Sequence record: PZ452602.1
Length of the DNA: 64,000 bases
Source of the DNA: a phage
Direction: 5' to 3' (one strand)
A model generated the notes under the pieces. That model saw only the letters and a program-made list of their open reading frames with translations. It had not been told where the DNA came from and did no database searches. Made by a program: the position numbers and the translations under genes. How positions within the stretch are numbered: position 1 is the stretch's first letter; each line of letters starts with the position of its first letter. This document shows, in pieces, positions 1 through 64,000 of this stretch.

Positions 1-2
1 CC

Positions 3-128
3 GCAGGAGGTAGATGTAATATTCGTGGTCAAGGATCTGAATACGATGGCGGAGCTGCTGGTTATGCCGTCATAGGGTCTACACCGACATGGCAAAACGT
101 TGGAGCAATATATGGTCCAAGAGTATAA
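3..128 (+). CDS. 3' end of late gene immediately upstream of holin t (gp38 tail-fibre adhesin position), partial
   Basis: Frame-3 ORF open from window edge to TAA at 126-128; glycine-rich C-terminus ...GQGSEYDGGAAGYAVIGSTPTWQNVGAIYGPRV; position 5' of t as in T-even gene order 37-38-t. Confidence 0.45.
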   Translation, partial: AGGRCNIRGQGSEYDGGAAGYAVIGSTPTWQNVGAIYGPRV

Positions 129-158
129 TTTGAATAAATATCCTTAAAAGGAGGGTCT

Positions 159-815
159 ATGGCAGCACCTAGAATATCATTTTCGCCCTCTGATATTCTG
201 TTGGGTGTTCTAGATCGCTTGTTCAAAGATAACGCTACCGGGAAAGTTCTTGCTTCCCGGGTAGCTGTCGTAATTCTTTTATTTATGATGGCGATTGTTT
301 GGTATAGGGGAGATAGTTTCTTTGAGTACTATAAGCAATCAAAGTATGAAACATACAGTGAAATTATTGAAAAGGAAAGAAATGCACGCTTTGAATCTGT
401 CGCCCTGGAACAACTCCAGATAGTTCATATATCATCTGAGGCAGACTTTAGTGCGGTGTATTCTTTCCGCCCTAAAAACTTAAACTATTTTGTTGATATT
501 ATAGCATACGAAGGAAGATTACCTTCAACAATAACTGAAAAATCACTTGGAGGATATCCTGTTGATAAAACTATGGATGAATATACAGTTCATTTAAATG
601 GACGTCATTATTATTCCAACTCAAAATTTGCTTTTTTACCAACTAAAAAGCCTACTCCCGAAATAAACTACATGTACAGTTGTCCATATTTTAATTTGGA
701 TAATATCTATGCTGGAACGATAACCATGTACTGGTATAGAAATGATCATATAAGTAATGACCGCCTTGAATCAATATGTGCTCAGGCGGCCAGAATATTA
801 GGAAGGGCTAAATAA
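159..815 (+). CDS. t: holin T
   Basis: 218 aa; MAAPRISFSPSDIL... matches T4 holin length and sequence as recalled; strong SD aaggaggg 7 nt upstream. Confidence 0.95.
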   Translation: MAAPRISFSPSDILLGVLDRLFKDNATGKVLASRVAVVILLFMMAIVWYRGDSFFEYYKQSKYETYSEIIEKERNARFESVALEQLQIVHISSEADFSAVYSFRPKNLNYFVDIIAYEGRLPSTITEKSLGGYPVDKTMDEYTVHLNGRHYYSNSKFAFLPTKKPTPEINYMYSCPYFNLDNIYAGTITMYWYRNDHISNDRLESICAQAARILGRAK

Positions 816-1088
816 TTATTTGTTCGTATACATCTCTAGATATCGATATACACCCTCAAAACCCTCGTTGAATTCGTCGATGAGGGTTTTCTTATCTTCT
901 TGGGTTAATTCAGAAACAATTTTACGGAATGAATTCTGATTTAATTTTCTACCTTCATGCGTTACTCCAATCTCATTTAGAAATGCAATAAAATTAGCAC
1001 GATTCTCAACAATATCTTCTCTGGAAAATTTAATCAAAATAGACGCAACAGTAATAATTTCACGAACTGTATCAATGTTTTTATTCAT
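816..1088 (-). CDS. asiA: anti-sigma70 factor AsiA
   Basis: 90 aa, MNKNIDTVREII...; length and sequence as recalled for T4 AsiA; convergent with t. Confidence 0.9.
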   Translation of the reverse strand: MNKNIDTVREIITVASILIKFSREDIVENRANFIAFLNEIGVTHEGRKLNQNSFRKIVSELTQEDKKTLIDEFNEGFEGVYRYLEMYTNK

Positions 1089-1099
1089 TAACTATACCA

Positions 1100-1252
1100 C
1101 TCAATTAGTTGACTTTGTTATAATATCATCAGACGCTTGATTTGTAAACTGGTCTGTGTTATTTTCTTCAAAAATTTTTTCTACGAATTCCTTGAACGAC
1201 TCGCGTTCCTGAGCTGCATTATGCTCGATTACCTTTTCAAGATTATGACTCA
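1100..1252 (-). CDS. small hypothetical ORF (about 50 aa)
   Basis: Hand-read minus-strand ORF MSHNLEKVIEHNAAQERESF... starting at ATG overlapping arn stop; below 60-aa track threshold; coordinates approximate. Confidence 0.3.
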
Positions 1253-1528
1253 TTCGAAATAATCTTCAATTTCGTAATCATGGACGTAAATCATTATAGT
1301 TTTTAATATATCATCAATACTTTTTCCTGGAGTTGGAATTACGTAAAAATATCCTGCTTTTGAGAGGTCTTTATAAGTTCCAACCAAGAAATCATTATTC
1401 TCGAGATGTAATTCTTCAACTAATTCATTAACAATTGAATGGTATAAATTTGGTAGAAACTTATATAGCTTTTCTAGAATATCAATTTTGATTGTATATT
1501 GAACCACAGATTGAGAATCAATAATCAT
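1250..1528 (-). CDS. arn: anti-restriction nuclease Arn (McrBC inhibitor)
   Basis: 92 aa, position between asiA and motA as in T4; acidic C-terminus. Confidence 0.7.
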   Translation of the reverse strand: MIIDSQSVVQYTIKIDILEKLYKFLPNLYHSIVNELVEELHLENNDFLVGTYKDLSKAGYFYVIPTPGKSIDDILKTIMIYVHDYEIEDYFE

Positions 1529-1611
1529 AGACCTTCCCCTTATGTTTCTGTTTGCGATTAGATTCTTTAAACGCTTTCTTCTTATCTTTATGGACAGAAG
1601 CTTTATTAAAA

Positions 1612-1830
1612 TTATGTTTTGCGACTAAATTGTTCATAATTCTGAATTACCTCTCTTAAACATTTGCATGTGAATGAAAACTTTTTAGCTACACCACATT
1701 CAAATATATGTTCTCTTAAATCACGTGTGTCAGTATATCCCATCTCAACGATAAAATGCCGTATTAGATTTTTATCTTTATCATTGAGAGAATTAAAATA
1801 GTCAGATTTTGAATTAATTTCCCTGGCCAA
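1612..1830 (-). CDS. hypothetical early protein
   Basis: 72-aa ORF, tightly packed with neighbours; Cys-containing. Confidence 0.5.
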   Translation of the reverse strand: MAREINSKSDYFNSLNDKDKNLIRHFIVEMGYTDTRDLREHIFECGVAKKFSFTCKCLREVIQNYEQFSRKT

Positions 1831-2110
1831 ATTGAATCACCTTCAGTTGACGTTTTAGCTCTTTTATCATTTCTTCGTTCATCGCAATATAAAGATCGCG
1901 TAAAGCAGGTTTTAGCATGTCATTTATTATAGAACTAAATGGGCATACATAATCTTTTCCTACAAGCTTTTTGGTGAATTCCATATCACAGAACTTAAAT
2001 CCCGGCTCATTGGTATAAATTCCCCAATTAGTTGACATCATTTTATTAGCATATTCCAGTGCCTGGATTTGATTCATAATTCCATCAATTTGAAACTTTT
2101 TAATATTCAT
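1814..2110 (-). CDS. hypothetical early protein
   Basis: 98-aa ORF, overlapping-stop packing. Confidence 0.5.
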   Translation of the reverse strand: MNIKKFQIDGIMNQIQALEYANKMMSTNWGIYTNEPGFKFCDMEFTKKLVGKDYVCPFSSIINDMLKPALRDLYIAMNEEMIKELKRQLKVIQFGQGN

Positions 2111-2571
2111 TAGTAAAGGTCCTCAGAGTAAAGTTCTTTTTCACTACCACCACGTTCAATACGTACTTGTCCAGCGTAAGTTGCAATAATCATTGCTTCT
2201 TCACGTGTCCAATAATTACTATATTGGTCAATAAACCCCTGGTCATCATCACAAACTTGCTGAGTCACTAATTGAGGTTTAACTATATCTAAAACTGCTG
2301 CCATATCTTTAGAATAATGACGAGCACCTGGAATAATAAGAGTTCGTCCATCTTTTAATTTAAAACGGTTGGCTGCGCAAACAATCCGTCGTTGATACTT
2401 TTGGTTTTCATCCCAGTATGCAGACTGCCAACAGATTTCAGGAACTTCTTTTAGAATATCTTCTTCTGTGCATTTATAACCATGCGCTTTAAATTTTTCA
2501 GCAAGACTTTCTGGAGTTTCACGAGATAAAGGAACATTCAGCATTTTTAAACGATTGATAAATGGGTTCAT
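2110..2571 (-). CDS. hypothetical early protein
   Basis: 153-aa ORF, start overlaps upstream stop. Confidence 0.55.
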
Positions 2572-2897
2572 TTAAACCATCCTTTAATACGTTGCCACAA
2601 AGTTTTCTGTTGAGCTTTGTTAACACCAATTGAGCGAATAACTGGTTGAGATTCCTGGAATTCTTTATAATCAGCAAGGTAAATTTCGTAAGCTGCATTT
2701 GTAAATGAACTTATCGCTGCCATAAAATTATTGCGAATACCTACTGGAGCATCTTTACTTTCACGAATAATCATGTATTTACCAGTCTTAATCTTTACGA
2801 TAGTTCCAAGATAAGCTCCATGATACCAGATGTCCCAACCCTCTTGAGTAGGTTCTGCACAACGACGAAGTTCATTAACAATTTCTAACTTGTTCAT
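2568..2897 (-). CDS. hypothetical early protein
   Basis: 109-aa ORF, 4-nt overlap with downstream gene. Confidence 0.55.
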
Positions 2898-2907
2898 TAT
2901 TTATTCC

Positions 2908-3543
2908 TCACAGTTCAGATGCTACAGCGATTACTGCTTCAATGTTTTCTGCCGAGCGTTTAATGTCAAGATACACATTACCGTTTTTAGCGATTTTACA
3001 TGACATTCCGATGTCAGTAAATTTCTGAATATGATGTTCCATCATTTTATATCCAAAAATTCGCATATTTCCATTGTTGTTAATTTCAAAATTACGAATT
3101 CCGTGAGTGCGTTTTTCTAAAATAGCGAGATAGTTACTGCGATAAGTTTCGACCTTTTTAAGAACAAATCCATTTTCATCTAAAAGTTTTAACATGAGGT
3201 CTTTATCTTCTTCCATATCGGAAGTAATCTCACGGGCTTTACGAGTTGCTCGCTTTTTCAGCAGTTCTGGAGCATTTTCCTGCGCGTATAAAGTTGCTGC
3301 ATTTGAAATAATATCCTGAGCTTCACCTGTAATGATTAATCCATCACCAGATTTCTCCACCAGGCCTTTTTTGATTAATACCCCAATATTACTATTAACT
3401 ACTGCGTTACCTAAATCTGGATGCACCTCACGAACTTCTGCAGCTGTAATGAAATCTTTCTTAGCAATAGTAATTAAAATCGCAGCAGTTTTTTCATTCA
3501 GAACATCGTTAGAAGCTTTGATGATGTAAGTTACTTTAGACAT
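2908..3543 (-). CDS. motA: middle transcription activator MotA
   Basis: 211 aa, MSKVTYIIKASNDVLNEKTAAIL...; length and sequence as recalled for T4 MotA; early promoter just upstream. Confidence 0.92.
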   Translation of the reverse strand: MSKVTYIIKASNDVLNEKTAAILITIAKKDFITAAEVREVHPDLGNAVVNSNIGVLIKKGLVEKSGDGLIITGEAQDIISNAATLYAQENAPELLKKRATRKAREITSDMEEDKDLMLKLLDENGFVLKKVETYRSNYLAILEKRTHGIRNFEINNNGNMRIFGYKMMEHHIQKFTDIGMSCKIAKNGNVYLDIKRSAENIEAVIAVASEL

Positions 3544-3579
3544 TTTCTAATCTCCGTAATTCTGTATCAGTAGTTGATA

Positions 3580-3620
3580 GTTGTATAGTACCACAGTATG
3601 CTTTGGTTGTAAACCATTTT
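3580..3620 (-). promoter_or_regulatory. T4-type early promoter (-35 GTTTAC, 18-nt spacer, -10 TACTAT) with A/T-rich upstream element
   Basis: Minus strand reads TTTTTCACAAAATGGTTTACA-N18-TACTATAC followed by GGAGA SD and motA ATG; member of repeated cassette. Confidence 0.7.
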
Positions 3621-3633
3621 GTGAAAAAATTTT

Positions 3634-3664
3634 AAAATAAAAAGGGAGAGCCTCGGCTCTCCCT
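3634..3664 (-). terminator. rho-independent terminator hairpin (GGGAGAGCC-GAG-GCTCTCCC plus U-run)
   Basis: Perfect 9-bp GC-rich stem followed on minus strand by TTTTTATTTT; downstream of gene 52 operon. Confidence 0.7.
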
Positions 3665-3668
3665 AAAA

Positions 3669-3818
3669 TTACTGCATGACTGTGATAACTGTCATGATAA
3701 CACGTTGAATTCCGAACGCAAGAAGACCTCCTGCTACAGCTGGAACAACGCCTAAACCCGCTAGTAAAATGCTACCAGATACTAAGGCCGCACTCGTGAT
3801 ACCGATGAATGGACTCAT
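3669..3818 (-). CDS. small hydrophobic protein (49 aa), translationally coupled to gene 52
   Basis: Hand-read ORF MSPFIGITSAALVSGSILLAGLGVVPAVAGG...; ATG overlaps 52 stop (ATGA); below track threshold. Confidence 0.5.
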   Translation of the reverse strand: MSPFIGITSAALVSGSILLAGLGVVPAVAGGLLAFGIQRVIMTVITVMQ

Positions 3819-5143
3819 TTGATTTCCTCTAAATCTTTGGTGTATTCGGTAACTACATCAGTAGTTTTCCAATATTCGTTTTCTTCTTTTTTAGCTTTAG
3901 CTTCTTCAGCAAGTTTCTTCGCTTCATCGGAAGTCATATGAAAAATATTCATTCCAACTAGTTTATCAACATAAGAAGAATACATATCGATTTTCGAAAG
4001 TTCTTCGGTCAGTTCTTTACGAGTTTTACCCTGTACAACAATTTCACCTGAAATTACTTTCTTAATGAAATGTGCTTTGGCAAAGGCTAAACGAAAAGCT
4101 GATTCAGTTTCTTTGATTTTGTTATCAATTCGTTTTTGGACATAAGTTTTACGAACTTCAACAAAGTCTTTAATTAAATCAACTACGTTATCGTAAACTT
4201 GTAGTTTTCCTTTCTCATTAATAACCGTAATATTCTGGGAACGACGCTCAATCAACCCGAAGTCTTTCATAATTTTTGCATGGCGTTCTTCTTCATTATC
4301 GCTCAAAGAATATTCTTTACGGAATTTAACTTTGAATCCAAAACCATGCTCACCACAAGCATCATCCCATGTAATGAAGCCTTTATCTTCAAGTGGGTCT
4401 AAGATTTTACTCACATAAGTTTCACGATCATACTTATACGGAATCTCAGTGATATGCATTTGAGTTCGTGAAGTAAACTTGTATGTTCCACGAATTTCAT
4501 ATTGACCGTCAATCTCAACGACTTCACCACGAAATTCTGGGAATTCTACCTTCGGTTTAGTTACTTTCTTTCCTTGAAGAGCTTGTAATACAGCTTTCTT
4601 GACAGAAGAAACACTATGAGGAAGAATGTAAGTTGCATAACCAGTTGCAATACCGGAAACACCATTAAGAAGAACAGTAGGAATAATAGGCAAATAGAAA
4701 GCAGGCGGAATGTGTTCTTTATCTTGATGTACCGGAGCATATTCAGTATCTTTATATACGTTATAGAAATTTTTACTTACACGAGCAAAAATATAACGAC
4801 TTGCTGCTGCTTTTTGAACGGTACGAGAACCAAAGTTTCCTTGACCATCTAACAGAGGAAAGTTATTGTTCCAAGTGTTAGCCATCAAAGCACCTGCGTC
4901 TTGTGCAGAGTTTTCGCCATGGTGATATCCAAGGTCCGCTACACCACCTGCAATAGAAGCAAGTTTGTGAAACTTATCTTTATTTCCTCGTGCCAAATCA
5001 AGAGCTCGAGCAATAACAAATCGTTGAACTGGCTTAAATCCGTCAATCATATTTGGGATAGCACGATTTTCAACCGTGTACATAGCATAAGCCAATGCTT
5101 CATTATCAATGATACTTTTTAAATCGCGATTATTCAGTTGCAT
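3815..5143 (-). CDS. 52: DNA topoisomerase II medium subunit gp52 (GyrA-like)
   Basis: 442 aa, as recalled for T4 gp52; GyrA-like N-terminal sequence FKPVQRFVIARALDL. Confidence 0.95.
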   Translation of the reverse strand: MQLNNRDLKSIIDNEALAYAMYTVENRAIPNMIDGFKPVQRFVIARALDLARGNKDKFHKLASIAGGVADLGYHHGENSAQDAGALMANTWNNNFPLLDGQGNFGSRTVQKAAASRYIFARVSKNFYNVYKDTEYAPVHQDKEHIPPAFYLPIIPTVLLNGVSGIATGYATYILPHSVSSVKKAVLQALQGKKVTKPKVEFPEFRGEVVEIDGQYEIRGTYKFTSRTQMHITEIPYKYDRETYVSKILDPLEDKGFITWDDACGEHGFGFKVKFRKEYSLSDNEEERHAKIMKDFGLIERRSQNITVINEKGKLQVYDNVVDLIKDFVEVRKTYVQKRIDNKIKETESAFRLAFAKAHFIKKVISGEIVVQGKTRKELTEELSKIDMYSSYVDKLVGMNIFHMTSDEAKKLAEEAKAKKEENEYWKTTDVVTEYTKDLEEIK

Positions 5144-5147
5144 AAAT

Positions 5148-5288
5148 TTACCATACTAGTGAATGTAGTGCCATAATAACATCAGAAATGAAAAGCACGA
5201 CTTGAATTAATCCGAACATTATTCCGTAATATAACACTATCAATAAAATAACAAGGGTTAATGAATAGCCCAAGATTTTCTTAATCAT
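5148..5288 (-). CDS. small membrane protein (about 46 aa)
   Basis: Hand-read ORF MIKKILGYSLTLVILLIVLYYGIMFGLIQVV...; ATG overlaps ac stop; coordinates approximate. Confidence 0.4.
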   Translation of the reverse strand: MIKKILGYSLTLVILLIVLYYGIMFGLIQVVLFISDVIMALHSLVW

Positions 5289-5436
5289 TTTTTGAACCGA
5301 TACAAGCGAATAATGATAAAACTGCTAATGTCCCTTGAGCTGTTGACTGCAAAAATACTGAAGTTTCTCCAGTTATTATTGTTCCGGCGAATGAAAAGGA
5401 CCAACAGAAAAAGGCTATACCATTAACAAATTTCAT
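5281..5436 (-). CDS. ac: small membrane protein, Ac-like (acridine sensitivity) by size and position
   Basis: Hand-read 51-aa ORF MKFVNGIAFFCWSFSFAGTIITGE... with SD gaggaaaat; between stp and 52 as in T4. Confidence 0.45.
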   Translation of the reverse strand: MKFVNGIAFFCWSFSFAGTIITGETSVFLQSTAQGTLAVLSLFACIGSKND

Positions 5437-5446
5437 ATTTTCCTCA

Positions 5447-5524
5447 TTAGCGTCCGAAGACGCCTTTAGTTTTAAAATTATTACGATAGAACTGCATCAC
5501 ATGTTCGTTATGGAAATTACTCAT
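5447..5524 (-). CDS. stp: Stp peptide (activator of host PrrC anticodon nuclease / anti-restriction peptide)
   Basis: Hand-read 25-aa [28 protein letters not shown], near-identical to T4 Stp as recalled; ATG overlaps ndd stop. Confidence 0.8.
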
Positions 5525-5982
5525 TAATATGCCTGCAAAACGAATTTAAAGTTATCAGCCAACATACGGTTCATTTCTTCAAGTGTTTGATACTCAGAAT
5601 GATGATTACGAGTAAACGCTAAAGCTAACTGACCTTTACCAAATCCCGTCGTCAGAGGTTTCATCTTAGAAGCAGGCAGATAAAATACTGTGTATGCCAT
5701 ATTGTTATTTGCAATAGTACGCGCAAGCTGAGACCGGCGTTGACGAATATGACTTAGAACTGCGCTGAATCCTTGCTTAGAACGCTGATTACCAACATAA
5801 AATCGTGCAGACACACATGGATTACTAAATGGACGACCATCTAATTTGCTCACTAAAAAGTAAAATCCAGGTTTAGATAAAATGTCTTTATGTGGAGTTC
5901 CCAAAAACCACTCACCGCCCTTGATTGTACCAATAACAGTAGCGCCTGCATTATTCAGATCAGTAACAGTCATATATTTCAT
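5524..5982 (-). CDS. ndd: nucleoid disruption protein Ndd
   Basis: Track ORF 5524..6036 trimmed to internal Met ([13 protein letters not shown]...), giving about 152 aa as recalled for T4 Ndd. Confidence 0.85.
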
Positions 5983-6040
5983 ATTAATTTCCTCTAAATT
6001 ATTTTCTACTCCAAGGCCGCATGAATACGCGGCCATTAAA

Positions 6041-6256
6041 TTAATCGTCGCAGTCGACGCTCAATTCCCAAAACTCTTCTACGGTATAAGTTTCAGTATC
6101 ATTTTCAATACAGAAACGTTCATTACTGTTATTTGCTAAAGTAGCGTTAACTGTCGGTTTCTCGCTAGTGCTCTTAAGAGGTGAAATACGAATTAACTGA
6201 TCACCGTTATCTAAACAGAAAATTTCACCAACTTTTACATCTTTAAAACTTTTCAT
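6041..6256 (-). CDS. hypothetical early protein
   Basis: 71-aa ORF between ndd and denB. Confidence 0.5.
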
Positions 6257-6371
6257 AATTCACCTCAAGGAGTATAAAATCCAAATGCAGTTGTTGACCA
6301 TCCCATCCAATATGGAAAATTTGCACCAATGTAAAACATAAGAATATAAAACCAAATGTTTAGTAAATTCA

Positions 6372-6568
6372 TTATTTTACACCATTCCAAATTGTTTCAA
6401 CCACAGATTTTAAACCATTTTGATGAATATCAATTCCGACTACTGTCATCAAATAGATTCCAACTACAACTGAACCCAAGGCAAAAATTAGCATGAAAAT
6501 GAATAAAGCCGGAAAAATATTATCGAAAAACCATTCAATAAATGTAAAAGCACTGCGTTTACGCTTCA
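6372..6568 (-). CDS. small membrane protein
   Basis: Track ORF trimmed to Met with SD (MKRKRSAFTFIEWFFDNIFPALFIFMLIF...); one predicted TM helix. Confidence 0.5.
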
Positions 6569-6576
6569 TATTTTCC

Positions 6577-6690
6577 TCACATAAATCCAAAGTAAACGTT
6601 TAATACATCAATCATTAAAACGATTGGGAATATACTCAAAACTATTAGTATTATAACTACATTCCATATAGCTTTAACAATCTTTTTCAT
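6577..6690 (-). CDS. small membrane protein (37 aa)
   Basis: Track ORF 6577..6825 runs through a promoter; real start likely MKKIVKAIWNVVIILIVL... after GGAGGA SD. Confidence 0.45.
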   Translation of the reverse strand: MKKIVKAIWNVVIILIVLSIFPIVLMIDVLNVYFGFM

Positions 6691-6714
6691 TTTCTGTTCC
6701 TCCGTAGTTGATAG

Positions 6715-6752
6715 GGTAATAGTACCACGGAAGAACAGTCTTGTAAACAACT
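6715..6752 (-). promoter_or_regulatory. T4-type early promoter (GTTTAC-N18-TACTAT)
   Basis: Minus strand GTTGTTTACAAG-N-GTGGTACTAT then CTACGGAGGA SD; cassette member. Confidence 0.65.
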
Positions 6753-6933
6753 TTTTTAAAAATATTCGTAATAAATGTGAATACCAACTACTACCGCTGA
6801 AACCTGTGCAACCCACCACGCACAAGCAATAAGTACAGAATTCAAAATTTTCATAATAACCTCATTACAAAAGTAAATGTTAAACAAATTACTGGAATAC
6901 TAATTAACCAAACAAAACACCACCACAGTGAAC

Positions 6934-7197
6934 TCATAGTTCAATCTCAGCGATTTTCATTTCATTACTATTAATAGCCGCTTTAAGACTATCTGAAAGA
7001 ATTACATTCCAATGGTCATTCATATGACCATTAACTAAACGTGTAATTTCTTCAGGAGTTGAAAAATAAGGCGTATCAGACTCCCAATGCGATAGTCCCA
7101 AGCGAGTATAAATCATACCTTCATCATCGCTAGAATATTCAACTGACACAAACTCATCAGTTATTTTATGTTTAGCGTAATAAAATTTAAATTTCAT
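6934..7197 (-). CDS. hypothetical early protein
   Basis: 87-aa ORF with GGAGGAG SD, directly downstream of early promoter. Confidence 0.55.
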   Translation of the reverse strand: MKFKFYYAKHKITDEFVSVEYSSDDEGMIYTRLGLSHWESDTPYFSTPEEITRLVNGHMNDHWNVILSDSLKAAINSNEMKIAEIEL

Positions 7198-7219
7198 TTT
7201 TACTCCTCCGTAGTTGATA

Positions 7220-7258
7220 AGGTAATAGTACCACAGTCCTTGTGGTATGTAAACCGTT
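7220..7258 (-). promoter_or_regulatory. T4-type early promoter (GTTTAC-N18-TACTAT)
   Basis: Minus strand CGGTTTACATACCACAAGGACTGTGGTACTAT; cassette member. Confidence 0.65.
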
Positions 7259-7270
7259 TTGTGAAAATTT

Positions 7271-7828
7271 TTAAATGGAAAGATACCATCCGTTGTAGTT
7301 GCTTTTTCTTACAACCTTACGAAGGTCTTCTCTATCACCGATGAACTTCGGAGTGTACTGGATGACACCTGGGTGAATTTCTTTAGTGTTGAATATAATT
7401 ATACAGTCAGCGACTTGATGATTTAGAATGGGCCCTAGATTTATTCCAGAACCGTATGGATACTCTCCGCTGTATCCTGTCGTTACTGAAATCCATCGAG
7501 AGTCAGTTTGGTGTGTTTTAACTTCTACCCGAAGCCCGCAGTATTTTGGATGTGCTAAAACATCCCATGCATATGTATACGGATCATCGACGTCTTCTTG
7601 ACCTTTGTTAACATACCCGCTTAGCCAATCTGCTACAAAAAATTCTGCGTACACAGCGATACGACATCTTTCAATAACTTCTGCTTTATCCTGGTTCGGG
7701 TTTTGTTTTAAAGAGTATCTTGCTGTATCAGCAATTTTGACCTTCATTTCACTAGTCAAGTCACTGTTCGATAGGGTAAATGTCGGAATCTGAAATAGTC
7801 TCTGTAAACCCGGATTCGTTTTCTGCAT
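7271..7828 (-). CDS. denB: endonuclease IV DenB
   Basis: 185 aa and position between ndd region and rIIB as in T4. Confidence 0.75.
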   Translation of the reverse strand: MQKTNPGLQRLFQIPTFTLSNSDLTSEMKVKIADTARYSLKQNPNQDKAEVIERCRIAVYAEFFVADWLSGYVNKGQEDVDDPYTYAWDVLAHPKYCGLRVEVKTHQTDSRWISVTTGYSGEYPYGSGINLGPILNHQVADCIIIFNTKEIHPGVIQYTPKFIGDREDLRKVVRKSNYNGWYLSI

Positions 7829-8090
7829 TTAGACTTTCCTTTTTACCGCTGAGATAGGCGTTATATACTTTAAGAGTGCCATAATAAATTCGGTCATTTT
7901 CATCTAAAGACTCGAGGTCAAGCTCATCGAGCTCCTTTTTATCCATGACTATAACATCATTACAGTAAAGAAACCCAAGTTTTTCGTGACCAAACTCAAA
8001 TTTATTACAGTACACAATATTAGCGTGATGATTTCCGTGCAGTTTAATCTCTTTTATGTCGGAATCACCGATATTCATACAATAAATCAT
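7761..8090 (-). CDS. hypothetical protein (overlaps denB 5' end; true start may be internal)
   Basis: 109-aa ORF; HGNHH motif noted. Confidence 0.45.
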   Translation of the reverse strand: MIYCMNIGDSDIKEIKLHGNHHANIVYCNKFEFGHEKLGFLYCNDVIVMDKKELDELDLESLDENDRIYYGTLKVYNAYLSGKKESLNAENESGFTETISDSDIYPIEQ

Positions 8091-8101
8091 AATTTTTCCT
8101 T

Positions 8102-8130
8102 AAAACAAAAGGGCCGAAGCCCTTTATTTT
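8102..8130 (-). terminator. GGGC-UUCG-GCCC hairpin flanked by U/A runs (bidirectional terminator-like)
   Basis: + strand aaaacaaaaGGGCCGAAGCCCtttatttt; UUCG tetraloop on minus transcript. Confidence 0.6.
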
Positions 8131-8323
8131 ACTTGAATTGTGCAATTCTTTTCTCTAAACAATCTGCATAAGATTTCATTGAGATAAACTGTGAAAGCAG
8201 TAATTCTTGCTCAACTGCACTAACCGTTAGAAACTTTGCGCTTTCTAAAAATTTGCTCAGTGCATTAATTTTGAGCATTAATTGATCGTATTCTTCTTTT
8301 ACTCGTGCTTGATAACCTAACAT
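8129..8323 (-). CDS. hypothetical protein
   Basis: 64-aa ORF between rIIB and terminator hairpin. Confidence 0.5.
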   Translation of the reverse strand: MLGYQARVKEEYDQLMLKINALSKFLESAKFLTVSAVEQELLLSQFISMKSYADCLEKRIAQFK

Positions 8324-8351
8324 AATTTTCCTTAGTTAAGGGCCGAAGCCC

Positions 8352-9290
8352 TTATTTAAATTGTTCAGTAACGTCTTCAACTACTTCGTATTGGCAGGTA
8401 CGCATTTTAGCGTCGTTGTAATCAATCGGAATTGATACTACATCGCGAGGATGAACTTTAACTTTTACAACTCGGCTGGTTGAACCACCGAAGTGACGAA
8501 TATAAGATTTAGAACACACATGCAGACCACGAGAACAAGTTTGTGTATCATCGTCATTCACACGAGTACGCGGCATTTTAACTACTTTACCAGGACTGTT
8601 ATCAAAGGTATTTGAGTGACAGTCAAAGTAATTGCTGCGAACTACTTTCCAAGCATAGAAGTAACCATCTTCTGTAATTTCAATATCGTTTGCTACCAAG
8701 AAATCAAAAAGTCGAGATACCGCTTTCTGGCTTGGGTTTTCCAGCAGATTTTCCAAGAACGGAAAATAAAATTCAAAGTTTTCGCCTTTTTCCATCGAAT
8801 CAAGAATACGATCAACCAAACCAGACCGCAATTCAATATTTTGATAGAATAAGCTTCCACCTTCAATTCGAACATCGCCGGAAATATATTTTTCAACAGC
8901 GCGACGAACATTAATTTTTTGTGCCGCTTCTTCCAGCTTATCCGCTACAAGCAGATTGAGAATTTCCTGGAAGTTTGAATGAGTATTAGGTGTTGCATTA
9001 TAAGTTACACCATCGACAGTAATCGAAATGAATTTTTTAGATGCATTCCAAATAATGTCAGATTTAGTAACTGGAGCAATAACTGCATCGCTATTAACTT
9101 TAACTGTAATATCACCGCTAATAGTAACTTTAGAGCGTTTAGCTTCTTCAGCATTTTTCAAAACACGACGGATTGTATCAACCGATACACCTTGCCAATC
9201 AGCCAATTCCTGCTGAGTATAATTACCGCTTGAATACAGTTTAACAATTTCAGCTTGTTCGTTTTTGGTCAGGCATTTAATATTGTACAT
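8352..9290 (-). CDS. rIIB: rIIB protein
   Basis: 312 aa, immediately downstream of rIIA; length as recalled for T4 rIIB. Confidence 0.93.
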   Translation of the reverse strand: MYNIKCLTKNEQAEIVKLYSSGNYTQQELADWQGVSVDTIRRVLKNAEEAKRSKVTISGDITVKVNSDAVIAPVTKSDIIWNASKKFISITVDGVTYNATPNTHSNFQEILNLLVADKLEEAAQKINVRRAVEKYISGDVRIEGGSLFYQNIELRSGLVDRILDSMEKGENFEFYFPFLENLLENPSQKAVSRLFDFLVANDIEITEDGYFYAWKVVRSNYFDCHSNTFDNSPGKVVKMPRTRVNDDDTQTCSRGLHVCSKSYIRHFGGSTSRVVKVKVHPRDVVSIPIDYNDAKMRTCQYEVVEDVTEQFK

Positions 9291-9301
9291 AATTTTCCTT
9301 A

Positions 9302-11479
9302 TTAGGCCGCAAGGGCCTTCATAGTTTTAGCGATTTGGGAAACTTCATCATCACTTAAAGAGTTGCGATATCCGATGAAGTCGGAAACAATACGGAATTT
9401 CTTGGTAAACTCAGCAACCATTTTATCACTGTTTTTTGAAGCATTATTTGATAATACATCAAAAAGATTAGTTACTGTCCAGATATCATGACCGATGGTA
9501 TCTTTTCCACCATTAAAATATACACCGCGCAATGAACTAACTATATTAGCGAGTCGTGTATATTCTTCAGAAACTTCATCTGTACTGAAGTACTTCATCA
9601 TAAAATCTAGCTCAGGATACTTGATAATTTTATCAATATATCGTTGAGCTGAACTTGAATAACCTACATACTTATCATAATCTACATCATCAAAAGCATC
9701 TATATATAAATCACGCAAAGCTTCAAAAATACATTGGCACTGACCGAGTTCTTTTACCTTTTTCTGTAAAAGCGGACGAATAACATAAAATTCATTAATG
9801 CCAATAAGATTAGCCATACGAATCAAAATATTCATAGATGGATGACAAAGAGATGTAGTACCATCCATAGAGAAAATATCAGAACGATGCATATACGCTA
9901 CATAACCAGTAATTTCATCTGCTTCTGACGTAAGTGTAAATAGTTCCTCTTTTTCCCATCGCCCATCTTTAATTTCAAATTTAAATGCTGTAGCAGCTTT
10001 AGGACGAGGAGCTTTACTTTTAACTACCTTTGGAATATAGCTTTTAACTAAAGTTTCAATTTCTGACAAATAATGAATGTTAACTTCATCACTTTCAAAC
10101 ATTGCCATAATATCAGGTAGTAAATCAATCTGCGATTCTACTTCCGGATTAATAAACAGAAGACGCTCATTGTGATGAATATTCAAAGTGTTATTAAATT
10201 CACTATCATCTAACGCGTGTGCTAATCCACGGACAATATTAACACGATTTTTAATATTATCAATAACGATATTAATTTTTGTTGTATTAATACCAAACAG
10301 ACGATAACTTGATGCAACGGCTGAAGTTTCATGACTTTGCTTAATGCGTTTCAGTCGAGGGTCAAGATTTACTTCATACACCACGCCTGCATTACATAAC
10401 TTACTGTCAGGTTCAAACATGCTCTGCATCTTTTTATATGACAGATTTTTAGTCGTGAATTTGACTGAATTACTAATCATATAATCTCGAGCAGAATACC
10501 CCATCTTCATCAATTCACGATATGTGTGACGGGGAGATGTAGATTCTTTAAATCGTTTTACATCTTCATTAAATGCTTTCTCACTAAGCTCTTTAACTCG
10601 TTCAATAATATTTTTACGAGTACGATCATCCAATGAAAGAGCTTCACGTGATGGAGCAATATCAAGTGAACCCATTGGAAACTTAATGTAATTCACTTCA
10701 TTGCGAATGCTTAGCCAATTACGGTCTCTAATAACACCATCGATAGGATAAACAATACCGCCATAGATAGCATATAATCCACCACGATCAGGCCAGTATC
10801 TTTCTGGATTTACACCGTAATAATCATCAAAATCCGGAAAATAATCAATTTCACGGTCAAGACCATTAATAATAGCCAAATCTTTGAACGGTCGCATGAT
10901 ATAAGAAACTTCATAAGCAAAGTTTCTAAAGTCTTTTTCTTCAACTGGAACTACGATTTCAATACCAGTTTTATCATCTGGACCCATTTCTTTTACGAAT
11001 GTAGGTTTAATCTGTGGACCATCACCATCCATGTAAGCTACATAACCACGAATTTTACCTTTATGATACGAAGTAATACTAAACGTATCAGTATAACTAA
11101 ACGGAGATTTAGAACCTAAACCAAATCCGCCAATGAAATCGTTAGATTCAGCCTTAGATGAACTGAAGTATGAATTATACAAACCAGGAGAATTATCATC
11201 ACCCTGAATATCAAAATCACTCATACCCGGACCAAAATCTCGGCAAACAAATCGTGGATCTAAACGTCCAGGAACTTGAATGATAAATTTTTCAGGATTT
11301 CTATTGAGAGCATGGGCATCAATCATGTTGGTAATCAATTCACGAACAACTGCGCGAATCTTGTTTGTATACAAATCAGATGACAGAATTTTAAATACTT
11401 TAGGAGATGCTGTGATGCTAAATGCTTTTGATTTAGAACCATTACCAAGAATTGTTTCTTTTTCAGTGGTGATAATCAT
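9302..11479 (-). CDS. rIIA: rIIA protein (GHKL ATPase-like N-terminus)
   Basis: 725 aa as recalled for T4 rIIA; N-terminal ATPase-like motif [10 protein letters not shown]. Confidence 0.95.
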
Positions 11480-11489
11480 AATTTCCTCA

Positions 11490-11693
11490 TTAATTCATAT
11501 TACGCTTAATAACTTCAGCAACTTCTAGTAGTTCGTCTTTAGTTGCGGTGTCGGATTGAATTTTATCTCTAATATCTTTAAAGCGGTTTTTAAATTCTTC
11601 GGCTTCTCCCATATCGAAAAAGCGTTGAATGATTCTATATTCTCGATGAACTGCTTTATCAAAAAGTTCTAAATTTACTTTATATGATTTCAT
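11490..11693 (-). CDS. hypothetical small protein (rIIA.1 position)
   Basis: 67-aa ORF between gene 39 and rIIA. Confidence 0.6.
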
Positions 11694-11713
11694 TCCAATA
11701 TCCTCATTTGCCC

Positions 11714-11751
11714 AATTAATTATACCACATCCTTGTGGTAAAGTAAACTAC
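11714..11751 (-). promoter_or_regulatory. T4-type early promoter (GTTTAC-N18-TATAAT) overlapping gene 39 stop
   Basis: Minus strand GTAGTTTACTTTACCACAAGGATGTGGTATAAT. Confidence 0.7.
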
Positions 11752-13568
11752 TGGCTCATCCATTCTTTACGAAGGTCAGCATTATCTCCCATGAGCATTT
11801 CAAAAAGCTCTTTCCAGTTCTCAGGAAGTTTAACAACATCATATACTGGATTTTGAATCATCTCACGATATTCAGATTTTTCCAAAGAGCCAAGTCCCTT
11901 AATATAACGGATGCTATGTTTAGGTAGAGCATCTTTAGCACTCTCATATTCAGCGACTGTATAAAACCATTCTTGTTTTTTACCGACCTGAGCGATGATT
12001 ACAGGAGTTTTGACAAAGCGAATTCGTCCTTGCTCAAACAGTTCTGGCCAATTACTAAAAAATCCAAGAAGAGAAGGATAAATGCTTCCTAAACCATCAT
12101 GGTCAGCATCGGTCATAATAGCAATATTATGATAATTCAAGTTTTCAGCTTTTTCACCAAGAACTAATCCAGTGATTGCGCAAATATCAAATAGTTCTTT
12201 GTTTTTAAGCATATCGGCATATGACATACCCCAGCTATTAAGAACTTTACCGCGCAATGGATAACCACCATGAAGTTCTTTATCACGAACATCAATAAGA
12301 TATCCGATAGCAGAATCACCCTCAGTCAAGAAAAGAGTAGTATCAGCATCTTTACCACAAAGATTCGCTTTAATATGTTTATGAACCTTAGCTTTAGAAG
12401 CCTTTTTAGCTGCTTTAGTTTCTGCTGCTTTTTCTGCCGCTAATTTACGAGCCAAGGCAGCTTCAATAATTGGCATTAAAATTGCTTCATTGTTTAAAAT
12501 AGCGCGTGAAATCTTTTTAGCATCAAGTTGAATATGACTACGAATTTCACCAAATGGAGAAGTCAAACGCTCTTTAGTTTGAGAATCAAATCGCATGTTT
12601 TTCATATCACGAACAAACATAACGATAGTCAAACATTCTTTAACACGTGCTTTAGTTACATCAATTTTGAACTTACGTTTGATTTGTGGAATAAGGTCTT
12701 CACAAATATCATCCATAACACAGTCAATGTGATGGCCACCATTCTTAGTATGAATATTATTGACGTACGTCAACTGACGAAAACCATCCGGTGAACGACC
12801 AACCGCAATAGAACAATTTTCTTGTTCTTGAACGATAGCATGTTCATCATACTGTCGTGCGTATTTCTTAAAATTGCCCTGAACCTTTTTACCATTAAAG
12901 GTAAATTGAATATCAGGATAAACAACAGCAAGTGTCTGGAGACGATCTAATGTAATGTCAAGATAAACTTGGGACAGCTCATTAGTTTCAAATGACATAA
13001 AATCAGGAATGAAAGTAACACGAGTTCCTTTCCATTTTCCAGGAATATCTTCCCATGATTTATTTTCCATGCCATTTGAACAACGAACTACAATATTATT
13101 TTGACCATCACCAGTTTCACCAACAAACATCACAGAAAAAATGTTTGTCAAACTAGAACCAACACCGTTCATACCGCCAGTGACGCGTTCTTTATCATCA
13201 CCGAAGTTACCACCTGCTTTTGGAATAGTCCATGCGGCAACAGGACCAGGAATTTCTTCACCGGTAGGTGTTTTAACCATCGCTTGTGGAATACCGCGAC
13301 CGTTATCTTCAACTGTTACTTGATTGTTTTTAATAGTAACATTAATTTTATTTGCGAATTTAAACTTAGTACGAATACCTTCATCTACTGAGTTATCGAT
13401 AATTTCATCAATAAGCTTAACAAGACCAGGTACATACTGAACACTTTCCCATTTACCAAACAGAAAGCGCTCATGCATTTCATTAGCAGAAGAGCCAATA
13501 TACATGCCGCTACGCTTTTTGATATGTTCAATATCGCTCAGAATTTTAATTTCATTCTTAATCATCAC
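11748..13568 (-). CDS. 39: DNA topoisomerase II large subunit (GyrB-like), uninterrupted gp39+gp60 equivalent
   Basis: 606 aa; GHKL ATPase N-terminus (IDNSVDEG, NGRGIP) and TOPRIM region (LTEGDSA); T4 has this split into 39 and 60. Confidence 0.93.
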   Translation of the reverse strand: MMIKNEIKILSDIEHIKKRSGMYIGSSANEMHERFLFGKWESVQYVPGLVKLIDEIIDNSVDEGIRTKFKFANKINVTIKNNQVTVEDNGRGIPQAMVKTPTGEEIPGPVAAWTIPKAGGNFGDDKERVTGGMNGVGSSLTNIFSVMFVGETGDGQNNIVVRCSNGMENKSWEDIPGKWKGTRVTFIPDFMSFETNELSQVYLDITLDRLQTLAVVYPDIQFTFNGKKVQGNFKKYARQYDEHAIVQEQENCSIAVGRSPDGFRQLTYVNNIHTKNGGHHIDCVMDDICEDLIPQIKRKFKIDVTKARVKECLTIVMFVRDMKNMRFDSQTKERLTSPFGEIRSHIQLDAKKISRAILNNEAILMPIIEAALARKLAAEKAAETKAAKKASKAKVHKHIKANLCGKDADTTLFLTEGDSAIGYLIDVRDKELHGGYPLRGKVLNSWGMSYADMLKNKELFDICAITGLVLGEKAENLNYHNIAIMTDADHDGLGSIYPSLLGFFSNWPELFEQGRIRFVKTPVIIAQVGKKQEWFYTVAEYESAKDALPKHSIRYIKGLGSLEKSEYREMIQNPVYDVVKLPENWKELFEMLMGDNADLRKEWMSQ

Positions 13569-13592
13569 TTATCCTCGTTTGGTTTCGGGAAT

Positions 13593-13616
13593 ATTATACT
13601 CCGGTAATCATAAAGC
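13593..13616 (-). promoter_or_regulatory. candidate MotA-dependent middle promoter (aGCTTTA-N12-TATAAT)
   Basis: Minus strand AGCTTTATGATTACCGGAGTATAAT about 25 nt upstream of gene 39 ATG. Confidence 0.45.
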
Positions 13617-13640
13617 TAAAGGCCCGAAGGCCTTTTATTT
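13615..13640 (-). terminator. hairpin AAAGGCC-UUCG-GGCCUUU plus U-rich tail
   Basis: + strand aaaGGCCCGAAGGCCttttattt, downstream of lipoprotein ORF. Confidence 0.55.
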
Positions 13641-13904
13641 AAAACGGATAGTCGAATCTTTGAAGAATAGACCAGAACATACTGTTCCTTCTACTTTCTG
13701 CCCGGTAGGTCCAACAGCACGAAATCCAGTATGTTGGAAATCATTTTCAGAACAACCGAACCAATTATATCCAGTGATTTCAATATTAGTAAAACCACTT
13801 GAAGACAAAACTTTGGTTGCATTATCAGCATCAGTACATCCTACTAAAGACACTGCTAATACTAATGCTGCAATAGAACGATTAATATATTTCATAATTT
13901 TCAC
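13635..13904 (-). CDS. putative lipoprotein
   Basis: 89 aa; signal peptide with lipobox LVGC. Confidence 0.6.
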   Translation of the reverse strand: MKIMKYINRSIAALVLAVSLVGCTDADNATKVLSSSGFTNIEITGYNWFGCSENDFQHTGFRAVGPTGQKVEGTVCSGLFFKDSTIRFK

Positions 13905-14272
13905 TTAAATTTAATGGCTTGAAGAAGACTAATAATTCTCAAGCGACTTCTTTCATCTTTAACTGTAAAAGAAAGAGGGTCACCAGATTTCATAGTAATA
14001 GTACATTCAAAATCAAAATCTTCGGAAACTTCTTTGAAGAAGTCAAATTCTTCATCATAAATTAGAACATTACTCTGACAACTATGAAGAATTTTTCCAT
14101 CATTTCCAGATGCTGTACTAATCATTGTAACATTATGACCTTTCATATCTTCAATGATAAATTCACTAGTCAATATTACAGCATTAATAGAACTATTCCT
14201 ATTACTAGCAGAAAGTAGATATTTCTGTTCTTCACCTTCACGAATGCAATATTTCTTACCGATTTTAAACAT
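13901..14272 (-). CDS. hypothetical early protein
   Basis: 123-aa ORF, overlapping stop/start with neighbour. Confidence 0.55.
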   Translation of the reverse strand: MFKIGKKYCIREGEEQKYLLSASNRNSSINAVILTSEFIIEDMKGHNVTMISTASGNDGKILHSCQSNVLIYDEEFDFFKEVSEDFDFECTITMKSGDPLSFTVKDERSRLRIISLLQAIKFK

Positions 14273-14274
14273 AA

Positions 14275-14451
14275 TTACCCTTTAAGTAAGTCGTAAAAAC
14301 CACCATTCACATGCTTAGGAGCAGAAGGCCGACGAGTAGACAAACGATGACATTTAGGGCAAACATCATTTTCTCGTTCAGAAATCTTTTTAATTTTTTC
14401 ATATTCATGCCCGCAATCTTCGGATTGGCATTTATAATCATACATTGGCAT
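14275..14451 (-). CDS. small zinc-ribbon protein (58 aa)
   Basis: Hand-read ORF MPMYDYKCQSEDCGHEYE...CPKCHR; two CxxC pairs; below track threshold. Confidence 0.5.
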   Translation of the reverse strand: MPMYDYKCQSEDCGHEYEKIKKISERENDVCPKCHRLSTRRPSAPKHVNGGFYDLLKG

Positions 14452-14453
14452 AA

Positions 14454-14879
14454 TTATTCCTTAAAGTGTGCTTTCAGCATTTGATACAAGGACCATGCCT
14501 GTTCATTATTTTCAATAGTAACTTTCATGACAGGAAATTCTGTGAAATCTTCTATTTGTTCTTGCTCTTTCTCTTCCTGCTCTTGCTCTTCAGCTGCCTG
14601 ATATGGATTTTCCACTTCATCAAAGAACTCGGCTTCGTTAGTAGAGAGCCAGATAAAGTTTTCGTCAAGGATATCACCATGTGTTGCATATCCAATTGTG
14701 CCAGTAAATGACATAATTTTAGTAGGACGACCAAGATGGTCAACATCTAAAATTTTAAAAGGATGCATACCTAAACGTCGTGCATAAATTCCGTTATCAG
14801 TATGGTCTTTAATAAAAGCTTCTTGAGCTTGTTTATTTTTAAATTGATACCATTTATTAACTTCAAATTTAATAGCCAT
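14454..14879 (-). CDS. hypothetical early protein (goF position), acidic Glu-rich segment
   Basis: 141 aa; position after 39.x ORFs; assignment to goF is positional only. Confidence 0.5.
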
Positions 14880-15094
14880 TAATAAATTTCCTTCCAGTAA
14901 GTTGTGCCATCTTCAGTAATTTCACGAAATACACCGTAAATTGGTTGTTTATCACCAACCTTTTCATACACATAAACCGAAGTCAAGTGAGTAAACTTAA
15001 CGGTATGTTCCTTTTGAACCACTACCAAATCTGGATCAAATAATACATCTTCAAATTCGTCATTAGTGCAATTCTGAACAATTTTACGTTTCAT
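14879..15094 (-). CDS. hypothetical early protein (cef position)
   Basis: 71-aa ORF; positional only. Confidence 0.45.
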
Positions 15095-15107
15095 TACAAT
15101 TTCCTCA

Positions 15108-15389
15108 TTAATTAAACATTGGAGCGATACGTTTCAGAAGAGTAGCAGCACCTTTAGCGAATTTTACATCATGAAAAACAGTTTCTTCTTCTGTAACAAC
15201 TCGAACTTTAATATTTTCACAATCCCAATTTTTACGAACAATCTTCAAAAGCTGCAGTAAATCTTTACATTCAGCAATATCGATAACACATCCACGAGAA
15301 TCTTCCATTATCGCACGATAACCGTAAGCCATACCATAATCGTTAAAAGATTGCTCGATGATAATTAAGTTTTCCATTTTATTCTCCAA
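15108..15389 (-). CDS. hypothetical early protein
   Basis: 93-aa ORF with GGAGAAT SD. Confidence 0.55.
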   Translation of the reverse strand: MENKMENLIIIEQSFNDYGMAYGYRAIMEDSRGCVIDIAECKDLLQLLKIVRKNWDCENIKVRVVTEEETVFHDVKFAKGAATLLKRIAPMFN

Positions 15390-15414
15390 GTTGTTTTCTG
15401 TATCAGTAGTTGAT

Positions 15415-15450
15415 ATTGATATAGTACCATAATCAACTACTGATGTATAT
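15415..15450 (-). promoter_or_regulatory. weak early-promoter-like element (-10 TACTAT, poor -35) within 12-bp inverted repeat
   Basis: tcagtagttgat ... atcaactactga inverted repeat flanking the -10. Confidence 0.3.
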
Positions 15451-15473
15451 AGTTTTATGAAAAAATTTAAACT

Positions 15474-15965
15474 TTATGCATAGCGAGCTTTGCTGTAGTG
15501 TTTAATCCAACTTTCAGGAATGACTTTGTATGTTCCTAAAAATACCGTGTTGTACAGCTTAACACCGTCTTCTACCCACTGATCGGTAATGTATGCGCAC
15601 ATAGCACGAGTACGGTTAACAACCCCTTCCTCACCTTCAGTAAATTCAAACTCATAAGGAGCAACGAACTTGATAGCTTGACCGAGTTTCCACTTAAAAT
15701 CTACACCTACATGCGAAGTATCAATCGTTTCAATTCCTTTAGCGGGAACAGCTTTCAAAAACGCAGGCTCAAGAAATTTCCATCGAACATAACCAAACTG
15801 AGGTTTAGACATTCCATCTTTAGGAATGATACGCACTTTTACTTCAGAATCTTCATCTTTAACACCATGTTTAAGCTGAATGCTTACAACTTCAACCAAT
15901 TTTCCTGCTGCCTTAGAACGGGATTTATCAGATACACGAGCAATTTCACCGATATTAATATTCAT
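15474..15965 (-). CDS. MotB-family protein (paralog 1)
   Basis: 163 aa; shares C-terminal motif TDQWVEDGVKLYNTV with the adjacent ORF; motB position. Confidence 0.55.
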   Translation of the reverse strand: MNINIGEIARVSDKSRSKAAGKLVEVVSIQLKHGVKDEDSEVKVRIIPKDGMSKPQFGYVRWKFLEPAFLKAVPAKGIETIDTSHVGVDFKWKLGQAIKFVAPYEFEFTEGEEGVVNRTRAMCAYITDQWVEDGVKLYNTVFLGTYKVIPESWIKHYSKARYA

Positions 15966-16038
15966 AATTATCTCTCACTTGTTAAAAAGATTTTATACTC
16001 CGCAGGACCATTATACTCTGGTCCCAAGAGTTTGTAAA

Positions 16039-16539
16039 CTAGCTTACACGAACATTAATCACTGCGCTGCGAGGAACTACGGAGTACTCTCCAGCATGAA
16101 CTACATTAAGAAGTTCAACGCCATCTTCAATCCACTGGTCAGTTACCCAACCGCCAATCGGATTCGCGAATGGACGACGAATATAAACTGCCTTACACAA
16201 CAAATCAGTCGGGTCTTCAATTTTTTCAACTGGCGTTACATACATAGAAACTAAATCCATATCAATATGGGATTTTTCTTGTTCTTCTTTTTCAATTTCT
16301 GTCAATAAATTGAAATCTTCTTCATAGATGATGAATGATGATACCCTTCCATAATAGTTTCTAATTTCCATGTACACTGTACCAATGAGAATTCCGCTAT
16401 TAACACTAATAACAGTAAAAGGATATCCGCCAGTTGTACCAAGAAGTTCCCAAAACTTGCTATCAGTCGTATTCGACATTGTCTGGAAATCAATGTCAGA
16501 TGGTTTTTTCATTTGATACGTAGTATTAATTTTAATCAT
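16039..16539 (-). CDS. MotB-family protein (paralog 2)
   Basis: 166 aa; C-terminal motif TDQWIEDGVELLNVV shared with paralog 1. Confidence 0.55.
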   Translation of the reverse strand: MIKINTTYQMKKPSDIDFQTMSNTTDSKFWELLGTTGGYPFTVISVNSGILIGTVYMEIRNYYGRVSSFIIYEEDFNLLTEIEKEEQEKSHIDMDLVSMYVTPVEKIEDPTDLLCKAVYIRRPFANPIGGWVTDQWIEDGVELLNVVHAGEYSVVPRSAVINVRVS

Positions 16540-16549
16540 AATTTTCTCT

Positions 16550-17054
16550 TTAGTCTAAGGTAATAAAGCCTTTTAGTTCGGCATGAGATTTGCGGAACAT
16601 TACTTGATGCCCGCCAACGATAACTTGGTCATCTGGTACTTCGTATACAGCAAGATAAAATCCTTTCGAAGCTAATTCTTCACGCTCTTCTCGTGTGAAC
16701 CATCTCATCATATCATATTCGCTAGCGAAAGCAAAATGATAAAGAGCTATAAACCATCCGGGAATATAATGATCTACGCCTACATATTCTTCTTTCTCAA
16801 AGTTAGTATTAATTGCTATATTAGCATTTTTAACTAATAATTTGTCTTCGTGCGGAAGAGGAATTCTTTTATTATCATTACTATGATGCATAAAATTAGG
16901 TCTGTCATAACCTACGTGTAATAACCACTCTTCGCTCCATGAATCTATTATACTCCTGTATGGCGTTATTTGAACACAAAGATCTCGACGTATTGTTATA
17001 GCATCTTCATAATTAAGAATACTAAACGATGATTCAACTCGATAAATTTTCATT
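16550..17054 (-). CDS. hypothetical early protein
   Basis: Track ORF trimmed to internal Met MKIYRVESS... after SD GAGGATAAT, because an early promoter lies in the extended 5' part. Confidence 0.5.
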
Positions 17055-17077
17055 TTATTATCCTCAGTAGCTATGGT

Positions 17078-17115
17078 GTTATAATACCACAACTAACCGA
17101 GGAAGTAAACAACTT
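17078..17115 (-). promoter_or_regulatory. T4-type early promoter (GTTTAC-N18-TATTAT)
   Basis: Minus strand GTTGTTTACTTCCTCGGTTAGTTGTGGTATTAT. Confidence 0.65.
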
Positions 17116-17116
17116 T

Positions 17117-17800
17117 TTATCGTTTAGTTGGAAGAGATAGAGGATCGCATTCTTCCTCTGATGGAGCGTCTTCAAGACCCATAGCATAGCGCAAAGCATA
17201 CTTCATCATCAGGATGTCTTTCGCACAGTCATGAATAGAATCATGTGCAACGAATCCATCTAAAGTTCCCTTTGGAAGAGGACATGTGGTCATATCACGA
17301 ACAAGTAGAAGTGCTTCAATTCTGGTACGAATATCACGCTGATTCCAGAATTTACACGGTTCTAACTTAAATGTATCAAGCTCATTCTCGGAAACGCCAT
17401 TAAGACGTTGAATATCGCGAATGAGATCGACTAAAATTGGAAAATCAAACGACATTCCACGGCACCAGCCTTGAGATTTCCAAGGATCGATATTATGTGC
17501 ATTGATGTAATCGTTGAATTTTGCAATACCATCAATGGTGCTTACATCTTCATCGGATGGTGCAATATTTTTTCGAGCTTCAGGAGACTGATTTTTCCAC
17601 CATTCGATAGTGCTTTTAGTAAAAAGACGATGTCCTTTTTGGCTTTTTAAATCAAATTTGATTTTAATGCCACGTGAAACTAATTCATCAAATGTTTCAA
17701 CAACTTCTGGGTTAGGGTCAAAGGCAATAACAGCCAAATCAATAACAGCTGCTTTTTCACCGCTTCCCATTGTTTCAAAATCTATAATAAAATCAAACAT
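17117..17800 (-). CDS. dexA: exonuclease A DexA (DEDD 3'-5' exonuclease)
   Basis: 227 aa as recalled for T4 DexA; N-terminal FDFIIDFETMG exonuclease motif. Confidence 0.9.
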   Translation of the reverse strand: MFDFIIDFETMGSGEKAAVIDLAVIAFDPNPEVVETFDELVSRGIKIKFDLKSQKGHRLFTKSTIEWWKNQSPEARKNIAPSDEDVSTIDGIAKFNDYINAHNIDPWKSQGWCRGMSFDFPILVDLIRDIQRLNGVSENELDTFKLEPCKFWNQRDIRTRIEALLLVRDMTTCPLPKGTLDGFVAHDSIHDCAKDILMMKYALRYAMGLEDAPSEEECDPLSLPTKR

Positions 17801-18057
17801 TAAATTTTCCTCGCTAAATCACGAATTTGACCTACAGTATAGTCTTGAATATAAACTTTATTAATAGGCTCATCAATAAATTTTGCCATAGATTCAATAT
17901 CTTTTTGTATCTCTTCAAGACTGTATACTATCTTTGAAGCTTTTTCGCGAATAGTAACATTATCAGGTCCTGGATTTTCTTGAATGACAGCTTTAACATT
18001 TGTCATAAGAGATTTAAACTGGTACCAACTCAACTCAATCATTAATAATCGCCTCAT
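17800..18057 (-). CDS. small hypothetical protein (paralog family)
   Basis: 85 aa; shares LEEIxxDIxxM motif with next ORF. Confidence 0.5.
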   Translation of the reverse strand: MRRLLMIELSWYQFKSLMTNVKAVIQENPGPDNVTIREKASKIVYSLEEIQKDIESMAKFIDEPINKVYIQDYTVGQIRDLARKI

Positions 18058-18295
18058 AAAGATAGCTAATTTCGCCTAAAACGTAATCATTGATTGTAAC
18101 AGTTTTCACTTCACCACAAAAGAATTCTAACGCAATTAAATCTCGTTCAATTTCTTCTAATTGAAGCATCAACTTACTAGATTCAATTTTTACAGTTTCA
18201 CGATTTTTACCATGAGCAATTTCATAAATTTCGCTAACTTTATCCTGAAGAAGATAAAACTGATCTTTAGTTATTTCCACGAATAGCTTCCTCAA
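18035..18295 (-). CDS. small hypothetical protein (paralog family)
   Basis: 86 aa; LQLEEIERDLIALE similar to SLEEIQKDIESMA of neighbour. Confidence 0.5.
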   Translation of the reverse strand: MRKLFVEITKDQFYLLQDKVSEIYEIAHGKNRETVKIESSKLMLQLEEIERDLIALEFFCGEVKTVTINDYVLGEISYLYEAIIND

Positions 18296-18527
18296 ATTTA
18301 ATTAGTAATTTACAGACACTTTCATCTAGTGTAATTACCGTATCTGTATTACTGTGATATGATTGTTTTTCAATTCGTTTAATTGCTAATATAGTATCAC
18401 TTATAAGATAAAGCTTATGAAGGAGCTCAGCTCCTGTTACCATAACATTAAGATTATCTTGCTTATTAGTATGCTTCCTTATACCATCTATTAGACGATT
18501 TAAATATTTTGAATTGATGTTAATCAT
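18267..18527 (-). CDS. small hypothetical protein
   Basis: 86-aa ORF upstream of the paralog pair. Confidence 0.45.
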   Translation of the reverse strand: MININSKYLNRLIDGIRKHTNKQDNLNVMVTGAELLHKLYLISDTILAIKRIEKQSYHSNTDTVITLDESVCKLLIKFEEAIRGNN

Positions 18528-18533
18528 ATAGCC

Positions 18534-19853
18534 TCACACATAAAACACATCATAACGACCACGGGTAACACCAACATAAAGAAGTTGTTGGGCCAATTCA
18601 GCATCTGCATAATGAATACAAGGCGTATAAATGAAAGCACGGTCTACAGACATACCCTGAGCTTTATGGAATGTTGATGCAGGAAGTGCTTTCACTTTAC
18701 TAAACTGTGATTTAGCATCCCAAAAATCACTCCACGGAGCTTTTCCGCCTTTGTTCCAATTTTTATAAGTTTCTGCCGTTTTACCTAAAAATAGGTTAAA
18801 CTTATATAGCTCTTCATCAGATGAAATTATTTTAATCTTTTCACGATAATATTCATCATCGCCGTAAGTTTCTACTGTTAAATCCCAATGACGAATTAAG
18901 TATTCTCCAGGAACACCACGAGCTTTAACAAACGTCGATGTATACTCTGCTTCTATAATACGAACTAATTGTCCGTTATTAAAAATAATTTCTGACACAG
19001 GCTTTCCATCAATTTTATATGTTTTAATTAATGGTTCCTGCATTACAATAATTTCACCTACAATAAAATCTTTATCAGTTTCAAAAATCTTTTTACGAAT
19101 AATGCTATTTAACTTGTCAACAGATTTATTCGTAAATGCCATTACGCGATTTTCAAACAAATCATCTAATGATTTTACGATTGAAAAATAATTTACCATA
19201 AAATCGCGTAAAGCGGTATCACCAGTAAATCCACGTACTCCATGCCCGTCAACAACTTTATCATAAATCCACTTACCGTTGCGAACATCAGTAGCTACAT
19301 CAATAATAGGAGCATTACTACGTTTAACTTCAGTAAGTTCACACTGATAAAAATCTTTGTGTGTAAAGAATGGACTGATATAAGCAGTATTTTCTCCTGG
19401 ATCAACAGGTCTAATTTGCTTATTATCACCTATTCCAATTATAGTACACCACGGCGGGATAGTTGAAAGCAGAATTTTAAATAGCTTTCTATCATACATT
19501 GACACTTCGTCGCAGATTAATACCCTGCATTTGGCTAAATCTGGTACTTCTTTTTGTTCAAAAAGAACGTTTTCTTCATATGTTACCGGGTTAATTTTAA
19601 GAATGCTGTGAATAGTACTCGCTTCTTTCCCTGATAGTTTTGAAAGAATCTTTTTAGCTGCATGAGTAGGAGCTGCTAAAATAATACCAGTTTCACCCGT
19701 AGATATTAAAGCTTCAATGATGAATTTAGTAAGAGTAGTCTTACCGGTACCAGCAGGTCCATTAATAGTTACATGATGTTTCTTTTCTTTAATAGCCTTC
19801 ATAACAATGTTAAAGGCATTTTTCTGGCCTTCGGTCAAATCATCAAATGTCAT
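18534..19853 (-). CDS. dda: Dda DNA helicase (SF1B)
   Basis: 439 aa as recalled for T4 Dda; Walker A GPAGTGKT, Walker B LICDEVSM. Confidence 0.95.
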   Translation of the reverse strand: MTFDDLTEGQKNAFNIVMKAIKEKKHHVTINGPAGTGKTTLTKFIIEALISTGETGIILAAPTHAAKKILSKLSGKEASTIHSILKINPVTYEENVLFEQKEVPDLAKCRVLICDEVSMYDRKLFKILLSTIPPWCTIIGIGDNKQIRPVDPGENTAYISPFFTHKDFYQCELTEVKRSNAPIIDVATDVRNGKWIYDKVVDGHGVRGFTGDTALRDFMVNYFSIVKSLDDLFENRVMAFTNKSVDKLNSIIRKKIFETDKDFIVGEIIVMQEPLIKTYKIDGKPVSEIIFNNGQLVRIIEAEYTSTFVKARGVPGEYLIRHWDLTVETYGDDEYYREKIKIISSDEELYKFNLFLGKTAETYKNWNKGGKAPWSDFWDAKSQFSKVKALPASTFHKAQGMSVDRAFIYTPCIHYADAELAQQLLYVGVTRGRYDVFYV

Positions 19854-20161
19854 CGGAAAGTCCCTGCAATTGGAATACTAACAATACGCCCAGTATCTAA
19901 AATTCGCTGATATAATCTTTGTGTGTCTACGTCAGGCTTAACATGTTTAACTTCTATTTTATTAAACCAAAACTTGCGTGGAGTCTCAACTAATCTTGGA
20001 ATTCCCTTACCTAAAGCTAATCGATACTGCTCTTTAAGAGTAGTAAATACTTTATCAGCAATATTCCATTCAAAAAATACAGCAGGACGATGTTCATCAA
20101 GCGGAACTGGCGCCGTAAATCCGTCTTTGTCTCGGTAAACTATCGCATATACATAAACCAT
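19850..20161 (-). CDS. hypothetical protein (dda.1 position)
   Basis: 103 aa; 4-nt overlap with dda. Confidence 0.6.
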   Translation of the reverse strand: MVYVYAIVYRDKDGFTAPVPLDEHRPAVFFEWNIADKVFTTLKEQYRLALGKGIPRLVETPRKFWFNKIEVKHVKPDVDTQRLYQRILDTGRIVSIPIAGTFR

Positions 20162-20162
20162 A

Positions 20163-20909
20163 TTATCCTCGGATAAGTTTAAAAATTGAACAATTCAGCG
20201 GATATCCTCTTTTCAGTTTAAGTTTATCAATAAAAGACAAGTTTTGATACCGCTCTACACCTTGAATAATTTTATCACACATATCATATTGCATTTCTGC
20301 TTCTGACAACTTTTTCACAGTTTTCCAATCCGAGCCTTTAAGAAGAACGTTCAATTTAACAACTTCAGCGCCTTCTGCTATACGAGAACCATCAATACGA
20401 GCTTTAAGTGCTATAATTCTTAGCTTAATGTCAGAGGTCTGTTTTGATTTAGAAAGCTGAGAAATGTGTTCAATTCGGTTTTCACGTTTTTTCTGTATAG
20501 CTTTAATTTGATTATAAGTCTTTTTGATTTTAGCCCATTTCTTTTCATCTAAATTTAGTTTATGAACTTTTTTCGCAGATGAACGACCAATTCGCAAAGC
20601 AAACAAATCACGTTTTTCAATTAACTCCTCTAAAGTATAATCAGAACGAAATGTATTATACTTTTTCTTTACTGCAATAACATTCCCTTTAATGTATCCA
20701 ACGTTATTATCAAAACGTTCTAATGATAGTTTCTCTCCTTCAATACGATTATCAAAAGGTTCTCCCGAGTAAGCGCAAACTTTCTGATCTAAAATGTTCT
20801 TAATGTAATTGAAGTCTAAGTTAAAATCTTTAGAACGTCTTTTTGCAGATGCCTGAGTATGCTCTAAACGACGTTTAATTTTACGAATTTGATTATTAGA
20901 CAGTTTCAT
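20163..20909 (-). CDS. Srd-like basic protein (positional); contains degenerate HNH-like segment
   Basis: 248 aa between dda.1 and modA; Lys/Arg-rich; segment CAYSGEPF...LERFDNNVGYIKGNV resembles a beta-beta-alpha-Me motif without catalytic His. Confidence 0.5.
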   Translation of the reverse strand: MKLSNNQIRKIKRRLEHTQASAKRRSKDFNLDFNYIKNILDQKVCAYSGEPFDNRIEGEKLSLERFDNNVGYIKGNVIAVKKKYNTFRSDYTLEELIEKRDLFALRIGRSSAKKVHKLNLDEKKWAKIKKTYNQIKAIQKKRENRIEHISQLSKSKQTSDIKLRIIALKARIDGSRIAEGAEVVKLNVLLKGSDWKTVKKLSEAEMQYDMCDKIIQGVERYQNLSFIDKLKLKRGYPLNCSIFKLIRG

Positions 20910-21032
20910 ATTTTTCTCACATCTTACGGACGGTTAACTACTTATACTATAACATTTTTACTTTAACTTGTAAACAACTTTATGTAAAAATGCTTTAAAA
21001 ATTTCATGGTATAATGAATCTAAGTCCTTCCA

Positions 21033-21635
21033 TTATAGATTAAATCCTTCAAAATCAAGAGTATAGATAGTGTATGTTGAATACTTTTTGTACTCATATC
21101 TATCTGCAATTCTAAATACACTTCCAGCTGGTATCATTACTTCTTGTTCATCTGAAACTAATTCCATATTACGATAGCGATGACTATCCGGAAACTTAAA
21201 GTTTGGATTGTATTCTTTACAGCGTAGAGCTTTTATAGCATACTCCTGGAAATTGAATACCATAGGAGCTTTGAATTCAAAAATAACTTGTGTGTTATAC
21301 TCTAAACCGGAAGCAAAATGTAGAGCTATATTTTTATCATATGAAGCTGATACGACTTTATCAAATGTAATAATATCAATTCCTTGATTTAACACCTGCT
21401 TAGTCTCAGCTGGAACACCTCTCCAAAGAGGTTTATCGTTTGGAACCAAACGATATTTGATTATTTCATTTAACCAAGTATGGTCATCTGGTTTGTTGGT
21501 AATACAATGAATTAAAAGTTCAATTTCAGATAAATTAAACCCTTCAGAAAGTAATTCTTCACGAATAGAAGCACGCACCGATGCATCCATTGATTTTATT
21601 TTAAAATCTTTTAGTTGCATTACTGAGTATTTCAT
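21033..21635 (-). CDS. modA: ADP-ribosyltransferase ModA
   Basis: 200 aa; R-S-E ART motifs (LWRGV, SASY, EQEVMIP). Confidence 0.8.
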   Translation of the reverse strand: MKYSVMQLKDFKIKSMDASVRASIREELLSEGFNLSEIELLIHCITNKPDDHTWLNEIIKYRLVPNDKPLWRGVPAETKQVLNQGIDIITFDKVVSASYDKNIALHFASGLEYNTQVIFEFKAPMVFNFQEYAIKALRCKEYNPNFKFPDSHRYRNMELVSDEQEVMIPAGSVFRIADRYEYKKYSTYTIYTLDFEGFNL

Positions 21636-22255
21636 TCAACTACCTCAATATCATAAACTTTAAATGTTCCAAATGAATCGTGTAATTTTTCTTTTGAAAT
21701 AGAAGTTATTTTATACTTTCCAATTGGAATCATCCATTCTTGTTCATGTACAATCATCATTAAGTTATCAGTACGCTCTGAATCTAATCCATCAGTGTCT
21801 TCATACGTGTACTTAAACTCAGTATTAGGAGAAGAAAGTATAATATCGCTGATATGGTCAGAGTAATTAAAAGCTTTATCAGTTTTTAAACGAAGTATTG
21901 TTTCAGTGAAATATTCAGCATAAGAAAAAGAACACGCTGTATGCAAACTAGTAGTAAATGAATCTACCCTGTTAGTTGAAAACACTTCTCCAACTTGTAA
22001 ATCTTTAATAAGTTCTTTTGTCGATTTTGATATACCACGATATAACTGATAAGGCGATTTAGTTAAATGCTTTTTAATGATTTTATTCAATTGCCGATGA
22101 AGAGCTTCATTCTTTTTAGCTTCCATACATTGCCAAAGAACAGACTGCTCAAAGTCAGTAAATTTTTCACAGACTTTTTTATACATATCATATTGAAAAT
22201 CAACGCTTTCAGCTTTTATAGATAACTGTTCAACATCTGCAGGATTAATAATCAT
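21632..22255 (-). CDS. modB: ADP-ribosyltransferase ModB
   Basis: 207 aa; ART motifs (LYRGI, STN, EQEWMIP); paralog of ModA. Confidence 0.8.
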   Translation of the reverse strand: MIINPADVEQLSIKAESVDFQYDMYKKVCEKFTDFEQSVLWQCMEAKKNEALHRQLNKIIKKHLTKSPYQLYRGISKSTKELIKDLQVGEVFSTNRVDSFTTSLHTACSFSYAEYFTETILRLKTDKAFNYSDHISDIILSSPNTEFKYTYEDTDGLDSERTDNLMMIVHEQEWMIPIGKYKITSISKEKLHDSFGTFKVYDIEVVE

Positions 22256-22322
22256 GATAGCCTCCGTATACTTCAGAAGCTATCATATCATCGTTAGAAA
22301 GGAAAGTAAACAACTTTTTAAA

Positions 22323-22505
22323 TTATTTTGCCCAGGGAGCCCAAGGCGGAGGGTCAAGATGGTATGAAGCCAGTTCTTCTAGAAGAGCATCTGGGGCTTC
22401 AATTCCATAATTCTGTAATACTATACGGTATTCTTTCTTATAATCACTAGAATCATTCTGGATATTCGTAGAATGATTATCTTCTAACATCTCAAATAAA
22501 TCCAT
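22323..22505 (-). CDS. small hypothetical protein
   Basis: 60-aa ORF. Confidence 0.45.
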   Translation of the reverse strand: MDLFEMLEDNHSTNIQNDSSDYKKEYRIVLQNYGIEAPDALLEELASYHLDPPPWAPWAK

Positions 22506-22513
22506 ACTAATTC

Positions 22514-22984
22514 CTAGCGATAAAAACCAAATTGACGATTAGTTTCAATGATCTTTCTTTCTTCTTCGGACATTCTCCAGCGTAGTCCAACATCAAAATG
22601 AGCCCAGACCATCCTAACAAATGCATTTATATCTTTAATATCTTCAATAATGAATGTTTTACTTTTAGAAGGTTGACTCGCTAATTTAACTTTATCGTCT
22701 TCAAACATGTCAAAAAGACCATATTCATGAGCTCTTTTATAGCCTTTAATAGTTAAAGCTTCAGAAGAAGAAAATGGTGAATCTGTATTCTGCAAAATAT
22801 CTTCAGTACGCTTTATAATTAGAATAACATTTTCTGGATATTTTCTTTCTTTTATATCTTTAATTAAAATATCTGGATTTTCTGCTAAAGGAATAATTAA
22901 TGAGCACTTTTTATCAAGTGTATTTACTGATTTACCTTCTTTAGACATAAATTCTATTGAATATAATTTTGCTACTTCAATCAT
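22514..22984 (-). CDS. hypothetical protein
   Basis: 156-aa ORF; start overlaps upstream small ORF stop. Confidence 0.55.
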
Positions 22985-23141
22985 GTGATTTCCTTTTGCC
23001 TACTAATGGACCGTCAGGAATTTTATTTTCCTGGATATACTTCTCATTTTCTTCCATCATTTTACTGCCAATTTTAAGAAGCAAATCCAATGCTTCATTT
23101 GCTTTATCCTTAGCCTCTTCTAACGTCATGTTCTTGTTCAT
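22981..23141 (-). CDS. small hypothetical protein (about 53 aa)
   Basis: Hand-read [24 protein letters not shown]... coupled by ATGA overlaps on both sides; coordinates approximate. Confidence 0.4.
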
Positions 23142-23341
23142 GATTTATCACCATAGATGTCTCTCATCAATTTAAGTGCTGAGCGTTCTAATTTCTTTTC
23201 TTTCTCAGCACTAATCATTGATTTCATCCATTCTTCCGATTCGTTCTGCATTTCTTTATTTGCCTGTTCAACCCAACCATCATCAATATACATTGAGTTT
23301 GGTCTATTGAACCATTCAAGCATTTTCTTCAGAACTTTCAT
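23138..23341 (-). CDS. small hypothetical protein
   Basis: 67-aa ORF. Confidence 0.5.
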
Positions 23342-23813
23342 TTGTTTTACCTAAAACGATAGTATGGACACCGTCAAATTCATGAATTTTTAGCAAATTT
23401 GGATTTAAATTATTCCATAAAGAGGTAATAAAATATGATAGCGCACTTTCGTCCGTAATTATAAATTTATTTCCCTTATCAATTTTCCAGTCATATATTG
23501 AATCATATGAATAGAAGGATAACGGTTTATTATTATAGTATGCTTCAGCAACATCAATATAGTTAGATTTAGTAAATGCTTGAATTGCCATAAATGGAGA
23601 ATTTTGTACAGTTTCAATAATTCCGATCTTTTTAAGTTTTATTTCAACATCTTCTGGAACTGGCATTGAAATAAAATCTTCTACTAGATACATGTCATTG
23701 TCATATCTTTTATCAATCATTACTGCTACTGTAATTGGAACATCCTTGACAAACGCCATACTAATACTATTGATAGACATTTCAAATAAAATCGCTTCCA
23801 TAATTTTCCTCAA
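23316..23813 (-). CDS. hypothetical protein
   Basis: 165-aa ORF. Confidence 0.55.
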
Positions 23814-24151
23814 TCACAAGATGTAGATGAACAACCAGAATCACAAGAACTTCCACATGAATCGCCCGTCAATACATGAACAGGAACATTAGTATCATAT
23901 GAATCAGAACTAGACTGTGTATTCTGTGCATTAGATGATGTAGTAGGTACTGACCAGCGCCAAGGATTTTTATAATATTCTTGGGCTTCTTCATAAGTCA
24001 TAGTAACTGCTTCTACTGTTCCATCTCCCATATAAACATACTCAACTACAGTTAAAGGAAGGTAGTCATTTGAAATAGGAACTACACCTTCTCCAGGAGT
24101 CGTAGAGAAAAAATCTGTAAAGAAACTTTTAAACCAATTAAAGATAAACAT
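23810..24151 (-). CDS. hypothetical protein with Ser/Cys-rich C-terminal tail
   Basis: 113 aa; C-terminus [18 protein letters not shown]. Confidence 0.55.
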
Positions 24152-24357
24152 TACAAAAAGCCTCTCTTAAATTCGACTTGCTTCTCGCCATAATCATATC
24201 GAATCTCTGCATTAAATTCGACAGAACCATCTGCGTACATCATAAATGAATGCACAACAACTTCTGTAGACCATGGCTGTAGTTCATATTTCTTCATTAC
24301 ATGTCGTGAAATGATAATATCTAAATCTTCATTTGGTTTAATCCAGCGATTTAACAT
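24151..24357 (-). CDS. small hypothetical protein
   Basis: 68-aa ORF, start overlaps neighbour stop. Confidence 0.5.
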   Translation of the reverse strand: MLNRWIKPNEDLDIIISRHVMKKYELQPWSTEVVVHSFMMYADGSVEFNAEIRYDYGEKQVEFKRGFL

Positions 24358-24421
24358 AGTGCTCTCCTCTATAAGATAATTCTATTATACCATACTCATT
24401 TTGGAAAGTAAACCATTTAAA

Positions 24422-24448
24422 TGAAAAAAGGACTCCCGAAGGAGTCCT
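24422..24448 (-). terminator. rho-independent terminator downstream of soc (AGGACUCC-UUCG-GGAGUCCU + UUUUUU)
   Basis: 8-bp stem, UUCG loop, U6 tail on minus strand. Confidence 0.75.
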
Positions 24449-24453
24449 TGAAT

Positions 24454-24699
24454 TTATTCACCAGTTACTTTCCACAAATCTTCGTTTGCAGTAATCCATT
24501 CAGTACGTTGATTTTCTTCATATACTGTAGAATATGCTGCTTTTTCTGAAGGGAATATCTGGTAATGAGCACCAGAAATTTTGTGAACGTCAGAATAAAG
24601 AGGGAAAGCTACAGAAATTTCCTTTCCTTCAATTTTCTTATTTCCATCTAATTTCTGCTCAAATGTTTTGATATTAACATAACCGCGAGTACTAGCCAT
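24454..24699 (-). CDS. soc: small outer capsid protein Soc
   Basis: 81 aa, MASTRGYVNIKTFEQKLDGNKKIEGKEISVAFPLYSDVHKISGAHYQIF...; near-identical to T4 Soc as recalled. Confidence 0.95.
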   Translation of the reverse strand: MASTRGYVNIKTFEQKLDGNKKIEGKEISVAFPLYSDVHKISGAHYQIFPSEKAAYSTVYEENQRTEWITANEDLWKVTGE

Positions 24700-24729
24700 G
24701 TAATTCTCCTTTTATTTAAATTACATGAT

Positions 24730-24737
24730 TATTTATA
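24730..24737 (-). promoter_or_regulatory. late promoter TATAAATA upstream of soc
   Basis: Exact TATAAATA on minus strand about 30 nt upstream of soc ATG. Confidence 0.6.
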
Positions 24738-24782
24738 ATAAATTCTCGCGGCTTTTAAGTCGTCGTTTATTTAAACGAGCTA

Positions 24783-25301
24783 TTAATAGCCTCGATCTTG
24801 ACGAGCGAAGTTTTCGGCATTTTTCAGATAATAAAGTTTAAAGATTTCTTCAGCTGACATTCCAAGAGCAATGAATTTATTCATGAAAAAGTGAAATTGG
24901 TCAATTAGTTCAAATTTAATTTCAAGTTGATCTTCAGGAGATAAATCTTGAATTTTCTTGGATTGCATTTCAGAATAACGTTTCTTCCAAGGTTTCCATA
25001 CAGCAGAAGCTTCTTTTTCACCATTACTCATACCACCAAGAGAAGTATATAGCTCGCGAGTTTCATCTGCGATATAATCGTCTTGGTTTCGCAACCAAGC
25101 AAGAACTTCTCCTGCAGTTTCAAGTGAATCAGGATGACGATTTGTTTCTGGTTTATCATTAGCCAAACGAATCTGTAAATGCCGCTGCATGTCAAGCATA
25201 ACCTGCAATGGGTCAATACTGTGCATAATATACTCAGCATATGCACGATTTGCTTTATCAACACCTTCGATCAAATGAGCACATTCATTAAAGTGAGCCA
25301 T
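24783..25301 (-). CDS. 56: dCTP pyrophosphatase gp56 (MazG-like)
   Basis: Track ORF trimmed to MAHFNECAHLIEG...; about 172 aa; position soc-56-dam. Confidence 0.88.
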   Translation of the reverse strand: MAHFNECAHLIEGVDKANRAYAEYIMHSIDPLQVMLDMQRHLQIRLANDKPETNRHPDSLETAGEVLAWLRNQDDYIADETRELYTSLGGMSNGEKEASAVWKPWKKRYSEMQSKKIQDLSPEDQLEIKFELIDQFHFFMNKFIALGMSAEEIFKLYYLKNAENFARQDRGY

Positions 25302-25361
25302 TATTTTTCCTTTCAATTCATTAATAAGTTAAATAATTATATCATTTGAGTATGTAAGCAA

Positions 25362-26701
<1,340 letters not shown>

Positions 26702-26722
26702 TATATCATCCTCAGCAATTTA

Positions 26723-26760
26723 TTTTATAATACCATAACAAGCTGAGAAAGTAAACAAAT
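26723..26760 (-). promoter_or_regulatory. T4-type early promoter (GTTTAC-N18-TATTAT)
   Basis: Minus strand TTTGTTTACTTTCTCAGCTTGTTATGGTATTAT then GAGGATGA SD. Confidence 0.65.
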
Positions 26761-26791
26761 TTATGATAAATATTAATTTAAAGGAGGACAT

Positions 26792-26992
26792 ATGGTACAA
26801 AAATTAATGGCACTTGTTAATGCCATAAAAGGTAATAAGAAACGTATAGCTTTTACTATTTCTGCTATGGTAGGAATTTTACTCTGGAACTTTATTTTAT
26901 CACCTGTTGCAATTGCACATGGTATTAATATTCCAGTAGTTACTCTTGATACATTCGTAGATTTAGCATTTGCTTTAGTTGGGTTAATTTAA
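26792..26992 (+). CDS. small hydrophobic protein on the opposite (plus) strand
   Basis: 66 aa, MVQKLMALVNAIKGNKKRIAFTISAMVGILLWNFIL...; near-consensus SD AAGGAGGA 6 nt before ATG; convergent with gene 61. Confidence 0.45.
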   Translation: MVQKLMALVNAIKGNKKRIAFTISAMVGILLWNFILSPVAIAHGINIPVVTLDTFVDLAFALVGLI

Positions 26993-28017
26993 ATCTTGGC
27001 ATATTTAGATAGCCGCATTTTAGCCATCAACCCCTGTGCAATATTATTTTTCATATATTCCATAATTTGTTCAGGGGTTGCACCTTCCTTTCTAATCATA
27101 TCATTAACATCTTTTGATTTCCAGGGAGATTTATCCCAAAACATAACCCTTTCTCCTGCATCAACTAATTTAGTCATTCGCTTAATAGTGTCAGGATGAC
27201 GAGGTTCATTATCTAAAACCCACACACGTCTATCTTTAAATGGAACAACTTCTAGGTCTAATTGACCACCCGTAATAGCTATACCATTTTCAATAAAAAG
27301 TGAATCTATAGGTCCTTCTAGAACATATACATCACCATCTTTAACTCGTTCGACTCCATAGATTTTTGTTGCTTCAGGATAAGCTTTGATGGTGATATAT
27401 TTTTGGGGAGCATCTTTCTTTAATGCACGTCCTTGAAAAGACTCAGCTTTTCCATTAGCATTATAAATTGGAATAACAAGACGAGGCTCAGGTATTTCCT
27501 TTTTATATGTTCCCGGTGCTATGCTATTAACTAATTTAGGCCATTCGGTTGTAAACCAAAGATATTTCCATTTATCCTTTGGAATACAACGAGCTTTTAC
27601 GTATTTTATAATTGGATGGTCTTCCGCCAGTTTATCTAATCTAACACATGACGGAAGAGATTTAATTATTTTCTTTTCAGGTTGTTTAGGAAGTTCTTTA
27701 GGTTTTTCTACTGGACGACTTTTACCTTTTTCTTTTCTTATTTCAAAGATATACTCACGATATAAATCAGGTTCAAACTCCTTTAAATATATTCCGATTG
27801 GCGCATGATAGTTACAGTTATAACAATGAATATTTCCTTCATTATTATCACCATAATACCATCCACGAGCTTTATTCTGGTCGGTTTTTGAATCTCCGCA
27901 AACAGGGCATCTAAACCGTAATTTAAAAGTTGAACTATTATTTACTTGTGTGAATTTAGGTAAATGGGCTAATGCACGATACGCAAACTCATTATCAATC
28001 CAAGGTATTGATGACAT
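26989..28017 (-). CDS. 61: DNA primase gp61
   Basis: 342 aa as recalled for T4 gp61; N-terminal zinc ribbon CPVCGDS...CYNC. Confidence 0.95.
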   Translation of the reverse strand: MSSIPWIDNEFAYRALAHLPKFTQVNNSSTFKLRFRCPVCGDSKTDQNKARGWYYGDNNEGNIHCYNCNYHAPIGIYLKEFEPDLYREYIFEIRKEKGKSRPVEKPKELPKQPEKKIIKSLPSCVRLDKLAEDHPIIKYVKARCIPKDKWKYLWFTTEWPKLVNSIAPGTYKKEIPEPRLVIPIYNANGKAESFQGRALKKDAPQKYITIKAYPEATKIYGVERVKDGDVYVLEGPIDSLFIENGIAITGGQLDLEVVPFKDRRVWVLDNEPRHPDTIKRMTKLVDAGERVMFWDKSPWKSKDVNDMIRKEGATPEQIMEYMKNNIAQGLMAKMRLSKYAKI

Positions 28018-28019
28018 TT

Positions 28020-28184
28020 TTACTCTTCTTTTTCTTTAGATTCCTCTTTTTTCTTTTTAGGAATCTGTTCAGGACCTTTATTTACTACAGCACCTGATGT
28101 TGTTCCAGTAGAGATATTTTCAGGATTACCACCTGAATCTCCAGCAACCATATCTTCTTTAATAAATTCTTTATATGTTTTCAT
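28020..28184 (-). CDS. small Lys/Glu-rich protein (54 aa)
   Basis: Hand-read ORF MKTYKEFIKEDMVAGDSGGNPENI...; below track threshold. Confidence 0.4.
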   Translation of the reverse strand: MKTYKEFIKEDMVAGDSGGNPENISTGTTSGAVVNKGPEQIPKKKKEESKEKEE

Positions 28185-28185
28185 A

Positions 28186-28542
28186 TTAACCTCTATTCAT
28201 AAAAGCATTAAAAATTTGGTCATCAATAGATGGCGCAGTAATATTTTCTGCATCATTTAGCAAATCATTAATTTCATCGGATAGCATAACGCATGTACCT
28301 TTATTTCCTGTAATTGTTACTGCGCAATTACGAACGTTTTCTTTATTAAATTTTAGGTTAATATTTTCGTAATGAAAATCCTTTAATGCTGAATATATTT
28401 TTAAAATAAAATTGTCTTTTACTACAATAAACCCAACCTCACTATTAAAACGTGGTTCATGGAAACTGTAATAAACCTTTTCATCTATAAAATCGTATGA
28501 AATTTTTTCCATTTTTAAATATGAAAATTCAGAACTATACAT
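28186..28542 (-). CDS. hypothetical protein (61.x)
   Basis: 118-aa ORF. Confidence 0.55.
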   Translation of the reverse strand: MYSSEFSYLKMEKISYDFIDEKVYYSFHEPRFNSEVGFIVVKDNFILKIYSALKDFHYENINLKFNKENVRNCAVTITGNKGTCVMLSDEINDLLNDAENITAPSIDDQIFNAFMNRG

Positions 28543-28554
28543 ACTAACCTCTAA

Positions 28555-28848
28555 TTACTCACCTACCACTTCAGCGATGATATTTTTATTATTAAAGTTT
28601 TTATCGCAATACAGAACATAATTATACTGCATTACACCACCAGACTTAAGTTGTTTTTGCACTTCAGCTTTCATTTTAGGACGATCGCGCTCAACAATAT
28701 TCATAATATCCGCTTCAATTTGAGTTTCAACTTCAGTCTGATCTGCAGTCATAGACCATTCACACAAGTCTTTATCATATCCTGCCATAGCAGGTTGAGC
28801 AGCACAAGAAGCCAAAGTAAAAATTGTAGCAAAAATAAATTTTTTCAT
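28555..28848 (-). CDS. sp: Spackle periplasmic protein
   Basis: 97 aa with N-terminal signal peptide (MKKFIFATIFTLASCAAQPAMA); position between 61 and 41. Confidence 0.85.
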   Translation of the reverse strand: MKKFIFATIFTLASCAAQPAMAGYDKDLCEWSMTADQTEVETQIEADIMNIVERDRPKMKAEVQKQLKSGGVMQYNYVLYCDKNFNNKNIIAEVVGE

Positions 28849-28908
28849 GATAATCTCCTCAGTAGTTTATGTTTATATAGTATCTCAATTTCCAACAAAA
28901 GTAAACAG

Positions 28909-29166
28909 CTATTTTAAAACTTCTGCATAATCACATGTTACAAAATGTTTCTCTAGCTTAACGATCTTACGAAAATGCCTTTTACACTGACGAATCTGCC
29001 TCTTCGTAGGACGTACAACAAACTTAATAAATTCCACTCGACCAAATGGAGGGCTTTCTTCTGCTGGAATATCTAACACCAATTCCCATGTATCCGCAAT
29101 AAGTGCTTTGAATTGAGTATTTTTCCTGACGTTATACGGAGTAGGTTTAAATAAAACAATATGCAT
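28909..29166 (-). CDS. hypothetical protein (61.4 position)
   Basis: 85-aa ORF. Confidence 0.55.
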   Translation of the reverse strand: MHIVLFKPTPYNVRKNTQFKALIADTWELVLDIPAEESPPFGRVEFIKFVVRPTKRQIRQCKRHFRKIVKLEKHFVTCDYAEVLK

Positions 29167-29167
29167 A

Positions 29168-29350
29168 TTATCCTCGGTAATCTACTTCACATACTTTCTT
29201 GTCATCAATGAAAGCTTTAACTAATGCTTTATTAACTTCAGCATATTGAGTAGTAGCCCATTGAACGTCATCTTTCATCATTGTGATTTCTTTAGTAAAC
29301 ATGCTTTCATTCTTAAACCACCCCATAAAAACTACCTTTACCAATTCCAT
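29168..29350 (-). CDS. dmd: Dmd antitoxin (inhibitor of RnlA/LsoA)
   Basis: 60 aa, immediately upstream of 41 as T4 61.5/dmd. Confidence 0.75.
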   Translation of the reverse strand: MELVKVVFMGWFKNESMFTKEITMMKDDVQWATTQYAEVNKALVKAFIDDKKVCEVDYRG

Positions 29351-29408
29351 AACAATCTCCTCATTTAACCAACAAGACTACTATACCATAGTCTTGTCAG
29401 TTTGTAAA

Positions 29409-30836
29409 CTAAAATTTTAATTCATTTGCCAAAGCATCTAACTGAGCTCGAGTGGATTCATTTCTTTGATAGCGATTCTGTTCAGCCTGAATCTGTTGTG
29501 AACCTGCTACTTCACTCACTTCGGTTGGAGTAGAATCTTGTTCAATTTCTACCCATTTTTGATTTCCTTTTTGAACACCCATCAAAAACTTATTCCACTT
29601 ATTCTTATCACCATATCGTGATTTGATTTGCTTAATAAGTTGTTGTTCAGCAGCTGCTAACTCCTCGGTTTCAATGACCGCAAGCATAAAATCAGCTGTT
29701 GCTGGAAGACCAGCAGATTCTGCAATATCGCTCATGTTAACATCGGAAGAGTCCCAAGCTTGTTTACCGACCTGTGCTGCAGTCCAAAGAACAGTTTCGG
29801 TTTCAACAGCCAGAGCACGCAATTCCTCTGCGATAGCTTTAACAGTTGTGTAACTATTTTCTGAATAAACTCTAATGCGGCAAGATTTACAAATACCTAG
29901 ATAGTCGACAATAATGATTGTTGGAACAAAATTCTTTTTGAGCTTTAATTCATTTAAAAGTGATCGAAATGTATTAGCGTCTGCTCCACCAGTAGGATAT
30001 TGCTTAACGATTAAACGACCAAGGGTAGATTTCTCACGCCATTTTTCCATTTTTCCTTTATACTCGGCGTAAGAAATATGTCCATCATCAATATCGTCAA
30101 GAGAAACATCGAGCATATTAGCATCAATACGTTTAGCGCAGACTTCTTCTGCCATTTCCATGGAGATATAAAGAACGTTATGACCAAGCTGCAAATAATC
30201 TGCTGCTAATGAACACAATCCTAATGATTTACCAACGTTAACGCCAGCCATTAAAACGTTCAGTGTTCCAGTTTCAGCTCCGCCTTTCGTAATTTTGTTT
30301 AGAATTCTGAGTTTAAATGGAACTTTACGAGCTTTATTCATATAAGATAGCCAGCGTGCTTCGTAGTCATCCATCCAATCATGACCAACGTAGCTATCAA
30401 ATGAAATTGATAATGCTTGACGCATGATGTCAGGAATAGCACCAACATCCGGCATTTTCTTATTTCGTTTTTCCGGAGGAAGCTCAGCATTAGTTTGAAT
30501 TTCGATTATTTTAGACGTAGCATTAAACATCGCCCTTTGCTGAACATATTTTTCTGTTTCTTTTACTAACCAGCTGTGGTCTTCCGGAGAATCAGCTAGT
30601 TTTGAAATAAGTGTTTTTACACCAGAATATTCTGTTTCAGTAAATGAACTATTTTCTAATGCAACATTTAACGCATTAATAGATGGAACGCTATGGTACT
30701 CGTTAACATGAGATTTAATTAATTTGAACGTATTTTTAGCTGGACCACTTTCAAAATATTCTGAATCCATATATGGCCAAACTTTTGAAAAATAAGCTTG
30801 ATCAAATATGAGATGAGAAAGAATAATTTCTACCAC
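29409..30836 (-). CDS. 41: replicative DNA helicase gp41 (DnaB-like)
   Basis: 475 aa as recalled for T4 gp41; Walker A GVNVGKS. Confidence 0.95.
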   Translation of the reverse strand: MVEIILSHLIFDQAYFSKVWPYMDSEYFESGPAKNTFKLIKSHVNEYHSVPSINALNVALENSSFTETEYSGVKTLISKLADSPEDHSWLVKETEKYVQQRAMFNATSKIIEIQTNAELPPEKRNKKMPDVGAIPDIMRQALSISFDSYVGHDWMDDYEARWLSYMNKARKVPFKLRILNKITKGGAETGTLNVLMAGVNVGKSLGLCSLAADYLQLGHNVLYISMEMAEEVCAKRIDANMLDVSLDDIDDGHISYAEYKGKMEKWREKSTLGRLIVKQYPTGGADANTFRSLLNELKLKKNFVPTIIIVDYLGICKSCRIRVYSENSYTTVKAIAEELRALAVETETVLWTAAQVGKQAWDSSDVNMSDIAESAGLPATADFMLAVIETEELAAAEQQLIKQIKSRYGDKNKWNKFLMGVQKGNQKWVEIEQDSTPTEVSEVAGSQQIQAEQNRYQRNESTRAQLDALANELKF

Positions 30837-30845
30837 ACTTACTCC

Positions 30846-31208
30846 TTAAAAGAATTTAAACTTTTTCTTTGACCTTTTATTAAATGCATCTTGTAGTTGC
30901 ATTGTAATACATTTTTCTACATGAGGAGCTAACTCAGCTTTTCTTTCTTGGTCAAGAACAGCAAAGTCCATTACGACTTTTCCATCAACCCAATCTAATT
31001 TTGTCACATACACAATGTGTGTAGAACCATCTTCTAGTTTAATGACAATCTCCTGGATAACATTTTCCATGGCAGATTTAATTATCTTAAGAGATTCATT
31101 AAAAAGACGTTCTTTTCTTTCTTCTTCCCCCTCCGAAGAGGGGGATTCATCGATAATTTCTAGATCTAAATCTAAATCATCTTTATTCATTAAATTCTTC
31201 CATATCAC
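30846..31208 (-). CDS. 40: gp40-position protein (head assembly-associated), acidic N-terminus
   Basis: 120 aa between uvsX and 41. Confidence 0.55.
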   Translation of the reverse strand: MIWKNLMNKDDLDLDLEIIDESPSSEGEEERKERLFNESLKIIKSAMENVIQEIVIKLEDGSTHIVYVTKLDWVDGKVVMDFAVLDQERKAELAPHVEKCITMQLQDAFNKRSKKKFKFF

Positions 31209-32364
31209 TTAACTGCTCGAGGTCAGTTTCTAAATCAGCAGCTGATTTACTTTTACTTTCTGGAGATTTAAATTTTTCAACCTTTGAGTTAATCAATTCA
31301 TCAACTTCAGCTTCAACAATTTCATTACTATCAATAGCACCTAACTGATAAGCACGTTTAATAGCATCTCGGAATGGTTGATGCTTAAATAAAGGACCCC
31401 AGAATGTGACGCAGTTGGTATCTTTTGCACGCCAAGATTTTTCTTCGCGAATCATCTCACCGGTTTCTTCATCAAGAAATTCACGAGCATACCAACCATT
31501 TTTAGGTTTTACCACGAATCCTAATTCTAGAGCCATATCTAACAATCCAGAATAAGGATCGATACCGCCGTCAAATTTAACATCAATAAAGAATTTACTT
31601 TTTTCTTTAACGGTACGAGATTTTTCTACATTTAGAACAAATTGATACCCTTGAAGATCAGAACCATCTTTAATCTGACGTTTACCGATAATGAATACGG
31701 TATCAGCCGAATACATTACGCCTGTACCACCTGTCATCACGGTTTTACTAAACATTTCAATTGTTTCAATTGTATGGTTAACCGCAACGCATGGAATATT
31801 TTTAATGCTAAAGTAAGGAGTAACAATACGGAATAATGACTTCAGTGATTTAGCACGAGTCATATCTGCCACAGATTTTTCATTCAAGGCATCTTCCGTT
31901 TCTTTCTTAGAAGCCATATTACCGATTGAGTCGATGAATACAATGACTTTTTCACCGCGCTCAATAGCTTCAAGCTGGTTCACCATATCAATTTTCAGCT
32001 GTTCAACTGACTGAATCGGCGTATGAATTACTCGTTCCGGGTCAACTCCCATGGATCGCAAATAAGCTGGAGTAATACCAAATTCGCTATCATAGAATAG
32101 ACAAACCGCGTCAGGATATTTGTTCAAATATGCCGCAACCATAGTCAAAGACATATTTGATTTAAAGTGTTTAGAAGGCCCTGCGAAAATAGTTAAACCA
32201 GACTGCATACCGCCATCAATCGCACCAGAAATAGCAATATTAAGCATTGGAATTTTTGTACGAATTACATCCTTTTCATTAAAGAATTTAGATGTAGTCA
32301 GTTCAGCAGTCATTTTAGAAGTGGAAGCTTTAATCAAACGGGATTTTAAATCTGCAATAGACAT
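31183..32364 (-). CDS. uvsX: UvsX recombinase (RecA-like)
   Basis: 393 aa; MSIADLKSRLIKASTSK... and acidic C-terminus SDMEEFNE match T4 UvsX as recalled. Confidence 0.95.
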   Translation of the reverse strand: MSIADLKSRLIKASTSKMTAELTTSKFFNEKDVIRTKIPMLNIAISGAIDGGMQSGLTIFAGPSKHFKSNMSLTMVAAYLNKYPDAVCLFYDSEFGITPAYLRSMGVDPERVIHTPIQSVEQLKIDMVNQLEAIERGEKVIVFIDSIGNMASKKETEDALNEKSVADMTRAKSLKSLFRIVTPYFSIKNIPCVAVNHTIETIEMFSKTVMTGGTGVMYSADTVFIIGKRQIKDGSDLQGYQFVLNVEKSRTVKEKSKFFIDVKFDGGIDPYSGLLDMALELGFVVKPKNGWYAREFLDEETGEMIREEKSWRAKDTNCVTFWGPLFKHQPFRDAIKRAYQLGAIDSNEIVEAEVDELINSKVEKFKSPESKSKSAADLETDLEQLSDMEEFNE

Positions 32365-32441
32365 TCATTTTTTCCATAGGCATCATTATATTTTCCTCAC
32401 TGGTTAAAGATAGAGTAATTATAACATAATAAATTTAGGCA

Positions 32442-33290
32442 TTAATCAACTGCTATTGGATGAATAGCATTAAACTTATGAAATGCTTCTGATTTTTCTT
32501 TACGCGAAACGCACATGCGAAGAACCTTTAATGGCTCGTCTTCTTCACCCAACGATTTTCGTTTTTCAATATTAGAAGTTTTCCAACGAGCTTGCTCTGG
32601 AAACTCTCTATTGATTTGCTCAAGCGCTCTATTATGTTTAGAATTACTACGAATTGAACTACACCCGCCAGGAGCTTGTGCTTTTCCAGATACAACCAGA
32701 TATTTGAACAAGGCCAAATGCGGATAACCTTGATTAATTAAATTGAGAAATGCATACATATCTTCGCACAAATCAATTTTTCCATACCCAATTTGTTCTG
32801 TCGTAAGTTTTCCAAGGTCATACCATGTATTCGTGAATCCATATGAATTTTCACGATAATTACCCCAAGATGAAGTAATTTTAAAAATTGGTAGGCGAGC
32901 ATGACCGTGATAATACCCACAATCCATGGCATCTTCGACGTATTGAATCAATTCATAGAACTGTTCACGAGTCAATTGATTGACTTTATCCACACAACGA
33001 CGATCATCTCTTTTTCGCATTGAACTCATACGAATAGTAGTATCATCGTCAATCATCCAGATTCGTTGACCTGCATACATATCAGTAATTGCTTTACGAG
33101 TACCGGCAATTCCGTTTACATCATCAGGAATAGTTATAATTTTAGCTCTAGACCCATAGGCATCATAATAAGCTTTTTCTTCATGTTCACGCACTACAAT
33201 ATGGGGTTCATAATCAGTCGGAAACATATCAAGGGCAGAAACTGCCCCGACACGCTGATAACTTGGAATTACGAATTGAATCATTTCCAC
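32442..33290 (-). CDS. GT-A-type glycosyltransferase (DxD motif) at the locus occupied by beta-gt in T4; candidate beta-alpha-glucosyltransferase
   Basis: 282 aa; IWMIDDDTTI DxD motif; unlike T4 beta-gt (351 aa) as recalled; between uvsX and 42. Confidence 0.6.
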   Translation of the reverse strand: MEMIQFVIPSYQRVGAVSALDMFPTDYEPHIVVREHEEKAYYDAYGSRAKIITIPDDVNGIAGTRKAITDMYAGQRIWMIDDDTTIRMSSMRKRDDRRCVDKVNQLTREQFYELIQYVEDAMDCGYYHGHARLPIFKITSSWGNYRENSYGFTNTWYDLGKLTTEQIGYGKIDLCEDMYAFLNLINQGYPHLALFKYLVVSGKAQAPGGCSSIRSNSKHNRALEQINREFPEQARWKTSNIEKRKSLGEEDEPLKVLRMCVSRKEKSEAFHKFNAIHPIAVD

Positions 33291-34021
33291 TCACCTTTAT
33301 AGTCTTTTTTCACAATATGAGTTTCGCCAGTATTCCACCAATGATCAACCAAGTAAAAATGACGAGAATATACATGAAGACTTCCGACATTCCATATAAT
33401 AGAACCTGCTTTATACTGACGAGTTGAATCGCCTGCATTCAAATCAGATACTAATTTATCTAATACGTATTTTTGCCATGCATAATCATTACGGAATCCG
33501 AAGACCACGTCATTTGAGCGCATGCTTACTACTGCATTGACTTTCTTATCACGAATCAGGTACTGTACTGTATTAGTACACATGAAATCTGACATACCAT
33601 CTTTATTGTAGTCAAATTGCATGGATGGACGAGTATAAATCATGATACCACGTCGAGAATCAGGATTTTGACCAAGTTCAGCTAAACACATATCATACTG
33701 GGCATAGTTATCTTCTGACCAAATAGCCCAACCATAATTCGAGTTAATTTCGCCTTTAGAAGATGCTACTTGTTGCCAAATCTTCGGTGTTTCACCTGGA
33801 ATATCTTTAACAAACAAACTCTTAGATTTATACCATTCAAGTTCGCGCTGAATGTATTCATCATTAAGAGCGCCAAAAATAAACGGTTCATCTGCTACAA
33901 ATGATGCGCCAATAATTTCAATAGTTTTAACACCGGTTTTATCAACTACGAAATCTTTTTCTTTTAATGCAAGCCCCAAATGAAGACGGATTTCTTCAAC
34001 TGTCATAGAGTCACTAATCAT
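33281..34021 (-). CDS. 42: dCMP hydroxymethylase gp42
   Basis: 246 aa as recalled for T4 gp42; thymidylate-synthase-like fold. Confidence 0.95.
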   Translation of the reverse strand: MISDSMTVEEIRLHLGLALKEKDFVVDKTGVKTIEIIGASFVADEPFIFGALNDEYIQRELEWYKSKSLFVKDIPGETPKIWQQVASSKGEINSNYGWAIWSEDNYAQYDMCLAELGQNPDSRRGIMIYTRPSMQFDYNKDGMSDFMCTNTVQYLIRDKKVNAVVSMRSNDVVFGFRNDYAWQKYVLDKLVSDLNAGDSTRQYKAGSIIWNVGSLHVYSRHFYLVDHWWNTGETHIVKKDYKGEWK

Positions 34022-34174
34022 TTAAACCTCAATTGATACATTCATATTTAACTTGTAACAGTAATAAACCCCAACCTAAAATAATAGTTGGAATCATAAG
34101 AGGAACCGTTACACTATAGTATATACTTATTATAATCATCAAGATTAAAAGCAACACTGCTATAATTTTGCTTT

Positions 34175-34426
34175 TCATTCCTTCTCTCTGATGATAATTA
34201 CCTGATTTGGTTGTGCAGACTTTTTAGTTTCACCCGCAATTGACCAAATAAATGTAATAAACCAACCAATAATTGACCAGTTAAACAGTAAAGATGTGAA
34301 AAAGATTCCTACTGTCGATTTTGACCCACGCATCAAGGCGATAAACCATGGAAGCATGTATATAATAATAGCCAACACACCTGAAACTAAAACCATAAAA
34401 ATTGAACCTGCTACTAAAGTTTCCAT
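34175..34426 (-). CDS. imm: immunity protein Imm (superinfection immunity), membrane protein
   Basis: 83 aa, two TM helices; position between 42 and 43. Confidence 0.85.
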   Translation of the reverse strand: METLVAGSIFMVLVSGVLAIIIYMLPWFIALMRGSKSTVGIFFTSLLFNWSIIGWFITFIWSIAGETKKSAQPNQVIIIREKE

Positions 34427-34433
34427 GTTTTCC

Positions 34434-34814
34434 TCACTTAGTCAAATTTTTTACACATGAATTATAAGAATTCACTACATACTCCATCGGAGCATTTTTA
34501 CCGGTACGCCATTGGTAATTATTAGCCCAATTAGCCCAAATTTCGGCGCAGTAGTTTTCAATTTTTTCTTCGCGTGTAATTACATCAGAATTACGATATG
34601 CTTGAGCAGATTCATCTGGACGAATAGCTTCGTCAAAATTCGCCTGCATTTGTTCTACTGTTTGCTTTGGAGCTTCTTTATAACACTTGACATTAGGATT
34701 ATAAAATTTGCTTGAACAGTTTACAATTTTTCCTACATCAGACTGATTTACTACCGGTCCTTGAGCTACACAACCAGTAAGACCTAATGCAATAACCAAA
34801 ATAGCGATTTTCAT
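34434..34814 (-). CDS. putative lipoprotein (imm.1 position)
   Basis: 126 aa; signal peptide with lipobox LTGC. Confidence 0.6.
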   Translation of the reverse strand: MKIAILVIALGLTGCVAQGPVVNQSDVGKIVNCSSKFYNPNVKCYKEAPKQTVEQMQANFDEAIRPDESAQAYRNSDVITREEKIENYCAEIWANWANNYQWRTGKNAPMEYVVNSYNSCVKNLTK

Positions 34815-34824
34815 AATAATTTCC

Positions 34825-35073
34825 TCAAATGCAAGTAGTAATTACTCCAGTAGTGCTTATGCAGGTATTACCCATTTGCACACCTAAAGATCCATTTGTA
34901 TTCACATGAAGATTATCATCAATTTTAACTGATATTTTACCATTAGTGTGAATAACGGTGCTAGATTCAATCACAGGTTGAGTATCATTTTCAACACTAA
35001 CAAATGGAACTGCTGCGAATGCAACTAAACAAACTGCTAAGCATCCCATAACAATTTTCATTTTATTCTCCAA
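34825..35073 (-). CDS. small secreted/membrane protein
   Basis: 82 aa with N-terminal hydrophobic signal; driven by early promoter. Confidence 0.55.
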   Translation of the reverse strand: MENKMKIVMGCLAVCLVAFAAVPFVSVENDTQPVIESSTVIHTNGKISVKIDDNLHVNTNGSLGVQMGNTCISTTGVITTCI

Positions 35074-35090
35074 ATCCGTATTAGTTGATA

Positions 35091-35130
35091 GTTGTATAGT
35101 ACCATGGAAGAACAGTCTTGTAAACAGTTT
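35091..35130 (-). promoter_or_regulatory. T4-type early promoter (GTTTAC-N18-TACTAT)
   Basis: Minus strand TTTTCACAAAACTGTTTACAAGACTGTTCTTCCATGGTACTAT. Confidence 0.7.
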
Positions 35131-35204
35131 TGTGAAAATTTTTTAGGGAATTCTAAAGGTCCAGAATCATCTGTTTTTCATAAGTATAGATTTATATTAC
35201 TTGT

Positions 35205-35229
35205 ATGAAAAAGGGACCCGGAGGTCCCT
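35205..35229 (-). terminator. terminator hairpin downstream of gene 43 (GGGACC-UCCG-GGUCCC + U-run)
   Basis: + strand gaaaaaGGGACCCGGAGGTCCC; U-run on minus strand. Confidence 0.65.
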
Positions 35230-35241
35230 AGATTTATTCTA

Positions 35242-37938
35242 TCAGCCAAACAGGAAGTCTAACGAAGCTTTTTCTTCATAGTCCATGCCAGCCGATTCAC
35301 ACATACCCGCAAGCGGTTTAACAAACGATTTTTGGAACAAAGTTGAGTAGTCAATCCAAGACAGTACGTCAGAACGAATTTCTTTTGGAAGTTCTGTACC
35401 CGACGGCCAAGCAATGCATTTGTCACCAAATGGATTTCCTTCACGCAATGGAAGAACCATTACTTTATTTCCATCCAAAATTGGAGCTACACCTAAACCG
35501 CTAACAGCTCGACGATAAGTTAGCACACCACGAATATGGAACGGACATTTAAATCCTGGCCAACCTTTATCATCATATTTCGCTATATCGTTCGCAGTTT
35601 TTACTTCAGCAATAACTTTATAGTCAAGTTGACGATATTCTTTCTCGAAGTTCTTGTAATATTCTTGGACAGACTCTTCACCTTCCTGAAGAATACGACG
35701 AATACTTTCTTCGAGAGCTTCTTGGACCGCTTTAGGCGTTGAACTCTGCTGAGTTTCCATACCCATGATTTTTAGATGTGGTTCAGCAAAACGCTTATCT
35801 TCCATATCATAAACGTTCAGAGCATAACGCTTTTTCGCTTTCCAAAATCCACCAACGCCCTTTGAACCAAGTGGAGGGCAAGAAATAGCTTCACGGTCCA
35901 TATGCATCAGATGCTCGCGGTTATTCATATAATCACATAACTCACGATATGCAACATCAATCATAGGTTCCATCTTTTTCTTACCGAATTGATTCATGAA
36001 TTCAACTAAATCGTTCTGCTCTTTGAATCGGTCAAGACCAACTTTTTCAATAACTTTATCTACACAAACATATACTGAATCAGTATCACCTGCTGCAATG
36101 AAATCTTCACCATTAGTTCCGCATACTTTATTCAGATATTCATTAATTTTACGAGCAATCCACTGAATACCGACTTGACCAAAAATTGTGATAGCAGTAG
36201 CATTTCGCAAATCATAGTAACGGAAATGAATATTACCAAGAGCACCGTAAAGACTGTTAATAAGAATTTTACGGTTCAGCTGATTTGTGTTAGCAAGTGT
36301 AGCTGCTTTTTCACATTCCTCAATCAGACTATTGAGAACAGATTCAGTATAATTCGATAGCTCATTTAAGAAATCATCACTGAACTTAACATATCGTTCA
36401 ACTTCTGGTTTAGTTGAACAGGACCCTGCGCCTTTCATAATAATCTTTTTAATAGCTTCGGCATTCATTTCTTCAGCGAACATTTTCTTTTTCCAATCTT
36501 TACGCTGGAAAAATACTTTAGCGATTTCCTTTGGAATGATACCTTCTTGATGCTTATCATACATCCATCCATTCGGAGAACAAGAATATTCATCGCTCGG
36601 TTTAGGAGCTGTTCCTGCGATATATTCATGAATTGGATGAACTTTAAACTGTCCACGAATAGTCTCAGGACTAATGTTAACCTGACGAATAATGCTCGGA
36701 TACAGAGACGTCAAGTCAAAACTCATAATATATCGACGAGCAATTGGTTTAGGTTCAAACACAAATGCACCCGGAAAACTCTGTTTAACGTGTGAACCTT
36801 GCTGAGGAATAACCTTATGTTCACCTTTCAATGAGTTAAAAATAATAGCATCCCAAGTTTTAATAGGACTCATTACACCGGAAAAAGGCATTTTAGCGTA
36901 ATAAGACATACTTAAAACTAGATCGATAAACCCGCGAATTTTATCAATTGCTTGAACTGATTCTACGTCAATGATGTTATAACTAATGTATCGTTGATGA
37001 TTAGTCTCACGAAGTTTATTAATAGGACCATCATACGGTAATTTACCTTTTTTGGTTTCATGCTGAGCAACTGATTCCAAAGAGAATGACGGCAAATTAG
37101 TAAATGCGAATTTCTTATACAAATCTAAATAATCAAGAATAGATACGCCATCAATAGAATAAATTTCTTTGCTGCCGTACATATTTTGAATTAGTTTGGA
37201 TTTTACCCGACCGATTGGAGAGAAACGTTTCATACTGCGTTCACCTAGAATCATTTTAACACGATTCATGATATACGGAACGTCAAACCCCTCAATATTC
37301 CAACCAGTAAAAATAGCAGGTCGTTTCTGTTCCCAGAGATTGATATATTCCATGAGCATATCACGCTCATTATCGAATGGCATATAAATTACTCGGTCAA
37401 GAATTTCTTGAGGAACTTCATCACCACCTTCACAGTCAAGCTTAGCAGCTAACTTTGCATCCCATTTTGATACTGAACCGTACATTGAATTCAAAAGGTC
37501 GAAAACATAAAAACGATCGTCAATTGAATCGTAATGAGTGATAGCATCAATTTCATATTCAGCTTTCATTGGGTCAGGAAATTTATCACCAGTAACCTCA
37601 ATGTCACAGTTAGCTACACGAACAAATTTTCGGTCATAAACAATTTCTGAACCGTATGTATCACTGATATAAGCGAGTTTAAAATCGTTCATACCGAGAG
37701 CTTCGAGACCGATGTCTTCCATTCGTTTCATCCAATCTCGAGCATCTTTCATTGATGGAAATTTTTGAGGAGCGCAGTTTTTACCATAGATGTCTTTGTA
37801 TTTTGACTCTTCCTTACAATGCCTAAACATAGTCGGAAGATATTCTACTTCACGAGTACGTTCCTTTCCGTTTTCATCAATATAACGTTCAACAATGTTA
37901 TTTCCGACTGTTTCAATAGAGATATAAAATTCTTTCAT
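35242..37938 (-). CDS. 43: DNA polymerase gp43 (family B)
   Basis: 898 aa as recalled for T4 gp43; exo motif FDIE region and pol motif DTDS. Confidence 0.97.
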   Translation of the reverse strand: MKEFYISIETVGNNIVERYIDENGKERTREVEYLPTMFRHCKEESKYKDIYGKNCAPQKFPSMKDARDWMKRMEDIGLEALGMNDFKLAYISDTYGSEIVYDRKFVRVANCDIEVTGDKFPDPMKAEYEIDAITHYDSIDDRFYVFDLLNSMYGSVSKWDAKLAAKLDCEGGDEVPQEILDRVIYMPFDNERDMLMEYINLWEQKRPAIFTGWNIEGFDVPYIMNRVKMILGERSMKRFSPIGRVKSKLIQNMYGSKEIYSIDGVSILDYLDLYKKFAFTNLPSFSLESVAQHETKKGKLPYDGPINKLRETNHQRYISYNIIDVESVQAIDKIRGFIDLVLSMSYYAKMPFSGVMSPIKTWDAIIFNSLKGEHKVIPQQGSHVKQSFPGAFVFEPKPIARRYIMSFDLTSLYPSIIRQVNISPETIRGQFKVHPIHEYIAGTAPKPSDEYSCSPNGWMYDKHQEGIIPKEIAKVFFQRKDWKKKMFAEEMNAEAIKKIIMKGAGSCSTKPEVERYVKFSDDFLNELSNYTESVLNSLIEECEKAATLANTNQLNRKILINSLYGALGNIHFRYYDLRNATAITIFGQVGIQWIARKINEYLNKVCGTNGEDFIAAGDTDSVYVCVDKVIEKVGLDRFKEQNDLVEFMNQFGKKKMEPMIDVAYRELCDYMNNREHLMHMDREAISCPPLGSKGVGGFWKAKKRYALNVYDMEDKRFAEPHLKIMGMETQQSSTPKAVQEALEESIRRILQEGEESVQEYYKNFEKEYRQLDYKVIAEVKTANDIAKYDDKGWPGFKCPFHIRGVLTYRRAVSGLGVAPILDGNKVMVLPLREGNPFGDKCIAWPSGTELPKEIRSDVLSWIDYSTLFQKSFVKPLAGMCESAGMDYEEKASLDFLFG

Positions 37939-37996
37939 AGATATTCCTTAGTTTATAGCCCGAGTTATTAGGCTCTTGATATATTATACTCCAAAT

Positions 37997-38014
37997 AAGG
38001 GGCCGAAGCCCCTT
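37997..38014 (-). other. UUCG-tetraloop hairpin in regA-43 intergenic region
   Basis: + strand aaGGGGCCGAAGCCCCtt immediately 3' of regA stop. Confidence 0.55.
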
Positions 38015-38016
38015 GC

Positions 38017-38385
38017 TTAATTACCAATCGTATATTTAGGAACGAGTTTCCATTCATGTTTTTGTTTAAAAGAAATAACTCGGAAGTTATTAGTTAAATC
38101 TTTCATAAAAGTTCTTTGACCAGGAACGATTTCAATCAATCCCCAATCTTCTAACAACCATGCAATCGAATCACGACGAACTTCATCTTCTTCTGTCATT
38201 TCAACTTGACGACCATCCATACGAAGCATTTCTTTAAAATGAACGATATAGTATAGTCCTTTTTTCTGAAGAATATGACAGGACTGATACAGAACTTTAT
38301 CTTTATTATTAGCAATTCCCATACGAGTCAAAGTTTCTTTTACTTTCAGAAAATCTTCAGGTTTTTTAAGAGTAATTTCAATCAT
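38017..38385 (-). CDS. regA: translational repressor RegA
   Basis: 122 aa as recalled for T4 RegA; downstream of 62. Confidence 0.93.
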   Translation of the reverse strand: MIEITLKKPEDFLKVKETLTRMGIANNKDKVLYQSCHILQKKGLYYIVHFKEMLRMDGRQVEMTEEDEVRRDSIAWLLEDWGLIEIVPGQRTFMKDLTNNFRVISFKQKHEWKLVPKYTIGN

Positions 38386-38386
38386 T

Positions 38387-38950
38387 TTACCATTCCAATG
38401 CTAGTTTTTTGAGTTGTTTCTGTTCTTTTACGTTCTTAGTCACTTCTTTCAAAAAATCATCCGTGACTAAACCTTTTAGTTCTTTTAATACTAAAGGAAG
38501 TTTTCCATTTTTAGTAAGAATTGATTTATAGTTAATTGCATCATTTGTATTAACTTGATACCGCTTAGCAAGTAACTTAATAATCAATACTTCGGTGGAA
38601 TCTTCGACCAGTTTTGCCCATTTACCATATCTTTTACCACGAGGAACTGCAGCCATTAGATAATTAAAATGAGCTTCATCACTTAAGCCTGATCCAATTA
38701 AATTCATAGCATATACAGCTGGCATGCACTCTGGAAATTGTGATAATGCATTTTCAACCATGAATTTTGAATAATCTTTTTGAGCAATAGAGCATTTAGT
38801 TTTATTATTAATAGCTCCAATTATTTCAAAAAACTCATTTTCAGCTTTTTCTTTAAAAGAATCAGCAGCGGATTGGACAGCTGTCCAATCTTTTGAATAC
38901 CAAGCAACTTGATGCTCGTTTAATTGAATATCATCTTCAAATAAGCTCAT
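38387..38950 (-). CDS. 62: clamp loader subunit gp62
   Basis: Track ORF trimmed to [10 protein letters not shown]..., giving 187 aa. Confidence 0.9.
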
Positions 38951-38951
38951 A

Positions 38952-39911
38952 TCACTTCCACTGCATTTCACATGCTAATTGAATGAAAAGATAAGCTAAA
39001 TGTAATTCAGTGTTAGCTGCCATACCATGATACTGATTATTTTCACCAACAATTTCGTACATACGAATAATACTTTGTGGAGTTACACGTGAATAGATTT
39101 CTTCGGCAAGTTTACCCACGAACCACGAATAATCGGCTGCATATTTTGGTGCTAAAGCTCTGAGTTGTTTAACATCTTTATTTTTGAGAGACTCAAGAAC
39201 ATCATCAATAGCACCACGATCGTTAGTAACCAGTGATAAAATACCAGCATCCAAAACACCTTTAGATGAATAACTATCGAGCTCGCCAATAGTTTTACGA
39301 AAATCAGGAAAATTCTTTTTAACCAAAGCTGCTACAACTTTCATATCAGCTATAGCAATTCCTTCGTGCTTGCAGATTTCAGTCAATCGACGAATCATCT
39401 GCTTCATCATTTCAATTTTATCTTCATCGGTCGGTTGACCGAATGTAATAACTCGACAGCGTGACTGAAGTGGTTTAATAATACCATCAATATTGTTAGC
39501 AGTAATAATAATACTACAGTTTGAACTATAAGCTTCCATAAAGGAACGAAGATGTCGCTGAGACTCTGCTAACCCTGAGCGGTCAAATTCATCAATAACG
39601 ATTACTTTTTGACGACCATCAAATGAAGCGGCGCTGGCAAAATTAGTCAAAGGACCACGAACGAAATCAATTTTACAATCTGACCCATTCACAAACATCA
39701 TATCAGCATTTACATCATGACACAATGCTTTCGCTACAGTTGTTTTACCTGTTCCTGGAGAAGGAGAATGAAGAATAATATGTGGAATTTTACCTTTACT
39801 TGTAATAGATTTAAAGGTTTCTTTATCAAAGGCGGGAAGAATACATTCATCGATAGTAGATGGACGATATTTCTGTTCAAGAATGTGTTCTTTTTCATTT
39901 ACGGTAATCAT
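38952..39911 (-). CDS. 44: clamp loader ATPase gp44 (AAA+)
   Basis: Track ORF trimmed to MITVNEKEH..., giving 319 aa; Walker [11 protein letters not shown]. Confidence 0.93.
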
Positions 39912-39942
39912 AATTTCCTCATACAAGTTTTAGTGTAAATTA

Positions 39943-39959
39943 TAAAGGGCCGAAGCCCT
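39943..39959 (-). other. UUCG-tetraloop hairpin between genes 45 and 44
   Basis: + strand AGGGCCGAAGCCCT. Confidence 0.5.
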
Positions 39960-39962
39960 CTA

Positions 39963-40649
39963 TTAAAAATCGTGGGTAGAATCAGCTTCAAGAGCTACTA
40001 CATAATTCGCGTGTTCACCTTCAAATTTAGCAGCACCTTGTTTACCTTTTGCCCAGAGCAGAAGTTTATAATTTCCTGGTTGCATTTTCATATTTGCCAT
40101 ATTGATAATGAAATTAAATGTATTTTCACCATCATAATCACCAAGAGTCAAAGAATATTTAACACGGGTAAGAGCAGAATCTTCTACTTTATTAAAACCG
40201 TTAATTACGATTTTACCTTCTTTTACCGTGATAGCAATTGTATCAATCTGCAGACCACGAGATACACGCAACAGTTGTTGAAGGTCTTCAGCTTTAATTT
40301 CAGTAACAACAGATGCTACCGGGAATGGAATTGGTTTATTAGGAGCAACTACTGTACTCGGATCGGCTGCTGGCCAAAAAATTGTTGAGCGGGCATCAGC
40401 AATTTTAATATTTCCATCTTCTGACTGGGAAATTTCTGCATCATCATTAACTAGAGACAGAATACCAAGAAAACCGTTTAAATCGTAAATTGCTACATCA
40501 AAATCAATAACGTCAGAAATATTTGCTTCCGCATAAGTTGTACCATTAACTGCGCGAGTCATAATAAATTGACCGGATTTAAGCATAATACCGGAGTTAA
40601 TAGTAGCGAAATTTTTAAGCAGAGCAGTAGTATCTTTAGACAGTTTCAT
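39963..40649 (-). CDS. 45: sliding clamp gp45
   Basis: 228 aa as recalled for T4 gp45. Confidence 0.95.
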   Translation of the reverse strand: MKLSKDTTALLKNFATINSGIMLKSGQFIMTRAVNGTTYAEANISDVIDFDVAIYDLNGFLGILSLVNDDAEISQSEDGNIKIADARSTIFWPAADPSTVVAPNKPIPFPVASVVTEIKAEDLQQLLRVSRGLQIDTIAITVKEGKIVINGFNKVEDSALTRVKYSLTLGDYDGENTFNFIINMANMKMQPGNYKLLLWAKGKQGAAKFEGEHANYVVALEADSTHDF

Positions 40650-40704
40650 GTAATTTCCTTCAATTCAAATGAGATTTAATTTTATAACTAATTTAATAAA
40701 GCAA

Positions 40705-41094
40705 TTAACGATTAAAATCATCCGCAATTGTTTTCGCAACAATTTGAGCAGCAATAATTAGACGTTCATCTGCATTACCACAATAATCATCTTCAAGGCG
40801 TTCACCACATGAAGTCATAATAAATTTAGCACCGGCGTTTAGGGATTCTGTAGTATGTTTGCGCATTAGTTCAATCCATTTATTACTTACTTCACGATCG
40901 ATAGCTTCATAATACGCATGACGAGCAGGTGCAGATTTAATTTTGTTCTGAATAACTTCCATTGCGTTATCAGAAAGAGACAAAACCCATGCGCGACGAA
41001 TTTTATTTTGGTTTTGTGGATTTGATTCAGAACGCACGTGTTTTGGCTGAATATCTTTTACATCAACAGTATAATTCACAGTAATTTTAGTCAT
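40705..41094 (-). CDS. rpbA: RNA polymerase-binding protein RpbA
   Basis: 129 aa; position between 46-side ORFs and 45. Confidence 0.7.
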
Positions 41095-41103
41095 AATACA
41101 CCT

Positions 41104-41292
41104 TTAGTCATAATAATCAGTAACAGTCCAAGCTTCATTTCTATTGGACATTATTTTTGTATATTCTGCTTTAAATGCATTCCTAAGCATAGATTCAGTA
41201 ACTATATGCTCTTCATTAGAAAAATTATTTCTCAGAATATATCGTTTTATTTCAGGAAAAGTTAATAAATGCTGTCCAGTTGAATATTCCAT
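41104..41292 (-). CDS. small hypothetical protein (45.2 position)
   Basis: 62-aa ORF. Confidence 0.5.
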   Translation of the reverse strand: MEYSTGQHLLTFPEIKRYILRNNFSNEEHIVTESMLRNAFKAEYTKIMSNRNEAWTVTDYYD

Positions 41293-41347
41293 GTTTTTCC
41301 TCCATAGAGATTATACTCTAATAAATTAAAGCATAATCTCTTATAAA

Positions 41348-43030
41348 TTAAACCATTACAGTAAATCGACCAACTTTCTTCATTTGAAGATGCTGACCGT
41401 ATGCTTGCGGGTCATGGTCTCTATGCGAAATAACAAAAACATTAGTATTTTTTAAACTATCTAAAATAGTTGAAATAGCTTTTACACCTTCAACGTCGGT
41501 CGCTGAATCAAAAACTTCATCAAGAATTAGCGTGTTTATTTTAACACCTGAAACTTTTTCAGCAATATCACGCCAAGTAAATAAAAGAGCAATATCAATT
41601 CGCGCTTTTTCACCTTGACTGAATGAAGCATAACTAAAATCTTCACGACCACGGGATTTAATTGTCTCATTAAATTCTTCATCTAATGTAAACACATAAT
41701 CCGCTTCCATTATTTTAAGATAATGGTTAATCTGCTTATTAAATAATGGAATGTACTTTTTAATAATAGCACCTTTAATACCAGAATCTTTGAGCATATC
41801 AGTTAAAATTCCTCGGTGGTATTTTTCCATTACTAAATTAGTTTTTGTCTTAACAATTTTATCAAGTTCTTCTTGAAGCAGTGCTATTTCATCAGCATGG
41901 TCAATAAACTCAGAAGATGCTTTTTCTATAGCTGCTTTAACTTTTTTAGCTTTATCTACCGTCGTGATTAGAGATTGCTTTTTATTGCGAATATCATTTG
42001 CCAACGACTGCTGGGTTTTAATATTATCTCGGTATTCATCAACAAGAACTTTTAAATTATCACGATGTGTTGAAAGCTGTTCAAACGAATGCGTACATTC
42101 AGAAACTTTATCTTTAATTTTAGAAACAACTTTATCACCGGAACTTAATTGTGACAAGCAGGTTGGACATAATCCACCTTCGTGATACATATTAATGACT
42201 TTATTATACGAGTCAATTTTTGATTTAATTAAAACTGCTTCTTGACCGATTTTATTAAATGCATCAGTCGGGTCTTCATCTAAAACAATATTAACTAATC
42301 TTTCATTAGCTTCTTCTATTTCCGATTTTAGCGTTCTAGCTTCTTTTGCCAAATCATCATACATATTCTGCAGACGAGTAAGGTTGTCACCAGACAATTT
42401 TTTCTGGCGTTCAACGTTATCATTATATATTTTAATTTGTTGGATAATACTATCTTTTTTAACATCAAGCACTTGGTTCTGCGAATTTAATTCACGTATT
42501 AGTGCTTTATTAAGCTTATCCATTTCAGCTAATGTTCCTACCTCAAGCAGGTCTTCCACAAGCTTTCTTCGTGCAGGGGTCGACAAACCCATGAAAGGGG
42601 TATACCCTGCTGTACCAAGGACAACAATCTGCTTGAAACTGGCATATGACATTCCGATAAGCTGTTCAAATTCTGCTTGGAAATCTTTACTGCTGGCAGA
42701 TTCATTAAGACGTGTACCATTAATGGTGATTTCGAAAACGTTTGGTTTTTGTCCTCTTTTGATATAGTACTTTTTCTCATCATATTCCATCCACAGTTCA
42801 ACTAAAAGTTCTTTCTTATTTGTGCTGTTTATTAATTGACCTTTCTTTACATCACGAAATGGCTTGCCAAAAAGCCCGAATGTGATGGCTTCTAACATAG
42901 TAGACTTACCACCGCCATTTCGTCCAGTAATAAGAGTTTTTTGAACCTTATCTAATTGAATGTCAATAGGATTTCCACCTACTGACATTATATTTTGATA
43001 CCTAACTCGGTTTAGTTTAAAATTCTTCAC
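41348..43030 (-). CDS. 46: recombination endonuclease subunit gp46 (Rad50/SbcC-like ATPase)
   Basis: 560 aa; Walker A GRNGGGKST, coiled-coil middle with CPTC zinc hook, signature/Walker B at C-terminus. Confidence 0.93.
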   Translation of the reverse strand: MKNFKLNRVRYQNIMSVGGNPIDIQLDKVQKTLITGRNGGGKSTMLEAITFGLFGKPFRDVKKGQLINSTNKKELLVELWMEYDEKKYYIKRGQKPNVFEITINGTRLNESASSKDFQAEFEQLIGMSYASFKQIVVLGTAGYTPFMGLSTPARRKLVEDLLEVGTLAEMDKLNKALIRELNSQNQVLDVKKDSIIQQIKIYNDNVERQKKLSGDNLTRLQNMYDDLAKEARTLKSEIEEANERLVNIVLDEDPTDAFNKIGQEAVLIKSKIDSYNKVINMYHEGGLCPTCLSQLSSGDKVVSKIKDKVSECTHSFEQLSTHRDNLKVLVDEYRDNIKTQQSLANDIRNKKQSLITTVDKAKKVKAAIEKASSEFIDHADEIALLQEELDKIVKTKTNLVMEKYHRGILTDMLKDSGIKGAIIKKYIPLFNKQINHYLKIMEADYVFTLDEEFNETIKSRGREDFSYASFSQGEKARIDIALLFTWRDIAEKVSGVKINTLILDEVFDSATDVEGVKAISTILDSLKNTNVFVISHRDHDPQAYGQHLQMKKVGRFTVMV

Positions 43031-43242
43031 AAAAGATTCCTTTTAATGTATCTTTTAGACCATTCTATCATATCATCATAATCTAAAAAGTATTCATCAA
43101 ATTCAGCCATGCAAACAACGCCTTGTGCTGTTTTTGATGTAATATAAATTATTCCAACATATCTAGAATCTTCTTCGGTATAATCAATATTTGCTATGAA
43201 TTCATCATTAATGTCAAATGTCGAAAACTTCACAGTATGCAT
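43027..43242 (-). CDS. small hypothetical protein (start uncertain)
   Basis: Track ORF 43027..43290 overlaps the upstream ORF; trimmed to internal Met. Confidence 0.35.
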   Translation of the reverse strand: MHTVKFSTFDINDEFIANIDYTEEDSRYVGIIYITSKTAQGVVCMAEFDEYFLDYDDMIEWSKRYIKRNLL

Positions 43243-43477
43243 CCTTAATACAAGATACAGCCATATCTTGTAATGATTTAGGTGTGTCATTATCTAAAAT
43301 GTTGAAGTTAAAAGATACAGCCCAGTCAGTGCAGACCGTAACCTTTTTAATACAATTATCTTCAACCTCTAGCGGTTCAAACCAATATTCAATAATTTCT
43401 TTATGACCAATATCATCTTTTACTTCGCATTCAAAATGCTGACTCATCATAACATTTTTAAATTCATCAAAAGTCAT
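43214..43477 (-). CDS. small hypothetical protein, translationally coupled to gene 47
   Basis: 87 aa; ATG overlaps 47 stop. Confidence 0.5.
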   Translation of the reverse strand: MTFDEFKNVMMSQHFECEVKDDIGHKEIIEYWFEPLEVEDNCIKKVTVCTDWAVSFNFNILDNDTPKSLQDMAVSCIKDAYCEVFDI

Positions 43478-44493
43478 TGTGTTGCCTCTACATATAACTG
43501 ATTTGCATATTGAATAAGTGCTTCGCGATCAGAATCAGTGATGTCTGGAATTGCATTAATGTATTCTTCCATCAACGTCTGAAGAGATTGAACTTCAACT
43601 TCTTCACTGTCATCTGACTCGACAGAGTTATCAATCTTTGACACAACTCGTAATGAATGCACAACTTTTTCTAGTTCAGATTCGAACTTCGTTAGATTTT
43701 TGTCTACTTCAATTACTATAACACGTACTGATAGATTTGTAAAATCTTTATAGTCAATTTTTCCTTTAAATGGATAATGAATTCTACGATGCCAGGTAGT
43801 ATTGTTTGGAATAAATTCCATTCGTTCTGTTTCTGTATCAAACATCCAGAACCCGCGAGGGTCATTCTCGTCACCTGCAGTTAGTGTCCATGGTGTCCCA
43901 ATATATCTGACGTTTGCAGCCTCAGAAATAGTATGGAAGTGACCAGACCACACTTCTTTATAAGTCTTAAGGAAATCAGGTTCAAGACCGTGAGATTTCA
44001 TTCCTTTATAAAAATAAAATCCATTCAGTTCCCAGTGACCAACACAAAAAGAAGCAGATGAAGTTTTGATGTGTTCAAGAATTTCACCAGTATTTTCTTC
44101 GCACATCCAAGGAATCAAATCAATCAAACACCCGTCAAAATCTACTGTAGTAGGCTTATCATATACTTTAACATTAGGATATTTAGCCAAAAGCTCAGTA
44201 GAAGCATTTGGAGTTAAAGTATTTTTAAAGTGCATATCATGGTTTCCTACAACAGTATGCAGGGTAATACCAGCATCATCAAGCATTTGAACTATTTCAC
44301 GAGCGAACTCCATAGTTTTATGCGTGATTGCTTTTCGCACATCAAAAATATCGCCGTATTGAATCCAGGTAGTAATTCCATTTTTCTTAGAATATTCTAT
44401 CGCTTGCTTAATTCCATCCAACTGAATGGATTGAACCCACTCATCATCGGCTTTAACGCCTAAATGCCAATCACCTAAATTTAAAATTTTCAT
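43474..44493 (-). CDS. 47: recombination nuclease subunit gp47 (Mre11/SbcD-like)
   Basis: 339 aa; phosphoesterase motifs DWHLG, GDIFD, GNHD. Confidence 0.93.
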   Translation of the reverse strand: MKILNLGDWHLGVKADDEWVQSIQLDGIKQAIEYSKKNGITTWIQYGDIFDVRKAITHKTMEFAREIVQMLDDAGITLHTVVGNHDMHFKNTLTPNASTELLAKYPNVKVYDKPTTVDFDGCLIDLIPWMCEENTGEILEHIKTSSASFCVGHWELNGFYFYKGMKSHGLEPDFLKTYKEVWSGHFHTISEAANVRYIGTPWTLTAGDENDPRGFWMFDTETERMEFIPNNTTWHRRIHYPFKGKIDYKDFTNLSVRVIVIEVDKNLTKFESELEKVVHSLRVVSKIDNSVESDDSEEVEVQSLQTLMEEYINAIPDITDSDREALIQYANQLYVEATQ

Positions 44494-44651
44494 ATATCAA
44501 GAACCGTCATTGAAATGCAAAATAAAATTATTGAAATAAATCCATCTGGAGTGCTAAAGAACCCAATCCACAGCACGCTCTAGTGAATAGATAAAATGCA
44601 AGAAAAAGTATCACATATCCAAGAAATATCATTATATCAAACTCCGTATAA

Positions 44652-44671
44652 AGCTAAAGGGCCGAAGCCCT
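44652..44671 (-). other. UUCG-tetraloop hairpin immediately 3' of a-gt stop
   Basis: + strand aaaGGGCCGAAGCCCttt. Confidence 0.5.
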
Positions 44672-45874
44672 TTATTTTGTAATAATGTCAAACTGTTCTT
44701 TAAAGCAGAAGCTTGAATCTTGATGCTGATACAAAAATTCATACGCTTTTTCTCGCTCACGGTCATAAAGAGCTCGGTCAGATGACAGTTCTTTAATACG
44801 CTCGAATGTTGATTCCATATCATTTTCATCAAACCAAACGATACCGCTATCATGCGAAATTAGCGGAGTATTATCAACACGGAATTTTAAATTTTCGCCA
44901 GTAGATTTCCAAAATACCGGAATTGTTCCACACGCGCCAAGCTCGAGATGAGTATATTCTAAAGAACGTTGTAGATATTTTTTATCCAACTTACTCAGCT
45001 GATAACCAAAACCGGATTTACTCATACGTTCAAGCATTTCGCTATTTACATAACGGTCAAGAATTTGCGTTGGCAAATTAGGAGCAATTTTAATTTGGTC
45101 TACTTGATGAAGACGATAATACTCGTATGGAATTCCTTTTTCTTTAATGGGAATGAACGCTGGAGAACGTTCCAGACCTTCCATAATAGTACTTAGTCCT
45201 GCAGGTTTAAGATGTTTTTCATGAAAATCAAACATCTGATAAAAACCTTTCCATGTAGTCGTACGACCAATCCAACGGTTAACATTCATGTTAATTTCAG
45301 AAACATCTTTCCAGTAGGTTGATCGAACCTTCGCAATATCCATAGGAGGCTGAAAGTTGTATACGGTCGGTGCTTCTTCAATATCATCAAACAGAGAAAC
45401 TGTTTCTGGATACCATTCTTTCATCAAAACTTTATTAAAATCGCCATTATCAGAATGACTAAAAATAACATCAGCTCGACGAACAGTTTCTTCTAATCCC
45501 AAATTTCGACGCAAAGAAAGAGAAGAATGGTCATGCTGATAAACTACAACACGAACCGAAGGTTTAATGTTATCAATAATTTTTTTATAGTTATTAATAG
45601 TGTCTTCTTCAACTGAAGTAGCAGGAACTGAATTGATAATTAGAATATCACAATCATTTACCAGCTTAAGTGTTTTATCATATTCTTTTGCCAATAAAAC
45701 CGGAATTGAAAATGATTTATAATCATGCGCGCAATTACGAGTAAATGATTTATCTTTAGCATAAACCAAAGTCACTTCATGACCATTTTTAATAAACCAA
45801 TCACGTTGCTCGAGTGAGAATTTTGTTACACCACAACCTTCAAGACCTCGAGCCATAAAAATACATACTTTCAT
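44672..45874 (-). CDS. a-gt: DNA alpha-glucosyltransferase
   Basis: 400 aa; N-terminus CIFMARGLEGCGVTKFSLEQRDWFIKNGHEVTLVYAKDKSF matches T4 a-gt as recalled. Confidence 0.95.
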   Translation of the reverse strand: MKVCIFMARGLEGCGVTKFSLEQRDWFIKNGHEVTLVYAKDKSFTRNCAHDYKSFSIPVLLAKEYDKTLKLVNDCDILIINSVPATSVEEDTINNYKKIIDNIKPSVRVVVYQHDHSSLSLRRNLGLEETVRRADVIFSHSDNGDFNKVLMKEWYPETVSLFDDIEEAPTVYNFQPPMDIAKVRSTYWKDVSEINMNVNRWIGRTTTWKGFYQMFDFHEKHLKPAGLSTIMEGLERSPAFIPIKEKGIPYEYYRLHQVDQIKIAPNLPTQILDRYVNSEMLERMSKSGFGYQLSKLDKKYLQRSLEYTHLELGACGTIPVFWKSTGENLKFRVDNTPLISHDSGIVWFDENDMESTFERIKELSSDRALYDREREKAYEFLYQHQDSSFCFKEQFDIITK

Positions 45875-45926
45875 TTAATATCCTCTTTGTTTTGGTTTAT
45901 TTTACCAAAAATTTATAAAGCAATAT

Positions 45927-45942
45927 AGGAGCCGAAGCTCCT
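45927..45942 (-). other. UUCG-tetraloop hairpin upstream of a-gt
   Basis: + strand AGGAGCCGAAGCTCCT. Confidence 0.45.
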
Positions 45943-46117
45943 ATCCACATAATACGCCATACAGAGGCTCGTTAGAACTTTTAAATTTTATGCGCTTATA
46001 TTTTATAGTTCCTTCTGCTTTAGCTTTATCATGAGACTCTTTAAAGCGTCTCATCATTTCCTCTTTAGAGGAACGAATTTTATTATAATCTATTTCAGAA
46101 GTCTGGGTGTTCATCTT

Positions 46118-46324
46118 TCATAACTGCCACCATTTTTTGACTTGATAAGAATCAACCCACACTTTCATATTAGGGTCTGCTCTTACAATAGGAGGATTAA
46201 CTTCTTTAATTGAACTATCATGGTATTCTTTTTCAGAAATTTTCACACAAAGATGACCATTCAAAGATTCAGTAAATCCTGCATTAATTTTAAGACGCTT
46301 GAATTTTACGTGTGTAAGCATCAA
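46118..46324 (-). CDS. small hypothetical protein
   Basis: 68-aa ORF. Confidence 0.45.
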   Translation of the reverse strand: MMLTHVKFKRLKINAGFTESLNGHLCVKISEKEYHDSSIKEVNPPIVRADPNMKVWVDSYQVKKWWQL

Positions 46325-46607
46325 TCATATCCTCAATTTGCGATCTAGTAGTCTTCCAAAGAATACTGATGAGTTCATCGTTATATGGCTGTTTTAGAAT
46401 ATCCCGACTTTTCTTGATAGCATATTCGTATTGAGCAAAATTATTATTTTCAGCTGCGATCTGAGCGTGCTTATAAAGACGATTCAGTTCGCGTTTGTTT
46501 TTAGACAATAACTTATTTGCTTTTCTTTCTGCTTCAAGACGGTTCTTTTCTTCAATAGAAGAAATAAGCTTTTCCACTTCATCATTAATTTCGGGTTTAT
46601 CAGTCAT
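46290..46607 (-). CDS. hypothetical protein
   Basis: 105-aa ORF. Confidence 0.5.
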   Translation of the reverse strand: MTDKPEINDEVEKLISSIEEKNRLEAERKANKLLSKNKRELNRLYKHAQIAAENNNFAQYEYAIKKSRDILKQPYNDELISILWKTTRSQIEDMIDAYTRKIQAS

Positions 46608-46608
46608 A

Positions 46609-46827
46609 TTATTTCTCTAATATAAAATAAAAATCATCATCTGTTAAATGATACCGATAGTTTAATTCTACACCATTAGATTTAAAAGCGGTATCATACG
46701 GATTTTCTGGATCAATATCAATGTCAAGAGCTAAAACTTCCCTGAGATACATTTTAAGTAAATAGGGAATAGCTTCAACTTCAGGTATTTCTTCCAAGAA
46801 TCCGGAGAGGTTAATCGTTAGCCTCAT
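46609..46827 (-). CDS. small hypothetical protein
   Basis: 72-aa ORF immediately downstream of gene 55. Confidence 0.5.
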
Positions 46828-47368
46828 ATAAAAAATCCAAACTAGGAGAATCGTCTACAACACTTTTCTTTTCAGCCCCCGGTGTTCTATAGGTTGATTC
46901 TTCGTAATGCGTCATTTTATCGTAGATGTCTTGAATAAAAGTTTCATCTACTAACGCAACCATATCGTCGTCACGGCTGTCATAGACATTGTGAACGAAG
47001 TAACTATATTTCTTTGCAACTTCCTTACGTTCTTTTTTAATACGTTGGACGAATGCATTAAAACAAGCTTGAGTTATATATGCATGCGGGTTTTTATATT
47101 TCGTTTCATCAAAATTGTGAAGCCCCTTAATAGAAGCTTCTATACCATCTGCAATCATTTCTTGTTTCCAAGACTGGGTGTATCCTGAAAAGTTGAAACG
47201 TTTAGATAAGCCTTCTGCAATAAGCATAATGGCTAATCCGATAGTATCATTCTGACGAACTACTTTATTTGGGTCTTTATTATTTGCTAATTCTGTTTTC
47301 CAATCAATAATAGCTTGTAAAAGCTCTTTATTGTTTACGTAATTATATTTAGGCTTAGTTTCTGACAT
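46811..47368 (-). CDS. 55: late-transcription sigma factor gp55
   Basis: Track ORF trimmed to [20 protein letters not shown]..., giving 185 aa as recalled for T4 gp55. Confidence 0.93.
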
Positions 47369-47446
47369 TTTCACCTCTTAGCTCAATTCATAGATCTATT
47401 ATATCATAATATTTGAAGATCTATCTTAAAGCATAGAGGATATCAG

Positions 47447-47716
47447 TTATCTAAGTAAACAGTATGCTTGGAATACTTTCTCCATCATCTTTTTAAATTC
47501 ATGAATATCTATATAATGACTAGTTAGATCAGCATGATATAAAAAGTCTAAAAACTTTTCATGTGTACTAACATATTCACTTTCATTTAATTCAGAAACA
47601 TGGCTTTCCCAATATCCAACACCAGTCTTATTTGGGAAAAATGAAATTTTCATGTATTGGTCAACATAGAAAATGCCATAATTTTCAATAGTAATAGAAA
47701 TATTAATAAATTTCAT
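47447..47716 (-). CDS. hypothetical protein
   Basis: 89-aa ORF. Confidence 0.5.
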   Translation of the reverse strand: MKFINISITIENYGIFYVDQYMKISFFPNKTGVGYWESHVSELNESEYVSTHEKFLDFLYHADLTSHYIDIHEFKKMMEKVFQAYCLLR

Positions 47717-47928
47717 ACATTCATCAACTTAGCCGCTTCAAGAGCTGCATCTAGTGAATCAAATTGATCAACATATTCAATCAATTCGCCGTAATTAGCG
47801 TATAACCACCATTGGCTAAATTCATACTCAAGGATGAATCCATTTCCTTCAATTTGAGTTAAACCAATGCCATTTGTATTTACTTCATACCCAGCAAGAC
47901 GTAAATCGTTAATAAGAGCTTCGTTCAT
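47713..47928 (-). CDS. small hypothetical protein
   Basis: 71-aa ORF, 4-nt overlap. Confidence 0.5.
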   Translation of the reverse strand: MNEALINDLRLAGYEVNTNGIGLTQIEGNGFILEYEFSQWWLYANYGELIEYVDQFDSLDAALEAAKLMNV

Positions 47929-47930
47929 AA

Positions 47931-48257
47931 TTATACCTTAGTAATTTTCAGGTCTGCAAATTTTTTCTTGCGTTGATTTTTCATGCGACGAATAGTTTTA
48001 TCGGAAATTTCATGCTTTTGATAAGCTTTAGATTCTACGCCAAAAGCTTTAACATCAAATTCTGACAAGATATATTGAACCAACAATTCACGGACAGTAT
48101 TGCGTCCAATCTTCTGATCATTCTGTTTCATCGTTTGATGAAGCTCTTTTTCCCATTTATCCAAAATTTGAGGAGTTACAATATCGCCTTTTTCTAGCAA
48201 AGAAACTACTTTATCATATGCGTAAGAATTGATGGCGTTTTTAATTTGAATAGTCAT
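47931..48257 (-). CDS. hypothetical protein
   Basis: 108-aa ORF. Confidence 0.5.
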   Translation of the reverse strand: MTIQIKNAINSYAYDKVVSLLEKGDIVTPQILDKWEKELHQTMKQNDQKIGRNTVRELLVQYILSEFDVKAFGVESKAYQKHEISDKTIRRMKNQRKKKFADLKITKV

Positions 48258-48294
48258 ACATTATCCTCAATTGCATTAAAATTTTATTATCCAA

Positions 48295-48310
48295 AAGGGC
48301 CGAAGCCCTT
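48295..48310 (-). other. UUCG-tetraloop hairpin
   Basis: + strand AAGGGCCGAAGCCCTT. Confidence 0.45.
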
Positions 48311-48509
48311 AGCTAAACTTTTTGGCACCCTTCCAGCCTTCGTACATCATTGCGGCTGATATTAATATTGCTCCTGAGCAACTTGAATATTTGTGATTCC
48401 AAAACCAGTTTAGAAAAACTTCATCATCAATACCTTGGGCTATCATATTTTCAAAGAACTGACGACGAGATTCGGCAATTCGTTGTGATAATTTAGATTC
48501 AGGATTCAT
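48309..48509 (-). CDS. small hypothetical protein
   Basis: 66-aa ORF. Confidence 0.5.
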   Translation of the reverse strand: MNPESKLSQRIAESRRQFFENMIAQGIDDEVFLNWFWNHKYSSCSGAILISAAMMYEGWKGAKKFS

Positions 48510-48641
48510 TTAAATTTTCCAGTTACCATTTTCATCAATAAATTTAATCCAGTCATTTACTGACCACTTAGTTGTATCGCCTTTTGGAGTAACATTTAAA
48601 GTATATAGCCCTTGCTTAAAAAGCATTCGTTTGATATTCAT
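48510..48641 (-). CDS. small hypothetical protein (start trimmed)
   Basis: Track ORF 48510..48725 overlaps the upstream ORF; internal Met MNIKRMLFKQG follows SD GAGGAAAAT. Confidence 0.35.
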   Translation of the reverse strand: MNIKRMLFKQGLYTLNVTPKGDTTKWSVNDWIKFIDENGNWKI

Positions 48642-48648
48642 ATTTTCC

Positions 48649-48942
48649 TCAGCTGTAACGATAACACTCGTTTGATTTACGTTTAGCAACTCGTTGAGAA
48701 GTATTATAATCAAAATCATCGTCAATGTAAACTGATTTTTTCAACTTTCTTACTTCACCACGTAATTGGCGATTTAGCTCATCTTTAACTTCTGAATCAA
48801 TACCTTTCATTCTACGCCATTTATCTGAGCGAAAAATGTTTTCAACCATATCTTTATGACTTACACCATCAGGAGCTTTACGCTTTCCGAAATAGTCATA
48901 ATCACGCACTTTTAAGTCTTTACGACGATACGTTTTACCCAT
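48649..48942 (-). CDS. small basic hypothetical protein (start trimmed)
   Basis: Track ORF 48649..48981 trimmed to MGKTYRRKD...; Lys/Arg-rich. Confidence 0.4.
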   Translation of the reverse strand: MGKTYRRKDLKVRDYDYFGKRKAPDGVSHKDMVENIFRSDKWRRMKGIDSEVKDELNRQLRGEVRKLKKSVYIDDDFDYNTSQRVAKRKSNECYRYS

Positions 48943-49117
48943 GGAGTTTAATTTCCTTAGCAACTGAACTAAATGCAGCACGATCGCAAATCATGCGTTT
49001 ATGTAACTTGAGTATAATATAGCAAACTTCAAAACTATTTACATGAGTAACACGAACAGCATTACCATTAATGAGATAATACTGTCCCTTTTTAATTTCT
49101 TTATCAACCACAACCAT
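48935..49117 (-). CDS. small hypothetical protein
   Basis: 60-aa ORF downstream of early promoter. Confidence 0.5.
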   Translation of the reverse strand: MVVVDKEIKKGQYYLINGNAVRVTHVNSFEVCYIILKLHKRMICDRAAFSSVAKEIKLHG

Positions 49118-49143
49118 ATCAAATCCTCAAAGGCAATTCATAT

Positions 49144-49181
49144 GTTAATAATACCACGGTTTGAACTTGTTGTAAACAACT
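49144..49181 (-). promoter_or_regulatory. T4-type early promoter (GTTTAC-N18-TATTAT)
   Basis: Minus strand TTTTTCACAAAGTTGTTTACAACAAGTTCAAACCGTGGTATTAT. Confidence 0.65.
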
Positions 49182-49247
49182 TTGTGAAAAATATTTTAGG
49201 GAATGACAAGAAGGGAACGATAGCTTAGAATGGTAATATACAGAATG

Positions 49248-49273
49248 TAAGAAAGAAAGGCCCAGAGGGCCCG
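49248..49273 (-). terminator. terminator hairpin 3' of nrdH (GGGCC-CUCU-GGGCC + U-rich tail)
   Basis: + strand aagaaagaaaGGCCCAGAGGGCCC. Confidence 0.6.
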
Positions 49274-49275
49274 TC

Positions 49276-49584
49276 TTAGTCTTCTATGATATCTCTATCA
49301 TATCCAAGTGAAATGAGAGTTTCTTTGAAGTGTTTAATGTTCTTTTGTCTAGAATCATTAATGAAAATGACTGGATAACGAATGTTAAGAGATGTGAATC
49401 CAGCGCGTTTAGCAAGAGATACAATCAGCGGACGATCATACTCAATCTTACCATTATTTGTAAGAACTTTATAGAAAGTAAAAGGAGCATTGAGCTCCTT
49501 TAGAAGTTTTGTAACTGATTGACATCCAGGACAACGACCTACTTCATCTGGAATTCCATAGACTTCAATCTTATTTTGTTTCAC
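49276..49584 (-). CDS. nrdH: glutaredoxin-like protein NrdH
   Basis: 102 aa; CPGC redox motif; upstream of nrdG/nrdD. Confidence 0.75.
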   Translation of the reverse strand: MKQNKIEVYGIPDEVGRCPGCQSVTKLLKELNAPFTFYKVLTNNGKIEYDRPLIVSLAKRAGFTSLNIRYPVIFINDSRQKNIKHFKETLISLGYDRDIIED

Positions 49585-49586
49585 AA

Positions 49587-49799
49587 CTATTCCTTACTAA
49601 GAGCAGCATTCAGCTTGTTAGTAATTTTATCCAGACGCTTATTGAACTCGCTAGAAGATAAGCCCTTTTCTGGAGAAATTAAACTAATAACGAAAAATAC
49701 AACAATAAAAGGAATAAGGAAAATAGCTCCAACTGCCATAAACAGAAAGAATGTTACAGTTGTAAGAAAATCAGCTAAACCTTTACGAAATTTATACAT
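49587..49799 (-). CDS. small membrane protein
   Basis: 70 aa; two hydrophobic helices. Confidence 0.5.
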   Translation of the reverse strand: MYKFRKGLADFLTTVTFFLFMAVGAIFLIPFIVVFFVISLISPEKGLSSSEFNKRLDKITNKLNAALSKE

Positions 49800-49914
49800 A
49801 TTTTACCCTTAATTGATTAACCAAGCATTGATAAGCACTAAACTATATTGCGAATAAAATTCTGGACCAAAATGAAAAATCATATCATTTATAGTATCCA
49901 TAATGTAATTCAAT

Positions 49915-50385
49915 TTAATCATGTGTCCACACCCCATCGGTATTTGACCAAAGTCGCTGATTATCTGATCCTCGCCACAGCTTTTTGGTCGGAAGATTTT
50001 TCTCATACTTCCCATCAATAATAACATCAACATATTTAAGCATTTCTAGTTGTTTAATATCTTCAAACTTATATCCTGTCCACAACCAAATGCTTTTACT
50101 GGGATAAAGATTTTTTACTGTTTGAACAATGCAATGAATCACATCTCTGTTATCAGGATAAAGAGGGTCACCCCCAGTTATAGTTAATCCTTCTATATAA
50201 TCATTATTCAAACATTCAATTAATTGCTCTAGTGTCTCTCCAGTGAATGGAATACCATTTCTAGCATTCCATGTTGATTTATTATAACACCCTTCGCATT
50301 TATGCAAACAACCTGTAACGAAAAGAACGACCCTGCAACCAGGGCCATTCACAAAATCGCAAGGATAAAATCTATCATAATTCAT
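49915..50385 (-). CDS. nrdG: anaerobic ribonucleotide reductase activating protein NrdG (radical SAM)
   Basis: 156 aa; radical-SAM cysteine motif CLHKCEGC. Confidence 0.93.
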   Translation of the reverse strand: MNYDRFYPCDFVNGPGCRVVLFVTGCLHKCEGCYNKSTWNARNGIPFTGETLEQLIECLNNDYIEGLTITGGDPLYPDNRDVIHCIVQTVKNLYPSKSIWLWTGYKFEDIKQLEMLKYVDVIIDGKYEKNLPTKKLWRGSDNQRLWSNTDGVWTHD

Positions 50386-52199
50386 TGGTGTTTAACCCTA
50401 TGCATGATTTCTTTATTTTTACCGAGATTAAATCCGCGCTCGTTCGGATTTCCCAAATAACCACATGTTCTTCTTATGGTATTCATCTTTTTAGGATCAG
50501 TTTCTCCACAAATAGAACAAACAAATCCGTTTTCAGTAGGAGTCATTTCATGGGTACTTCCGCATGTAAAACACTTATCTACTGGCATGTTAACACCAAA
50601 ATAATCTAAATGCTGTGCAGCATAATCCCACACGGCCTCAAGACCTTTTAAGTTATTTTTCATATCAGGAAGTTCAACATAAGAAATGTGACCACCTGTC
50701 GCAATGAAATGATATGGCGCTTCACGAGAAATCTTTTCAAACGGAGTAATATTTTCTTCTACTGAAACATGAAAACTGTTAGTGTACCAACCTTTATCGG
50801 TAACATCTTTTACGCTTCCATATTTTTCTGTATCGAGTTTACAGAAGCGATAACAAAGGTTTTCAGCAGGAGTCGAATATAAACTAAAAGCAAATCCAGT
50901 TCTTTCAGTCCACTGTTTAAGATGAGCATTCATTTTAGTTAAAATTTCTCGTCCAATATCACGACCGACAAGAATATTCAATTCGTGAATACCAATGTAT
51001 CCTAAAGACACTGAACTTCTACCATTTTTAAATAACTCAATTATGTCATCATCAGGTTTAAGACGAACCCCGAATGCACCTTCTTGGTAAAGAATAGGAG
51101 CAACAGTTGCTTTAACTCCTTTTAAGGAACTAATTCTACACATCAAAGCTTCAAAACACAGATCCATTCGTTCATTAAATAGCTCAACAAATTTCTGTTC
51201 ATTGAACTGTGTTCCAATATAAGAATCTAACGCGATGCGAGGAAGATTCAGTGTTACAACACCAAGATTATTACGTCCATCAAGAATTTCATTACCAGTC
51301 GAATCTTTCCATACGCTCAAGAAACTACGGCATCCCATCGGAGAAACAGGAACAGATGAACCAGTGATAGCTTTATTGTTCTTAGCTGAAATAATATCAG
51401 GATACATCCTTTTGCTTGCACACTCTAGAGCAAGCTGCTTAATATCGTAGTTCGGATCGTCTTTATAAAGATTAACACCTTCTTCAACGAACATAACAAG
51501 CTTAGGGAAAATAGGAGTTATCCCATCACGACCGAGACCTTTAATACGATTTTTCAGAATTGCTTTCTGAATCATTCGTTCAGTCCAGTCAGTTCCTGTA
51601 CCAAATGTAATTGTTACAAAAGGTGTTTGTCCGTTTGAACTAAAGAGAGTATTTACTTCATATTCATAAGCTTGGAATGCATCGTATACATCTTTTTCTG
51701 TTTTAGATTGAGCATAATTCAACGCATCAGCGATTTGCCATTTTTCTGCATCCTCAATATGTTTTGCATAGGTGCGTTTAACATAAGGAGAAAGTACTTT
51801 ATCTACATTAGCAAAAGTCGTTCCGCCATATTGATGGGAAGCAACTTGCGCAGTAATTTGTGCCATAATTGCAGTAGCAACGCCAATTGATTTAGGAGTT
51901 TCAATCTGTGCATTACCAAGCTTAAATCCGTTCTCAAGCATTCCTTTTAAATCTACTAAACAACAATTAGTAAATGGAAGAGCAGGGGAATAATCAATAT
52001 CATGGAAATGAATAATTCCGCTTTCATGCGCTTTCATAATAAAAGACGGGACCATATTTTTGGAAATGTGTTTAGACACAATACCAGCCATAAGGTCCCG
52101 TTGAGTTGGAAAAACACGAGAATCTTTATTAGCATTCTCGTTTAAAAGGTCTTTATTAGTTTTATGAATCAATCCTTCAATTTCTTTTTCAATTGTCAT
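50382..52199 (-). CDS. nrdD: anaerobic ribonucleoside-triphosphate reductase NrdD, uninterrupted
   Basis: 605 aa; C-terminal glycyl-radical motif RTCGYLG and zinc ribbon CFTCG...CSICG. Confidence 0.95.
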   Translation of the reverse strand: MTIEKEIEGLIHKTNKDLLNENANKDSRVFPTQRDLMAGIVSKHISKNMVPSFIMKAHESGIIHFHDIDYSPALPFTNCCLVDLKGMLENGFKLGNAQIETPKSIGVATAIMAQITAQVASHQYGGTTFANVDKVLSPYVKRTYAKHIEDAEKWQIADALNYAQSKTEKDVYDAFQAYEYEVNTLFSSNGQTPFVTITFGTGTDWTERMIQKAILKNRIKGLGRDGITPIFPKLVMFVEEGVNLYKDDPNYDIKQLALECASKRMYPDIISAKNNKAITGSSVPVSPMGCRSFLSVWKDSTGNEILDGRNNLGVVTLNLPRIALDSYIGTQFNEQKFVELFNERMDLCFEALMCRISSLKGVKATVAPILYQEGAFGVRLKPDDDIIELFKNGRSSVSLGYIGIHELNILVGRDIGREILTKMNAHLKQWTERTGFAFSLYSTPAENLCYRFCKLDTEKYGSVKDVTDKGWYTNSFHVSVEENITPFEKISREAPYHFIATGGHISYVELPDMKNNLKGLEAVWDYAAQHLDYFGVNMPVDKCFTCGSTHEMTPTENGFVCSICGETDPKKMNTIRRTCGYLGNPNERGFNLGKNKEIMHRVKHQ

Positions 52200-52669
52200 T
52201 TTAAACTCTTTCTAAGCTGCTTCTTAAATGAAGCTATTAATTGTGTTTTAGTGTCAGATTCATTATATTCAAATCCTCTTTGAAGCATCTCAGCCATCAT
52301 TTCCTCTTTTCCTAAACGAGAAAATTCCTTTGATTTATCTCCAACAAAGTTAGGGTGAATATTATTTTGGGTGTAATCGGATTTTAAATAAGTAAGTAAA
52401 TTTTCTAACCATTCAAGATAATCAACACCTTGTCCCTTTAAGCCAGAACGATTAAATTTATGTTTCATTTGACCTTCTGCGGCATTGCAGAGATTACAAA
52501 GCAATCCACGTACCTTTCCTGCTTTTGGTCCATTTAATTCATGGTCATGATCAAGATGATTAGCTTGAACATCAGGATTTAGTTCTCGTTGGCAAATTAA
52601 ACATTTACCATTTTGTGCATCATAAAATTTCTGTTTTTCTTCTTTATATAATTTGCCAGTCAATAACAT
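52196..52669 (-). CDS. 49: endonuclease VII (Holliday junction resolvase) gp49
   Basis: 157 aa; Zn-binding CLICQ...CNLCN with HLDHDH H-N-H motif. Confidence 0.93.
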   Translation of the reverse strand: MLLTGKLYKEEKQKFYDAQNGKCLICQRELNPDVQANHLDHDHELNGPKAGKVRGLLCNLCNAAEGQMKHKFNRSGLKGQGVDYLEWLENLLTYLKSDYTQNNIHPNFVGDKSKEFSRLGKEEMMAEMLQRGFEYNESDTKTQLIASFKKQLRKSLK

Positions 52670-52710
52670 AATAAACCCTTACCTTAAATAGATAAGGGTA
52701 TTTATTATTT

Positions 52711-53196
52711 TCAAGTATTGTAAAACACTTGATTCAATCGCTTATATTGCCGAATCTTTTGGTCAGAAAAAGAAATTTGGGTTTCAAGCCATTCAATATA
52801 TTCTGCCGCAGCTTGCATCAAATTTCCTTCATAGCCATCGTTATTTTCTTGTGCAGCTAATTTAGCTAATGCATATGAAATACGTTCACCTTGAAAATCG
52901 GCTTTAGGCTTCTGAACAACTTGATTAGTTCGCTCTACAACTTCTTCAATTTCGCCATTTTCGACTGATTCAGTATTCCACAAGCACCAATACGTAATTG
53001 GCTTATCGTAGATGTTAATAATCTTTCCATCAGAAAGTTCAATTTCAATAATTCCAGTGTCAGGCTCTATATCATCTTCACATTCTTTTGCAAGTTCACG
53101 AACTTTAAAGACAGTACCTGCACTAAGTTCCGGCCAGTAATTACACAGCCCTGTATCAGCACGATTAATTCTAAACCACTTATCTACTGTAATCAT
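52711..53196 (-). CDS. pin: Pin-position protein (inhibitor of host Lon protease)
   Basis: Track ORF trimmed to MITVDKWF..., giving 161 aa; position after gene 49. Confidence 0.6.
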   Translation of the reverse strand: MITVDKWFRINRADTGLCNYWPELSAGTVFKVRELAKECEDDIEPDTGIIEIELSDGKIINIYDKPITYWCLWNTESVENGEIEEVVERTNQVVQKPKADFQGERISYALAKLAAQENNDGYEGNLMQAAAEYIEWLETQISFSDQKIRQYKRLNQVFYNT

Positions 53197-53319
53197 GTCC
53201 CATCTCCATATCAATTAAGTCATTTATCGTTGGTTCATTATATACTGTTTCTTCATCAGTGTAAACCGGTTCTTCCGGCTCTGGCTCTACAGTTTCCCAT
53301 CTAGCCGCCCACCAAGGTT

Positions 53320-53640
53320 TTATAGCGTAATCCATTCTCGTACTGTCTGAGTTACTACACGTTCACGGGGCTCGACTAGTTCAACAGTCGGAACTGCATA
53401 ATACCAATCAGAATGATAAGAACCTGACCGAGATTCATTTACAGCCACATGTACATTATGTTTTGGACTAAAGTAAACACACTGACGATATTGACATTTA
53501 CCATCTTGCACCCAGTCTTCTATTTCGACAGGTTTAAGATAATCGGAAAAATCGAAATCATAGTTTTCCGAAAATGCATCATGGTCTTCAATGATTTCGC
53601 TCAGAACTGCATCAACATCTAATTTATTTTCAATAGTCAT
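53320..53640 (-). CDS. hypothetical protein
   Basis: 106-aa ORF. Confidence 0.5.
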   Translation of the reverse strand: MTIENKLDVDAVLSEIIEDHDAFSENYDFDFSDYLKPVEIEDWVQDGKCQYRQCVYFSPKHNVHVAVNESRSGSYHSDWYYAVPTVELVEPRERVVTQTVREWITL

Positions 53641-53650
53641 TTTTCACCAA

Positions 53651-53860
53651 TTAATTTCGCAATTTATTAAGTTCTTCATCATCAATCCAGGATTCTAGTC
53701 CTGATGGCAGGTCACATTCAATTTCCCAAAGAAGTTCTTCAATTTTCTGAAGACGATCTAGTTCTTCGGCTGGAATAGTAACCATTGACGGAGCTCGTGA
53801 TACATTAATATCGTAAATCATATTTACCCCAGTTTGACCATGCAATCGCCGTATTTCCAC
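53651..53860 (-). CDS. small hypothetical protein
   Basis: 69-aa ORF. Confidence 0.5.
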   Translation of the reverse strand: MEIRRLHGQTGVNMIYDINVSRAPSMVTIPAEELDRLQKIEELLWEIECDLPSGLESWIDDEELNKLRN

Positions 53861-54039
53861 TTAGAAATAGACTTTTCGCCATTAAAATAATAAACTTCGA
53901 GTTTAGCACGATTATTTTTAATTTGAATAACCTTGGCTGTCATCAAAGTTCCATACCCATAATAAACTGCAACTTCATCACCTACATATACCGCGCTTCC
54001 GCGGTAATCATGAATATAGTCAGTTCCTTCGAGCATCAT
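53824..54039 (-). CDS. small hypothetical protein
   Basis: 71-aa ORF. Confidence 0.5.
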   Translation of the reverse strand: MMLEGTDYIHDYRGSAVYVGDEVAVYYGYGTLMTAKVIQIKNNRAKLEVYYFNGEKSISKWKYGDCMVKLG

Positions 54040-54299
54040 TTAAAATATTCTCGCAGTTGGTCAAATCCACCAATATGACTTCCATCAGGAGCAAATACCT
54101 GAGGCATTGTCAAGCCGATTTGAGTATCACGACCTAGTTTAGTCAGAAGCTCAGCGATTTTCTCATCATCAAAAACACCTTTTTCCGGCATAATGTTGAT
54201 AAATTCAAACGGCTGTTTCTTCACAGTCAAAAGACGTTTTGCATTATCGCAATACACGCATTTATGAATGTTGCTATCATAACCATATACTTTAAACAT
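54036..54299 (-). CDS. nrdC: thioredoxin (glutaredoxin) NrdC
   Basis: 87 aa; CVYC active site, as recalled for T4 thioredoxin. Confidence 0.93.
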   Translation of the reverse strand: MFKVYGYDSNIHKCVYCDNAKRLLTVKKQPFEFINIMPEKGVFDDEKIAELLTKLGRDTQIGLTMPQVFAPDGSHIGGFDQLREYFK

Positions 54300-54300
54300 A

Positions 54301-54543
54301 TTATTCCTTAATTCCTAGTACTTGTTTAAAAGTCTCGTCGTAATCAAGACTTTGGCCCGTTTGTTCTTTATGTTTGTATATAATATCACTTACTTCTGAT
54401 AGCATATTTTTATATGAACGAGTTAAAGCAGATTTAAGCACGCTGTATCTATCAGGAAATTTACCGTGTTCATTATAATAAGCTATTGCTAATTCACGGA
54501 CTGCCTTTTCAGCAGCCTCCATATATTCTTTACGCTTGGTCAT
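54301..54543 (-). CDS. small hypothetical protein
   Basis: 80-aa ORF. Confidence 0.5.
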
Positions 54544-54545
54544 TT

Positions 54546-54935
54546 TTAATCCAAAATATTATTAGGCATTGGTTGAACACTCACAAGTTCTTTAAAGAAC
54601 TCAGTAGAGTCAGGCAATTTAACCATTTCCGGAGCATGCTTACTGAATTTATGTTTACATTGACGGCATTTATATTCAAGCTCTGGTTTACGCCAGTTAA
54701 TCAATTGAACTTGTTCAGTACCGCATTCAGGGCAATTAGGAACGTTTTTAGAAGCTCTTTCACGTCGTTCAACCATAGCCATAATAGCATCCCATGCTGG
54801 AGGTTTAAAATCTAAATCGTCGCAGCCGTGAATCTTTCCACGCATTTCCATATCATCTTCCTCACCAGCCATAATAATTTTAATTAAACTGGAATTACTT
54901 GAAGCTGCAATGTCTTCTAATAAACGCTTTTTCAT
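54546..54935 (-). CDS. zinc-ribbon protein
   Basis: 129 aa; CPECG...CRQCKH two CxxC pairs. Confidence 0.55.
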
Positions 54936-55858
54936 TTTAATACCTCAATAGCATTACGTAAACCATTTGCTTTGGCGGTTAAAGCCTTAAGAACTTTAGT
55001 ATGCTCTTCAATTTGTTTTTCAACTTCAGTCAAACGGACATTGAGATATTCACGTTCTTCTTTCATAGTATCATTTCCATGATTGGATTTTGGTGTAGGT
55101 TTAAATTCACTAGGGTCCTTTAATTTAATAACAAATTTAGTTTCAAACAGTGAAAGACCATAATTCGTATTATCATCAAAGGATTTGACTACATCCATAT
55201 CAGATAATAACACGCGCAAATTATAAGCCAAAGAACTAATAGTTTCATTGTGTTTATTAGCTTCGCGTGGTTTCATATACGGAAGATTTTTATATATCTC
55301 ATGCGGAGCGCAAACGATAATTGACAATTCAAATTGTCCATTCTGGGACGATGGAATGAATTTAGCCGTAACCCAGTCTTTTACATTCACATTAATAGTA
55401 CGGTTATCACCATGACAAAACAGTCTACGAGAATGCTTAAAAAGCATATTCACGTTATTATTGAATTCGTGTGAAAATTCACTAGCAAATTTTTCTTTAC
55501 TATCTTTAGAAAACCATTCTTCTAAATAAGTTCTTTTCACGTCGTTAATAATATTAAATGTAACAACACTAGCATTTGATACATTAGTCTTAATGTAGCT
55601 TGGATACATAAATTTTTTAACATTATTAACAGCTATCACGGAAGATAGTAATCGGGAACGTTTGAACCACTCGAGCAAAGAACCAAGAGAATGTGAATAC
55701 GCATTTTGTGTATCTTTACAAATATGGTTTTCCCATCCAATATAGTCTAAAAAATCACGAAGAATATTATTGATTACTGCTCTGTGCCCGATCTGATAAT
55801 TACGGTGTTTAGTAATAAGACTGTCAAAATAATCAATATAATGTTTACGAGTTTTCAT
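54932..55858 (-). CDS. hypothetical protein with C-terminal coiled coil (tandem paralog A)
   Basis: 308 aa; N-terminus MKTRKHYIDYFDSLI; C-terminal heptad-like segment. Confidence 0.6.
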   Translation of the reverse strand: MKTRKHYIDYFDSLITKHRNYQIGHRAVINNILRDFLDYIGWENHICKDTQNAYSHSLGSLLEWFKRSRLLSSVIAVNNVKKFMYPSYIKTNVSNASVVTFNIINDVKRTYLEEWFSKDSKEKFASEFSHEFNNNVNMLFKHSRRLFCHGDNRTINVNVKDWVTAKFIPSSQNGQFELSIIVCAPHEIYKNLPYMKPREANKHNETISSLAYNLRVLLSDMDVVKSFDDNTNYGLSLFETKFVIKLKDPSEFKPTPKSNHGNDTMKEEREYLNVRLTEVEKQIEEHTKVLKALTAKANGLRNAIEVLK

Positions 55859-55910
55859 ATTCTTCTCACTTGGTTAATGGTTTATACTCCGAGCCATCCT
55901 TGGCTTTAAA

Positions 55911-56912
55911 TTACTTAATTAACTGTAAAGCTTGTTCAAGACGATCAAGACGATTAACGGATTCTTCCCAAATCTTTTTAGCCTGCTCATATTCTTTCTG
56001 CGCTTTATTAGAAATTTCTAGAACTTCTTTATAAGCTTTTTCTAATGCAATAACTTCTGAACGAATTTCTACCGGTTCAGGTGAATCATCAAGACATTCC
56101 ATTAGTTCCTCAAGGGTAGTTTCTTCTTTAGGAGTATTCACAATTTCATCACATTTTTGCTGGTAAATTTCTTTATCAGTCGGTGAGCACGCACACTTTA
56201 CTTCACGAAGGCTAATTATAATTTTATATCCTTCCCAACCACACATATTTTTGAAAGGATATGTATGAATACTTTTTACAGTTTCCATACAGCCCAAAAC
56301 CGCCTCTAATTGATAAGTTATAGTGCTAGCAATTGAGAAAAATTTATTAATATTCTTTTGGTTAGCGTTTGGTGTAAAAAATCCATAATTCACAAAAATA
56401 GCTACTTTATTTTCATCAAGCTCATATTCTTTTACGATAATCATATCAGAAGCCAAAGGATGAATTTGACGATAATCGCCATAACATAATTTAGAAGCTG
56501 ATTTTAGAATTTGTCCTTTGAAAAGTCTGAAATTACTAATCCAACGACGAGTAAAAATATTCTCAGGATCTTCTTTATTATTAAGATGATAAGAATTAAC
56601 ATCACCGAACCAATTATATCCTACTACATCTTTAGTTCGTTTAATTTCTTTCCCAAATTTACTAAGAATATCTCTGTTGACTAAGTATGAAAGAAGACGA
56701 GACCCTTTAAAGGTTTTCTTAATGTCATCTTTATCTGTACGACTAGAAATTTCACGAACTTCATGAATAAATTTGCCGGAAGAAACAATACTTGCATTAG
56801 TATTATTGAGCCATTGATTGATAATAGAAATCACACTATTCTTACTAGACATAGGTTTAACTTTATCATCAATAACGCTGTTGAACGATTTAATATATTC
56901 GTTGCGAGTCAT
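55911..56912 (-). CDS. hypothetical protein with C-terminal coiled coil (tandem paralog B)
   Basis: Track ORF trimmed to MTRNEYIKSFNSVID after SD, since the -10 of an early promoter overlaps the track start; about 333 aa. Confidence 0.6.
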   Translation of the reverse strand: MTRNEYIKSFNSVIDDKVKPMSSKNSVISIINQWLNNTNASIVSSGKFIHEVREISSRTDKDDIKKTFKGSRLLSYLVNRDILSKFGKEIKRTKDVVGYNWFGDVNSYHLNNKEDPENIFTRRWISNFRLFKGQILKSASKLCYGDYRQIHPLASDMIIVKEYELDENKVAIFVNYGFFTPNANQKNINKFFSIASTITYQLEAVLGCMETVKSIHTYPFKNMCGWEGYKIIISLREVKCACSPTDKEIYQQKCDEIVNTPKEETTLEELMECLDDSPEPVEIRSEVIALEKAYKEVLEISNKAQKEYEQAKKIWEESVNRLDRLEQALQLIK

Positions 56913-56936
56913 ATTAATCTCCTCAGTAGAAAGTAA

Positions 56937-56975
56937 GAACATTATACCACATCCTTGTGGCGAAGTAAACTAGTT
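56937..56975 (-). promoter_or_regulatory. T4-type early promoter (GTTTAC-N18-TATAAT)
   Basis: Minus strand CTAGTTTACTTCGCCACAAGGATGTGGTATAAT. Confidence 0.7.
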
Positions 56976-57974
56976 TAGTGCATTTAGTGCGTTGTTCAAT
57001 TTAGAACGTTGCTTCGTGAGATTTTTTACTTTTTCTTGGGCTTTTTCTAGCATCTTTTCAGCTTCTAACACTTCATTAGTTGCTTTAACGAGTTCATCAT
57101 CTACTGCCTTGATAGACTTCTCAATCGCATCCGCGTGCCATTTTTCAACAGGTTTAAGACTCGGATTTTCAACAGGAAGAAAATTCACTTTATTGAATTT
57201 CCATGCATCATTATTACCTGAACTATACATCCAAAATTTAGGATCGTTTGATGAGTAATTAGTTTGGGGTTCAGGTTTTTTCTCTTGTGTAACTTCGTCC
57301 TTTCTCAAAAAATCATATTTAAATGAAACGATCATATCAAGTTCATATGTTGTCGTATCTAATTTAAATCGTTCGAAATGCTGCGAAATCTTAGATTGAA
57401 CAGCAGCAACAACATCCATATACTTAAATGCTTCTGTCAGCTGTGATTTAAGACATTCACAAATTGAAAGAGAATTTTTAGTACTAGGTTTAAAGCTAAT
57501 TCGTGCAGTTCTATTATTTTCTTTTAATGGTCTTACTTCCATCTGAAGAGTATAACCATCAAATTTCAGATTCTTTAAGTTAATATCAGAGCCCTTTAAT
57601 CGACTAGCAGTAGACAAAATTTGCTTTAATTGTTTACGAAATAGAGCAATAAATCTCCATTCAATACGATAATGATTTGGATTAAAAAATCCTGTTGATA
57701 AATCAACCTTACTCTGACCAACGCCTTGAACAAATAGAGGATTTTTATAATCAATAGTTTTACAGAAATCGGTGAGCTGCTCACGAGCAGTCATTTGAGT
57801 AATATACCCTGCTTCATTAAAATGACGTAACCATTCACTGCTATTCATATACTTAAAGTGAATATCACGATTAACTTTATCAGGGTCTAAATTATTTTGG
57901 CACAAAAATGTCATAACATTACGGGTATAGCTGGCATTACGAACCATATCTTCAATTTGAGAACGAGTTTTCAT
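56970..57974 (-). CDS. hypothetical protein with C-terminal coiled coil (tandem paralog C)
   Basis: 334 aa; N-terminus MKTRSQIEDMVRNAS; C-terminal heptad-like segment. Confidence 0.6.
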   Translation of the reverse strand: MKTRSQIEDMVRNASYTRNVMTFLCQNNLDPDKVNRDIHFKYMNSSEWLRHFNEAGYITQMTAREQLTDFCKTIDYKNPLFVQGVGQSKVDLSTGFFNPNHYRIEWRFIALFRKQLKQILSTASRLKGSDINLKNLKFDGYTLQMEVRPLKENNRTARISFKPSTKNSLSICECLKSQLTEAFKYMDVVAAVQSKISQHFERFKLDTTTYELDMIVSFKYDFLRKDEVTQEKKPEPQTNYSSNDPKFWMYSSGNNDAWKFNKVNFLPVENPSLKPVEKWHADAIEKSIKAVDDELVKATNEVLEAEKMLEKAQEKVKNLTKQRSKLNNALNALN

Positions 57975-57982
57975 AGTGTTCC

Positions 57983-58891
57983 TTAAGATTTAAGTAAATC
58001 AACAATTTTAATTAATTTTTCACGCTCAGATTTAGCTTTACTACTCAATCCAGATAGTCTGAAAATTTCATCGTCATACTGTTGAATAGAAATATTCAGC
58101 TCTTCAATTTGCTTATTAAAATAATCAATTTGCTCAGAATGTTTTTCATTACTGCGAACTGGTACAGGTTTTGTAGGCAATTTAGTTAAACTGGATTCAT
58201 CCGGGCGATAAATTAAAATACAACTTGAACCAATCGGGCATTTAGCACCAGACACATATTCTAATGTTCCGGCTTCTTTTAAAACTTCAAAAGCTAAACA
58301 GAGATGATGCCCCATATTAACATAATCTGTAGAGCGAGCTCTGACGTAATAATCATCGCCGCGAATACTAAATTTAAAGCATTTAAGGTCTTCTGTATTA
58401 TTGGTCTTAAAAATCATTTGTTTATCTAGACCTTTAGCTAATCTAGCGCCTAATGCTAATAATCGTCGTTGATTTTCCCACAAATCCGCAATCATTTGAT
58501 CGAATGACAATTTCGGCATTAGTCTACCATAAAGGTCATATCCTTTATTATAATTGCGAAGAATTTCACTCGCGTTAATACGAGACAACGCTCCAATTTT
58601 ATTAAGGGCTTTCATGATGCGATTAGATAAACCCATTCCAGACCCGTTTGTTCGTTGTAAATGTTTATCTAATCCAAACCCAATATCAACTTTAAATTTA
58701 TCTAAAATTTCAGCATGAACATCTCTGTCAATAACATTCAAATCCAAAGTTGGGTTAAATCTATGAAAAAATTTATCTGGCTCTCCACGACGAAGTACAG
58801 TCCATTCATTCAATTTTTTATTAACTAAAGATTTAATTACTGCATTGACATTATTAATTACTACTGACATATTTTCCTCACTCAATTTCAA
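57983..58891 (-). CDS. hypothetical protein with C-terminal coiled coil (tandem paralog D)
   Basis: 302 aa; C-terminal heptad-like segment. Confidence 0.55.
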   Translation of the reverse strand: MKLSEENMSVVINNVNAVIKSLVNKKLNEWTVLRRGEPDKFFHRFNPTLDLNVIDRDVHAEILDKFKVDIGFGLDKHLQRTNGSGMGLSNRIMKALNKIGALSRINASEILRNYNKGYDLYGRLMPKLSFDQMIADLWENQRRLLALGARLAKGLDKQMIFKTNNTEDLKCFKFSIRGDDYYVRARSTDYVNMGHHLCLAFEVLKEAGTLEYVSGAKCPIGSSCILIYRPDESSLTKLPTKPVPVRSNEKHSEQIDYFNKQIEELNISIQQYDDEIFRLSGLSSKAKSEREKLIKIVDLLKS

Positions 58892-59285
58892 TTTTACTAA
58901 ATATACAGAATAAGATGGAACAGACTATATAAGCACCACACACAGATTGAACTAATACCATTCCAAAGAACCAAACAATATTATCAAACAATGTCTGTTT
59001 TACGTCGAAAGGACGTAAACTTACAGTAATATTATCACCTTTTTCTATTGAAGAATACATCTCCGGTGAAATATATTCGCTAAATCTATAACCGTCATTT
59101 AGTTCATATACGGCAATAAACGATAAACTAGACCCCTTTCCTTGAGTTCCTGTAAAGGTATTAACTACAGTAACATCATAATCTTTATAATGCATATAAT
59201 CATTAATAGCATAATAACCATATGCAACTACTACGCATAAACAACATATCAATAAATTCAATCTTTTAATTATCAACTGTTTCAT
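58878..59285 (-). CDS. membrane protein (N- and C-terminal TM helices)
   Basis: 135 aa; hydrophobic segments LLICCLCVVVAYGYYAI and IVWFFGMVLVQSVCGAYIVCSILFCIF. Confidence 0.55.
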   Translation of the reverse strand: MKQLIIKRLNLLICCLCVVVAYGYYAINDYMHYKDYDVTVVNTFTGTQGKGSSLSFIAVYELNDGYRFSEYISPEMYSSIEKGDNITVSLRPFDVKQTLFDNIVWFFGMVLVQSVCGAYIVCSILFCIFSKIEIE

Positions 59286-59317
59286 AATAATAATCTCAAT
59301 TAAAAGGGCTTAGAACC

Positions 59318-59342
59318 ATTATACCATCCTTGGTATAAAGCG
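59318..59342 (-). promoter_or_regulatory. candidate MotA-dependent middle promoter (cGCTTTA-N12-TATAAT)
   Basis: Minus strand CGCTTTATACCAAGGATGGTATAAT upstream of the membrane-protein ORF. Confidence 0.4.
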
Positions 59343-59343
59343 G

Positions 59344-59871
59344 TTATGCGAGTACCGTCTTTAACCGTTCTTCAAACTTCCGAAGAGTATTTTGGCGTTC
59401 AGCTCTTTGCTTTTTGTAAGTTTCAATACGCTCTGAAATGAGAGTGTATCGTTCATTTACTGATTCTTTCATAAAATCAGGAATTTCACGAGAAGCTTTA
59501 ATCTCGTCAAATTTATCAATAACAGCTTGCTCTTCAGCAATTAAGTTATCATACATCAAAATATCTTTCTTGATGAACTCAATATCTTCTTGAGTTACAC
59601 GAGATAATTTAGATGCTTTATCCTTTTTGTACTGTTCGTTAGTATCACGAGACCAGTGTAATGTACGATTTTTATTCGTATTCTTGTAAATTTCTACAAT
59701 ACCAATCTCATCGATAATAACGATCCAATTCCAACGGGATTTGTAAATTTGTCCTCCATCAACAGTGATTTCACCTCCGATTGAGATGTCATTAAAGAAC
59801 TTGCTTTGTGCTTCAGATTTAAATTTACCATCGTTGTAATTTACCAAGTTGAAAATATCTTTAGCGTTCAT
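59344..59871 (-). CDS. hypothetical protein with C-terminal coiled coil
   Basis: 175 aa; SD GGAGGAAC; directly downstream of early promoter. Confidence 0.55.
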   Translation of the reverse strand: MNAKDIFNLVNYNDGKFKSEAQSKFFNDISIGGEITVDGGQIYKSRWNWIVIIDEIGIVEIYKNTNKNRTLHWSRDTNEQYKKDKASKLSRVTQEDIEFIKKDILMYDNLIAEEQAVIDKFDEIKASREIPDFMKESVNERYTLISERIETYKKQRAERQNTLRKFEERLKTVLA

Positions 59872-59894
59872 TTTTGTTCCTCCGTAGTTGATAG

Positions 59895-59932
59895 TTGTAT
59901 AGTACCACAGAGGAACGGTCTTGTAAACAACT
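59895..59932 (-). promoter_or_regulatory. T4-type early promoter (GTTTAC-N18-TACTAT)
   Basis: Minus strand GTTGTTTACAAGACCGTTCCTCTGTGGTACTAT. Confidence 0.7.
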
Positions 59933-60245
59933 AAAAGAAACTTCTTTCACAATTTTTTCCACTGAACCAAGCGCTCACTGCTTTCTTAGTCTCAGGAGCA
60001 GTGTTATCCATAAACCATTCAAAGGCAGCCTTTTTATGATTCTGGAGGGCTTCTCGGGCTTTAATCTGCTCACGGTCTATTAACACTAACATATGAGCCT
60101 TTCTTGTCACCAAGGGCTTCTTATGATTTTTTGAATACTCCCAATCATTTGTCCATCGCATCGTTGTTGCGAACTGAAATACTGCTTCTTTAATTTTAGT
60201 TTCGTAAATTTCACGAGCCTTTGAGTATAACATCATTACCTCCAT
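59931..60245 (-). CDS. hypothetical protein
   Basis: 104-aa ORF. Confidence 0.5.
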   Translation of the reverse strand: MEVMMLYSKAREIYETKIKEAVFQFATTMRWTNDWEYSKNHKKPLVTRKAHMLVLIDREQIKAREALQNHKKAAFEWFMDNTAPETKKAVSAWFSGKNCERSFF

Positions 60246-60334
60246 TTACCAGTTTAATTCTAGTCATCTTTTTAATGGCAGTCCATATAATCTATTTCTG
60301 AACTGCCTTTTTGTCATAGAAGGCCTCTTATGAA

Positions 60335-61303
60335 TTATTTCAGAAGAGTAACCTCAGCAATTTCTTCCCAACCATTTTTGTCGGTCATAATAAAGTCAGC
60401 AAGATAAAGAGCAGTACGCAGTGAAACATTGCGTAAACGATTAACATTGACTTTCATCCATGATAATGCTTTATAAGTTTCTTCATCAGAAAGACCGCGC
60501 TTTTGCATCATGTCAGTTGAAAGAATAACATCTTCAACCCTGACCATAATTTCTTCATTAGTGTGAACACCCAAATCCAAATAAACTGAGCGGGACACTA
60601 ATGCTTGTAAATGTGGAGCAAGTTTAGTACCACGGTCTAATTCGCGGTCAATGTCAACGTTTGTGATAAAAACAATCGTTCCTTTAAATTCAAACTCACG
60701 CTCAATGCCTTTTTCTTCTAAGTAAGAAGATGCGGTGCTCCAGCAGACTTTACGGGTCTCTCCGGTGTCAAGAGCAGCTTTCAGAAGATTAAGAATGTCC
60801 ATATCAGAGAAAACATCCACATCATCAATCAAAAGGACAGAATTCTCTTCACGATTATTCCAAAGCTGTTCATAAAGACCGATACCGGAGATTTTACCGT
60901 TAATGCTTTTATATTCAATGTATCCAATATCATTTGCTTTATTTAAAGCTTTATCTAAAGAATACGTTTTACCAATACCTGCCGCACCAGAGATAATTAA
61001 TGAACGAATGTTTCCGTTAATAATACCATTCGTCATCATTCCCATAACATTAAATCTTTTATTAATGCGGGTTTTCATATCTTCATATGATTCTTTAACT
61101 TCTTCAACTTTTACACCATCATATGAAATATCTGATTTGTAAACCCAAACACCGCGACGTTTACCGTCAATTTCAACAAAAACTTTACCATCTCCTTGTG
61201 CATCTACTGGAGCATTATCTGGGAACCATTCGCCTAAGAGCTCAAAAGTTCCAGAGATTTCTTTACCGAAGTAGATACCCTTATTGATAGTTACAGTTTT
61301 CAT
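60335..61303 (-). CDS. AAA+ family ATPase with about 100-aa N-terminal domain
   Basis: Track ORF trimmed to MKTVTINKG after promoter and SD; Walker A GAAGIGKT, Walker B LLIDDVD. Confidence 0.65.
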   Translation of the reverse strand: MKTVTINKGIYFGKEISGTFELLGEWFPDNAPVDAQGDGKVFVEIDGKRRGVWVYKSDISYDGVKVEEVKESYEDMKTRINKRFNVMGMMTNGIINGNIRSLIISGAAGIGKTYSLDKALNKANDIGYIEYKSINGKISGIGLYEQLWNNREENSVLLIDDVDVFSDMDILNLLKAALDTGETRKVCWSTASSYLEEKGIEREFEFKGTIVFITNVDIDRELDRGTKLAPHLQALVSRSVYLDLGVHTNEEIMVRVEDVILSTDMMQKRGLSDEETYKALSWMKVNVNRLRNVSLRTALYLADFIMTDKNGWEEIAEVTLLK

Positions 61304-61333
61304 TTTATTCTCCAAATCCGTATCAGTTGATAG

Positions 61334-61371
61334 TTGTATAGTACCATAAAGCTTTATGCTTGTAAACAATT
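61334..61371 (-). promoter_or_regulatory. T4-type early promoter (GTTTAC-N18-TACTAT)
   Basis: Minus strand TTTTTCACAAAATTGTTTACAAGCATAAAGCTTTATGGTACTAT. Confidence 0.7.
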
Positions 61372-61389
61372 TTGTGAAAAATTTTTGAA

Positions 61390-61415
61390 ATAAAAAAGGG
61401 AGCCCGAAGGCTCCC
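61390..61415 (-). terminator. rho-independent terminator (GGGAGCC-UUCG-GGCUCCC + U6)
   Basis: + strand aaaaaaGGGAGCCCGAAGGCTCCC; 3' of the NTase-motif gene. Confidence 0.75.
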
Positions 61416-61417
61416 TA

Positions 61418-62431
61418 TCATTTATAATAACTTCGGTGGTTTTCAAGATAGACCTTCTCAAGGAAGTCATCCCAGAAACCCATGTCTACTTTTTGCTGCA
61501 TACCATTCTTAGAAGCTTCAGTAGATGCTGCTTCTACTTGATCGACCACATCTTCCAAAAACTCTTGAACTGTTTTAAATGGATGTTTACCCAACTTCAC
61601 GTCGAGAATAAATGGAGCATCTTGGAGTGGATAAACCAAGTCACCAGTTTTGTAAATTTCCAATAGTTGAAGTCCACCACGACAAGCATGACTCAGAGCT
61701 TTCCAGTCAATACCTTCATTGGCTTCGGCCTTACGAGCACGTTCACCATATTCAGCATCTAATTTGTTCAGTGACTGCTTAAGCTCAATAAGAGAAAGCG
61801 TTGTCTGATATTTACGACCCAACACTGTGTAGAACGTTTGTGGACCTGTTTTCTCATGATTATGGAACACCCATTCACAGAATTCGTTTTCTGGAAGACG
61901 ATGCTTAATATCTTCAACTTTAGTGCGACGCTGCTTAATAGAACCATCTTCTTGGTAATCAACCCATTGCTCAGGGATTTGATTAACTACTTTCAATACA
62001 TCGCGTAATGCTGCCAAACGAGAACCCTTGACACCGTATTTAGAAGCTTGCTTGCGAACATATCCTAAATAGGATTTCATGTTAGTCGTATAAAAACGAG
62101 AACGGTTGTCTTGAATAAACTTCCACACATCAGGCAAATCAGATTTAACCACTAGTTCAGGTGGAGTGTGAAGCATATCCAATGCTACAGTTTCACCATC
62201 TGCTGCTAATTTAAAGAAATATTTAAGACTGTATAGTTCATGGTCAATATCATCTTTAGTGTTTTTAGATGATGTGTTGTTAGTGTTTTTACTCATGTGC
62301 TCTTTGACATTTCCGATAAGAATATCACGAGCAGGAGGAACGAAAATTTCTTTAAAATCTACATCAGATTCTGGGATAGAAGTTCCATAAAGATGACTAC
62401 CAAAATAGCTTTTCATTACTGTTTTCATCAT
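61418..62431 (-). CDS. hypothetical protein with N-terminal nucleotidyltransferase (pol-beta superfamily) motif
   Basis: 337 aa; YFGSHLYGTSIPESDVDF fits GS-x10-DxD; last gene of a 4-ORF overlapping-stop operon. Confidence 0.55.
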   Translation of the reverse strand: MMKTVMKSYFGSHLYGTSIPESDVDFKEIFVPPARDILIGNVKEHMSKNTNNTSSKNTKDDIDHELYSLKYFFKLAADGETVALDMLHTPPELVVKSDLPDVWKFIQDNRSRFYTTNMKSYLGYVRKQASKYGVKGSRLAALRDVLKVVNQIPEQWVDYQEDGSIKQRRTKVEDIKHRLPENEFCEWVFHNHEKTGPQTFYTVLGRKYQTTLSLIELKQSLNKLDAEYGERARKAEANEGIDWKALSHACRGGLQLLEIYKTGDLVYPLQDAPFILDVKLGKHPFKTVQEFLEDVVDQVEAASTEASKNGMQQKVDMGFWDDFLEKVYLENHRSYYK

Positions 62432-62889
62432 TCAGCCTTATATTCAATAACAGGACATACTTTAGCTTTACGAGCTTTTAAAAATTCAACGATAATCGAT
62501 TTCTTGGGTTGAATAGGAGGTAAACCTTTATACGCCCTATCAATATTTTCTATGTGTAAAGCATAATCCTTTTTCCATTTATAATCTTTATATTTTTCAT
62601 GCAAATGTGCAGGAATAACAAATGAACCAATAATAAGTAAAACAACCAAAAGCGCAAGTATAAATGCTGATGGAAGAAGAGTCCATAAACTACCGAAAAT
62701 AAGCCAACGTTGTAGGCTTTCTGCACAAATAATTGTTAGCCCTACGAGTATAGCACACCCAAAAATAGAAACGAAAAATATAGGAATGGCAATAGACCAA
62801 AAATATGCGCATAGTGTCTTAGGTCGTTGCCATTCATCGTTAAACAATTTGAATAATTTATAGTGCCAAGAGTTTTCATTAATAATCAT
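62428..62889 (-). CDS. multi-pass membrane protein
   Basis: 153 aa; three or more hydrophobic helices; 4-nt overlap with downstream NTase-motif gene. Confidence 0.55.
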   Translation of the reverse strand: MIINENSWHYKLFKLFNDEWQRPKTLCAYFWSIAIPIFFVSIFGCAILVGLTIICAESLQRWLIFGSLWTLLPSAFILALLVVLLIIGSFVIPAHLHEKYKDYKWKKDYALHIENIDRAYKGLPPIQPKKSIIVEFLKARKAKVCPVIEYKAE

Positions 62890-62891
62890 AA

Positions 62892-63413
62892 TTATCCTTT
62901 CATTGAAGGCGTAACGGTTGTTAAATATTTAATCATAGCTTCAGCTTCTGATTTTGATAATGAAATTTCTCCATTGTTTTGACGAATAGAAATAAAATCC
63001 GGATGACGGTCACCACCAGCTTTTAAAACACACATATAAGTATCAACTTCGCCTTCAATATTTGAAATGATTGAAGCAGTTCCACATGAATGCGGTTTTT
63101 GATAAATCAATACAGCTTTTCTTCCACCGTTTGATTGTTCATAGGCTTTTAATACATCAAGCAAATCAGTTCTTTTATCAATAGCTAAAATGTTATTTTC
63201 ATCTTCAATGTTAAATCCTTCGGATACTTCATAAAGCGTTACCCATAAATCACCAATGTCAATAACAGCATTTACTTTTCCATGGCTTTCAAGAGTATGA
63301 CAAATTTTCTTGATTTCGTCATAACTCATTTTAATAATATCATCTCCTTGACTAAGAAAGATGTCATTTTTAAATTCAACACGAATTAAACCGCTTCCAC
63401 TTGAAATAAACAT
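62892..63413 (-). CDS. hypothetical protein (paralog pair member)
   Basis: 173 aa; C-terminus ...EAEAMIKYLTTVTPSM similar to neighbour. Confidence 0.55.
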   Translation of the reverse strand: MFISSGSGLIRVEFKNDIFLSQGDDIIKMSYDEIKKICHTLESHGKVNAVIDIGDLWVTLYEVSEGFNIEDENNILAIDKRTDLLDVLKAYEQSNGGRKAVLIYQKPHSCGTASIISNIEGEVDTYMCVLKAGGDRHPDFISIRQNNGEISLSKSEAEAMIKYLTTVTPSMKG

Positions 63414-63419
63414 ATTTCC

Positions 63420-63974
63420 TCACTTTGAAATCATAGTTGGAATAACAGAATCAAGATAAGTCTTTAGTGCAATAGCTTCGTCTTTGGTAAATGTGACAAT
63501 ATGTGCTCGAAAATCATCAATTTGACGAATAGTTAAGACATCTCCATCTTCATAACATTTTGATACGTTTAAAACAGTTTCATCATTCTGATTGCAAGCG
63601 TTAGTAATAATAGCATTGCAATTTTTAAACCATTTTAAACTATGTTTTCTTTCATTAGAATAATAAAAATATTTAATCTTATCTATAAAACTATCCCAAT
63701 GGATAACTGATAAGCATATTGACTCGCTTTCAATATTAAATCCTGGGCATGAAGAATAAAAATGAATTTTATGCTCATCATTAATGCTTACAATTTTATC
63801 AGTATAAGGATTTTCAATTTTGGTTAAATGAATGATTTCACTAGGCGTAAAATACAGCATATCGTCTTCTTGTGTCAAACGATACATATTATTTACTTTT
63901 TCTATAGCCAATTCACCAAAAAGTGAACTAACTTCTAATACTAATCGTTTCATATTAATCCTTTTTAATGGCAT
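63420..63974 (-). CDS. hypothetical protein (paralog pair member)
   Basis: 184 aa; C-terminus ...DEAIALKTYLDSVIPTM; shared PGFNIE/EGFNIE motif. Confidence 0.55.
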   Translation of the reverse strand: MPLKRINMKRLVLEVSSLFGELAIEKVNNMYRLTQEDDMLYFTPSEIIHLTKIENPYTDKIVSINDEHKIHFYSSCPGFNIESESICLSVIHWDSFIDKIKYFYYSNERKHSLKWFKNCNAIITNACNQNDETVLNVSKCYEDGDVLTIRQIDDFRAHIVTFTKDEAIALKTYLDSVIPTMISK

Positions 63975-64000
63975 GAATTTGTTCTAAAATTTTAGAGTAT

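Follow-up and report, generated by a model that had tools for sequence, protein, structure and literature searches.

The 26-residue Stp peptide of phage T4 is both required and sufficient for activation of the host's latent tRNA-Lys anticodon nuclease (PMC3014915, PMC1484252). It also relieves EcoprrI restriction, with modification unaffected (PMC3014915, PMC1484252), and acts as an inhibitor of the type IC enzyme EcoR124I, whereas EcoKI and EcoBI, both of type IA, are not inhibited (Penner et al. 1995, as reviewed in PMC3014915). Activation of the nuclease, PrrC, depends on hydrolysis of GTP, on DNA whose EcoprrI sites are unmodified, and probably also on dTTP; the cut tRNA is repaired by Pnk and Rnl1 (PMC3014915, PMC1484252). 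Loss-of-function mutations of T4 Stp are clustered at residues 4–14, while removal of 8 C-terminal codons lowers both activities only moderately (PMC3014915). The two activities mostly depend on the same residues, and the N-proximal 18 residues are almost absolutely conserved among T4 relatives (PMC3014915). The mechanism of the inhibition was still called unknown in a 2025 review (PMC12707154).

Here we consider a 64,000-nucleotide stretch of phage DNA (PZ452602.1), referred to below as the window. Its first 25 kb match many Tequatrovirus genomes at ~96% identity over 98–99% of the length, and because of this match the window is assigned, by sequence, to the T4 genus (Tequatrovirus) as a mosaic member. 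The 901-base stretch around the putative stp gene matched 567 phage records, nearly all of them from T4-like coliphages, with RB51 and RB68 as the best matches at 97.2%. The order of the genes is T4-like, 52 / 52.1 / ac-like / stp / ndd / ndd.1–ndd.6, as in T4T and RB51 (Table 1).

Table 1. Features of the stp region of the window, ordered by position.
Feature	Coordinates	Strand	Length and evidence
Gene 52, DNA topoisomerase II medium subunit	3815..5143	minus	442 aa; annotation of matched relatives
Gene 52.1	5148..5288	minus	46 aa; PF24129 DUF7396, 73 bits against a cutoff of 27
ac-like ORF, stp-proximal ac paralogue	5281..5436	minus	51 aa; 100% to RB51 'ac' product
Shine-Dalgarno GAGG of the ac-like gene	5442..5445	minus	5 nt before its ATG, just past the hairpin; read from sequence
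stp	5447..5524	minus	ATG start, 25 codons and stop; RB51-type allele (F17, no Q26)
C(UUCG)G tetraloop hairpin	5449..5464	minus	GGCGUC-UUCG-GACGCU; stp codons 21–25 and stop
ndd (nucleoid disruption protein)	5524..5982	minus	152 aa from MKYM...; PF06591 Phage_T4_Ndd, 315 bits; 96.7% to T4T Ndd
ndd.1	6041..6256	minus	71 aa; 97–99% to T4T and RB51 ndd.1; phrog_2183
ndd.2	6265..6372	minus	35 aa; 100% to RB51 ndd.2
ndd.2a / ndd.3	6372..6569	minus	65 aa; 100% to RB51 ndd.2a
ndd.4	6577..6690	minus	37 aa; 100% to RB51 ndd.4
ndd.5	6756..6854	minus	32 aa; 100% to T4T ndd.5
ndd.6	6851..6937	minus	28 aa; 100% to T4T ndd.6

A preliminary description of the window, made from its letters, had named the 25-aa peptide as essentially T4 Stp, and all comparisons support this identity. 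The translation equals the annotated RB51 Stp in 25 of 25 residues and the T4T Stp in 24 of 25, residues 1–16 and 18–25 being unchanged. In the alignment to the 26-aa T4 Stp, which had been suggested as a check, the peptide carries the substitution L17F, and codon 26 is changed from CAG to TAA, so that Q26 is lost. The peptide scores 68 bits on the Pfam family PF08133 ("Anticodon nuclease activator"), whose gathering cutoff is 25 (E = 4.4e-19), the match spanning profile positions 1–25 of 26, and it also matches phrog_6763 (E = 1.4e-19). A tblastn search with the peptide matched 805 phage records; 30 of these carry it unchanged, and in 438 a single residue differs. NCBIfam contains no model for Stp, the ac-like protein, or gp52.1, and no solved structure of Stp or of a Stp complex was matched in the PDB.

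The position of the gene leads to the same assignment. In T4T, the equivalent gene between ndd and ac is stp, annotated as 'activator of host PrrC lysyl-tRNA endonuclease', and RB51 is annotated likewise; the exact allele of the window bears this product name in RB51 and RB68 (ACP31181.1), and the label in the curated BASEL record is 'type IC restriction inhibitor Stp'. Hence, the locus has what characterizes Stp in T-even phages: a peptide close to 26 residues in length whose N-proximal 18 are conserved (positions 4–14 are identical to T4 Stp), encoded directly after ndd and before ac and gene 52. The functions named in the preliminary description, inhibition of EcoprrI and triggering of PrrC, are those published for T4 Stp (PMC3014915, PMC1484252, PMC12707154) and would be carried over to the window by analogy. 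We conclude that 5447..5524 is very probably the stp gene of a T4-like (Tequatrovirus) coliphage, acting as T4 Stp does. Knowledge of stp goes back to the 1980s, and the allele is already described; the gene is nothing new and has little discovery value.

The gene is absent from the list of open reading frames supplied with the window. The lister applies a default cutoff of 60 aa, and we relisted the frames with a minimum of 20 aa. This returned the 25-aa peptide, as well as the 51-aa and 46-aa ORFs reported to follow it, both on the minus strand and 3' of stp. All three had been said to be missing because each is shorter than 60 aa, and their lengths bear this out. Four of the ndd.x ORFs, namely ndd.2, ndd.4, ndd.5, and ndd.6, are below 60 aa as well.

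The reported junction with ndd is also present. The plus strand reads CATTA at 5522–5526, that is, TAATG on the minus strand, and the ndd stop TAA (5526–5524) and the stp ATG (5524–5522) have one base in common. Upstream of the stp ATG, a weak AGG can be read 7 nt away. As the overlap is accompanied by only this weak AGG, translation of stp probably begins by re-initiation of ribosomes terminating on ndd, and we infer that the two genes are translationally coupled. In a promoter scan, sigma-70-like sites were no commoner than in shuffles, and hence we claim no promoter.

To characterize the wider family, we ran a degenerate DNA pattern for HVMQ[FL]YR on IMG/VR, which yielded 44 loci. The in-frame peptides, together with those of K1ind2 and P817, were compared and fell into three groups: T4-likes, Kagunavirus siphophages, and Drexlerviridae. 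Over the first 14 codons, the Kagunavirus genes differ from the window by 3–6 synonymous and no nonsynonymous changes, the Drexlerviridae genes with the NSTNC tail by 7–9 synonymous and 2 nonsynonymous changes, and the outlier P817 of the Drexlerviridae (L004) by 6 synonymous and 4 nonsynonymous changes. Since the changes in these lineages are almost all synonymous, the codon pattern indicates that the stp frame is translated and that its N-terminal part is the constrained one. Residues S2, N6, H8, V9, M10, Q11, Y13, R14, and K18 are invariant across the family; most of them lie in residues 4–14, where the loss-of-function mutations cluster. Position 17 is occupied by L, F, or I, and F17 is therefore, as judged from the family alignment, a conservative natural variant. 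Both F17 with Q26 (L006) and L17 without Q26 are found among the IMG/VR contigs, so that the two differences from T4 Stp are independent polymorphisms.

Several members of the family deserve mention on their own. K1ind2, a Kagunavirus with a 43-kb siphophage genome, encodes an unannotated 25-aa Stp between the endolysin gene and a 49-aa ORF (L003 2501..2578). The Stp peptides of K1ind2 and of CP088689.1 (L059 2501..2578) are identical to the window peptide at 22–23 of 25 residues. The latter record is filed as an Escherichia coli plasmid of 44 kb with the layout lysozyme / Stp / NinH / terminase; we considered it as a plasmid-borne Stp and rejected this, since lysozyme, NinH, and terminase in the Kagunavirus arrangement mark a phage genome. 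Among Drexlerviridae (T1-like phages), Stp-like peptides that share the N-terminal 14 residues but end in another tail are encoded in P817 (L004 2483..2575), Stevie (L049 3001..3081), and N5822 (L051 3001..3096), and the IMG/VR loci of this type are L008–L013, L024, L026–L028, L033, L041, L042, L045, and L047. The Drexlerviridae stp-like genes lie 0.5–1.2 kb from a polynucleotide kinase gene. Just one Drexlerviridae record, Stevie, mentions Stp, as a note. The siphophage homologs cannot be regarded as new, as all of those tested exceed the existing PF08133 cutoff and the Stevie record, from 2014, already notes Stp.

Some T4-like loci depart from the usual form of the gene. The Stp of T2 (L057, PV648364.1) has a different tail, without the hairpin described below. 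Two 170.5-kb T4-like contigs from IMG/VR (L034 and L043) have CGG in place of the stp ATG, S in place of F4, and no ndd upstream; from their sequences, they are probably stp-null by nature, and PrrC would then not be triggered. In a 4-kb contig (L022, IMG/VR 3300023038_000081), Stp is fused in frame to the 49-aa ORF that follows it, and the product has 74 aa (…KGVFGGMKITDIEAF…). This could be either a sequencing frameshift or a real fusion.

The 3' codons of stp coincide with an RNA hairpin. Its predicted folding energy is -9.3 kcal/mol (z = -2.76), and its core, GGCGTCTTCGGACGC, is exact in all 13 T4-like loci compared. A predicted ARNOLD terminator is annotated at the same place in phage G4498, and our terminator scan found the site terminator-like on the plus strand. 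The hairpin is absent from the Kagunavirus gene, which codes the same GVFG tail with other codons, and from the Drexlerviridae and T2 genes, which carry other tails. On this comparison the hairpin is an addition specific to T4-likes and, because Kagunavirus codes GVFG without it, the tail is not conserved merely for the sake of the hairpin.

Hairpins of the C(UUCG)G type are a familiar feature of T4 early transcripts. In total, and with the one inside stp included, the window contains 14 of them with stems of 5–9 pairs (at least 5 were required), 13 being on the minus strand, which is the early-transcript strand here. Examples are found at 8108..8125, 8337..8354, 13618..13635, 24428..24449, 39942..39963, and 61397..61416.

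Two alternatives would deny the frame the status of a gene. The surrounding 3.5 kb contain 51 ORFs of at least 20 aa, so a short ORF could arise there by chance in AT-rich phage DNA. However, the Pfam match at E = 4.4e-19, the 805 phage records, the conserved position, and the annotated gene in the closest relatives refute this explanation and leave it practically no probability. It is also extremely unlikely that the conserved sequence is mainly an RNA element, with the UUCG hairpin between ndd and ac terminating transcription or stabilising the mRNA, and the frame being incidental or untranslated. The hairpin inside the last codons is indeed stable, exact in 13 T4-like loci, and predicted to be a terminator elsewhere, but it spans the last 5 codons only. 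The first 14 codons are kept as amino acids through many synonymous changes in phages that have no hairpin (Kagunavirus, Drexlerviridae, T2), and this codon pattern already contradicts a purely RNA role; moreover, T4 genetics and peptide add-back show the peptide to be the active agent (PMC3014915, PMC1484252).

The other alternatives accept the gene and question its function. The RB51-type allele, with L17F and one residue less, might be a functionally shifted variant formed in an arms race, for instance one that still inhibits type IC restriction but triggers PrrC less, or one that targets a different type IC enzyme. Residue 17 does fall within the N-proximal 18-residue functional region, called almost absolutely conserved, and this would speak against a T4-like function. 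In addition, the allele is in the minority (30 identical records versus 438 with one mismatch), selection to lose PrrC activation is plausible given that Stp is double-edged, and the start codon of stp is apparently lost in the T4-like contigs L034 and L043. Still, L, F, and I are all seen at position 17 in otherwise conserved members, so the change is conservative; the loss-of-function mutations lie at residues 4–14, and a C-terminal truncation by 8 residues is tolerated. Since the two activities rely mostly on the same residues, they are unlikely to be split by a single conservative change. We consider such a shift very unlikely. A wider version, also unlikely in our view, combines an arms-race allele, in which restriction inhibition and PrrC triggering would be balanced differently, with a 14-residue N-terminal module that would be a horizontally exchanged anti-type-IC cassette of T-even phages, Kagunavirus, and Drexlerviridae, provided with lineage-specific tails.

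The preferred reading is that the peptide functions as T4 Stp does. By analogy with T4, we expect with high confidence that the F17, Q26-less allele keeps both activities, because residues 4–14 are intact, position 17 varies between L, F, and I, and the missing residue belongs to the dispensable tail. The 25-residue basic peptide would be made from the early ndd / stp / ac / 52.1 / 52 transcript, and its N-terminal ~18 residues would bind the host type IC restriction complex (EcoprrI, EcoR124I), blocking DNA cleavage but not modification. In hosts with prrC in the type IC locus, the same binding would release latent PrrC, which would cut tRNA-Lys 5' of the wobble base. Survival of the phage would then be owed to polynucleotide kinase and RNA ligase 1, whose genes are expected in another part of the genome. 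When T4T PseT and RnlA were used as tblastn queries on the window, the best hit had E = 1.4, so that neither gene was found there. The T4 map puts both genes outside the window, with pnk and rnlA about 27–30 kb before gene 52, and the negative result therefore does not bear on whether the phage has them.

Downstream of stp, the ac-like ORF starts 10 nt after the stp stop codon. Its 51-aa product is 40% identical to T4 Ac over 40 aa (E = 1.8e-5) and is less hydrophobic; both proteins belong to phrog_2501, and neither matched a Pfam family. Phages Aplg8 (L053 905..1229) and FriedrichZschokke (L056 807..1131) carry two tandem ac copies, ~40% identical to each other. The 51-aa protein matches the stp-proximal copy (78% to the first copy of Aplg8), while T4 Ac matches the distal one. 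Therefore, by its sequence, the 51-aa ORF is a paralogue rather than an ortholog of T4 ac, and 'Ac-like', the wording of the preliminary description, is right. T4 keeps the distal type alone, whereas the window and RB51 keep the stp-proximal type alone. In the curated BASEL record, the stp-proximal copy is labelled 'hypothetical protein'.

In T2, codon 11 of ac is an in-frame TAA in all T2-type records (L057 ~400..550, PV648364.1, and seven others), and to judge from these records T2 is naturally ac-defective. We considered this stop codon, present in a 'T2 escape mutant' record, as a link to escape from defence, and rejected it, as all eight T2-type records, including the wild type, are identical.

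The ORF of gene 52.1 overlaps the ac-like gene by 8 nt and ends 4 nt before gene 52. Its product is 87–98% identical to gp52.1 of T4T and RB51 and is strongly hydrophobic along nearly the whole length (GRAVY 1.85). The ndd.1–ndd.6 proteins are 89–100% identical to those of T4T, or 99–100% to those of RB51 where RB51 has a counterpart. Ndd itself contains an indel hotspot around residues 45–55, where T4T has KLGGPFSNPCV and RB51 has EFDGSCV; the window differs there too. In three records (OL631483.1, OP870145.1, and OP856590.1), ndd is annotated as 'naphthalene 1,2-dioxygenase', which may stem from confusion over the gene symbol.

To see how stp fares in existing annotation, we took a spread of 37 T4-like records having the peptide at 92% identity or more in tblastn. 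Stp is named in only 4 of the 37; in 10 the site holds an unnamed feature, 2 lack annotation altogether, and the remaining 21 have no stp gene call, the match touching nothing but ndd, at times under a wrong name. This means that length cutoffs hide a real counter-defence gene, which is a known limitation and not a discovery. The preliminary description had held that the defence and counter-defence content of the window is under-called. This is true for Stp, which falls below the cutoff, but does not extend to Ac and gp52.1, which have no known role in defence or counter-defence. An inventory of such genes in T4-like phages needs a homology-based layer for micro-ORFs, and the necessary Pfam and PHROG models exist.

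Among known systems, the closest is that of RB51 and RB68, with the same 25-aa Stp, the same TAATG junction, the same downstream ac-like protein, and the same gene order; outside the peptide, RB51 differs by a 5-residue indel in Ndd and by one residue in gp52.1. With T4, the window has in common the position of stp between ndd and ac and the hairpin-forming 3' codons. Unlike the window, T4 has a Stp that is one residue longer, with L17, and the other ac paralogue downstream. T4 Stp is the one with measured activities, to which the window allele is compared by sequence. The Stp-like peptides of siphophages (Kagunavirus K1ind2; Drexlerviridae Stevie, P817, and TLS-like contigs) have in common with the window the N-terminal motif MS[NS][FW]... 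and K18. However, they are encoded in unrelated genomes with their own Shine-Dalgarno sequences, without ndd, and without the hairpin. Their tails also differ: in Drexlerviridae the tail is IKKILNSTNC (consensus [QH]RIKK[IM][LI]NSTNC) as opposed to LKTKGVFGR, and in Kagunavirus it is [TA]KGVFGK.

Ocr of T7 and ArdA of plasmids are DNA mimics. Together with plasmid ArdB, which has a novel fold unlike that of a DNA mimic, they lead to the same outcome as Stp, a type I restriction enzyme blocked early in infection (PMC12707154). By contrast, Ocr and ArdA/ArdB are larger proteins, whereas Stp is a basic peptide of 25–26 residues, specific for type IC enzymes and with no sequence relationship to them.

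Follow-up and report, generated by a model that had tools for sequence, protein, structure and literature searches.

Lysis by T4, which depends on T, E, RI, RIII and the spanins, is standard textbook material and tends to be regarded as fully described. The holin T is required for lysis in T-even phages, and T4 t mutants do not lyse. T is reported to be a single-TM, N-in protein of the inner membrane; it is 218 aa in length, and the lysis-inhibition signal is received by its large periplasmic domain. In phages lambda and P1, second holin-like or antiholin proteins (S107 and LydB, respectively) tune the primary holin. Holins of the 3TM type are represented in Pfam by PF11351 (GTA_holin_3TM, 'Holin of 3TMs, for gene-transfer release') and include the holin of Phage DSL-LC05 (PF11351, E 7.9e-22), which adjoins an M15 peptidase endolysin. 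We analyzed a small plus-strand ORF of a T-even phage against these systems. The window, the whole 64,000-nt stretch of phage DNA (PZ452602.1), is of the T2-type Tequatrovirus, and the 1-kb stretch around the ORF demonstrated 99.6% identity to Serratia phage PhiZZ30 and 98.5% to T2. The features of the locus were as follows.

26141..26701, minus strand: nuclease-like ORF of 186 aa, neighbor of the small ORF in the window
26765..26772, plus strand: late-promoter-like box GATAAATA, a 7/8 match to TATAAATA in which the first base alone differs
26781..26788, plus strand: Shine-Dalgarno (SD) site AAGGAGGA, with the GGAGG core at 26783-26787, 4 nt before the ATG (direct sequence reading)
26792..26992, plus strand: CDS of the 66-aa protein, ortholog of T4T dam.1, RB69ORF029w and RB32ORF030w (phrog_2024)
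26792..26845, plus strand: residues 1-18, amphipathic N-terminal helix and basic cluster (K4, K13, K16, K17 and R18), predicted to be cytoplasmic
26846..26917, plus strand: residues 19-42, single strong TM helix (hydropathy and AlphaFold2)
26885..26935, plus strand: family motif W32-N33-F-I-L-S-P38-V-A40-I-A-H-G44-I-N-I-P48 (family alignments)
26918..26989, plus strand: residues 43-66, loop HGINIPVVT and short hydrophobic C-terminal helix with D53 and D57, predicted to be periplasmic or re-entrant and equivalent to TM3 of the 3TM holins
26989..26992, no strand assigned: convergent 4-nt overlap (TTAA) between the stop of the small ORF and that of primase gene 61, which occupies 26989..28017 on the minus strand

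The small ORF is very probably a genuine gene, conserved in the Tevenvirinae as an accessory, which encodes a small inner-membrane protein and carries late-type expression signals. The best overall explanation, to which we assign a probability of roughly 0.45, is that the product is a late accessory protein of the inner membrane, built on a reduced 3TM-holin core and acting as a non-essential modulator of lysis or permeabilization.

The frame was intact from the ATG at 26792 to the TAA stop at 26990-26992, and the encoded protein, MVQKLMALVNAIKGNKKRIAFTISAMVGILLWNFILSPVAIAHGINIPVVTLDTFVDLAFALVGLI, had the 66 residues given in the original prediction, which was made from the DNA letters alone. 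That prediction had also singled out the ORF as the only convincing plus-strand gene besides t, with a stop that overlaps the stop of gene 61. Both statements agreed with our data. A six-frame scan admitted plus-strand ORFs with a minimum length of 50 aa and a Shine-Dalgarno site, provided that no longer minus-strand ORF covered them; only t (159..815) and ORF 26792..26992 passed. Minus-strand ORFs made up 91% of the window. The minus-strand stop codon of gene 61 was located at 26989-26991 and overlapped that of the small ORF, and the annotations of T2, T4T, Lutter, ime09, Mosigvirus and Bas37 show an identical overlap of 4 nt. The further description of the ORF as antisense-embedded holds for its geometry, that is, for the 4 nt shared with gene 61, and for nothing beyond it.

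The ORF is already known as a hypothetical ORF. It is annotated in T2, T4T, Lutter and SV76, under the name dam.1 in the T4T record and the label 'similar to RB69ORF029w; RB32030w' in the T2 records, and it is missing from RefSeq T4 (NC_000866), where the 309 bp that separate dam from 61 carry no annotation yet contain an intact ORF with 97% identity. Over T2 and T4 together, identity ranged from 97 to 100%, and the length of 201 nt was shared. In the T4 gene tables of CRISPRi-ART and HIDEN-SEQ, dam is followed directly by 61, indicating that the T4 copy was not scored as a gene. Full-text literature searches with the names 'dam.1' and 'RB69ORF029w' returned nothing, no literature was found on T4 ribosome profiling with 'unannotated' genes, and the T4T genome paper contains no discussion of dam.1. 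The protein matched phrog_2024, a family with no recorded function, over its full length (E 1.4e-31, residues 2-66 on profile positions 1-65 of 65), and tblastn detected the ORF in 697 phage records, 687 of them at a coverage of at least 80%. What is new here is the link of this family to the PF11351 holin core, together with the omission of the gene from the reference annotation of T4.

Position and strand of the gene, convergent on gene 61, were maintained in Tequatro-, Mosig-, Gapriver-, Kanagawa-, Jiaoda- and Gelderlandvirus. The ORF occupies, in opposite orientation, the interval from gene 56 (or dam) to the 3' end of gene 61, an arrangement to which the window conforms. Amino acid identity across these six Tevenvirinae genera fell to about 20-30%. 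In RB49 (Krischvirus), genes 56 and 61 were adjacent with no such ORF between them. Retention in six genera and absence from RB49 indicate an accessory gene of the Tevenvirinae.

The expression signals of the small ORF resembled those of t. The sequence ATAAATA was located at 26766-26772, 19 nt before the ATG, as expected from the predicted 7-of-8 match to the late promoter about 20 nt upstream. Promoters of the gp55 type, TATAAATA, are centered near -10 and precede a short leader, and the spacing of the box from the ATG agreed with this layout. Over the 64 kb, ATAAATA was found six times on both strands together, compared to 41.3 +/- 6.5 expected (about 7-fold depletion), and just two copies were on the plus strand, one 18 nt before the ATG of t and the other 19 nt before the ATG of the small ORF. 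The t box, AATAAATA at 133-140 (plus strand), is likewise a first-base variant of TATAAATA, and both boxes are followed by AAGGAGG. One-mismatch variants of the promoter 8-mer as a class were at chance level in the window (205 found, 229 expected), and the single exact TATAAATA was located at 24730-24737 on the minus strand, just 3' of gene 56, in the place of soc in T2. Among 12 first-copy family members from six genera, 11 carried NATAAATA at 12-33 nt before the ATG, and a promoter is annotated in the Lutter record at the same place as the GATAAATA box. The first T of the late promoter is poorly conserved among T4-like phages (Nolan et al., PMC1524935). Judged by these counts, the placement of the box exceeds what chance would be expected to yield for a promoter motif.

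The Shine-Dalgarno site was as strong as predicted, and its predicted distance of 6 nt from the ATG was only approximate, with AAGGAGGA ending 3 nt and GGAGG ending 4 nt before the start codon. All orthologs examined had GGAGG or AGGAG 5-8 nt before the ATG, and the SV76 record contains an annotated RBS before the small ORF. Late transcription of the ORF is thus a prediction with good support from the sequence, and the conserved NATAAATA box and SD site, together with the TM helix and the purifying selection described below, favor the late membrane peptide that had been suggested. No plus-strand terminator was found behind the ORF in the window, so late plus-strand transcripts probably read antisense into gene 61. 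The T4 dRNA-seq study reports 150 transcription start sites in T4, including 22 antisense ones (bioRxiv 10.1101/2024.04.04.588121).

The predicted protein consists of three segments. The N-terminal segment (residues 1-18) had a hydrophobic moment of 1.73. The best 19-residue windows, within residues 19-41, reached a mean Kyte-Doolittle value of about 2.0 and a Wimley-White octanol value of about -10, down to -10.7 kcal/mol, in line with the strong hydrophobic helix noted at the outset. AlphaFold2, run on a 25-sequence alignment, predicted helices at residues 2-12, 16-42 and 52-63 with a mean pLDDT of 80.6, and the pLDDT within helix 16-42 was 84-88. All five basic residues precede the TM helix and the sole acidic residues, D53 and D57, follow it. 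By the positive-inside rule, this charge distribution predicts an N-in orientation, and the N-terminus of the small protein would therefore be cytoplasmic.

Residues W32, N33 and P38 were invariant, and A40, G44 and P48 were present in at least 90%, of 25 Tevenvirinae sequences; N33, P38 and G44 were present in at least 90% of all 36 family sequences, prophage members included. The window protein carries all six residues. No match was obtained when it was searched against Pfam (none at E <= 1), NCBIfam and the PDB sequences, and Foldseek searches of the AlphaFold2 model against the PDB and BFVD returned family members only.

The link to the holins emerged at the family level. Weak matches to PF11351 were obtained with 5 of the 36 family members, on profile positions 66-116 (30-116 for P0132), and the best score in the family, 15.3 bits (E 0.03), was below the gathering threshold of 24.8 bits. 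The PHROG profile phrog_3427 ('holin') was also matched by 5 of the 36 members (best E 5e-4), and phrog_11161 ('holin') by two. The PF11351 and phrog_3427 matches were always on the C-terminal part of the profiles. Profile comparison by hhalign was performed with PF11351-type holins as the template, comprising the Phage DSL-LC05 holin and its IMG/VR relatives. With this narrow template (Neff about 2.3), the combined family gave a probability of 91.8-93% (P 3.5e-7) over 53 columns, compared to 0.2% for the reversed template and at most 2.2% for 30 column-shuffled templates. The prophage subset of the family aligned with the holins at 94.5% (P 8e-8), and the Tevenvirinae subset aligned with the prophage subset at 99.0% (P 2.9e-18). 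When the Tevenvirinae subset was aligned directly with the holins, the register was unchanged and the probability was 16.5% (P 0.0015), and the homology therefore rests on the intermediates.

In this register, residues 15-66 of the T4-type protein correspond to holin residues 67-126 (TM2-loop-TM3), and the W-N...P...G...P stretch aligns with the PF11351 motif Y-Q-F-x-x-x-P...G...P-P. The two groups share a TM helix with aromatic-N/Q-F-x-x-x-P, followed by G, a Pro-rich turn and an acidic residue, and then a second short hydrophobic helix ending in G-L, a likeness that extends to phrog_3427. Both are small membrane proteins of phages, and the longer relatives of the small protein are encoded near lysozyme genes. 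They differ in length, about 137 aa for the PF11351 holin versus 66 aa here. The small protein lacks the first 66 residues of the holin, which contain an N-terminal hydrophobic segment and a helical region of about 50 residues, as well as its charged C-terminal tail R-T-F-E-R-I-K-G-K. In place of the 3TM architecture, a single strong TM helix is followed by a C-terminal helix of 12 residues with no charged tail. Whereas the DSL-LC05 holin adjoins an endolysin, the T-even small ORF adjoins no lysis gene, and an adjacent endolysin was seen only for the distant relatives in L026, E. coli and Leclercia. By both score and architecture the protein falls outside PF11351, and we call it a reduced or truncated variant and not a member. 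Descent from the core of the 3TM-type holins appears reasonably probable on the basis of these alignments.

The remote relatives that connect the two groups are from prophages and metagenomes. When 1.84 billion representative proteins were searched exhaustively with an HMM, 21 clusters were obtained, nearly all of 45-99 aa, and only five close loci were found in IMG/VR. Some family members are encoded on bacterial chromosomes, within temperate siphophage prophages. The E. coli relative is the last gene of an element of about 32 kb that was inserted in yegD by a serine recombinase; a soluble lysozyme of the T4 type is encoded about 1.5 kb from the relative, and the element has no annotated holin. 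The Leclercia prophage has the same layout, with the relative within about 1.5 kb of the lysozyme. On the metagenomic contig L026, the relative opens a tight run of four genes that ends in a soluble T4-type lysozyme, and no lysozyme was present near the relative on contig L028. No isolated phage was matched in a tblastn search with P0136, and searches with P0133, P0132 and P0129 detected Tevenvirinae copies only, plus one weak holin match (P0129). These results indicate that the siphophage-type members are known only from prophages and metagenomes.

The prophage neighbors of 180-196 aa and 106-109 aa had no TM segment and no informative matches. A spanin or holin role was considered for these neighbors and rejected, as the intervening proteins of 180 aa and 109 aa were not lysis proteins by any search. 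A prophage neighbor with a TM segment and a coiled coil demonstrated sub-threshold DUF2730 matches only.

Taken as a modulator of lysis, the small protein would act as follows. The ORF would have a gp55-type promoter of its own, GATAAATA, for late transcription and a near-consensus RBS for translation, signals of the same kind as those of the holin gene t. The 66-aa product would insert in the inner membrane with its basic N-terminus in the cytoplasm, its TM helix carrying a buried, conserved Trp-Asn and a Pro kink, and a short loop would place the hydrophobic C-terminal helix at the periplasmic face, either on it or folded back into it. In its ancestry, the product would be a cut-down TM2-loop-TM3 core of PF11351 from which TM1, the long helical region and the charged tail were lost. 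It may oligomerize through the buried Asn or bind another membrane protein, and it would serve as a non-essential modulator of late membrane permeabilization or of lysis timing and not as the lysis trigger. We propose this modulating role tentatively, with less confidence than the holin descent. Since T4 t mutants fail to lyse, the small protein cannot replace T and is presumably not sufficient for lysis. That no lysis gene adjoins the small ORF in T-even phages is an observation that counts against a lysis role.

The likeness to T itself is in gene placement, signals and predicted topology: t and the small ORF are the two plus-strand genes of the window, each has an AAGGAGG SD site and, 18-19 nt before its ATG, a NATAAATA box, and the single-TM, N-in form reported for T is also the one predicted for the small protein. 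No sequence similarity to T was detected. T has a large periplasmic domain, whereas the small protein has about 24 residues past the membrane, and T is essential for lysis, whereas the probable Bas37 ortholog of the small protein is dispensable. By functional analogy, the small protein could be compared to lambda S107 and P1 LydB as a small membrane protein that would be made late with the primary holin and be dispensable for plaque formation; there is no sequence relationship to either. A more specific version, which we regard as doubtful, is that the protein is a second holin-derived membrane protein of T-even phages that would be co-expressed with T, the two late promoters being alike, and tune permeabilization, through lysis timing or inhibition or by priming T via association of the Asn-containing helix. 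The true holins of a group of temperate enterobacterial siphophages in which no holin is annotated would then be the longer relatives from prophages. If the small protein modulates lysis timing or inhibition, it would be an extra component of T4 lysis and would also show that holins can be reduced to a two-helix core.

Genetic data were available for Bas37, which is described as a close relative of T4 in the HIDEN-SEQ study (bioRxiv 10.1101/2025.11.20.689424). The gene bas37_0144 (91945..92145, plus strand) is of the same length as the small ORF and shares 4 nt with the primase gene at 92142..93170 on the minus strand, the same geometry as in the window, and from this geometry and the closeness of Bas37 to T4 it is probably the ortholog. 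The same study lists insertions at 20 of the 24 TA sites of bas37_0144 and classifies it as 'Non-essential', with log2FC values of +0.33 and +0.20, neither significant, in two host comparisons (bioRxiv 10.1101/2025.11.20.689424).

The main rival to lysis modulation is another envelope function, such as exclusion. The gene would then encode a late inner-membrane protein with a non-lysis job (a block to superinfection or DNA entry, protection of the envelope, or anchoring of a protein), and the holin ancestry would be historical. We consider this unlikely, though it survives better than any other alternative. Dispensability in Bas37 is consistent with it, as is a gene neighborhood shared with spackle. 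In E. coli and Leclercia, the relative follows the tail-tip genes, stands beside a homing-endonuclease-like gene and is the final gene ahead of the attachment site, a position at the end of a prophage that is typical of moron or exclusion genes. Furthermore, the gene is limited to enterobacterial phages and absent from RB49, which suggests a role specific to the host envelope. However, imm and sp, with which T4 exerts exclusion, are early genes, and a late promoter would be odd for such a function; the sequence bears no resemblance to known exclusion proteins; and the only family-level similarity found was to holins. Lysis modulation remains our preferred reading. With either function, a conserved, holin-related membrane protein with late-type signals is absent from the RefSeq T4 annotation. 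If the protein has another membrane job, the gene would nonetheless be inexpensive to study and sharply delimited (201 bp, about 700 sequenced phages, non-essential in Bas37). The group of E. coli and Leclercia prophages may have its missing holins in the prophage relatives.

A partnership of the small ORF with the adjacent 186-aa nuclease-like ORF, which had been proposed, was rejected on the distribution of the two genes. In the window, the 186-aa ORF and dam stand between the small ORF and gene 56. The 186-aa ORF was absent from T4, whose 309-bp gap holds only the small ORF; from ime09, SP1 and Pu-Krd-SF3, where gene 56 directly adjoins the small ORF; and from Mosig-, Gapriver-, Kanagawa-, Jiaoda- and Gelderlandviruses. 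The 1-kb stretch that contains both ORFs (26100-27100) was covered to at least 80% by 146 of 504 records. As T4 and most relatives lack the 186-aa ORF, the partnership is unsupported, and the constant neighbor of the small ORF was gene 61. The simplest arrangement, 56(-)/ORF(+)/61(-), as in ime09, SP1 and Mosigvirus, is likely ancestral, and we read dam and the 186-aa ORF as probable later insertions, an order of events that leaves no place for the proposed nuclease partnership.

Selection on the frame bears on the remaining alternatives. Among 13 distinct Tequatrovirus alleles, dN/dS was about 0.17 (Nei-Gojobori), the variable sites were distributed over the three codon positions as 10/2/14, and all replacements were conservative; with the frame kept across six genera, the conservation across T-even phages and the Ka/Ks ratio both speak for a real gene. 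It could be argued that the functional product is the late plus-strand RNA, which would be antisense to gene 61 and the early transcripts and would help in early shut-off, with the peptide incidental. The ORF is convergent on gene 61 and overlaps it, no terminator-like plus-strand site follows it, and early minus-strand transcripts must cross it, all of which would suit such an RNA. Nevertheless, purifying selection acts on the plus-strand frame, residues are invariant at 20-30% overall identity, the SD site is strong and conserved, paralogs and prophage relatives occur in unrelated contexts without gene 61, and a terminator is annotated directly 3' of the ORF in some relatives. A functional RNA is therefore very improbable. 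Equally improbable is a hydrophobic peptide of the type I toxin kind, checked by the antisense early transcript in an addiction or abortive module. The product is small and hydrophobic and its gene is wholly covered by antisense early transcription, and one member had a marginal Ldr_toxin match (E 0.1), but this match in 1 of 36 members is at chance level, the gene is a conserved, syntenic phage gene with a late promoter and not a mobile toxin-antitoxin pair, and no dedicated antisense RNA gene is evident. Finally, the ORF could have arisen by chance within an AT-rich intergenic gap, a reading for which the short length and the lack of annotation in RefSeq T4 (NC_000866) could be cited. This reading is refuted by the dN/dS of about 0.17 and the residues conserved across genera, as well as by the motif and the paralogs.

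Two minor observations concern annotation and copy number. In UniProt, one ortholog bears the label 'Holin', a single case of non-experimental origin. Gaprivervirus TH15 carries two diverged tandem copies of the small ORF, and such tandem paralogs in some phages may recall holin/antiholin pairs.

The late-promoter motif appears to be avoided in the window except at putative functional sites. ATAAATA, the core of the T4-type late promoter, was about 7-fold under-represented across the whole 64-kb window (6 observed versus 41.3 ± 6.5 expected), and variants of TATAAATA with one mismatch occurred there at chance-level frequency. The copies of ATAAATA were located as follows:

before the holin gene t, and before the plus-strand ORF that converges on primase gene 61: one copy each
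24730: one copy just downstream of gene 56, at the T2 position of soc
280, 2898 and 52699, minus strand: three further copies

A possible terminator was found inside the plus-strand ORF, on the opposite strand:

26807-26826, minus strand: terminator-like hairpin ATGGCATTAACAAGTGCCAT, followed by TAATTTTTGT, within the 5' part of the ORF

The hairpin lies downstream of gene 61, about 165 nt past its stop codon, and might serve as an attenuator of early transcripts. It might also be a chance occurrence, since the terminator scan returned 2 such hairpin sites when about 1 was expected.

The ortholog of the plus-strand ORF in phage T4 was intact and is unannotated in RefSeq. The T4 gene tables of the CRISPRi-ART and HIDEN-SEQ screens likewise proceed from dam to 61, with no gene in between.

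NC_000866 17,738-17,938: T4 ortholog of the plus-strand ORF (2239-2439 of the fetched locus L005)

The following two genes are directly adjacent in the window, the start base of dam being the end base of the ORF upstream:

26141-26701, minus strand: 186-aa ORF, phrog_8706, directly upstream of dam
25362-26141, minus strand: dam

The 186-aa ORF was present in at most 146 of the 504 records matching the 1-kb stretch 26100-27100, and T4 is without it. Comparison with restriction endonucleases yielded weak, sub-threshold similarities (DpnII, E = 0.0099; BanI, 0.011; HSDR_N, 0.028), and a PDB sequence search with the ORF as the query yielded no match. GATC is both the cleavage site of DpnII and the site of Dam methylation; the 186-aa ORF and dam could therefore constitute a nuclease-methylase pair of T2-type phages.

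Family members related to the plus-strand ORF (phrog_2024) were also found in tandem, as diverged paralogs, in Escherichia virus TH15:

MT446392.1 (L008), 2495-2692 and 2701-2901: tandem family paralogs

One paralog was of the Mosig-/T4-type and the other of the Kanagawa-type; the second carried its own SD and no late-promoter box. A single family copy was present within the fetched stretch of TH57, which belongs to the same genus. Speculatively, the TH15 paralogs might cooperate as a pair.

Outside the T-even phages, a family member was the last gene, beside the right end, of a prophage of E. coli EC28:

NZ_CP049101.1 (L029/L037), about 1,879,769-1,911,511: prophage of about 32 kb, in yegD via a serine recombinase

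The genes for terminase and portal are split, so that this prophage is probably decaying; its cargo included an ATP-dependent nuclease gene and GIY-YIG genes. The right-end region was detected at ≥80% coverage in about 25 of 5,426 complete E. coli genomes. In the prophage and metagenome loci L019, L022, L026 and L028, the family member regularly lay next to a T4-like gene for a mobile or recombination nuclease, either SegE-type GIY-YIG or Endonuclease VII. These flanking genes hint that the family gene moved between T-even phages and temperate siphophages by homing-endonuclease-driven exchange.

One T4-type copy from a Logan assembly (P0135) was atypical, in that all of its replacements relative to the T4-type sequence (A>V, T>I, S>F, P>L, H>Y and R>C) were explicable by single C-to-T changes. 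It probably reflects assembly from bisulfite-converted reads rather than natural variation.

Follow-up and report, generated by a model that had tools for sequence, protein, structure and literature searches.

The beta-glucosyl-HMC-alpha-glucosyltransferase genes (ba-gt, also labelled ggt) of phages T2 and T6, reportedly cloned by Winkler and Rueger in 1993, occupy the same slot as the gene described here, overlap the gene 42 stop by the same ATGA and have the same partner, alpha-gt. The T2/T6 enzyme, a member of the TAGT family, makes 5-gentiobiosyl-methylcytosine (PMC13216743). The two phages differ in how far this reaction proceeds, with 70% alpha-glucosyl and 5% gentiobiosyl in T2 against 3% and 72% in T6 (PMC11078745). 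After deletion of ba-gt from T6, only alpha-glucosylated hmC was reported (the 75% figure being qualified there by 'presumably'), and the deletion made T6 more sensitive to Brig1, both in plaque assays and as purified DNA (PMC11078745, Nature 2024). HPLC/MS of the Durham Tequatrovirus phages that combine an alpha-GT with a TAGT at the site syntenic with T4 beta-gt showed alpha-5-gentiobiosyl-hmdC but not the beta-glucosyl form (PMC13390438, AEM 2026). Within that collection, Solly, NR1 and five others have approximately one-third hmdC and two-thirds gentiobiosyl-hmdC with a trace of alpha-glucosyl-hmdC, and EL, BGP and Geo have hmC, alpha-glucosyl-hmC and gentiobiosyl-hmC at roughly 1:2:2 (PMC13390438). 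The pairing of alpha-gt with beta-gt seen in T4 is rare, most phages carrying either an alpha-GT or a beta-GT together with a TAGT (PMC13216743).

The stretch of DNA analysed here (the window) comprises 64 kb of the approximately 167-kb phage genome of record PZ452602.1. Its gene between uvsX and gene 42 encodes a protein 99% identical over its full length to the T2 and T6 proteins of the same slot, differing at 2 positions from that of T2 and at 4 from that of T6. [quoted passage not shown] The protein matches PHROG 842, 'beta-glucosyl-HMC-alpha-glucosyltransferase', over its full length (E 2e-89, residues 2-277 on profile positions 3-269 of 270) and the Pfam TAGT model (TET-associated glycosyltransferase, PF20691) with a score of 38.9 bits, above the gathering cut-off of 27.5, covering 2-205 of 205. 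It is 100% identical to ba-gt of Solly (vB_Eco_Solly, OY720021) and a single residue (D24N) from that of NR1 (LR990704), and the flanking DNA of these two phages is 98.4-98.5% identical to that of the window. A homologue is present by tblastn in 689 of 50,697 phage records, which together with the PHROG 842 match excludes a chance ORF. Copies at least 95% identical occur in 472 phage records, many of them annotated as beta-glucosyl-HMC-alpha-glucosyltransferase and overwhelmingly from Tequatrovirus phages of Escherichia, Shigella and Yersinia, and a second group at 60-80% identity is found in relatives infecting Klebsiella, Enterobacter and Citrobacter. The ba-gt of the window is an already known gene, annotated in many genomes and found here at its usual position, and its combination with alpha-gt is the majority, already annotated state of Tequatrovirus genomes, a point on which the preliminary description was silent. 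The value of the window is one of correct annotation only and it touches no open question.

That annotation requires one correction. The ORF between uvsX and gene 42 is real, but its product, given previously as 282 aa, is probably two codons shorter. The ORF list holds a 282-aa mechanical ORF (32442..33290, minus strand) with a GTG start, which corresponds to the ba-gt CDS plus two more codons up to the GTG at 33290. From the local sequence, translation most likely begins at ATG 33284 and yields 280 aa rather than 282. The sequence 5' of this start reads AAAGGTGAGTGGAAATGATT. The ATG shares ATGA with the gene 42 stop and stands at a workable spacing from a Shine-Dalgarno-like GGTGAG element, which GTG 33290 directly abuts. 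An ATG start is also annotated for ba-gt in the T2, T6 (AP018814), NR1, Solly, EL and RB32 records, where the CDS measures 843 nt, or 840 nt in T6. GTG 33290 was rejected as the start on the grounds of the Shine-Dalgarno spacing, the overlap with the gene 42 stop and all related annotations. The ATGA overlap also implies co-transcription of gene 42 and ba-gt and makes translational coupling probable. A promoter and terminator scan of 32000..35300 gave a signal no better than that of shuffled sequence. The features of the window that bear on this and the following points are collected in Table 1.

Table 1. Coordinates of ba-gt, its motifs, its pathway partners and other features of the window.
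Feature	Coordinates	Strand	Evidence or remark
Unsplit gene 39/60, single 606-aa topoisomerase ORF	11748..13568	-	Split in T4, with mobA
Other sites without T4 homing-endonuclease insertions	24738..24782, 45866..45889, ~50365..50385, 51661..51664		
Gene 56, dCTPase/dUTPase	24783..25316 (mechanical ORF limits)	-	88% DNA identity to T4 16270..17711
dam, D12-class methyltransferase	25362..26141	-	E 8e-51
186-aa ORF, phrog_8706 (function unknown)	26141..26701	-	Shares one base with dam
323-nt segment without T4 homology	28231..28553		Downstream of gene 61/61.1
uvsX recombinase, downstream flank of the slot	31183..32364	-	Pfam T4_UVSX_C and RecA
Segment without T4 DNA homology	32353..33298	.	blastn of window against T4, with T4 annotation
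ba-gt CDS (beta-glucosyl-HMC-alpha-glucosyltransferase, TAGT family)	32442..33284	-	280 aa plus stop; PHROG 842, PF20691, T2/T6/Solly identity
Codons E174-D175, candidate 'ED' catalytic base	32760..32765	-	D175 in 43/49; start of helix 174-184 (model)
Codons D79-D80-D81, DxD-type metal/nucleotide-sugar motif	33042..33050	-	Invariant 49/49; after strand 74-78 (model)
Codon R11 (CGT), N-terminal IPSYxR nucleotide-binding loop	33252..33254	-	R11 in 49/49; kept in the window
Gene 42, dCMP hydroxymethylase (hmC precursor)	33281..34021	-	PF00303, thymidylate-synthase family; 96% DNA identity to T4
49-aa hydrophobic ORF, phrog_3610 ('42.1' in RB32)	34029..34178	-	Between gene 42 and imm
82-aa ORF, phrog_4189 (RB51ORF048 in T2)	34825..35073	-	Between imm.1 and gene 43
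alpha-gt, DNA alpha-glucosyltransferase, 400 aa	44672..45874	-	Pfam AGT E 5e-236; PHROG 2888 E 8e-222

All the genes needed to make hmC and to convert it through alpha-glucosyl-hmC to gentiobiosyl-hmC are present in the window. Gene 42 and gene 56 would act together, with dCTP excluded and hmdCTP incorporated, to replace C by hmC in phage DNA; alpha-gt would place an alpha-glucose on hmC as the acceptor for ba-gt, which would then add a second glucose through a beta-1,6 linkage onto the alpha-glucose. The alpha-gt gene is intact, its product sharing 91% identity with T4 alpha-gt and differing from Solly alpha-gt at 3 residues. The true start of gene 56 is probably a few codons inside the ORF limits of Table 1, and the T4 stretch to which it aligns spans both gene 56 and dam. 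The Pfam dUTPase_2 match of gene 56 is weak, and the EL record names its homologue dCTP pyrophosphatase. Gentiobiosyl-hmC as the product is supported by the T6 ba-gt deletion (PMC11078745) and by HPLC/MS of Solly (PMC13390438). As the 64-kb window is without a T4-type beta-gt, beta-glucosyl-hmC is not expected. Since ba-gt and alpha-gt are both of the Solly type, the predicted virion DNA contains gentiobiosyl-hmC at about two-thirds and unglucosylated hmC at about one-third, with mono-alpha-glucosyl-hmC scarce. Judged from these near-identical characterised phages, on which the expected chemistry also rests, the pattern should be Solly- or T6-like with gentiobiosyl-hmC as the major modified cytosine.

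The presence of the gene alone does not fix the extent of modification, given that T2 has a near-identical gene and approximately 5% gentiobiosyl-hmC. Were the ba-gt of the window as inefficient as that of T2, the DNA would contain mostly mono-alpha-glucosyl-hmC and only a few percent gentiobiosyl-hmC. The T2 gene at 99% identity, with its low yield relative to the 72% of T6, is the precedent for such an outcome, and the EL-type phages are intermediate, EL sharing with the window both dam and the adjacent 186-aa ORF, which T2 also carries and Solly lacks. We nevertheless consider poor function improbable here. The window is without R11H and P251S, the two T2 substitutions, and retains the family-invariant R11; moreover its ba-gt is that of Solly, whose DNA is about two-thirds gentiobiosyl-hmdC and whose alpha-gt is almost the same. 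Compared with EL, ba-gt differs at 7 residues and alpha-gt at 35, whereas the corresponding counts for Solly are 0 and 3.

The T2 and T6 alleles deserve separate comment. T2 has H11 and S251 where the window has R11 and P251. The R11H change (CGT to CAT) is private to T2, being found in seven T2 records and the T2-like SV76, and RB32 has the T2 haplotype over the 86 nt aligned at the ba-gt start except for CGT in place of CAT at codon 11. Going by these alignments, R11H in T2 may be a hypomorphic allele behind the low gentiobiose content of this phage (approximately 5% compared with 72% in T6), and no statement of R11H as its cause was found in the literature searched. A more general proposal, that a few ba-gt substitutions, notably R11H, set the extent of di-glucosylation among the T-even phages and that the consensus allele found in the window is fully active, is speculative and we lean against it. 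If true, it would concern the ba-gt family and imply nothing unusual in the window itself. T6 has N40, G55 and H106 where the window has Y40, D55 and R106, and the DDD at residues 79-81 of the window, shared by T2 and by every one of the 49 aligned homologues, is shortened to DD in T6 (AP018814). Since T6 makes the most gentiobiosyl-hmC among the classic T-evens, one Asp of the triplet seems dispensable. In a further T6 record, MH550421, codon 10 of ba-gt is changed from CAG to TAG (Q10 stop) and a CDS of 786 nt is annotated from a downstream Met. The codon is intact in AP018814, and the stop in MH550421 could have arisen in a laboratory stock or through a sequencing error.

Comparison with T4 shows where the two genomes part. 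In T4 the slot between uvsX and gene 42 holds the 351-aa beta-gt, as the preliminary description had it, and according to the T4 annotation segA lies there too. By blastn, T4 homology stops at 32352, at the 5' end of uvsX, and restarts at 33299, within the final codons of gene 42; a segment of 946 nt thus stands in for 1941 nt of T4 (T4 23556..25496, comprising segA and beta-gt). The shared slot, and the labels 'b-gt' or 'putative beta-glucosyltransferase' given to the protein in some records, might suggest a diverged beta-glucosyltransferase of the T4 type, attaching one beta-glucose straight to hmC, a reading to which we attach almost no probability and which sequence and fold already refute. 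The claim that the window encodes an enzyme different from T4 beta-gt stands on a BLASTP E of only 2.2 between the two proteins, on the absence of a PF09198 match for the window protein under the same Pfam model that finds T4 beta-gt at E 9e-98, and on a GT-A rather than GT-B fold, GT-B being that of T4 beta-gt (PMC13216743); in addition, phages with ba-gt are without beta-glucosyl-hmdC. A T4-type beta-gt elsewhere was looked for by tblastn across the 64-kb window and rejected, the best match having an E of 1.9. A beta-gt in the rest of the approximately 167-kb genome is unlikely, none being known outside the uvsX–gene 42 slot.

The GT-A assignment derives from a predicted model. A PDB sequence search with the window protein alone gave nothing meaningful, and the family profile found as its best PDB match the GT2-like AvpGT at a sub-significant E of 0.037, over the N-terminal 90 residues only. 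Homologue searches yielded 11 proteins in the first instance and 52 in a second that used an alignment, and the family alignment contains 49 sequences with identities to the query of 13% to 77%. A single-sequence AlphaFold2 model was unusable (pLDDT 39.7) and was superseded by an alignment-based model with a pLDDT of 93.5 and a pTM of 0.91. In this model the fold is GT-A and not GT-B, with no arrangement of two Rossmann-like domains, and DDD directly follows beta-strand 4. The DxD motif IWMIDDDTTI, from which the preliminary description had read a GT-A-type enzyme, is present at residues 75-84 counted from the ATG, its DDD being invariant throughout the family alignment, as are R11 and R63. 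In the profile alignment D79-D81 coincide with the DDD of AvpGT, a GT2 enzyme. In inverting GT2 enzymes a helix begins with an 'ED' motif that supplies the catalytic base, and the position of D175 fits such a base, which makes E174-D175 a candidate by analogy. A beta linkage formed from UDP-alpha-glucose requires inversion, which also fits a GT2-like enzyme. The published AlphaFold3 model of the T6 TAGT is likewise GT-A and clusters as sister to GT2 rather than inside it, and among cellular representatives lies nearest to TarP (6H1J) (PMC13216743). With identity, synteny and partner genes added to family and fold, we hold with high confidence that the window gene is a T2/T6-type ba-gt, an inverting GT-A/GT2-like enzyme that would use UDP-glucose to add a beta-1,6 glucose and give gentiobiosyl-hmC. 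A GT-A glycosyltransferase with a target other than DNA, such as the host envelope or a protein, or with another sugar donor, is brought to mind by the closest solved structures, which act on teichoic acid, glycans or lipid-linked sugars, and by the eukaryotic relative GREB1, which glycosylates a protein, but can be given next to no credence because deletion of ba-gt from T6 alters the susceptibility of its DNA to Brig1, the ba-gt start overlaps the gene 42 stop inside the hmC pathway and gentiobiose has been measured in the DNA of Solly, which has the identical protein.

The consequences for restriction evasion and for sensitivity to glucose-specific nucleases that had been anticipated for this locus are documented in the literature, for Brig1 and for GmrSD/BrxU. 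Purified T6 DNA, which is mostly gentiobiosyl-hmC, is left undegraded by the alpha-glucosyl-hmC glycosylase Brig1 (PMC11078745), yet T6 is still restricted in vivo despite the resistance of its purified DNA. Enzymes of the GmrSD family still target the modification (PMC11078745, PMC13216743, PMC13390438). Per this published work, DNA containing gentiobiosyl-hmC rather than beta-glucosyl-hmC has an altered exposure to host defences. In practical terms, the predicted modification would guide the choice of restriction enzymes and sequencing chemistry for DNA of this phage.

Several other features of the window were observed in the comparison with T4. The region is without any of the homing-endonuclease insertions of T4, namely segF, segA, mobA, mobB, mobC and the nrdD intron with I-TevII. 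The 186-aa ORF adjoining dam has a weak, sub-threshold Pfam match to the DpnII restriction endonuclease (E 0.0099) and is present in 164 phage records, including T2 and EL. In some genomes its last 28 codons alone are left, and in T4 there is a gap of 309 nt at this place. The 'restriction enzyme-like gene' of PMC13390438 is probably this ORF. It is curious for a phage to carry a DpnII-like protein next to a GATC methylase. The 82-aa ORF sits in a 233-nt segment without T4 homology, the DNA of the 49-aa ORF is conserved in T4 and unannotated there, and at 28231..28553 another small ORF stands in place of T4 gene 61.2, an exchange also seen in T2, Solly and EL.

Set against the described systems, ba-gt of the window resembles T4 beta-gt in its genomic slot, in its UDP-glucose donor and in belonging to a pathway for glucosylated-hmC DNA, and the common donor together with the common beta-anomeric outcome implies that both enzymes invert. 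The two differ in that their proteins share no sequence similarity, in their GT-B and GT-A folds and in their acceptors, which are hmC itself for T4 beta-gt and alpha-glucosyl-hmC for ba-gt. To the cellular GT2 enzymes of the GT-A fold, TarP (6H1J), TarS, AvpGT (9JMA) and K4CP, the structural similarity of the predicted model is clear, although identity is only 8-16%, the acceptor of ba-gt is DNA and the aligned GT2 cores contain nothing equivalent to its C-terminal third (approximately residues 200-280). The Base-J glucosyltransferase of kinetoplastids and the GT domain of GREB1 are described as DNA-base glycosyltransferases akin to TAGT and of the same GT-A lineage (PMC7968844). The likeness of these two to ba-gt is drawn from that literature description, and they differ from it in acceptor, which is hmU in DNA for the Base-J enzyme and protein for GREB1.

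Follow-up and report, generated by a model that had tools for sequence, protein, structure and literature searches.

A nucleotidyltransferase (NTase) encoded next to a small membrane protein in a phage genome raises the question whether the two act together, or whether their genes are mere neighbors and the enzyme serves a different purpose. Such a pair is found in a 64,000-nucleotide stretch of phage DNA (PZ452602.1; the window in the following), the whole of which stems from a T-even phage and is 97–98% identical to RB14, wV7 and T6. The initial annotation likened the pair to cGAS/DncV-, OAS- or MNT-type signaling or nucleotide-modifying modules and considered this an unexpected early function for a phage. 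The NTase, however, is the product of nrdC.11, a long-catalogued T4 gene of the RNA-repair-associated RlaP family (preprint 10.64898/2025.12.29.696909; PMC7824862), and T4 NrdC.11 has been listed as an RlaP of unknown function (preprint 10.64898/2025.12.29.696909). With this T4 protein (NP_049709, 'nucleotidyltransferase'), it shares 98.5% identity, its size and its place upstream of nrdC.10. NrdC.11 is already known and annotated, and our analysis adds no new entity; what it contributes is a structural model, the catalytic residues D23, D25, D63 and D85, and the placement of the NrdC.11 branch within bacterial RNA-repair operons, beside canonical RlaP.

nrdC.11 is the last of four tightly packed ORFs, which encode proteins of 184, 173, 153 and 337 amino acids (5' to 3' on the minus strand) and lie precisely where they were first placed (Table 1). 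While the tight packing holds, the spacing of 0–4 nt originally given for them does not, as the first two gaps measure 6 and 2 nt and the last two genes overlap by 4 nt (ATGA). The strong UUCG terminator that was noted behind them is real: a G+C-rich hairpin (AGGGAGCC-UUCG-GGCUCCCU), followed by U6, begins 1 nt past the NrdC.11 stop codon and folds with -17.7 kcal/mol (z = -4.0), a value equalled by none of 200 shuffled sequences. By contrast, the four ORFs do not constitute a self-contained operon, since a further ORF enters from beyond the window edge. Its translation (...YSKILEQIHAIKKD) remains open up to this edge, and it ends (...EYSKILEQIHAIKKD*) with a stop codon at 63957–63955; RB14, which is identical in sequence here, has an 88-aa ORF annotated in this place. 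The transcription unit extends past the window edge: with the four genes, the window shows only the 3' end of a polycistronic block that in T4 and RB14 runs from mobD.5 to nrdC.11. In consensus scans, no sigma-70 promoter stands out inside the four-ORF block, and no MotA-type middle-promoter pattern is found within 61400–64000. Judging by its sequence, a promoter-like site behind the terminator would start a separate nrdC.10 transcript and mark the boundary of the unit. nrdC.11 would be transcribed at the very end of a long polycistronic message, early or middle in timing, that stops at the UUCG terminator.

Table 1. Features at the nrdC.11 locus (window coordinates).
Feature	Position	Strand	Basis or remark
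3' end of upstream ORF, homolog of RB14ncORF100c	63955..64000	-	frame open to window edge
MobD.1 (y05I-like) protein, copy A	63420..63974	-	Pfam T4_y05I_N E = 5e-38, T4_y05I_C E = 9e-21
Diverged second MobD.1 (y05I-like) paralog, copy B	62892..63413	-	T4_y05I_N E = 8e-34, T4_y05I_C E = 2e-22
Two-helix membrane protein, PHROG 944	62428..62889	-	PHROG 944 E = 2e-50
NrdC.11, Pol-beta-fold nucleotidyltransferase, divergent 'long' RlaP branch (PF10127)	61418..62431	-	Pfam, PHROG, AF2
Intrinsic terminator	61391..61416	-	8-bp G+C-rich stem, UUCG tetraloop, U6 tract (terminator scan and folding)
Promoter-like site, TTTACA-17-TACTAT with TG	61338..61366	-	consensus scan only

The first two genes encode MobD.1 (y05I-like) paralogs, in both of which the domains PF24449 and PF24448 score above threshold (E = 1e-21 to 1e-38). 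Copy A is 45% identical to RB69 MobD.1, with the alignment starting at residue 10. It most likely begins at ATG 63953 (Met8) and would then comprise 177 residues; this codon is preceded by an AAGGA Shine-Dalgarno sequence, and both the Pfam and the RB69 alignments first match at about residue 8–11. Copy B has diverged to 27% identity with copy A (E = 9e-11), is absent from T4 and is described in the RB14 annotation as 'similar to mobD.1'. NCBIfam holds no match for any of the four proteins.

As for the NTase itself, the motif from which it was originally recognized, YFGSHLYGTSIPESDVDF, is present and genuine, and a chance match is ruled out by Pfam RlaP and by PHROG 388 ('nucleotidyltransferase', E = 4.6e-136). 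NrdC.11 is a true Pol-beta-superfamily nucleotidyltransferase, and its AlphaFold (AF2) model (pLDDT 94.4) displays the alpha/beta NTase fold. In this model, the hG[GS] turn is formed by F10-G11-S12 after beta1 (residues 3–10), and the [DE]h[DE]h motif by D23-V-D25-F, which opens beta2 (24–31). In a set of 101 diverse homologs, G11 and S12 never vary, and 100 members retain D23 and D25. A further acidic residue of the h[DE]h type is found in I-D63-H at the start of beta4 (62–68) and is acidic in all 101 homologs; D85 is an additional one. D63 is aligned with D75, which never varies in canonical RlaP, and is the putative third catalytic carboxylate, and from the fold and the conserved residues we would expect NrdC.11 to be catalytically competent.

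Does the membrane protein, then, work with this enzyme? That it is a membrane protein, as first described, is borne out by long hydrophobic segments at residues 24–60 and 62–98; S7, W8, H9, P23, L26, C27, Y29, K143, C145 and P146 are invariant in it. In a signaling module, a signal made by the NTase would act on the membrane protein, or the influence would run the other way, and the overlap of the two genes fits this picture, as does their adjacency in Tequatrovirus, RB69 and JS10 and their placement within 1–2 genes of each other in Klebsiella and Acinetobacter phages. However, the pair is split in the Vibrio phage D480 and the Aeromonas phages phiWae14 and AS-yj, and phage records with NrdC.11 (1564) outnumber those with the membrane protein (895). 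While a MobD.1 paralog and the membrane protein also lie upstream of nrdC.11 in RB14, RB32, T2, T6 and wV7, T4 retains nrdC.11 with the HNH homing endonuclease gene mobD in the place of the membrane gene (PMC2988022); of the membrane gene, the RB14 record notes 'replaces mobD'. Likewise, none of the 80 loci that we used for neighborhood counts, all of them bacterial or archaeal and with an NrdC.11-like gene, contains a homolog of MobD.1, NrdC.10 or the membrane protein. PADLOC, run over five proteins including the NTase and the membrane protein, matched no defense-system model, and we therefore reject a CD-NTase or other known defense system. The fold matches of NrdC.11 include no CD-NTase, OAS or Mab21 structure, and MNT appears only at rank 33 (E = 0.5). 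Together with this value, the lack of an adjacent HEPN gene speaks against a minimal MNT, typically an NTase of about 100–150 residues, which NrdC.11, with 337 residues and a large C-terminal domain, is not. What it has in common with CD-NTases (cGAS/DncV), OAS and MNT is membership of the Pol-beta superfamily; it differs from them in size and domain plan and has neither an above-background sequence or fold match to them nor an effector or HEPN partner. The signaling module, although the more exciting proposal, is unsupported and largely refuted, and we give it hardly any credence: the link to the membrane protein is one of synteny, and this protein and the two MobD.1 paralogs are most likely passengers of NrdC.11 rather than functional partners.

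The family relationships of NrdC.11 point in another direction. Its residues 7–135 match positions 23–142 of the 249 in the Pfam RlaP profile (PF10127; E = 2.3e-10, 41 bits versus a gathering cut-off of 23 bits), and 100 of the 101 homologs pass the same threshold. With the characterized Pseudomonas enzymes PfRlaP and PaRlaP, NrdC.11 shares the motif series GS / DxD / D / [DE] in the NTase core, and it appears to follow the same general layout, in which the NTase domain comes first and a helical domain with a closing helix makes up the C-terminal part. Yet it is about 80 residues longer, carries a beta-rich insert (155–209) and falls into SSN cluster 5, whereas the characterized enzymes belong to cluster 1a. 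Only about 90 residues of the core can be aligned with canonical RlaP (hhalign E = 1.4e-4, probability 53%), and the helices that span residues 214–336 in the AF2 model are aligned neither by Pfam nor by hhalign against 18 canonical RlaPs. The last 200 residues, to which the insert belongs, match no family, and a Pfam search with the C-terminal 203 residues alone yielded nothing meaningful. The addition of 1–2 NMPs to RNA 3'-OH ends has been shown for PfRlaP and PaRlaP only (preprint 10.64898/2025.12.29.696909).

In bacteria, NrdC.11-like genes are found inside Pnkp/Hen1 and RtcB/RtcA operons. A canonical RlaP paralog lies close by in 26 of the 80 loci, usually directly downstream, RtcB is present in nine and Pnkp in eight, and at least one of Pnkp, RtcB and Ro60 occurs in 16. 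Within the phage window, homologs of the bacterial Pnkp, RtcB and RlaP seeds are absent, and no RNA-repair gene adjoins nrdC.11. In T4, the repair genes pseT and rnlA are located in other parts of the genome.

Given these relatives in bacterial RNA-repair operons, we consider the mending of cut tRNAs the most likely role. NrdC.11 is probably an RlaP-type NTase whose untemplated nucleotide addition extends the 3' ends of damaged RNA before T4 Pnkp and Rnl1 ligate them. This reading builds on what we could establish directly: which protein this is, how it folds, which catalytic residues are conserved, which RNA-repair genes neighbor its cellular relatives and how the operon is laid out. That it acts on RNA, how many nucleotides it adds and that it counters nucleases which excise nucleotides are our inferences. 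Against the reading speak the lack of adjoining RNA-repair genes in the phage, the short core alignment with the characterized RlaPs, the probable non-redundancy with the canonical RlaP beside which the long form usually lies in bacteria, and the fact that the nearest solved fold, HalB, does not extend RNA. In such a pathway, a host anticodon nuclease of the RloC type would cleave a tRNA and remove at least one nucleotide at the cut end. NrdC.11, with two metal ions bound to D23, D25 and D63, would then add 1–2 untemplated nucleotides to the 3'-OH of the damaged RNA, after which the ends would be healed by T4 polynucleotide kinase-phosphatase and sealed by RNA ligase 1. T4 Pnkp and Rnl1 are the founding case of RNA repair used as counter-defense. 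Host nucleases that excise nucleotides, such as RloC, should defeat plain re-ligation, a gap that a nucleotide-restoring phage enzyme would fill; NrdC.11 is the obvious candidate for this enzyme, from a branch that differs from the characterized RlaP enzymes.

The fold comparison brings up two other kinds of chemistry. NrdC.11 might nucleotidylate a protein or small molecule, for instance a host factor or an antibiotic-like compound, in the manner of ANT/KNTase, LinB or MNT-type AMPylases. The matches to these proteins, however, are all weak (E about 0.01–0.5, TM 0.2–0.3), and both the RNA-repair context of the relatives and the Pfam assignment to RlaP speak against such a role, which we regard as unlikely. 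Still less probable, in our view, is template-independent and possibly protein-primed oligodeoxynucleotide synthesis as performed by HalB, which could serve as an anti-defense decoy that holds Hailong-type DNA-gated channels closed. By fold, HalB (PDB 9dbh) is indeed the closest solved structure, but the likeness ends there: identity is 16%, and by sequence the PDB yielded no solved relative, whether searched with the single protein, a full-length profile or an N-terminal-domain profile, the last of which retrieved nothing even at E <= 10. As the PfRlaP crystal structure was evidently not among the structures compared, HalB may come out first merely for want of a closer NTase. It belongs to a host defense system rather than to a phage, has 217 residues instead of 337, and produces protein-primed poly-dA, not RNA extensions. 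HalB is paired with a tetrameric channel that bears a cytoplasmic crown; the membrane protein described here, by contrast, is a 153-aa hairpin that is missing in many relatives, and its AF2 model (pLDDT 62.6, pTM 0.28) is of too low a quality for searching folds or for a comparison with HalA. An obligate pairing of the HalA type is not observed, as T4 and all 80 cellular loci lack the membrane gene, and the relatives of NrdC.11 reside in RNA-repair operons, not beside channels.

Within the realm of RNA, NrdC.11 could act differently from canonical RlaP, for example by rebuilding tRNA 3'-CCA ends, by adding tails to host or phage RNAs and thereby controlling their decay, or as a subunit that lends specificity or acts as a partner. 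Among bacteria, the long form often forms tandems with canonical RlaP in which stop and start codons overlap, as in one locus (L061) with the long form at 5001–5984 and canonical RlaP at 5981–6802. Since the long form usually lies beside a canonical RlaP, the two probably have non-redundant roles and may differ in chemistry. The C-terminal domains of the two forms cannot be aligned, and T-even phages carry the long form only, while jumbo phages carry the canonical one. Nevertheless, no specific alternative substrate is directly supported, and we think such a departure from the RlaP-type repair favored above rather doubtful. With slightly more, though still tentative, confidence, we propose that the long, NrdC.11-type NTases are not redundant copies of canonical RlaP but partners with a function of their own, and that T-even phages have retained the long form alone. 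This form might have a chemistry nearer to that of HalB, with processive or protein-primed synthesis, or it might have a dedicated task, such as the restoration of a specific excised anticodon nucleotide. If true, this would add a third enzymatic step to the classic Pnkp–Rnl1 tRNA-repair pathway of T4.

For two distant homologs, the encoding contigs were all short and metagenomic, with small unannotated ORFs, and were uninformative.

The last of four closely packed minus-strand open reading frames (ORFs) is a catalogued gene and already known: its product is 98.5% identical to T4 NrdC.11. The protein matches the 'nucleotidyltransferase' family PHROG 388 (E = 4.6e-136) and, over residues 7-135 only, Pfam PF10127 (RlaP; 41 bits against a 23-bit cut-off), and it belongs to a family of 3296 clusters (50% identity, E <= 1e-3), most of them full-length at about 320 aa. 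The GS...DxD motif described in the initial annotation is correct. In an alignment of NrdC.11 with 100 diverse representatives, G11 and S12 are invariant, as are Y132, K244, H248, R251 and P268, and D23 and D25 are at least 97% acidic, together with D61, D63, D85 and D242. The further catalytic acid that had been suggested for checking is present downstream as I-D63-H. In the AlphaFold2 model (pLDDT 94.4, pTM 0.84), the first predicted strand (β1, residues 3-10) is followed by the GS turn, while the DxD motif and D61/D63 are placed at the starts of β2 (24-31) and β4 (62-68), respectively. Past β4, the model predicts a helical region, a β-rich insert (155-209) and long helices (214-336).

Compared by hhalign with 18 canonical RlaP proteins, the shorter form of PF10127, the GS, D23xD25, D63 and D85 of NrdC.11 map onto the invariant G30-S31, D42xD44, D75 and E97, but just about 90 core residues can be aligned (E = 1.4e-4). 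The C-terminal half matched neither Pfam nor these 18 proteins. Between β3 and the D61/D63 strand, NrdC.11 has a low-complexity Asn/Thr/Ser-rich loop (residues 47-60, SKNTNNTSSKNTKDD), which is missing from canonical RlaP and holds a nearly invariant N57 within a conserved KNT motif.

Coordinates of the gene block and of neighbouring features
Feature	Position	Strand	Description
ORF1	63974-63420	-	184 aa; MobD.1/y05I-like
Second MobD.1 (y05I-like) ORF	63413-62892	-	173 aa
Membrane protein ORF	62889-62428	-	153 aa
nrdC.11	62431-61418	-	337 aa
Asn/Thr/Ser-rich loop of NrdC.11	62260-62290	-	residues 47-60
Terminator	61416-61391	-	8-bp G+C-rich hairpin, UUCG loop, U6 tract; 1 nt past last stop codon
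Promoter-like TTTACA-17-TACTAT	61338-61366	-	about 30 nt past terminator, ahead of nrdC.10
nrdC.10	60335-61303	-	P-loop/AAA-like protein

The four ORFs lie where they had been located, with 6 nt and then 2 nt between the first three and a 4-nt ATGA overlap at the last junction, and the strong UUCG terminator was confirmed (-17.7 kcal/mol; z = -4.0 against shuffles). While the packing and the terminator of the proposed four-gene operon thus hold, its upstream limit does not: the window captures only the last part of a longer polycistronic block, which extends past the window edge. ORF1 probably starts at Met8 (ATG 63953), because an ORF entering from beyond the edge stops 1 nt before this codon (63957-63955); an AAGGA Shine-Dalgarno sequence precedes it, and the Pfam and RB69 alignments start there. 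A pattern scan found no MotA-type middle-promoter consensus inside the block. Across the window, the MotA-box pattern TGCTTNA-N11-13-TANNNT occurs 15 times against 4.9 expected, with matches clustering on the minus strand at about 40-46 kb (e.g. 40561-42471) and none within 61400-64000.

Over its 2.7 kb, the block shares 97-98% identity with RB14, wV7 and T6, and it is near full-length in 431 phage records. RB14 annotates its genes, in order, as mobD.1, RB32ORF097c ('similar to mobD.1'), RB32ORF096c ('replaces mobD') and nrdC.11 ('nucleotidyltransferase'), whereas the order in T4 is mobD.1, mobD (a free-standing HNH homing endonuclease) and nrdC.11 (PMC2988022). Both upstream ORFs contain the paired Pfam domains T4_y05I_N and T4_y05I_C and are paralogues (27% identity, E = 9e-11). 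At 62892-63974 (minus strand), the window carries two tandem, diverged MobD.1 copies (y05I-like 'putative transcription factor'), where T4 has one, and the T4 mobD slot is filled by the second copy and the membrane gene. RB14 mobD.1 (at about 8270-8290 of the RB14 locus) lacks 1 nt that is present in the window (gaaactgttt-aaacg), so that the annotated gene is cut to 384 nt; this is a pseudogene or else a sequencing error in the RB14 record. In public records, NrdC.11 homologs are often named 'thioredoxin', 'HNH homing endonuclease' or 'integrase', evidently by annotation carry-over from the neighbouring nrdC and mobD genes. The nrdC.10 product has a P-loop (GAAGIGKT) and falls below every Pfam threshold; its gene also adjoins nrdC.11 in RB69 and an Acinetobacter phage (61% identity).

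The initial annotation had read the nucleotidyltransferase and the membrane protein as a signalling module of the cGAS/DncV, MNT or OAS kind, which our results do not support. Sequence and profile searches of the PDB detected no relative of NrdC.11. Its nearest solved fold is HalB, the poly-dA synthase of the Hailong defence system (PDB 9dbh), and further fold neighbours include the nucleotidyltransferase-like protein 3c18, kanamycin and aminoglycoside nucleotidyltransferases, LinB, Tam41 and MNT; cGAS/DncV or OAS structures were not among the matches, and a PADLOC search gave no match. In BFVD, the same fold appears in many phage and giant-virus 'nucleotidyltransferases'.

The 153-aa protein contains a pair of long hydrophobic segments and matches PHROG 944 ('membrane protein'). 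Its gene adjoins nrdC.11 in Tequatrovirus, RB69 and JS10 and lies one to two genes away in one Klebsiella and one Acinetobacter phage, but the two are unlinked in Vibrio D480, Aeromonas phiWae14 and AS-yj, and T4 lacks the membrane gene. NrdC.11 occurs in 1564 phage records against 895 for the membrane protein, and none of 80 cellular loci with an NrdC.11-like gene encodes homologs of the membrane protein, MobD.1 or NrdC.10. Consequently, the association is one of gene order, conserved in a single phage subfamily, and not a functional module. AlphaFold2 gave no confident model of the membrane protein; its family has invariant residues in both predicted cytoplasmic tails, S7-W8-H9, P23, L26, C27 and Y29 before TM1 and K143, C145 and P146 near the C-terminus, and this pattern hints at a shared metal- or ligand-binding site.

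The 80 loci, obtained by scanning representative bacterial and archaeal genomes, carry genes whose products are 31-53% identical to NrdC.11. Within 5 kb, with assignments confirmed by Pfam, at least one of Pnkp (kinase-phosphatase-ligase), RtcB or a Ro60-type vWA protein is found at 16 loci (8, 9 and 2, respectively). Nitrosospira (L045, 558-11383) has the order Ro60(TROVE+vWA)-RtcB-RtcA-NrdC.11-like-RlaP-Hen1-AAA-DUF2201-Pnkp, and Asticcacaulis (L061, 2338-7277) has Pnkp-NrdC.11-like-RlaP-Macro, with the two nucleotidyltransferase genes overlapping by 4 nt. Judged from gene context, these neighbourhoods are independent, sub-clade-specific evidence for a putative role in RNA repair. A full-length canonical RlaP is encoded within the same 5 kb at 26 of the 80 loci, in most cases as the next gene downstream and in the same orientation. 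This tandem with the long nucleotidyltransferase is very frequent in bacterial genomes and can lie inside big RNA-repair superclusters; the 2025 RlaP preprint (10.64898/2025.12.29.696909) does not mention it. Among phages, canonical RlaP is confined to 80 jumbo-phage records, and T4-like phages have the long form only; in jumbo phages, RlaP has been noted to track RNA ligases (Iyer et al. 2021, PMC7824862).

The same preprint, of December 2025, explicitly assigns T4 NrdC.11 to PF10127 (SSN cluster 5). In its experiments, two RlaPs from Pseudomonas extend RNA 3'-OH ends by one or two NMPs, or by dAMP; they favour the 5' half of cleaved tRNA and are inactive on DNA, and the authors propose that RlaP replaces nucleotides lost to 'smart' ribotoxins such as RloC (10.64898/2025.12.29.696909). 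The best-supported mechanism that we infer for NrdC.11 is that it would add nucleotides without a template to damaged RNA 3' ends, which T4 Pnkp and Rnl1 would then heal and ligate. Its chemistry may be distinct from that of canonical RlaP, since this divergent long branch coexists with canonical RlaP in cells, and the remaining interest lies in the biochemistry of this branch. The nrdC.11-mobD.3 segment can drop out of T4 in the laboratory (PMC9825161), which fits a conditional anti-defence role.
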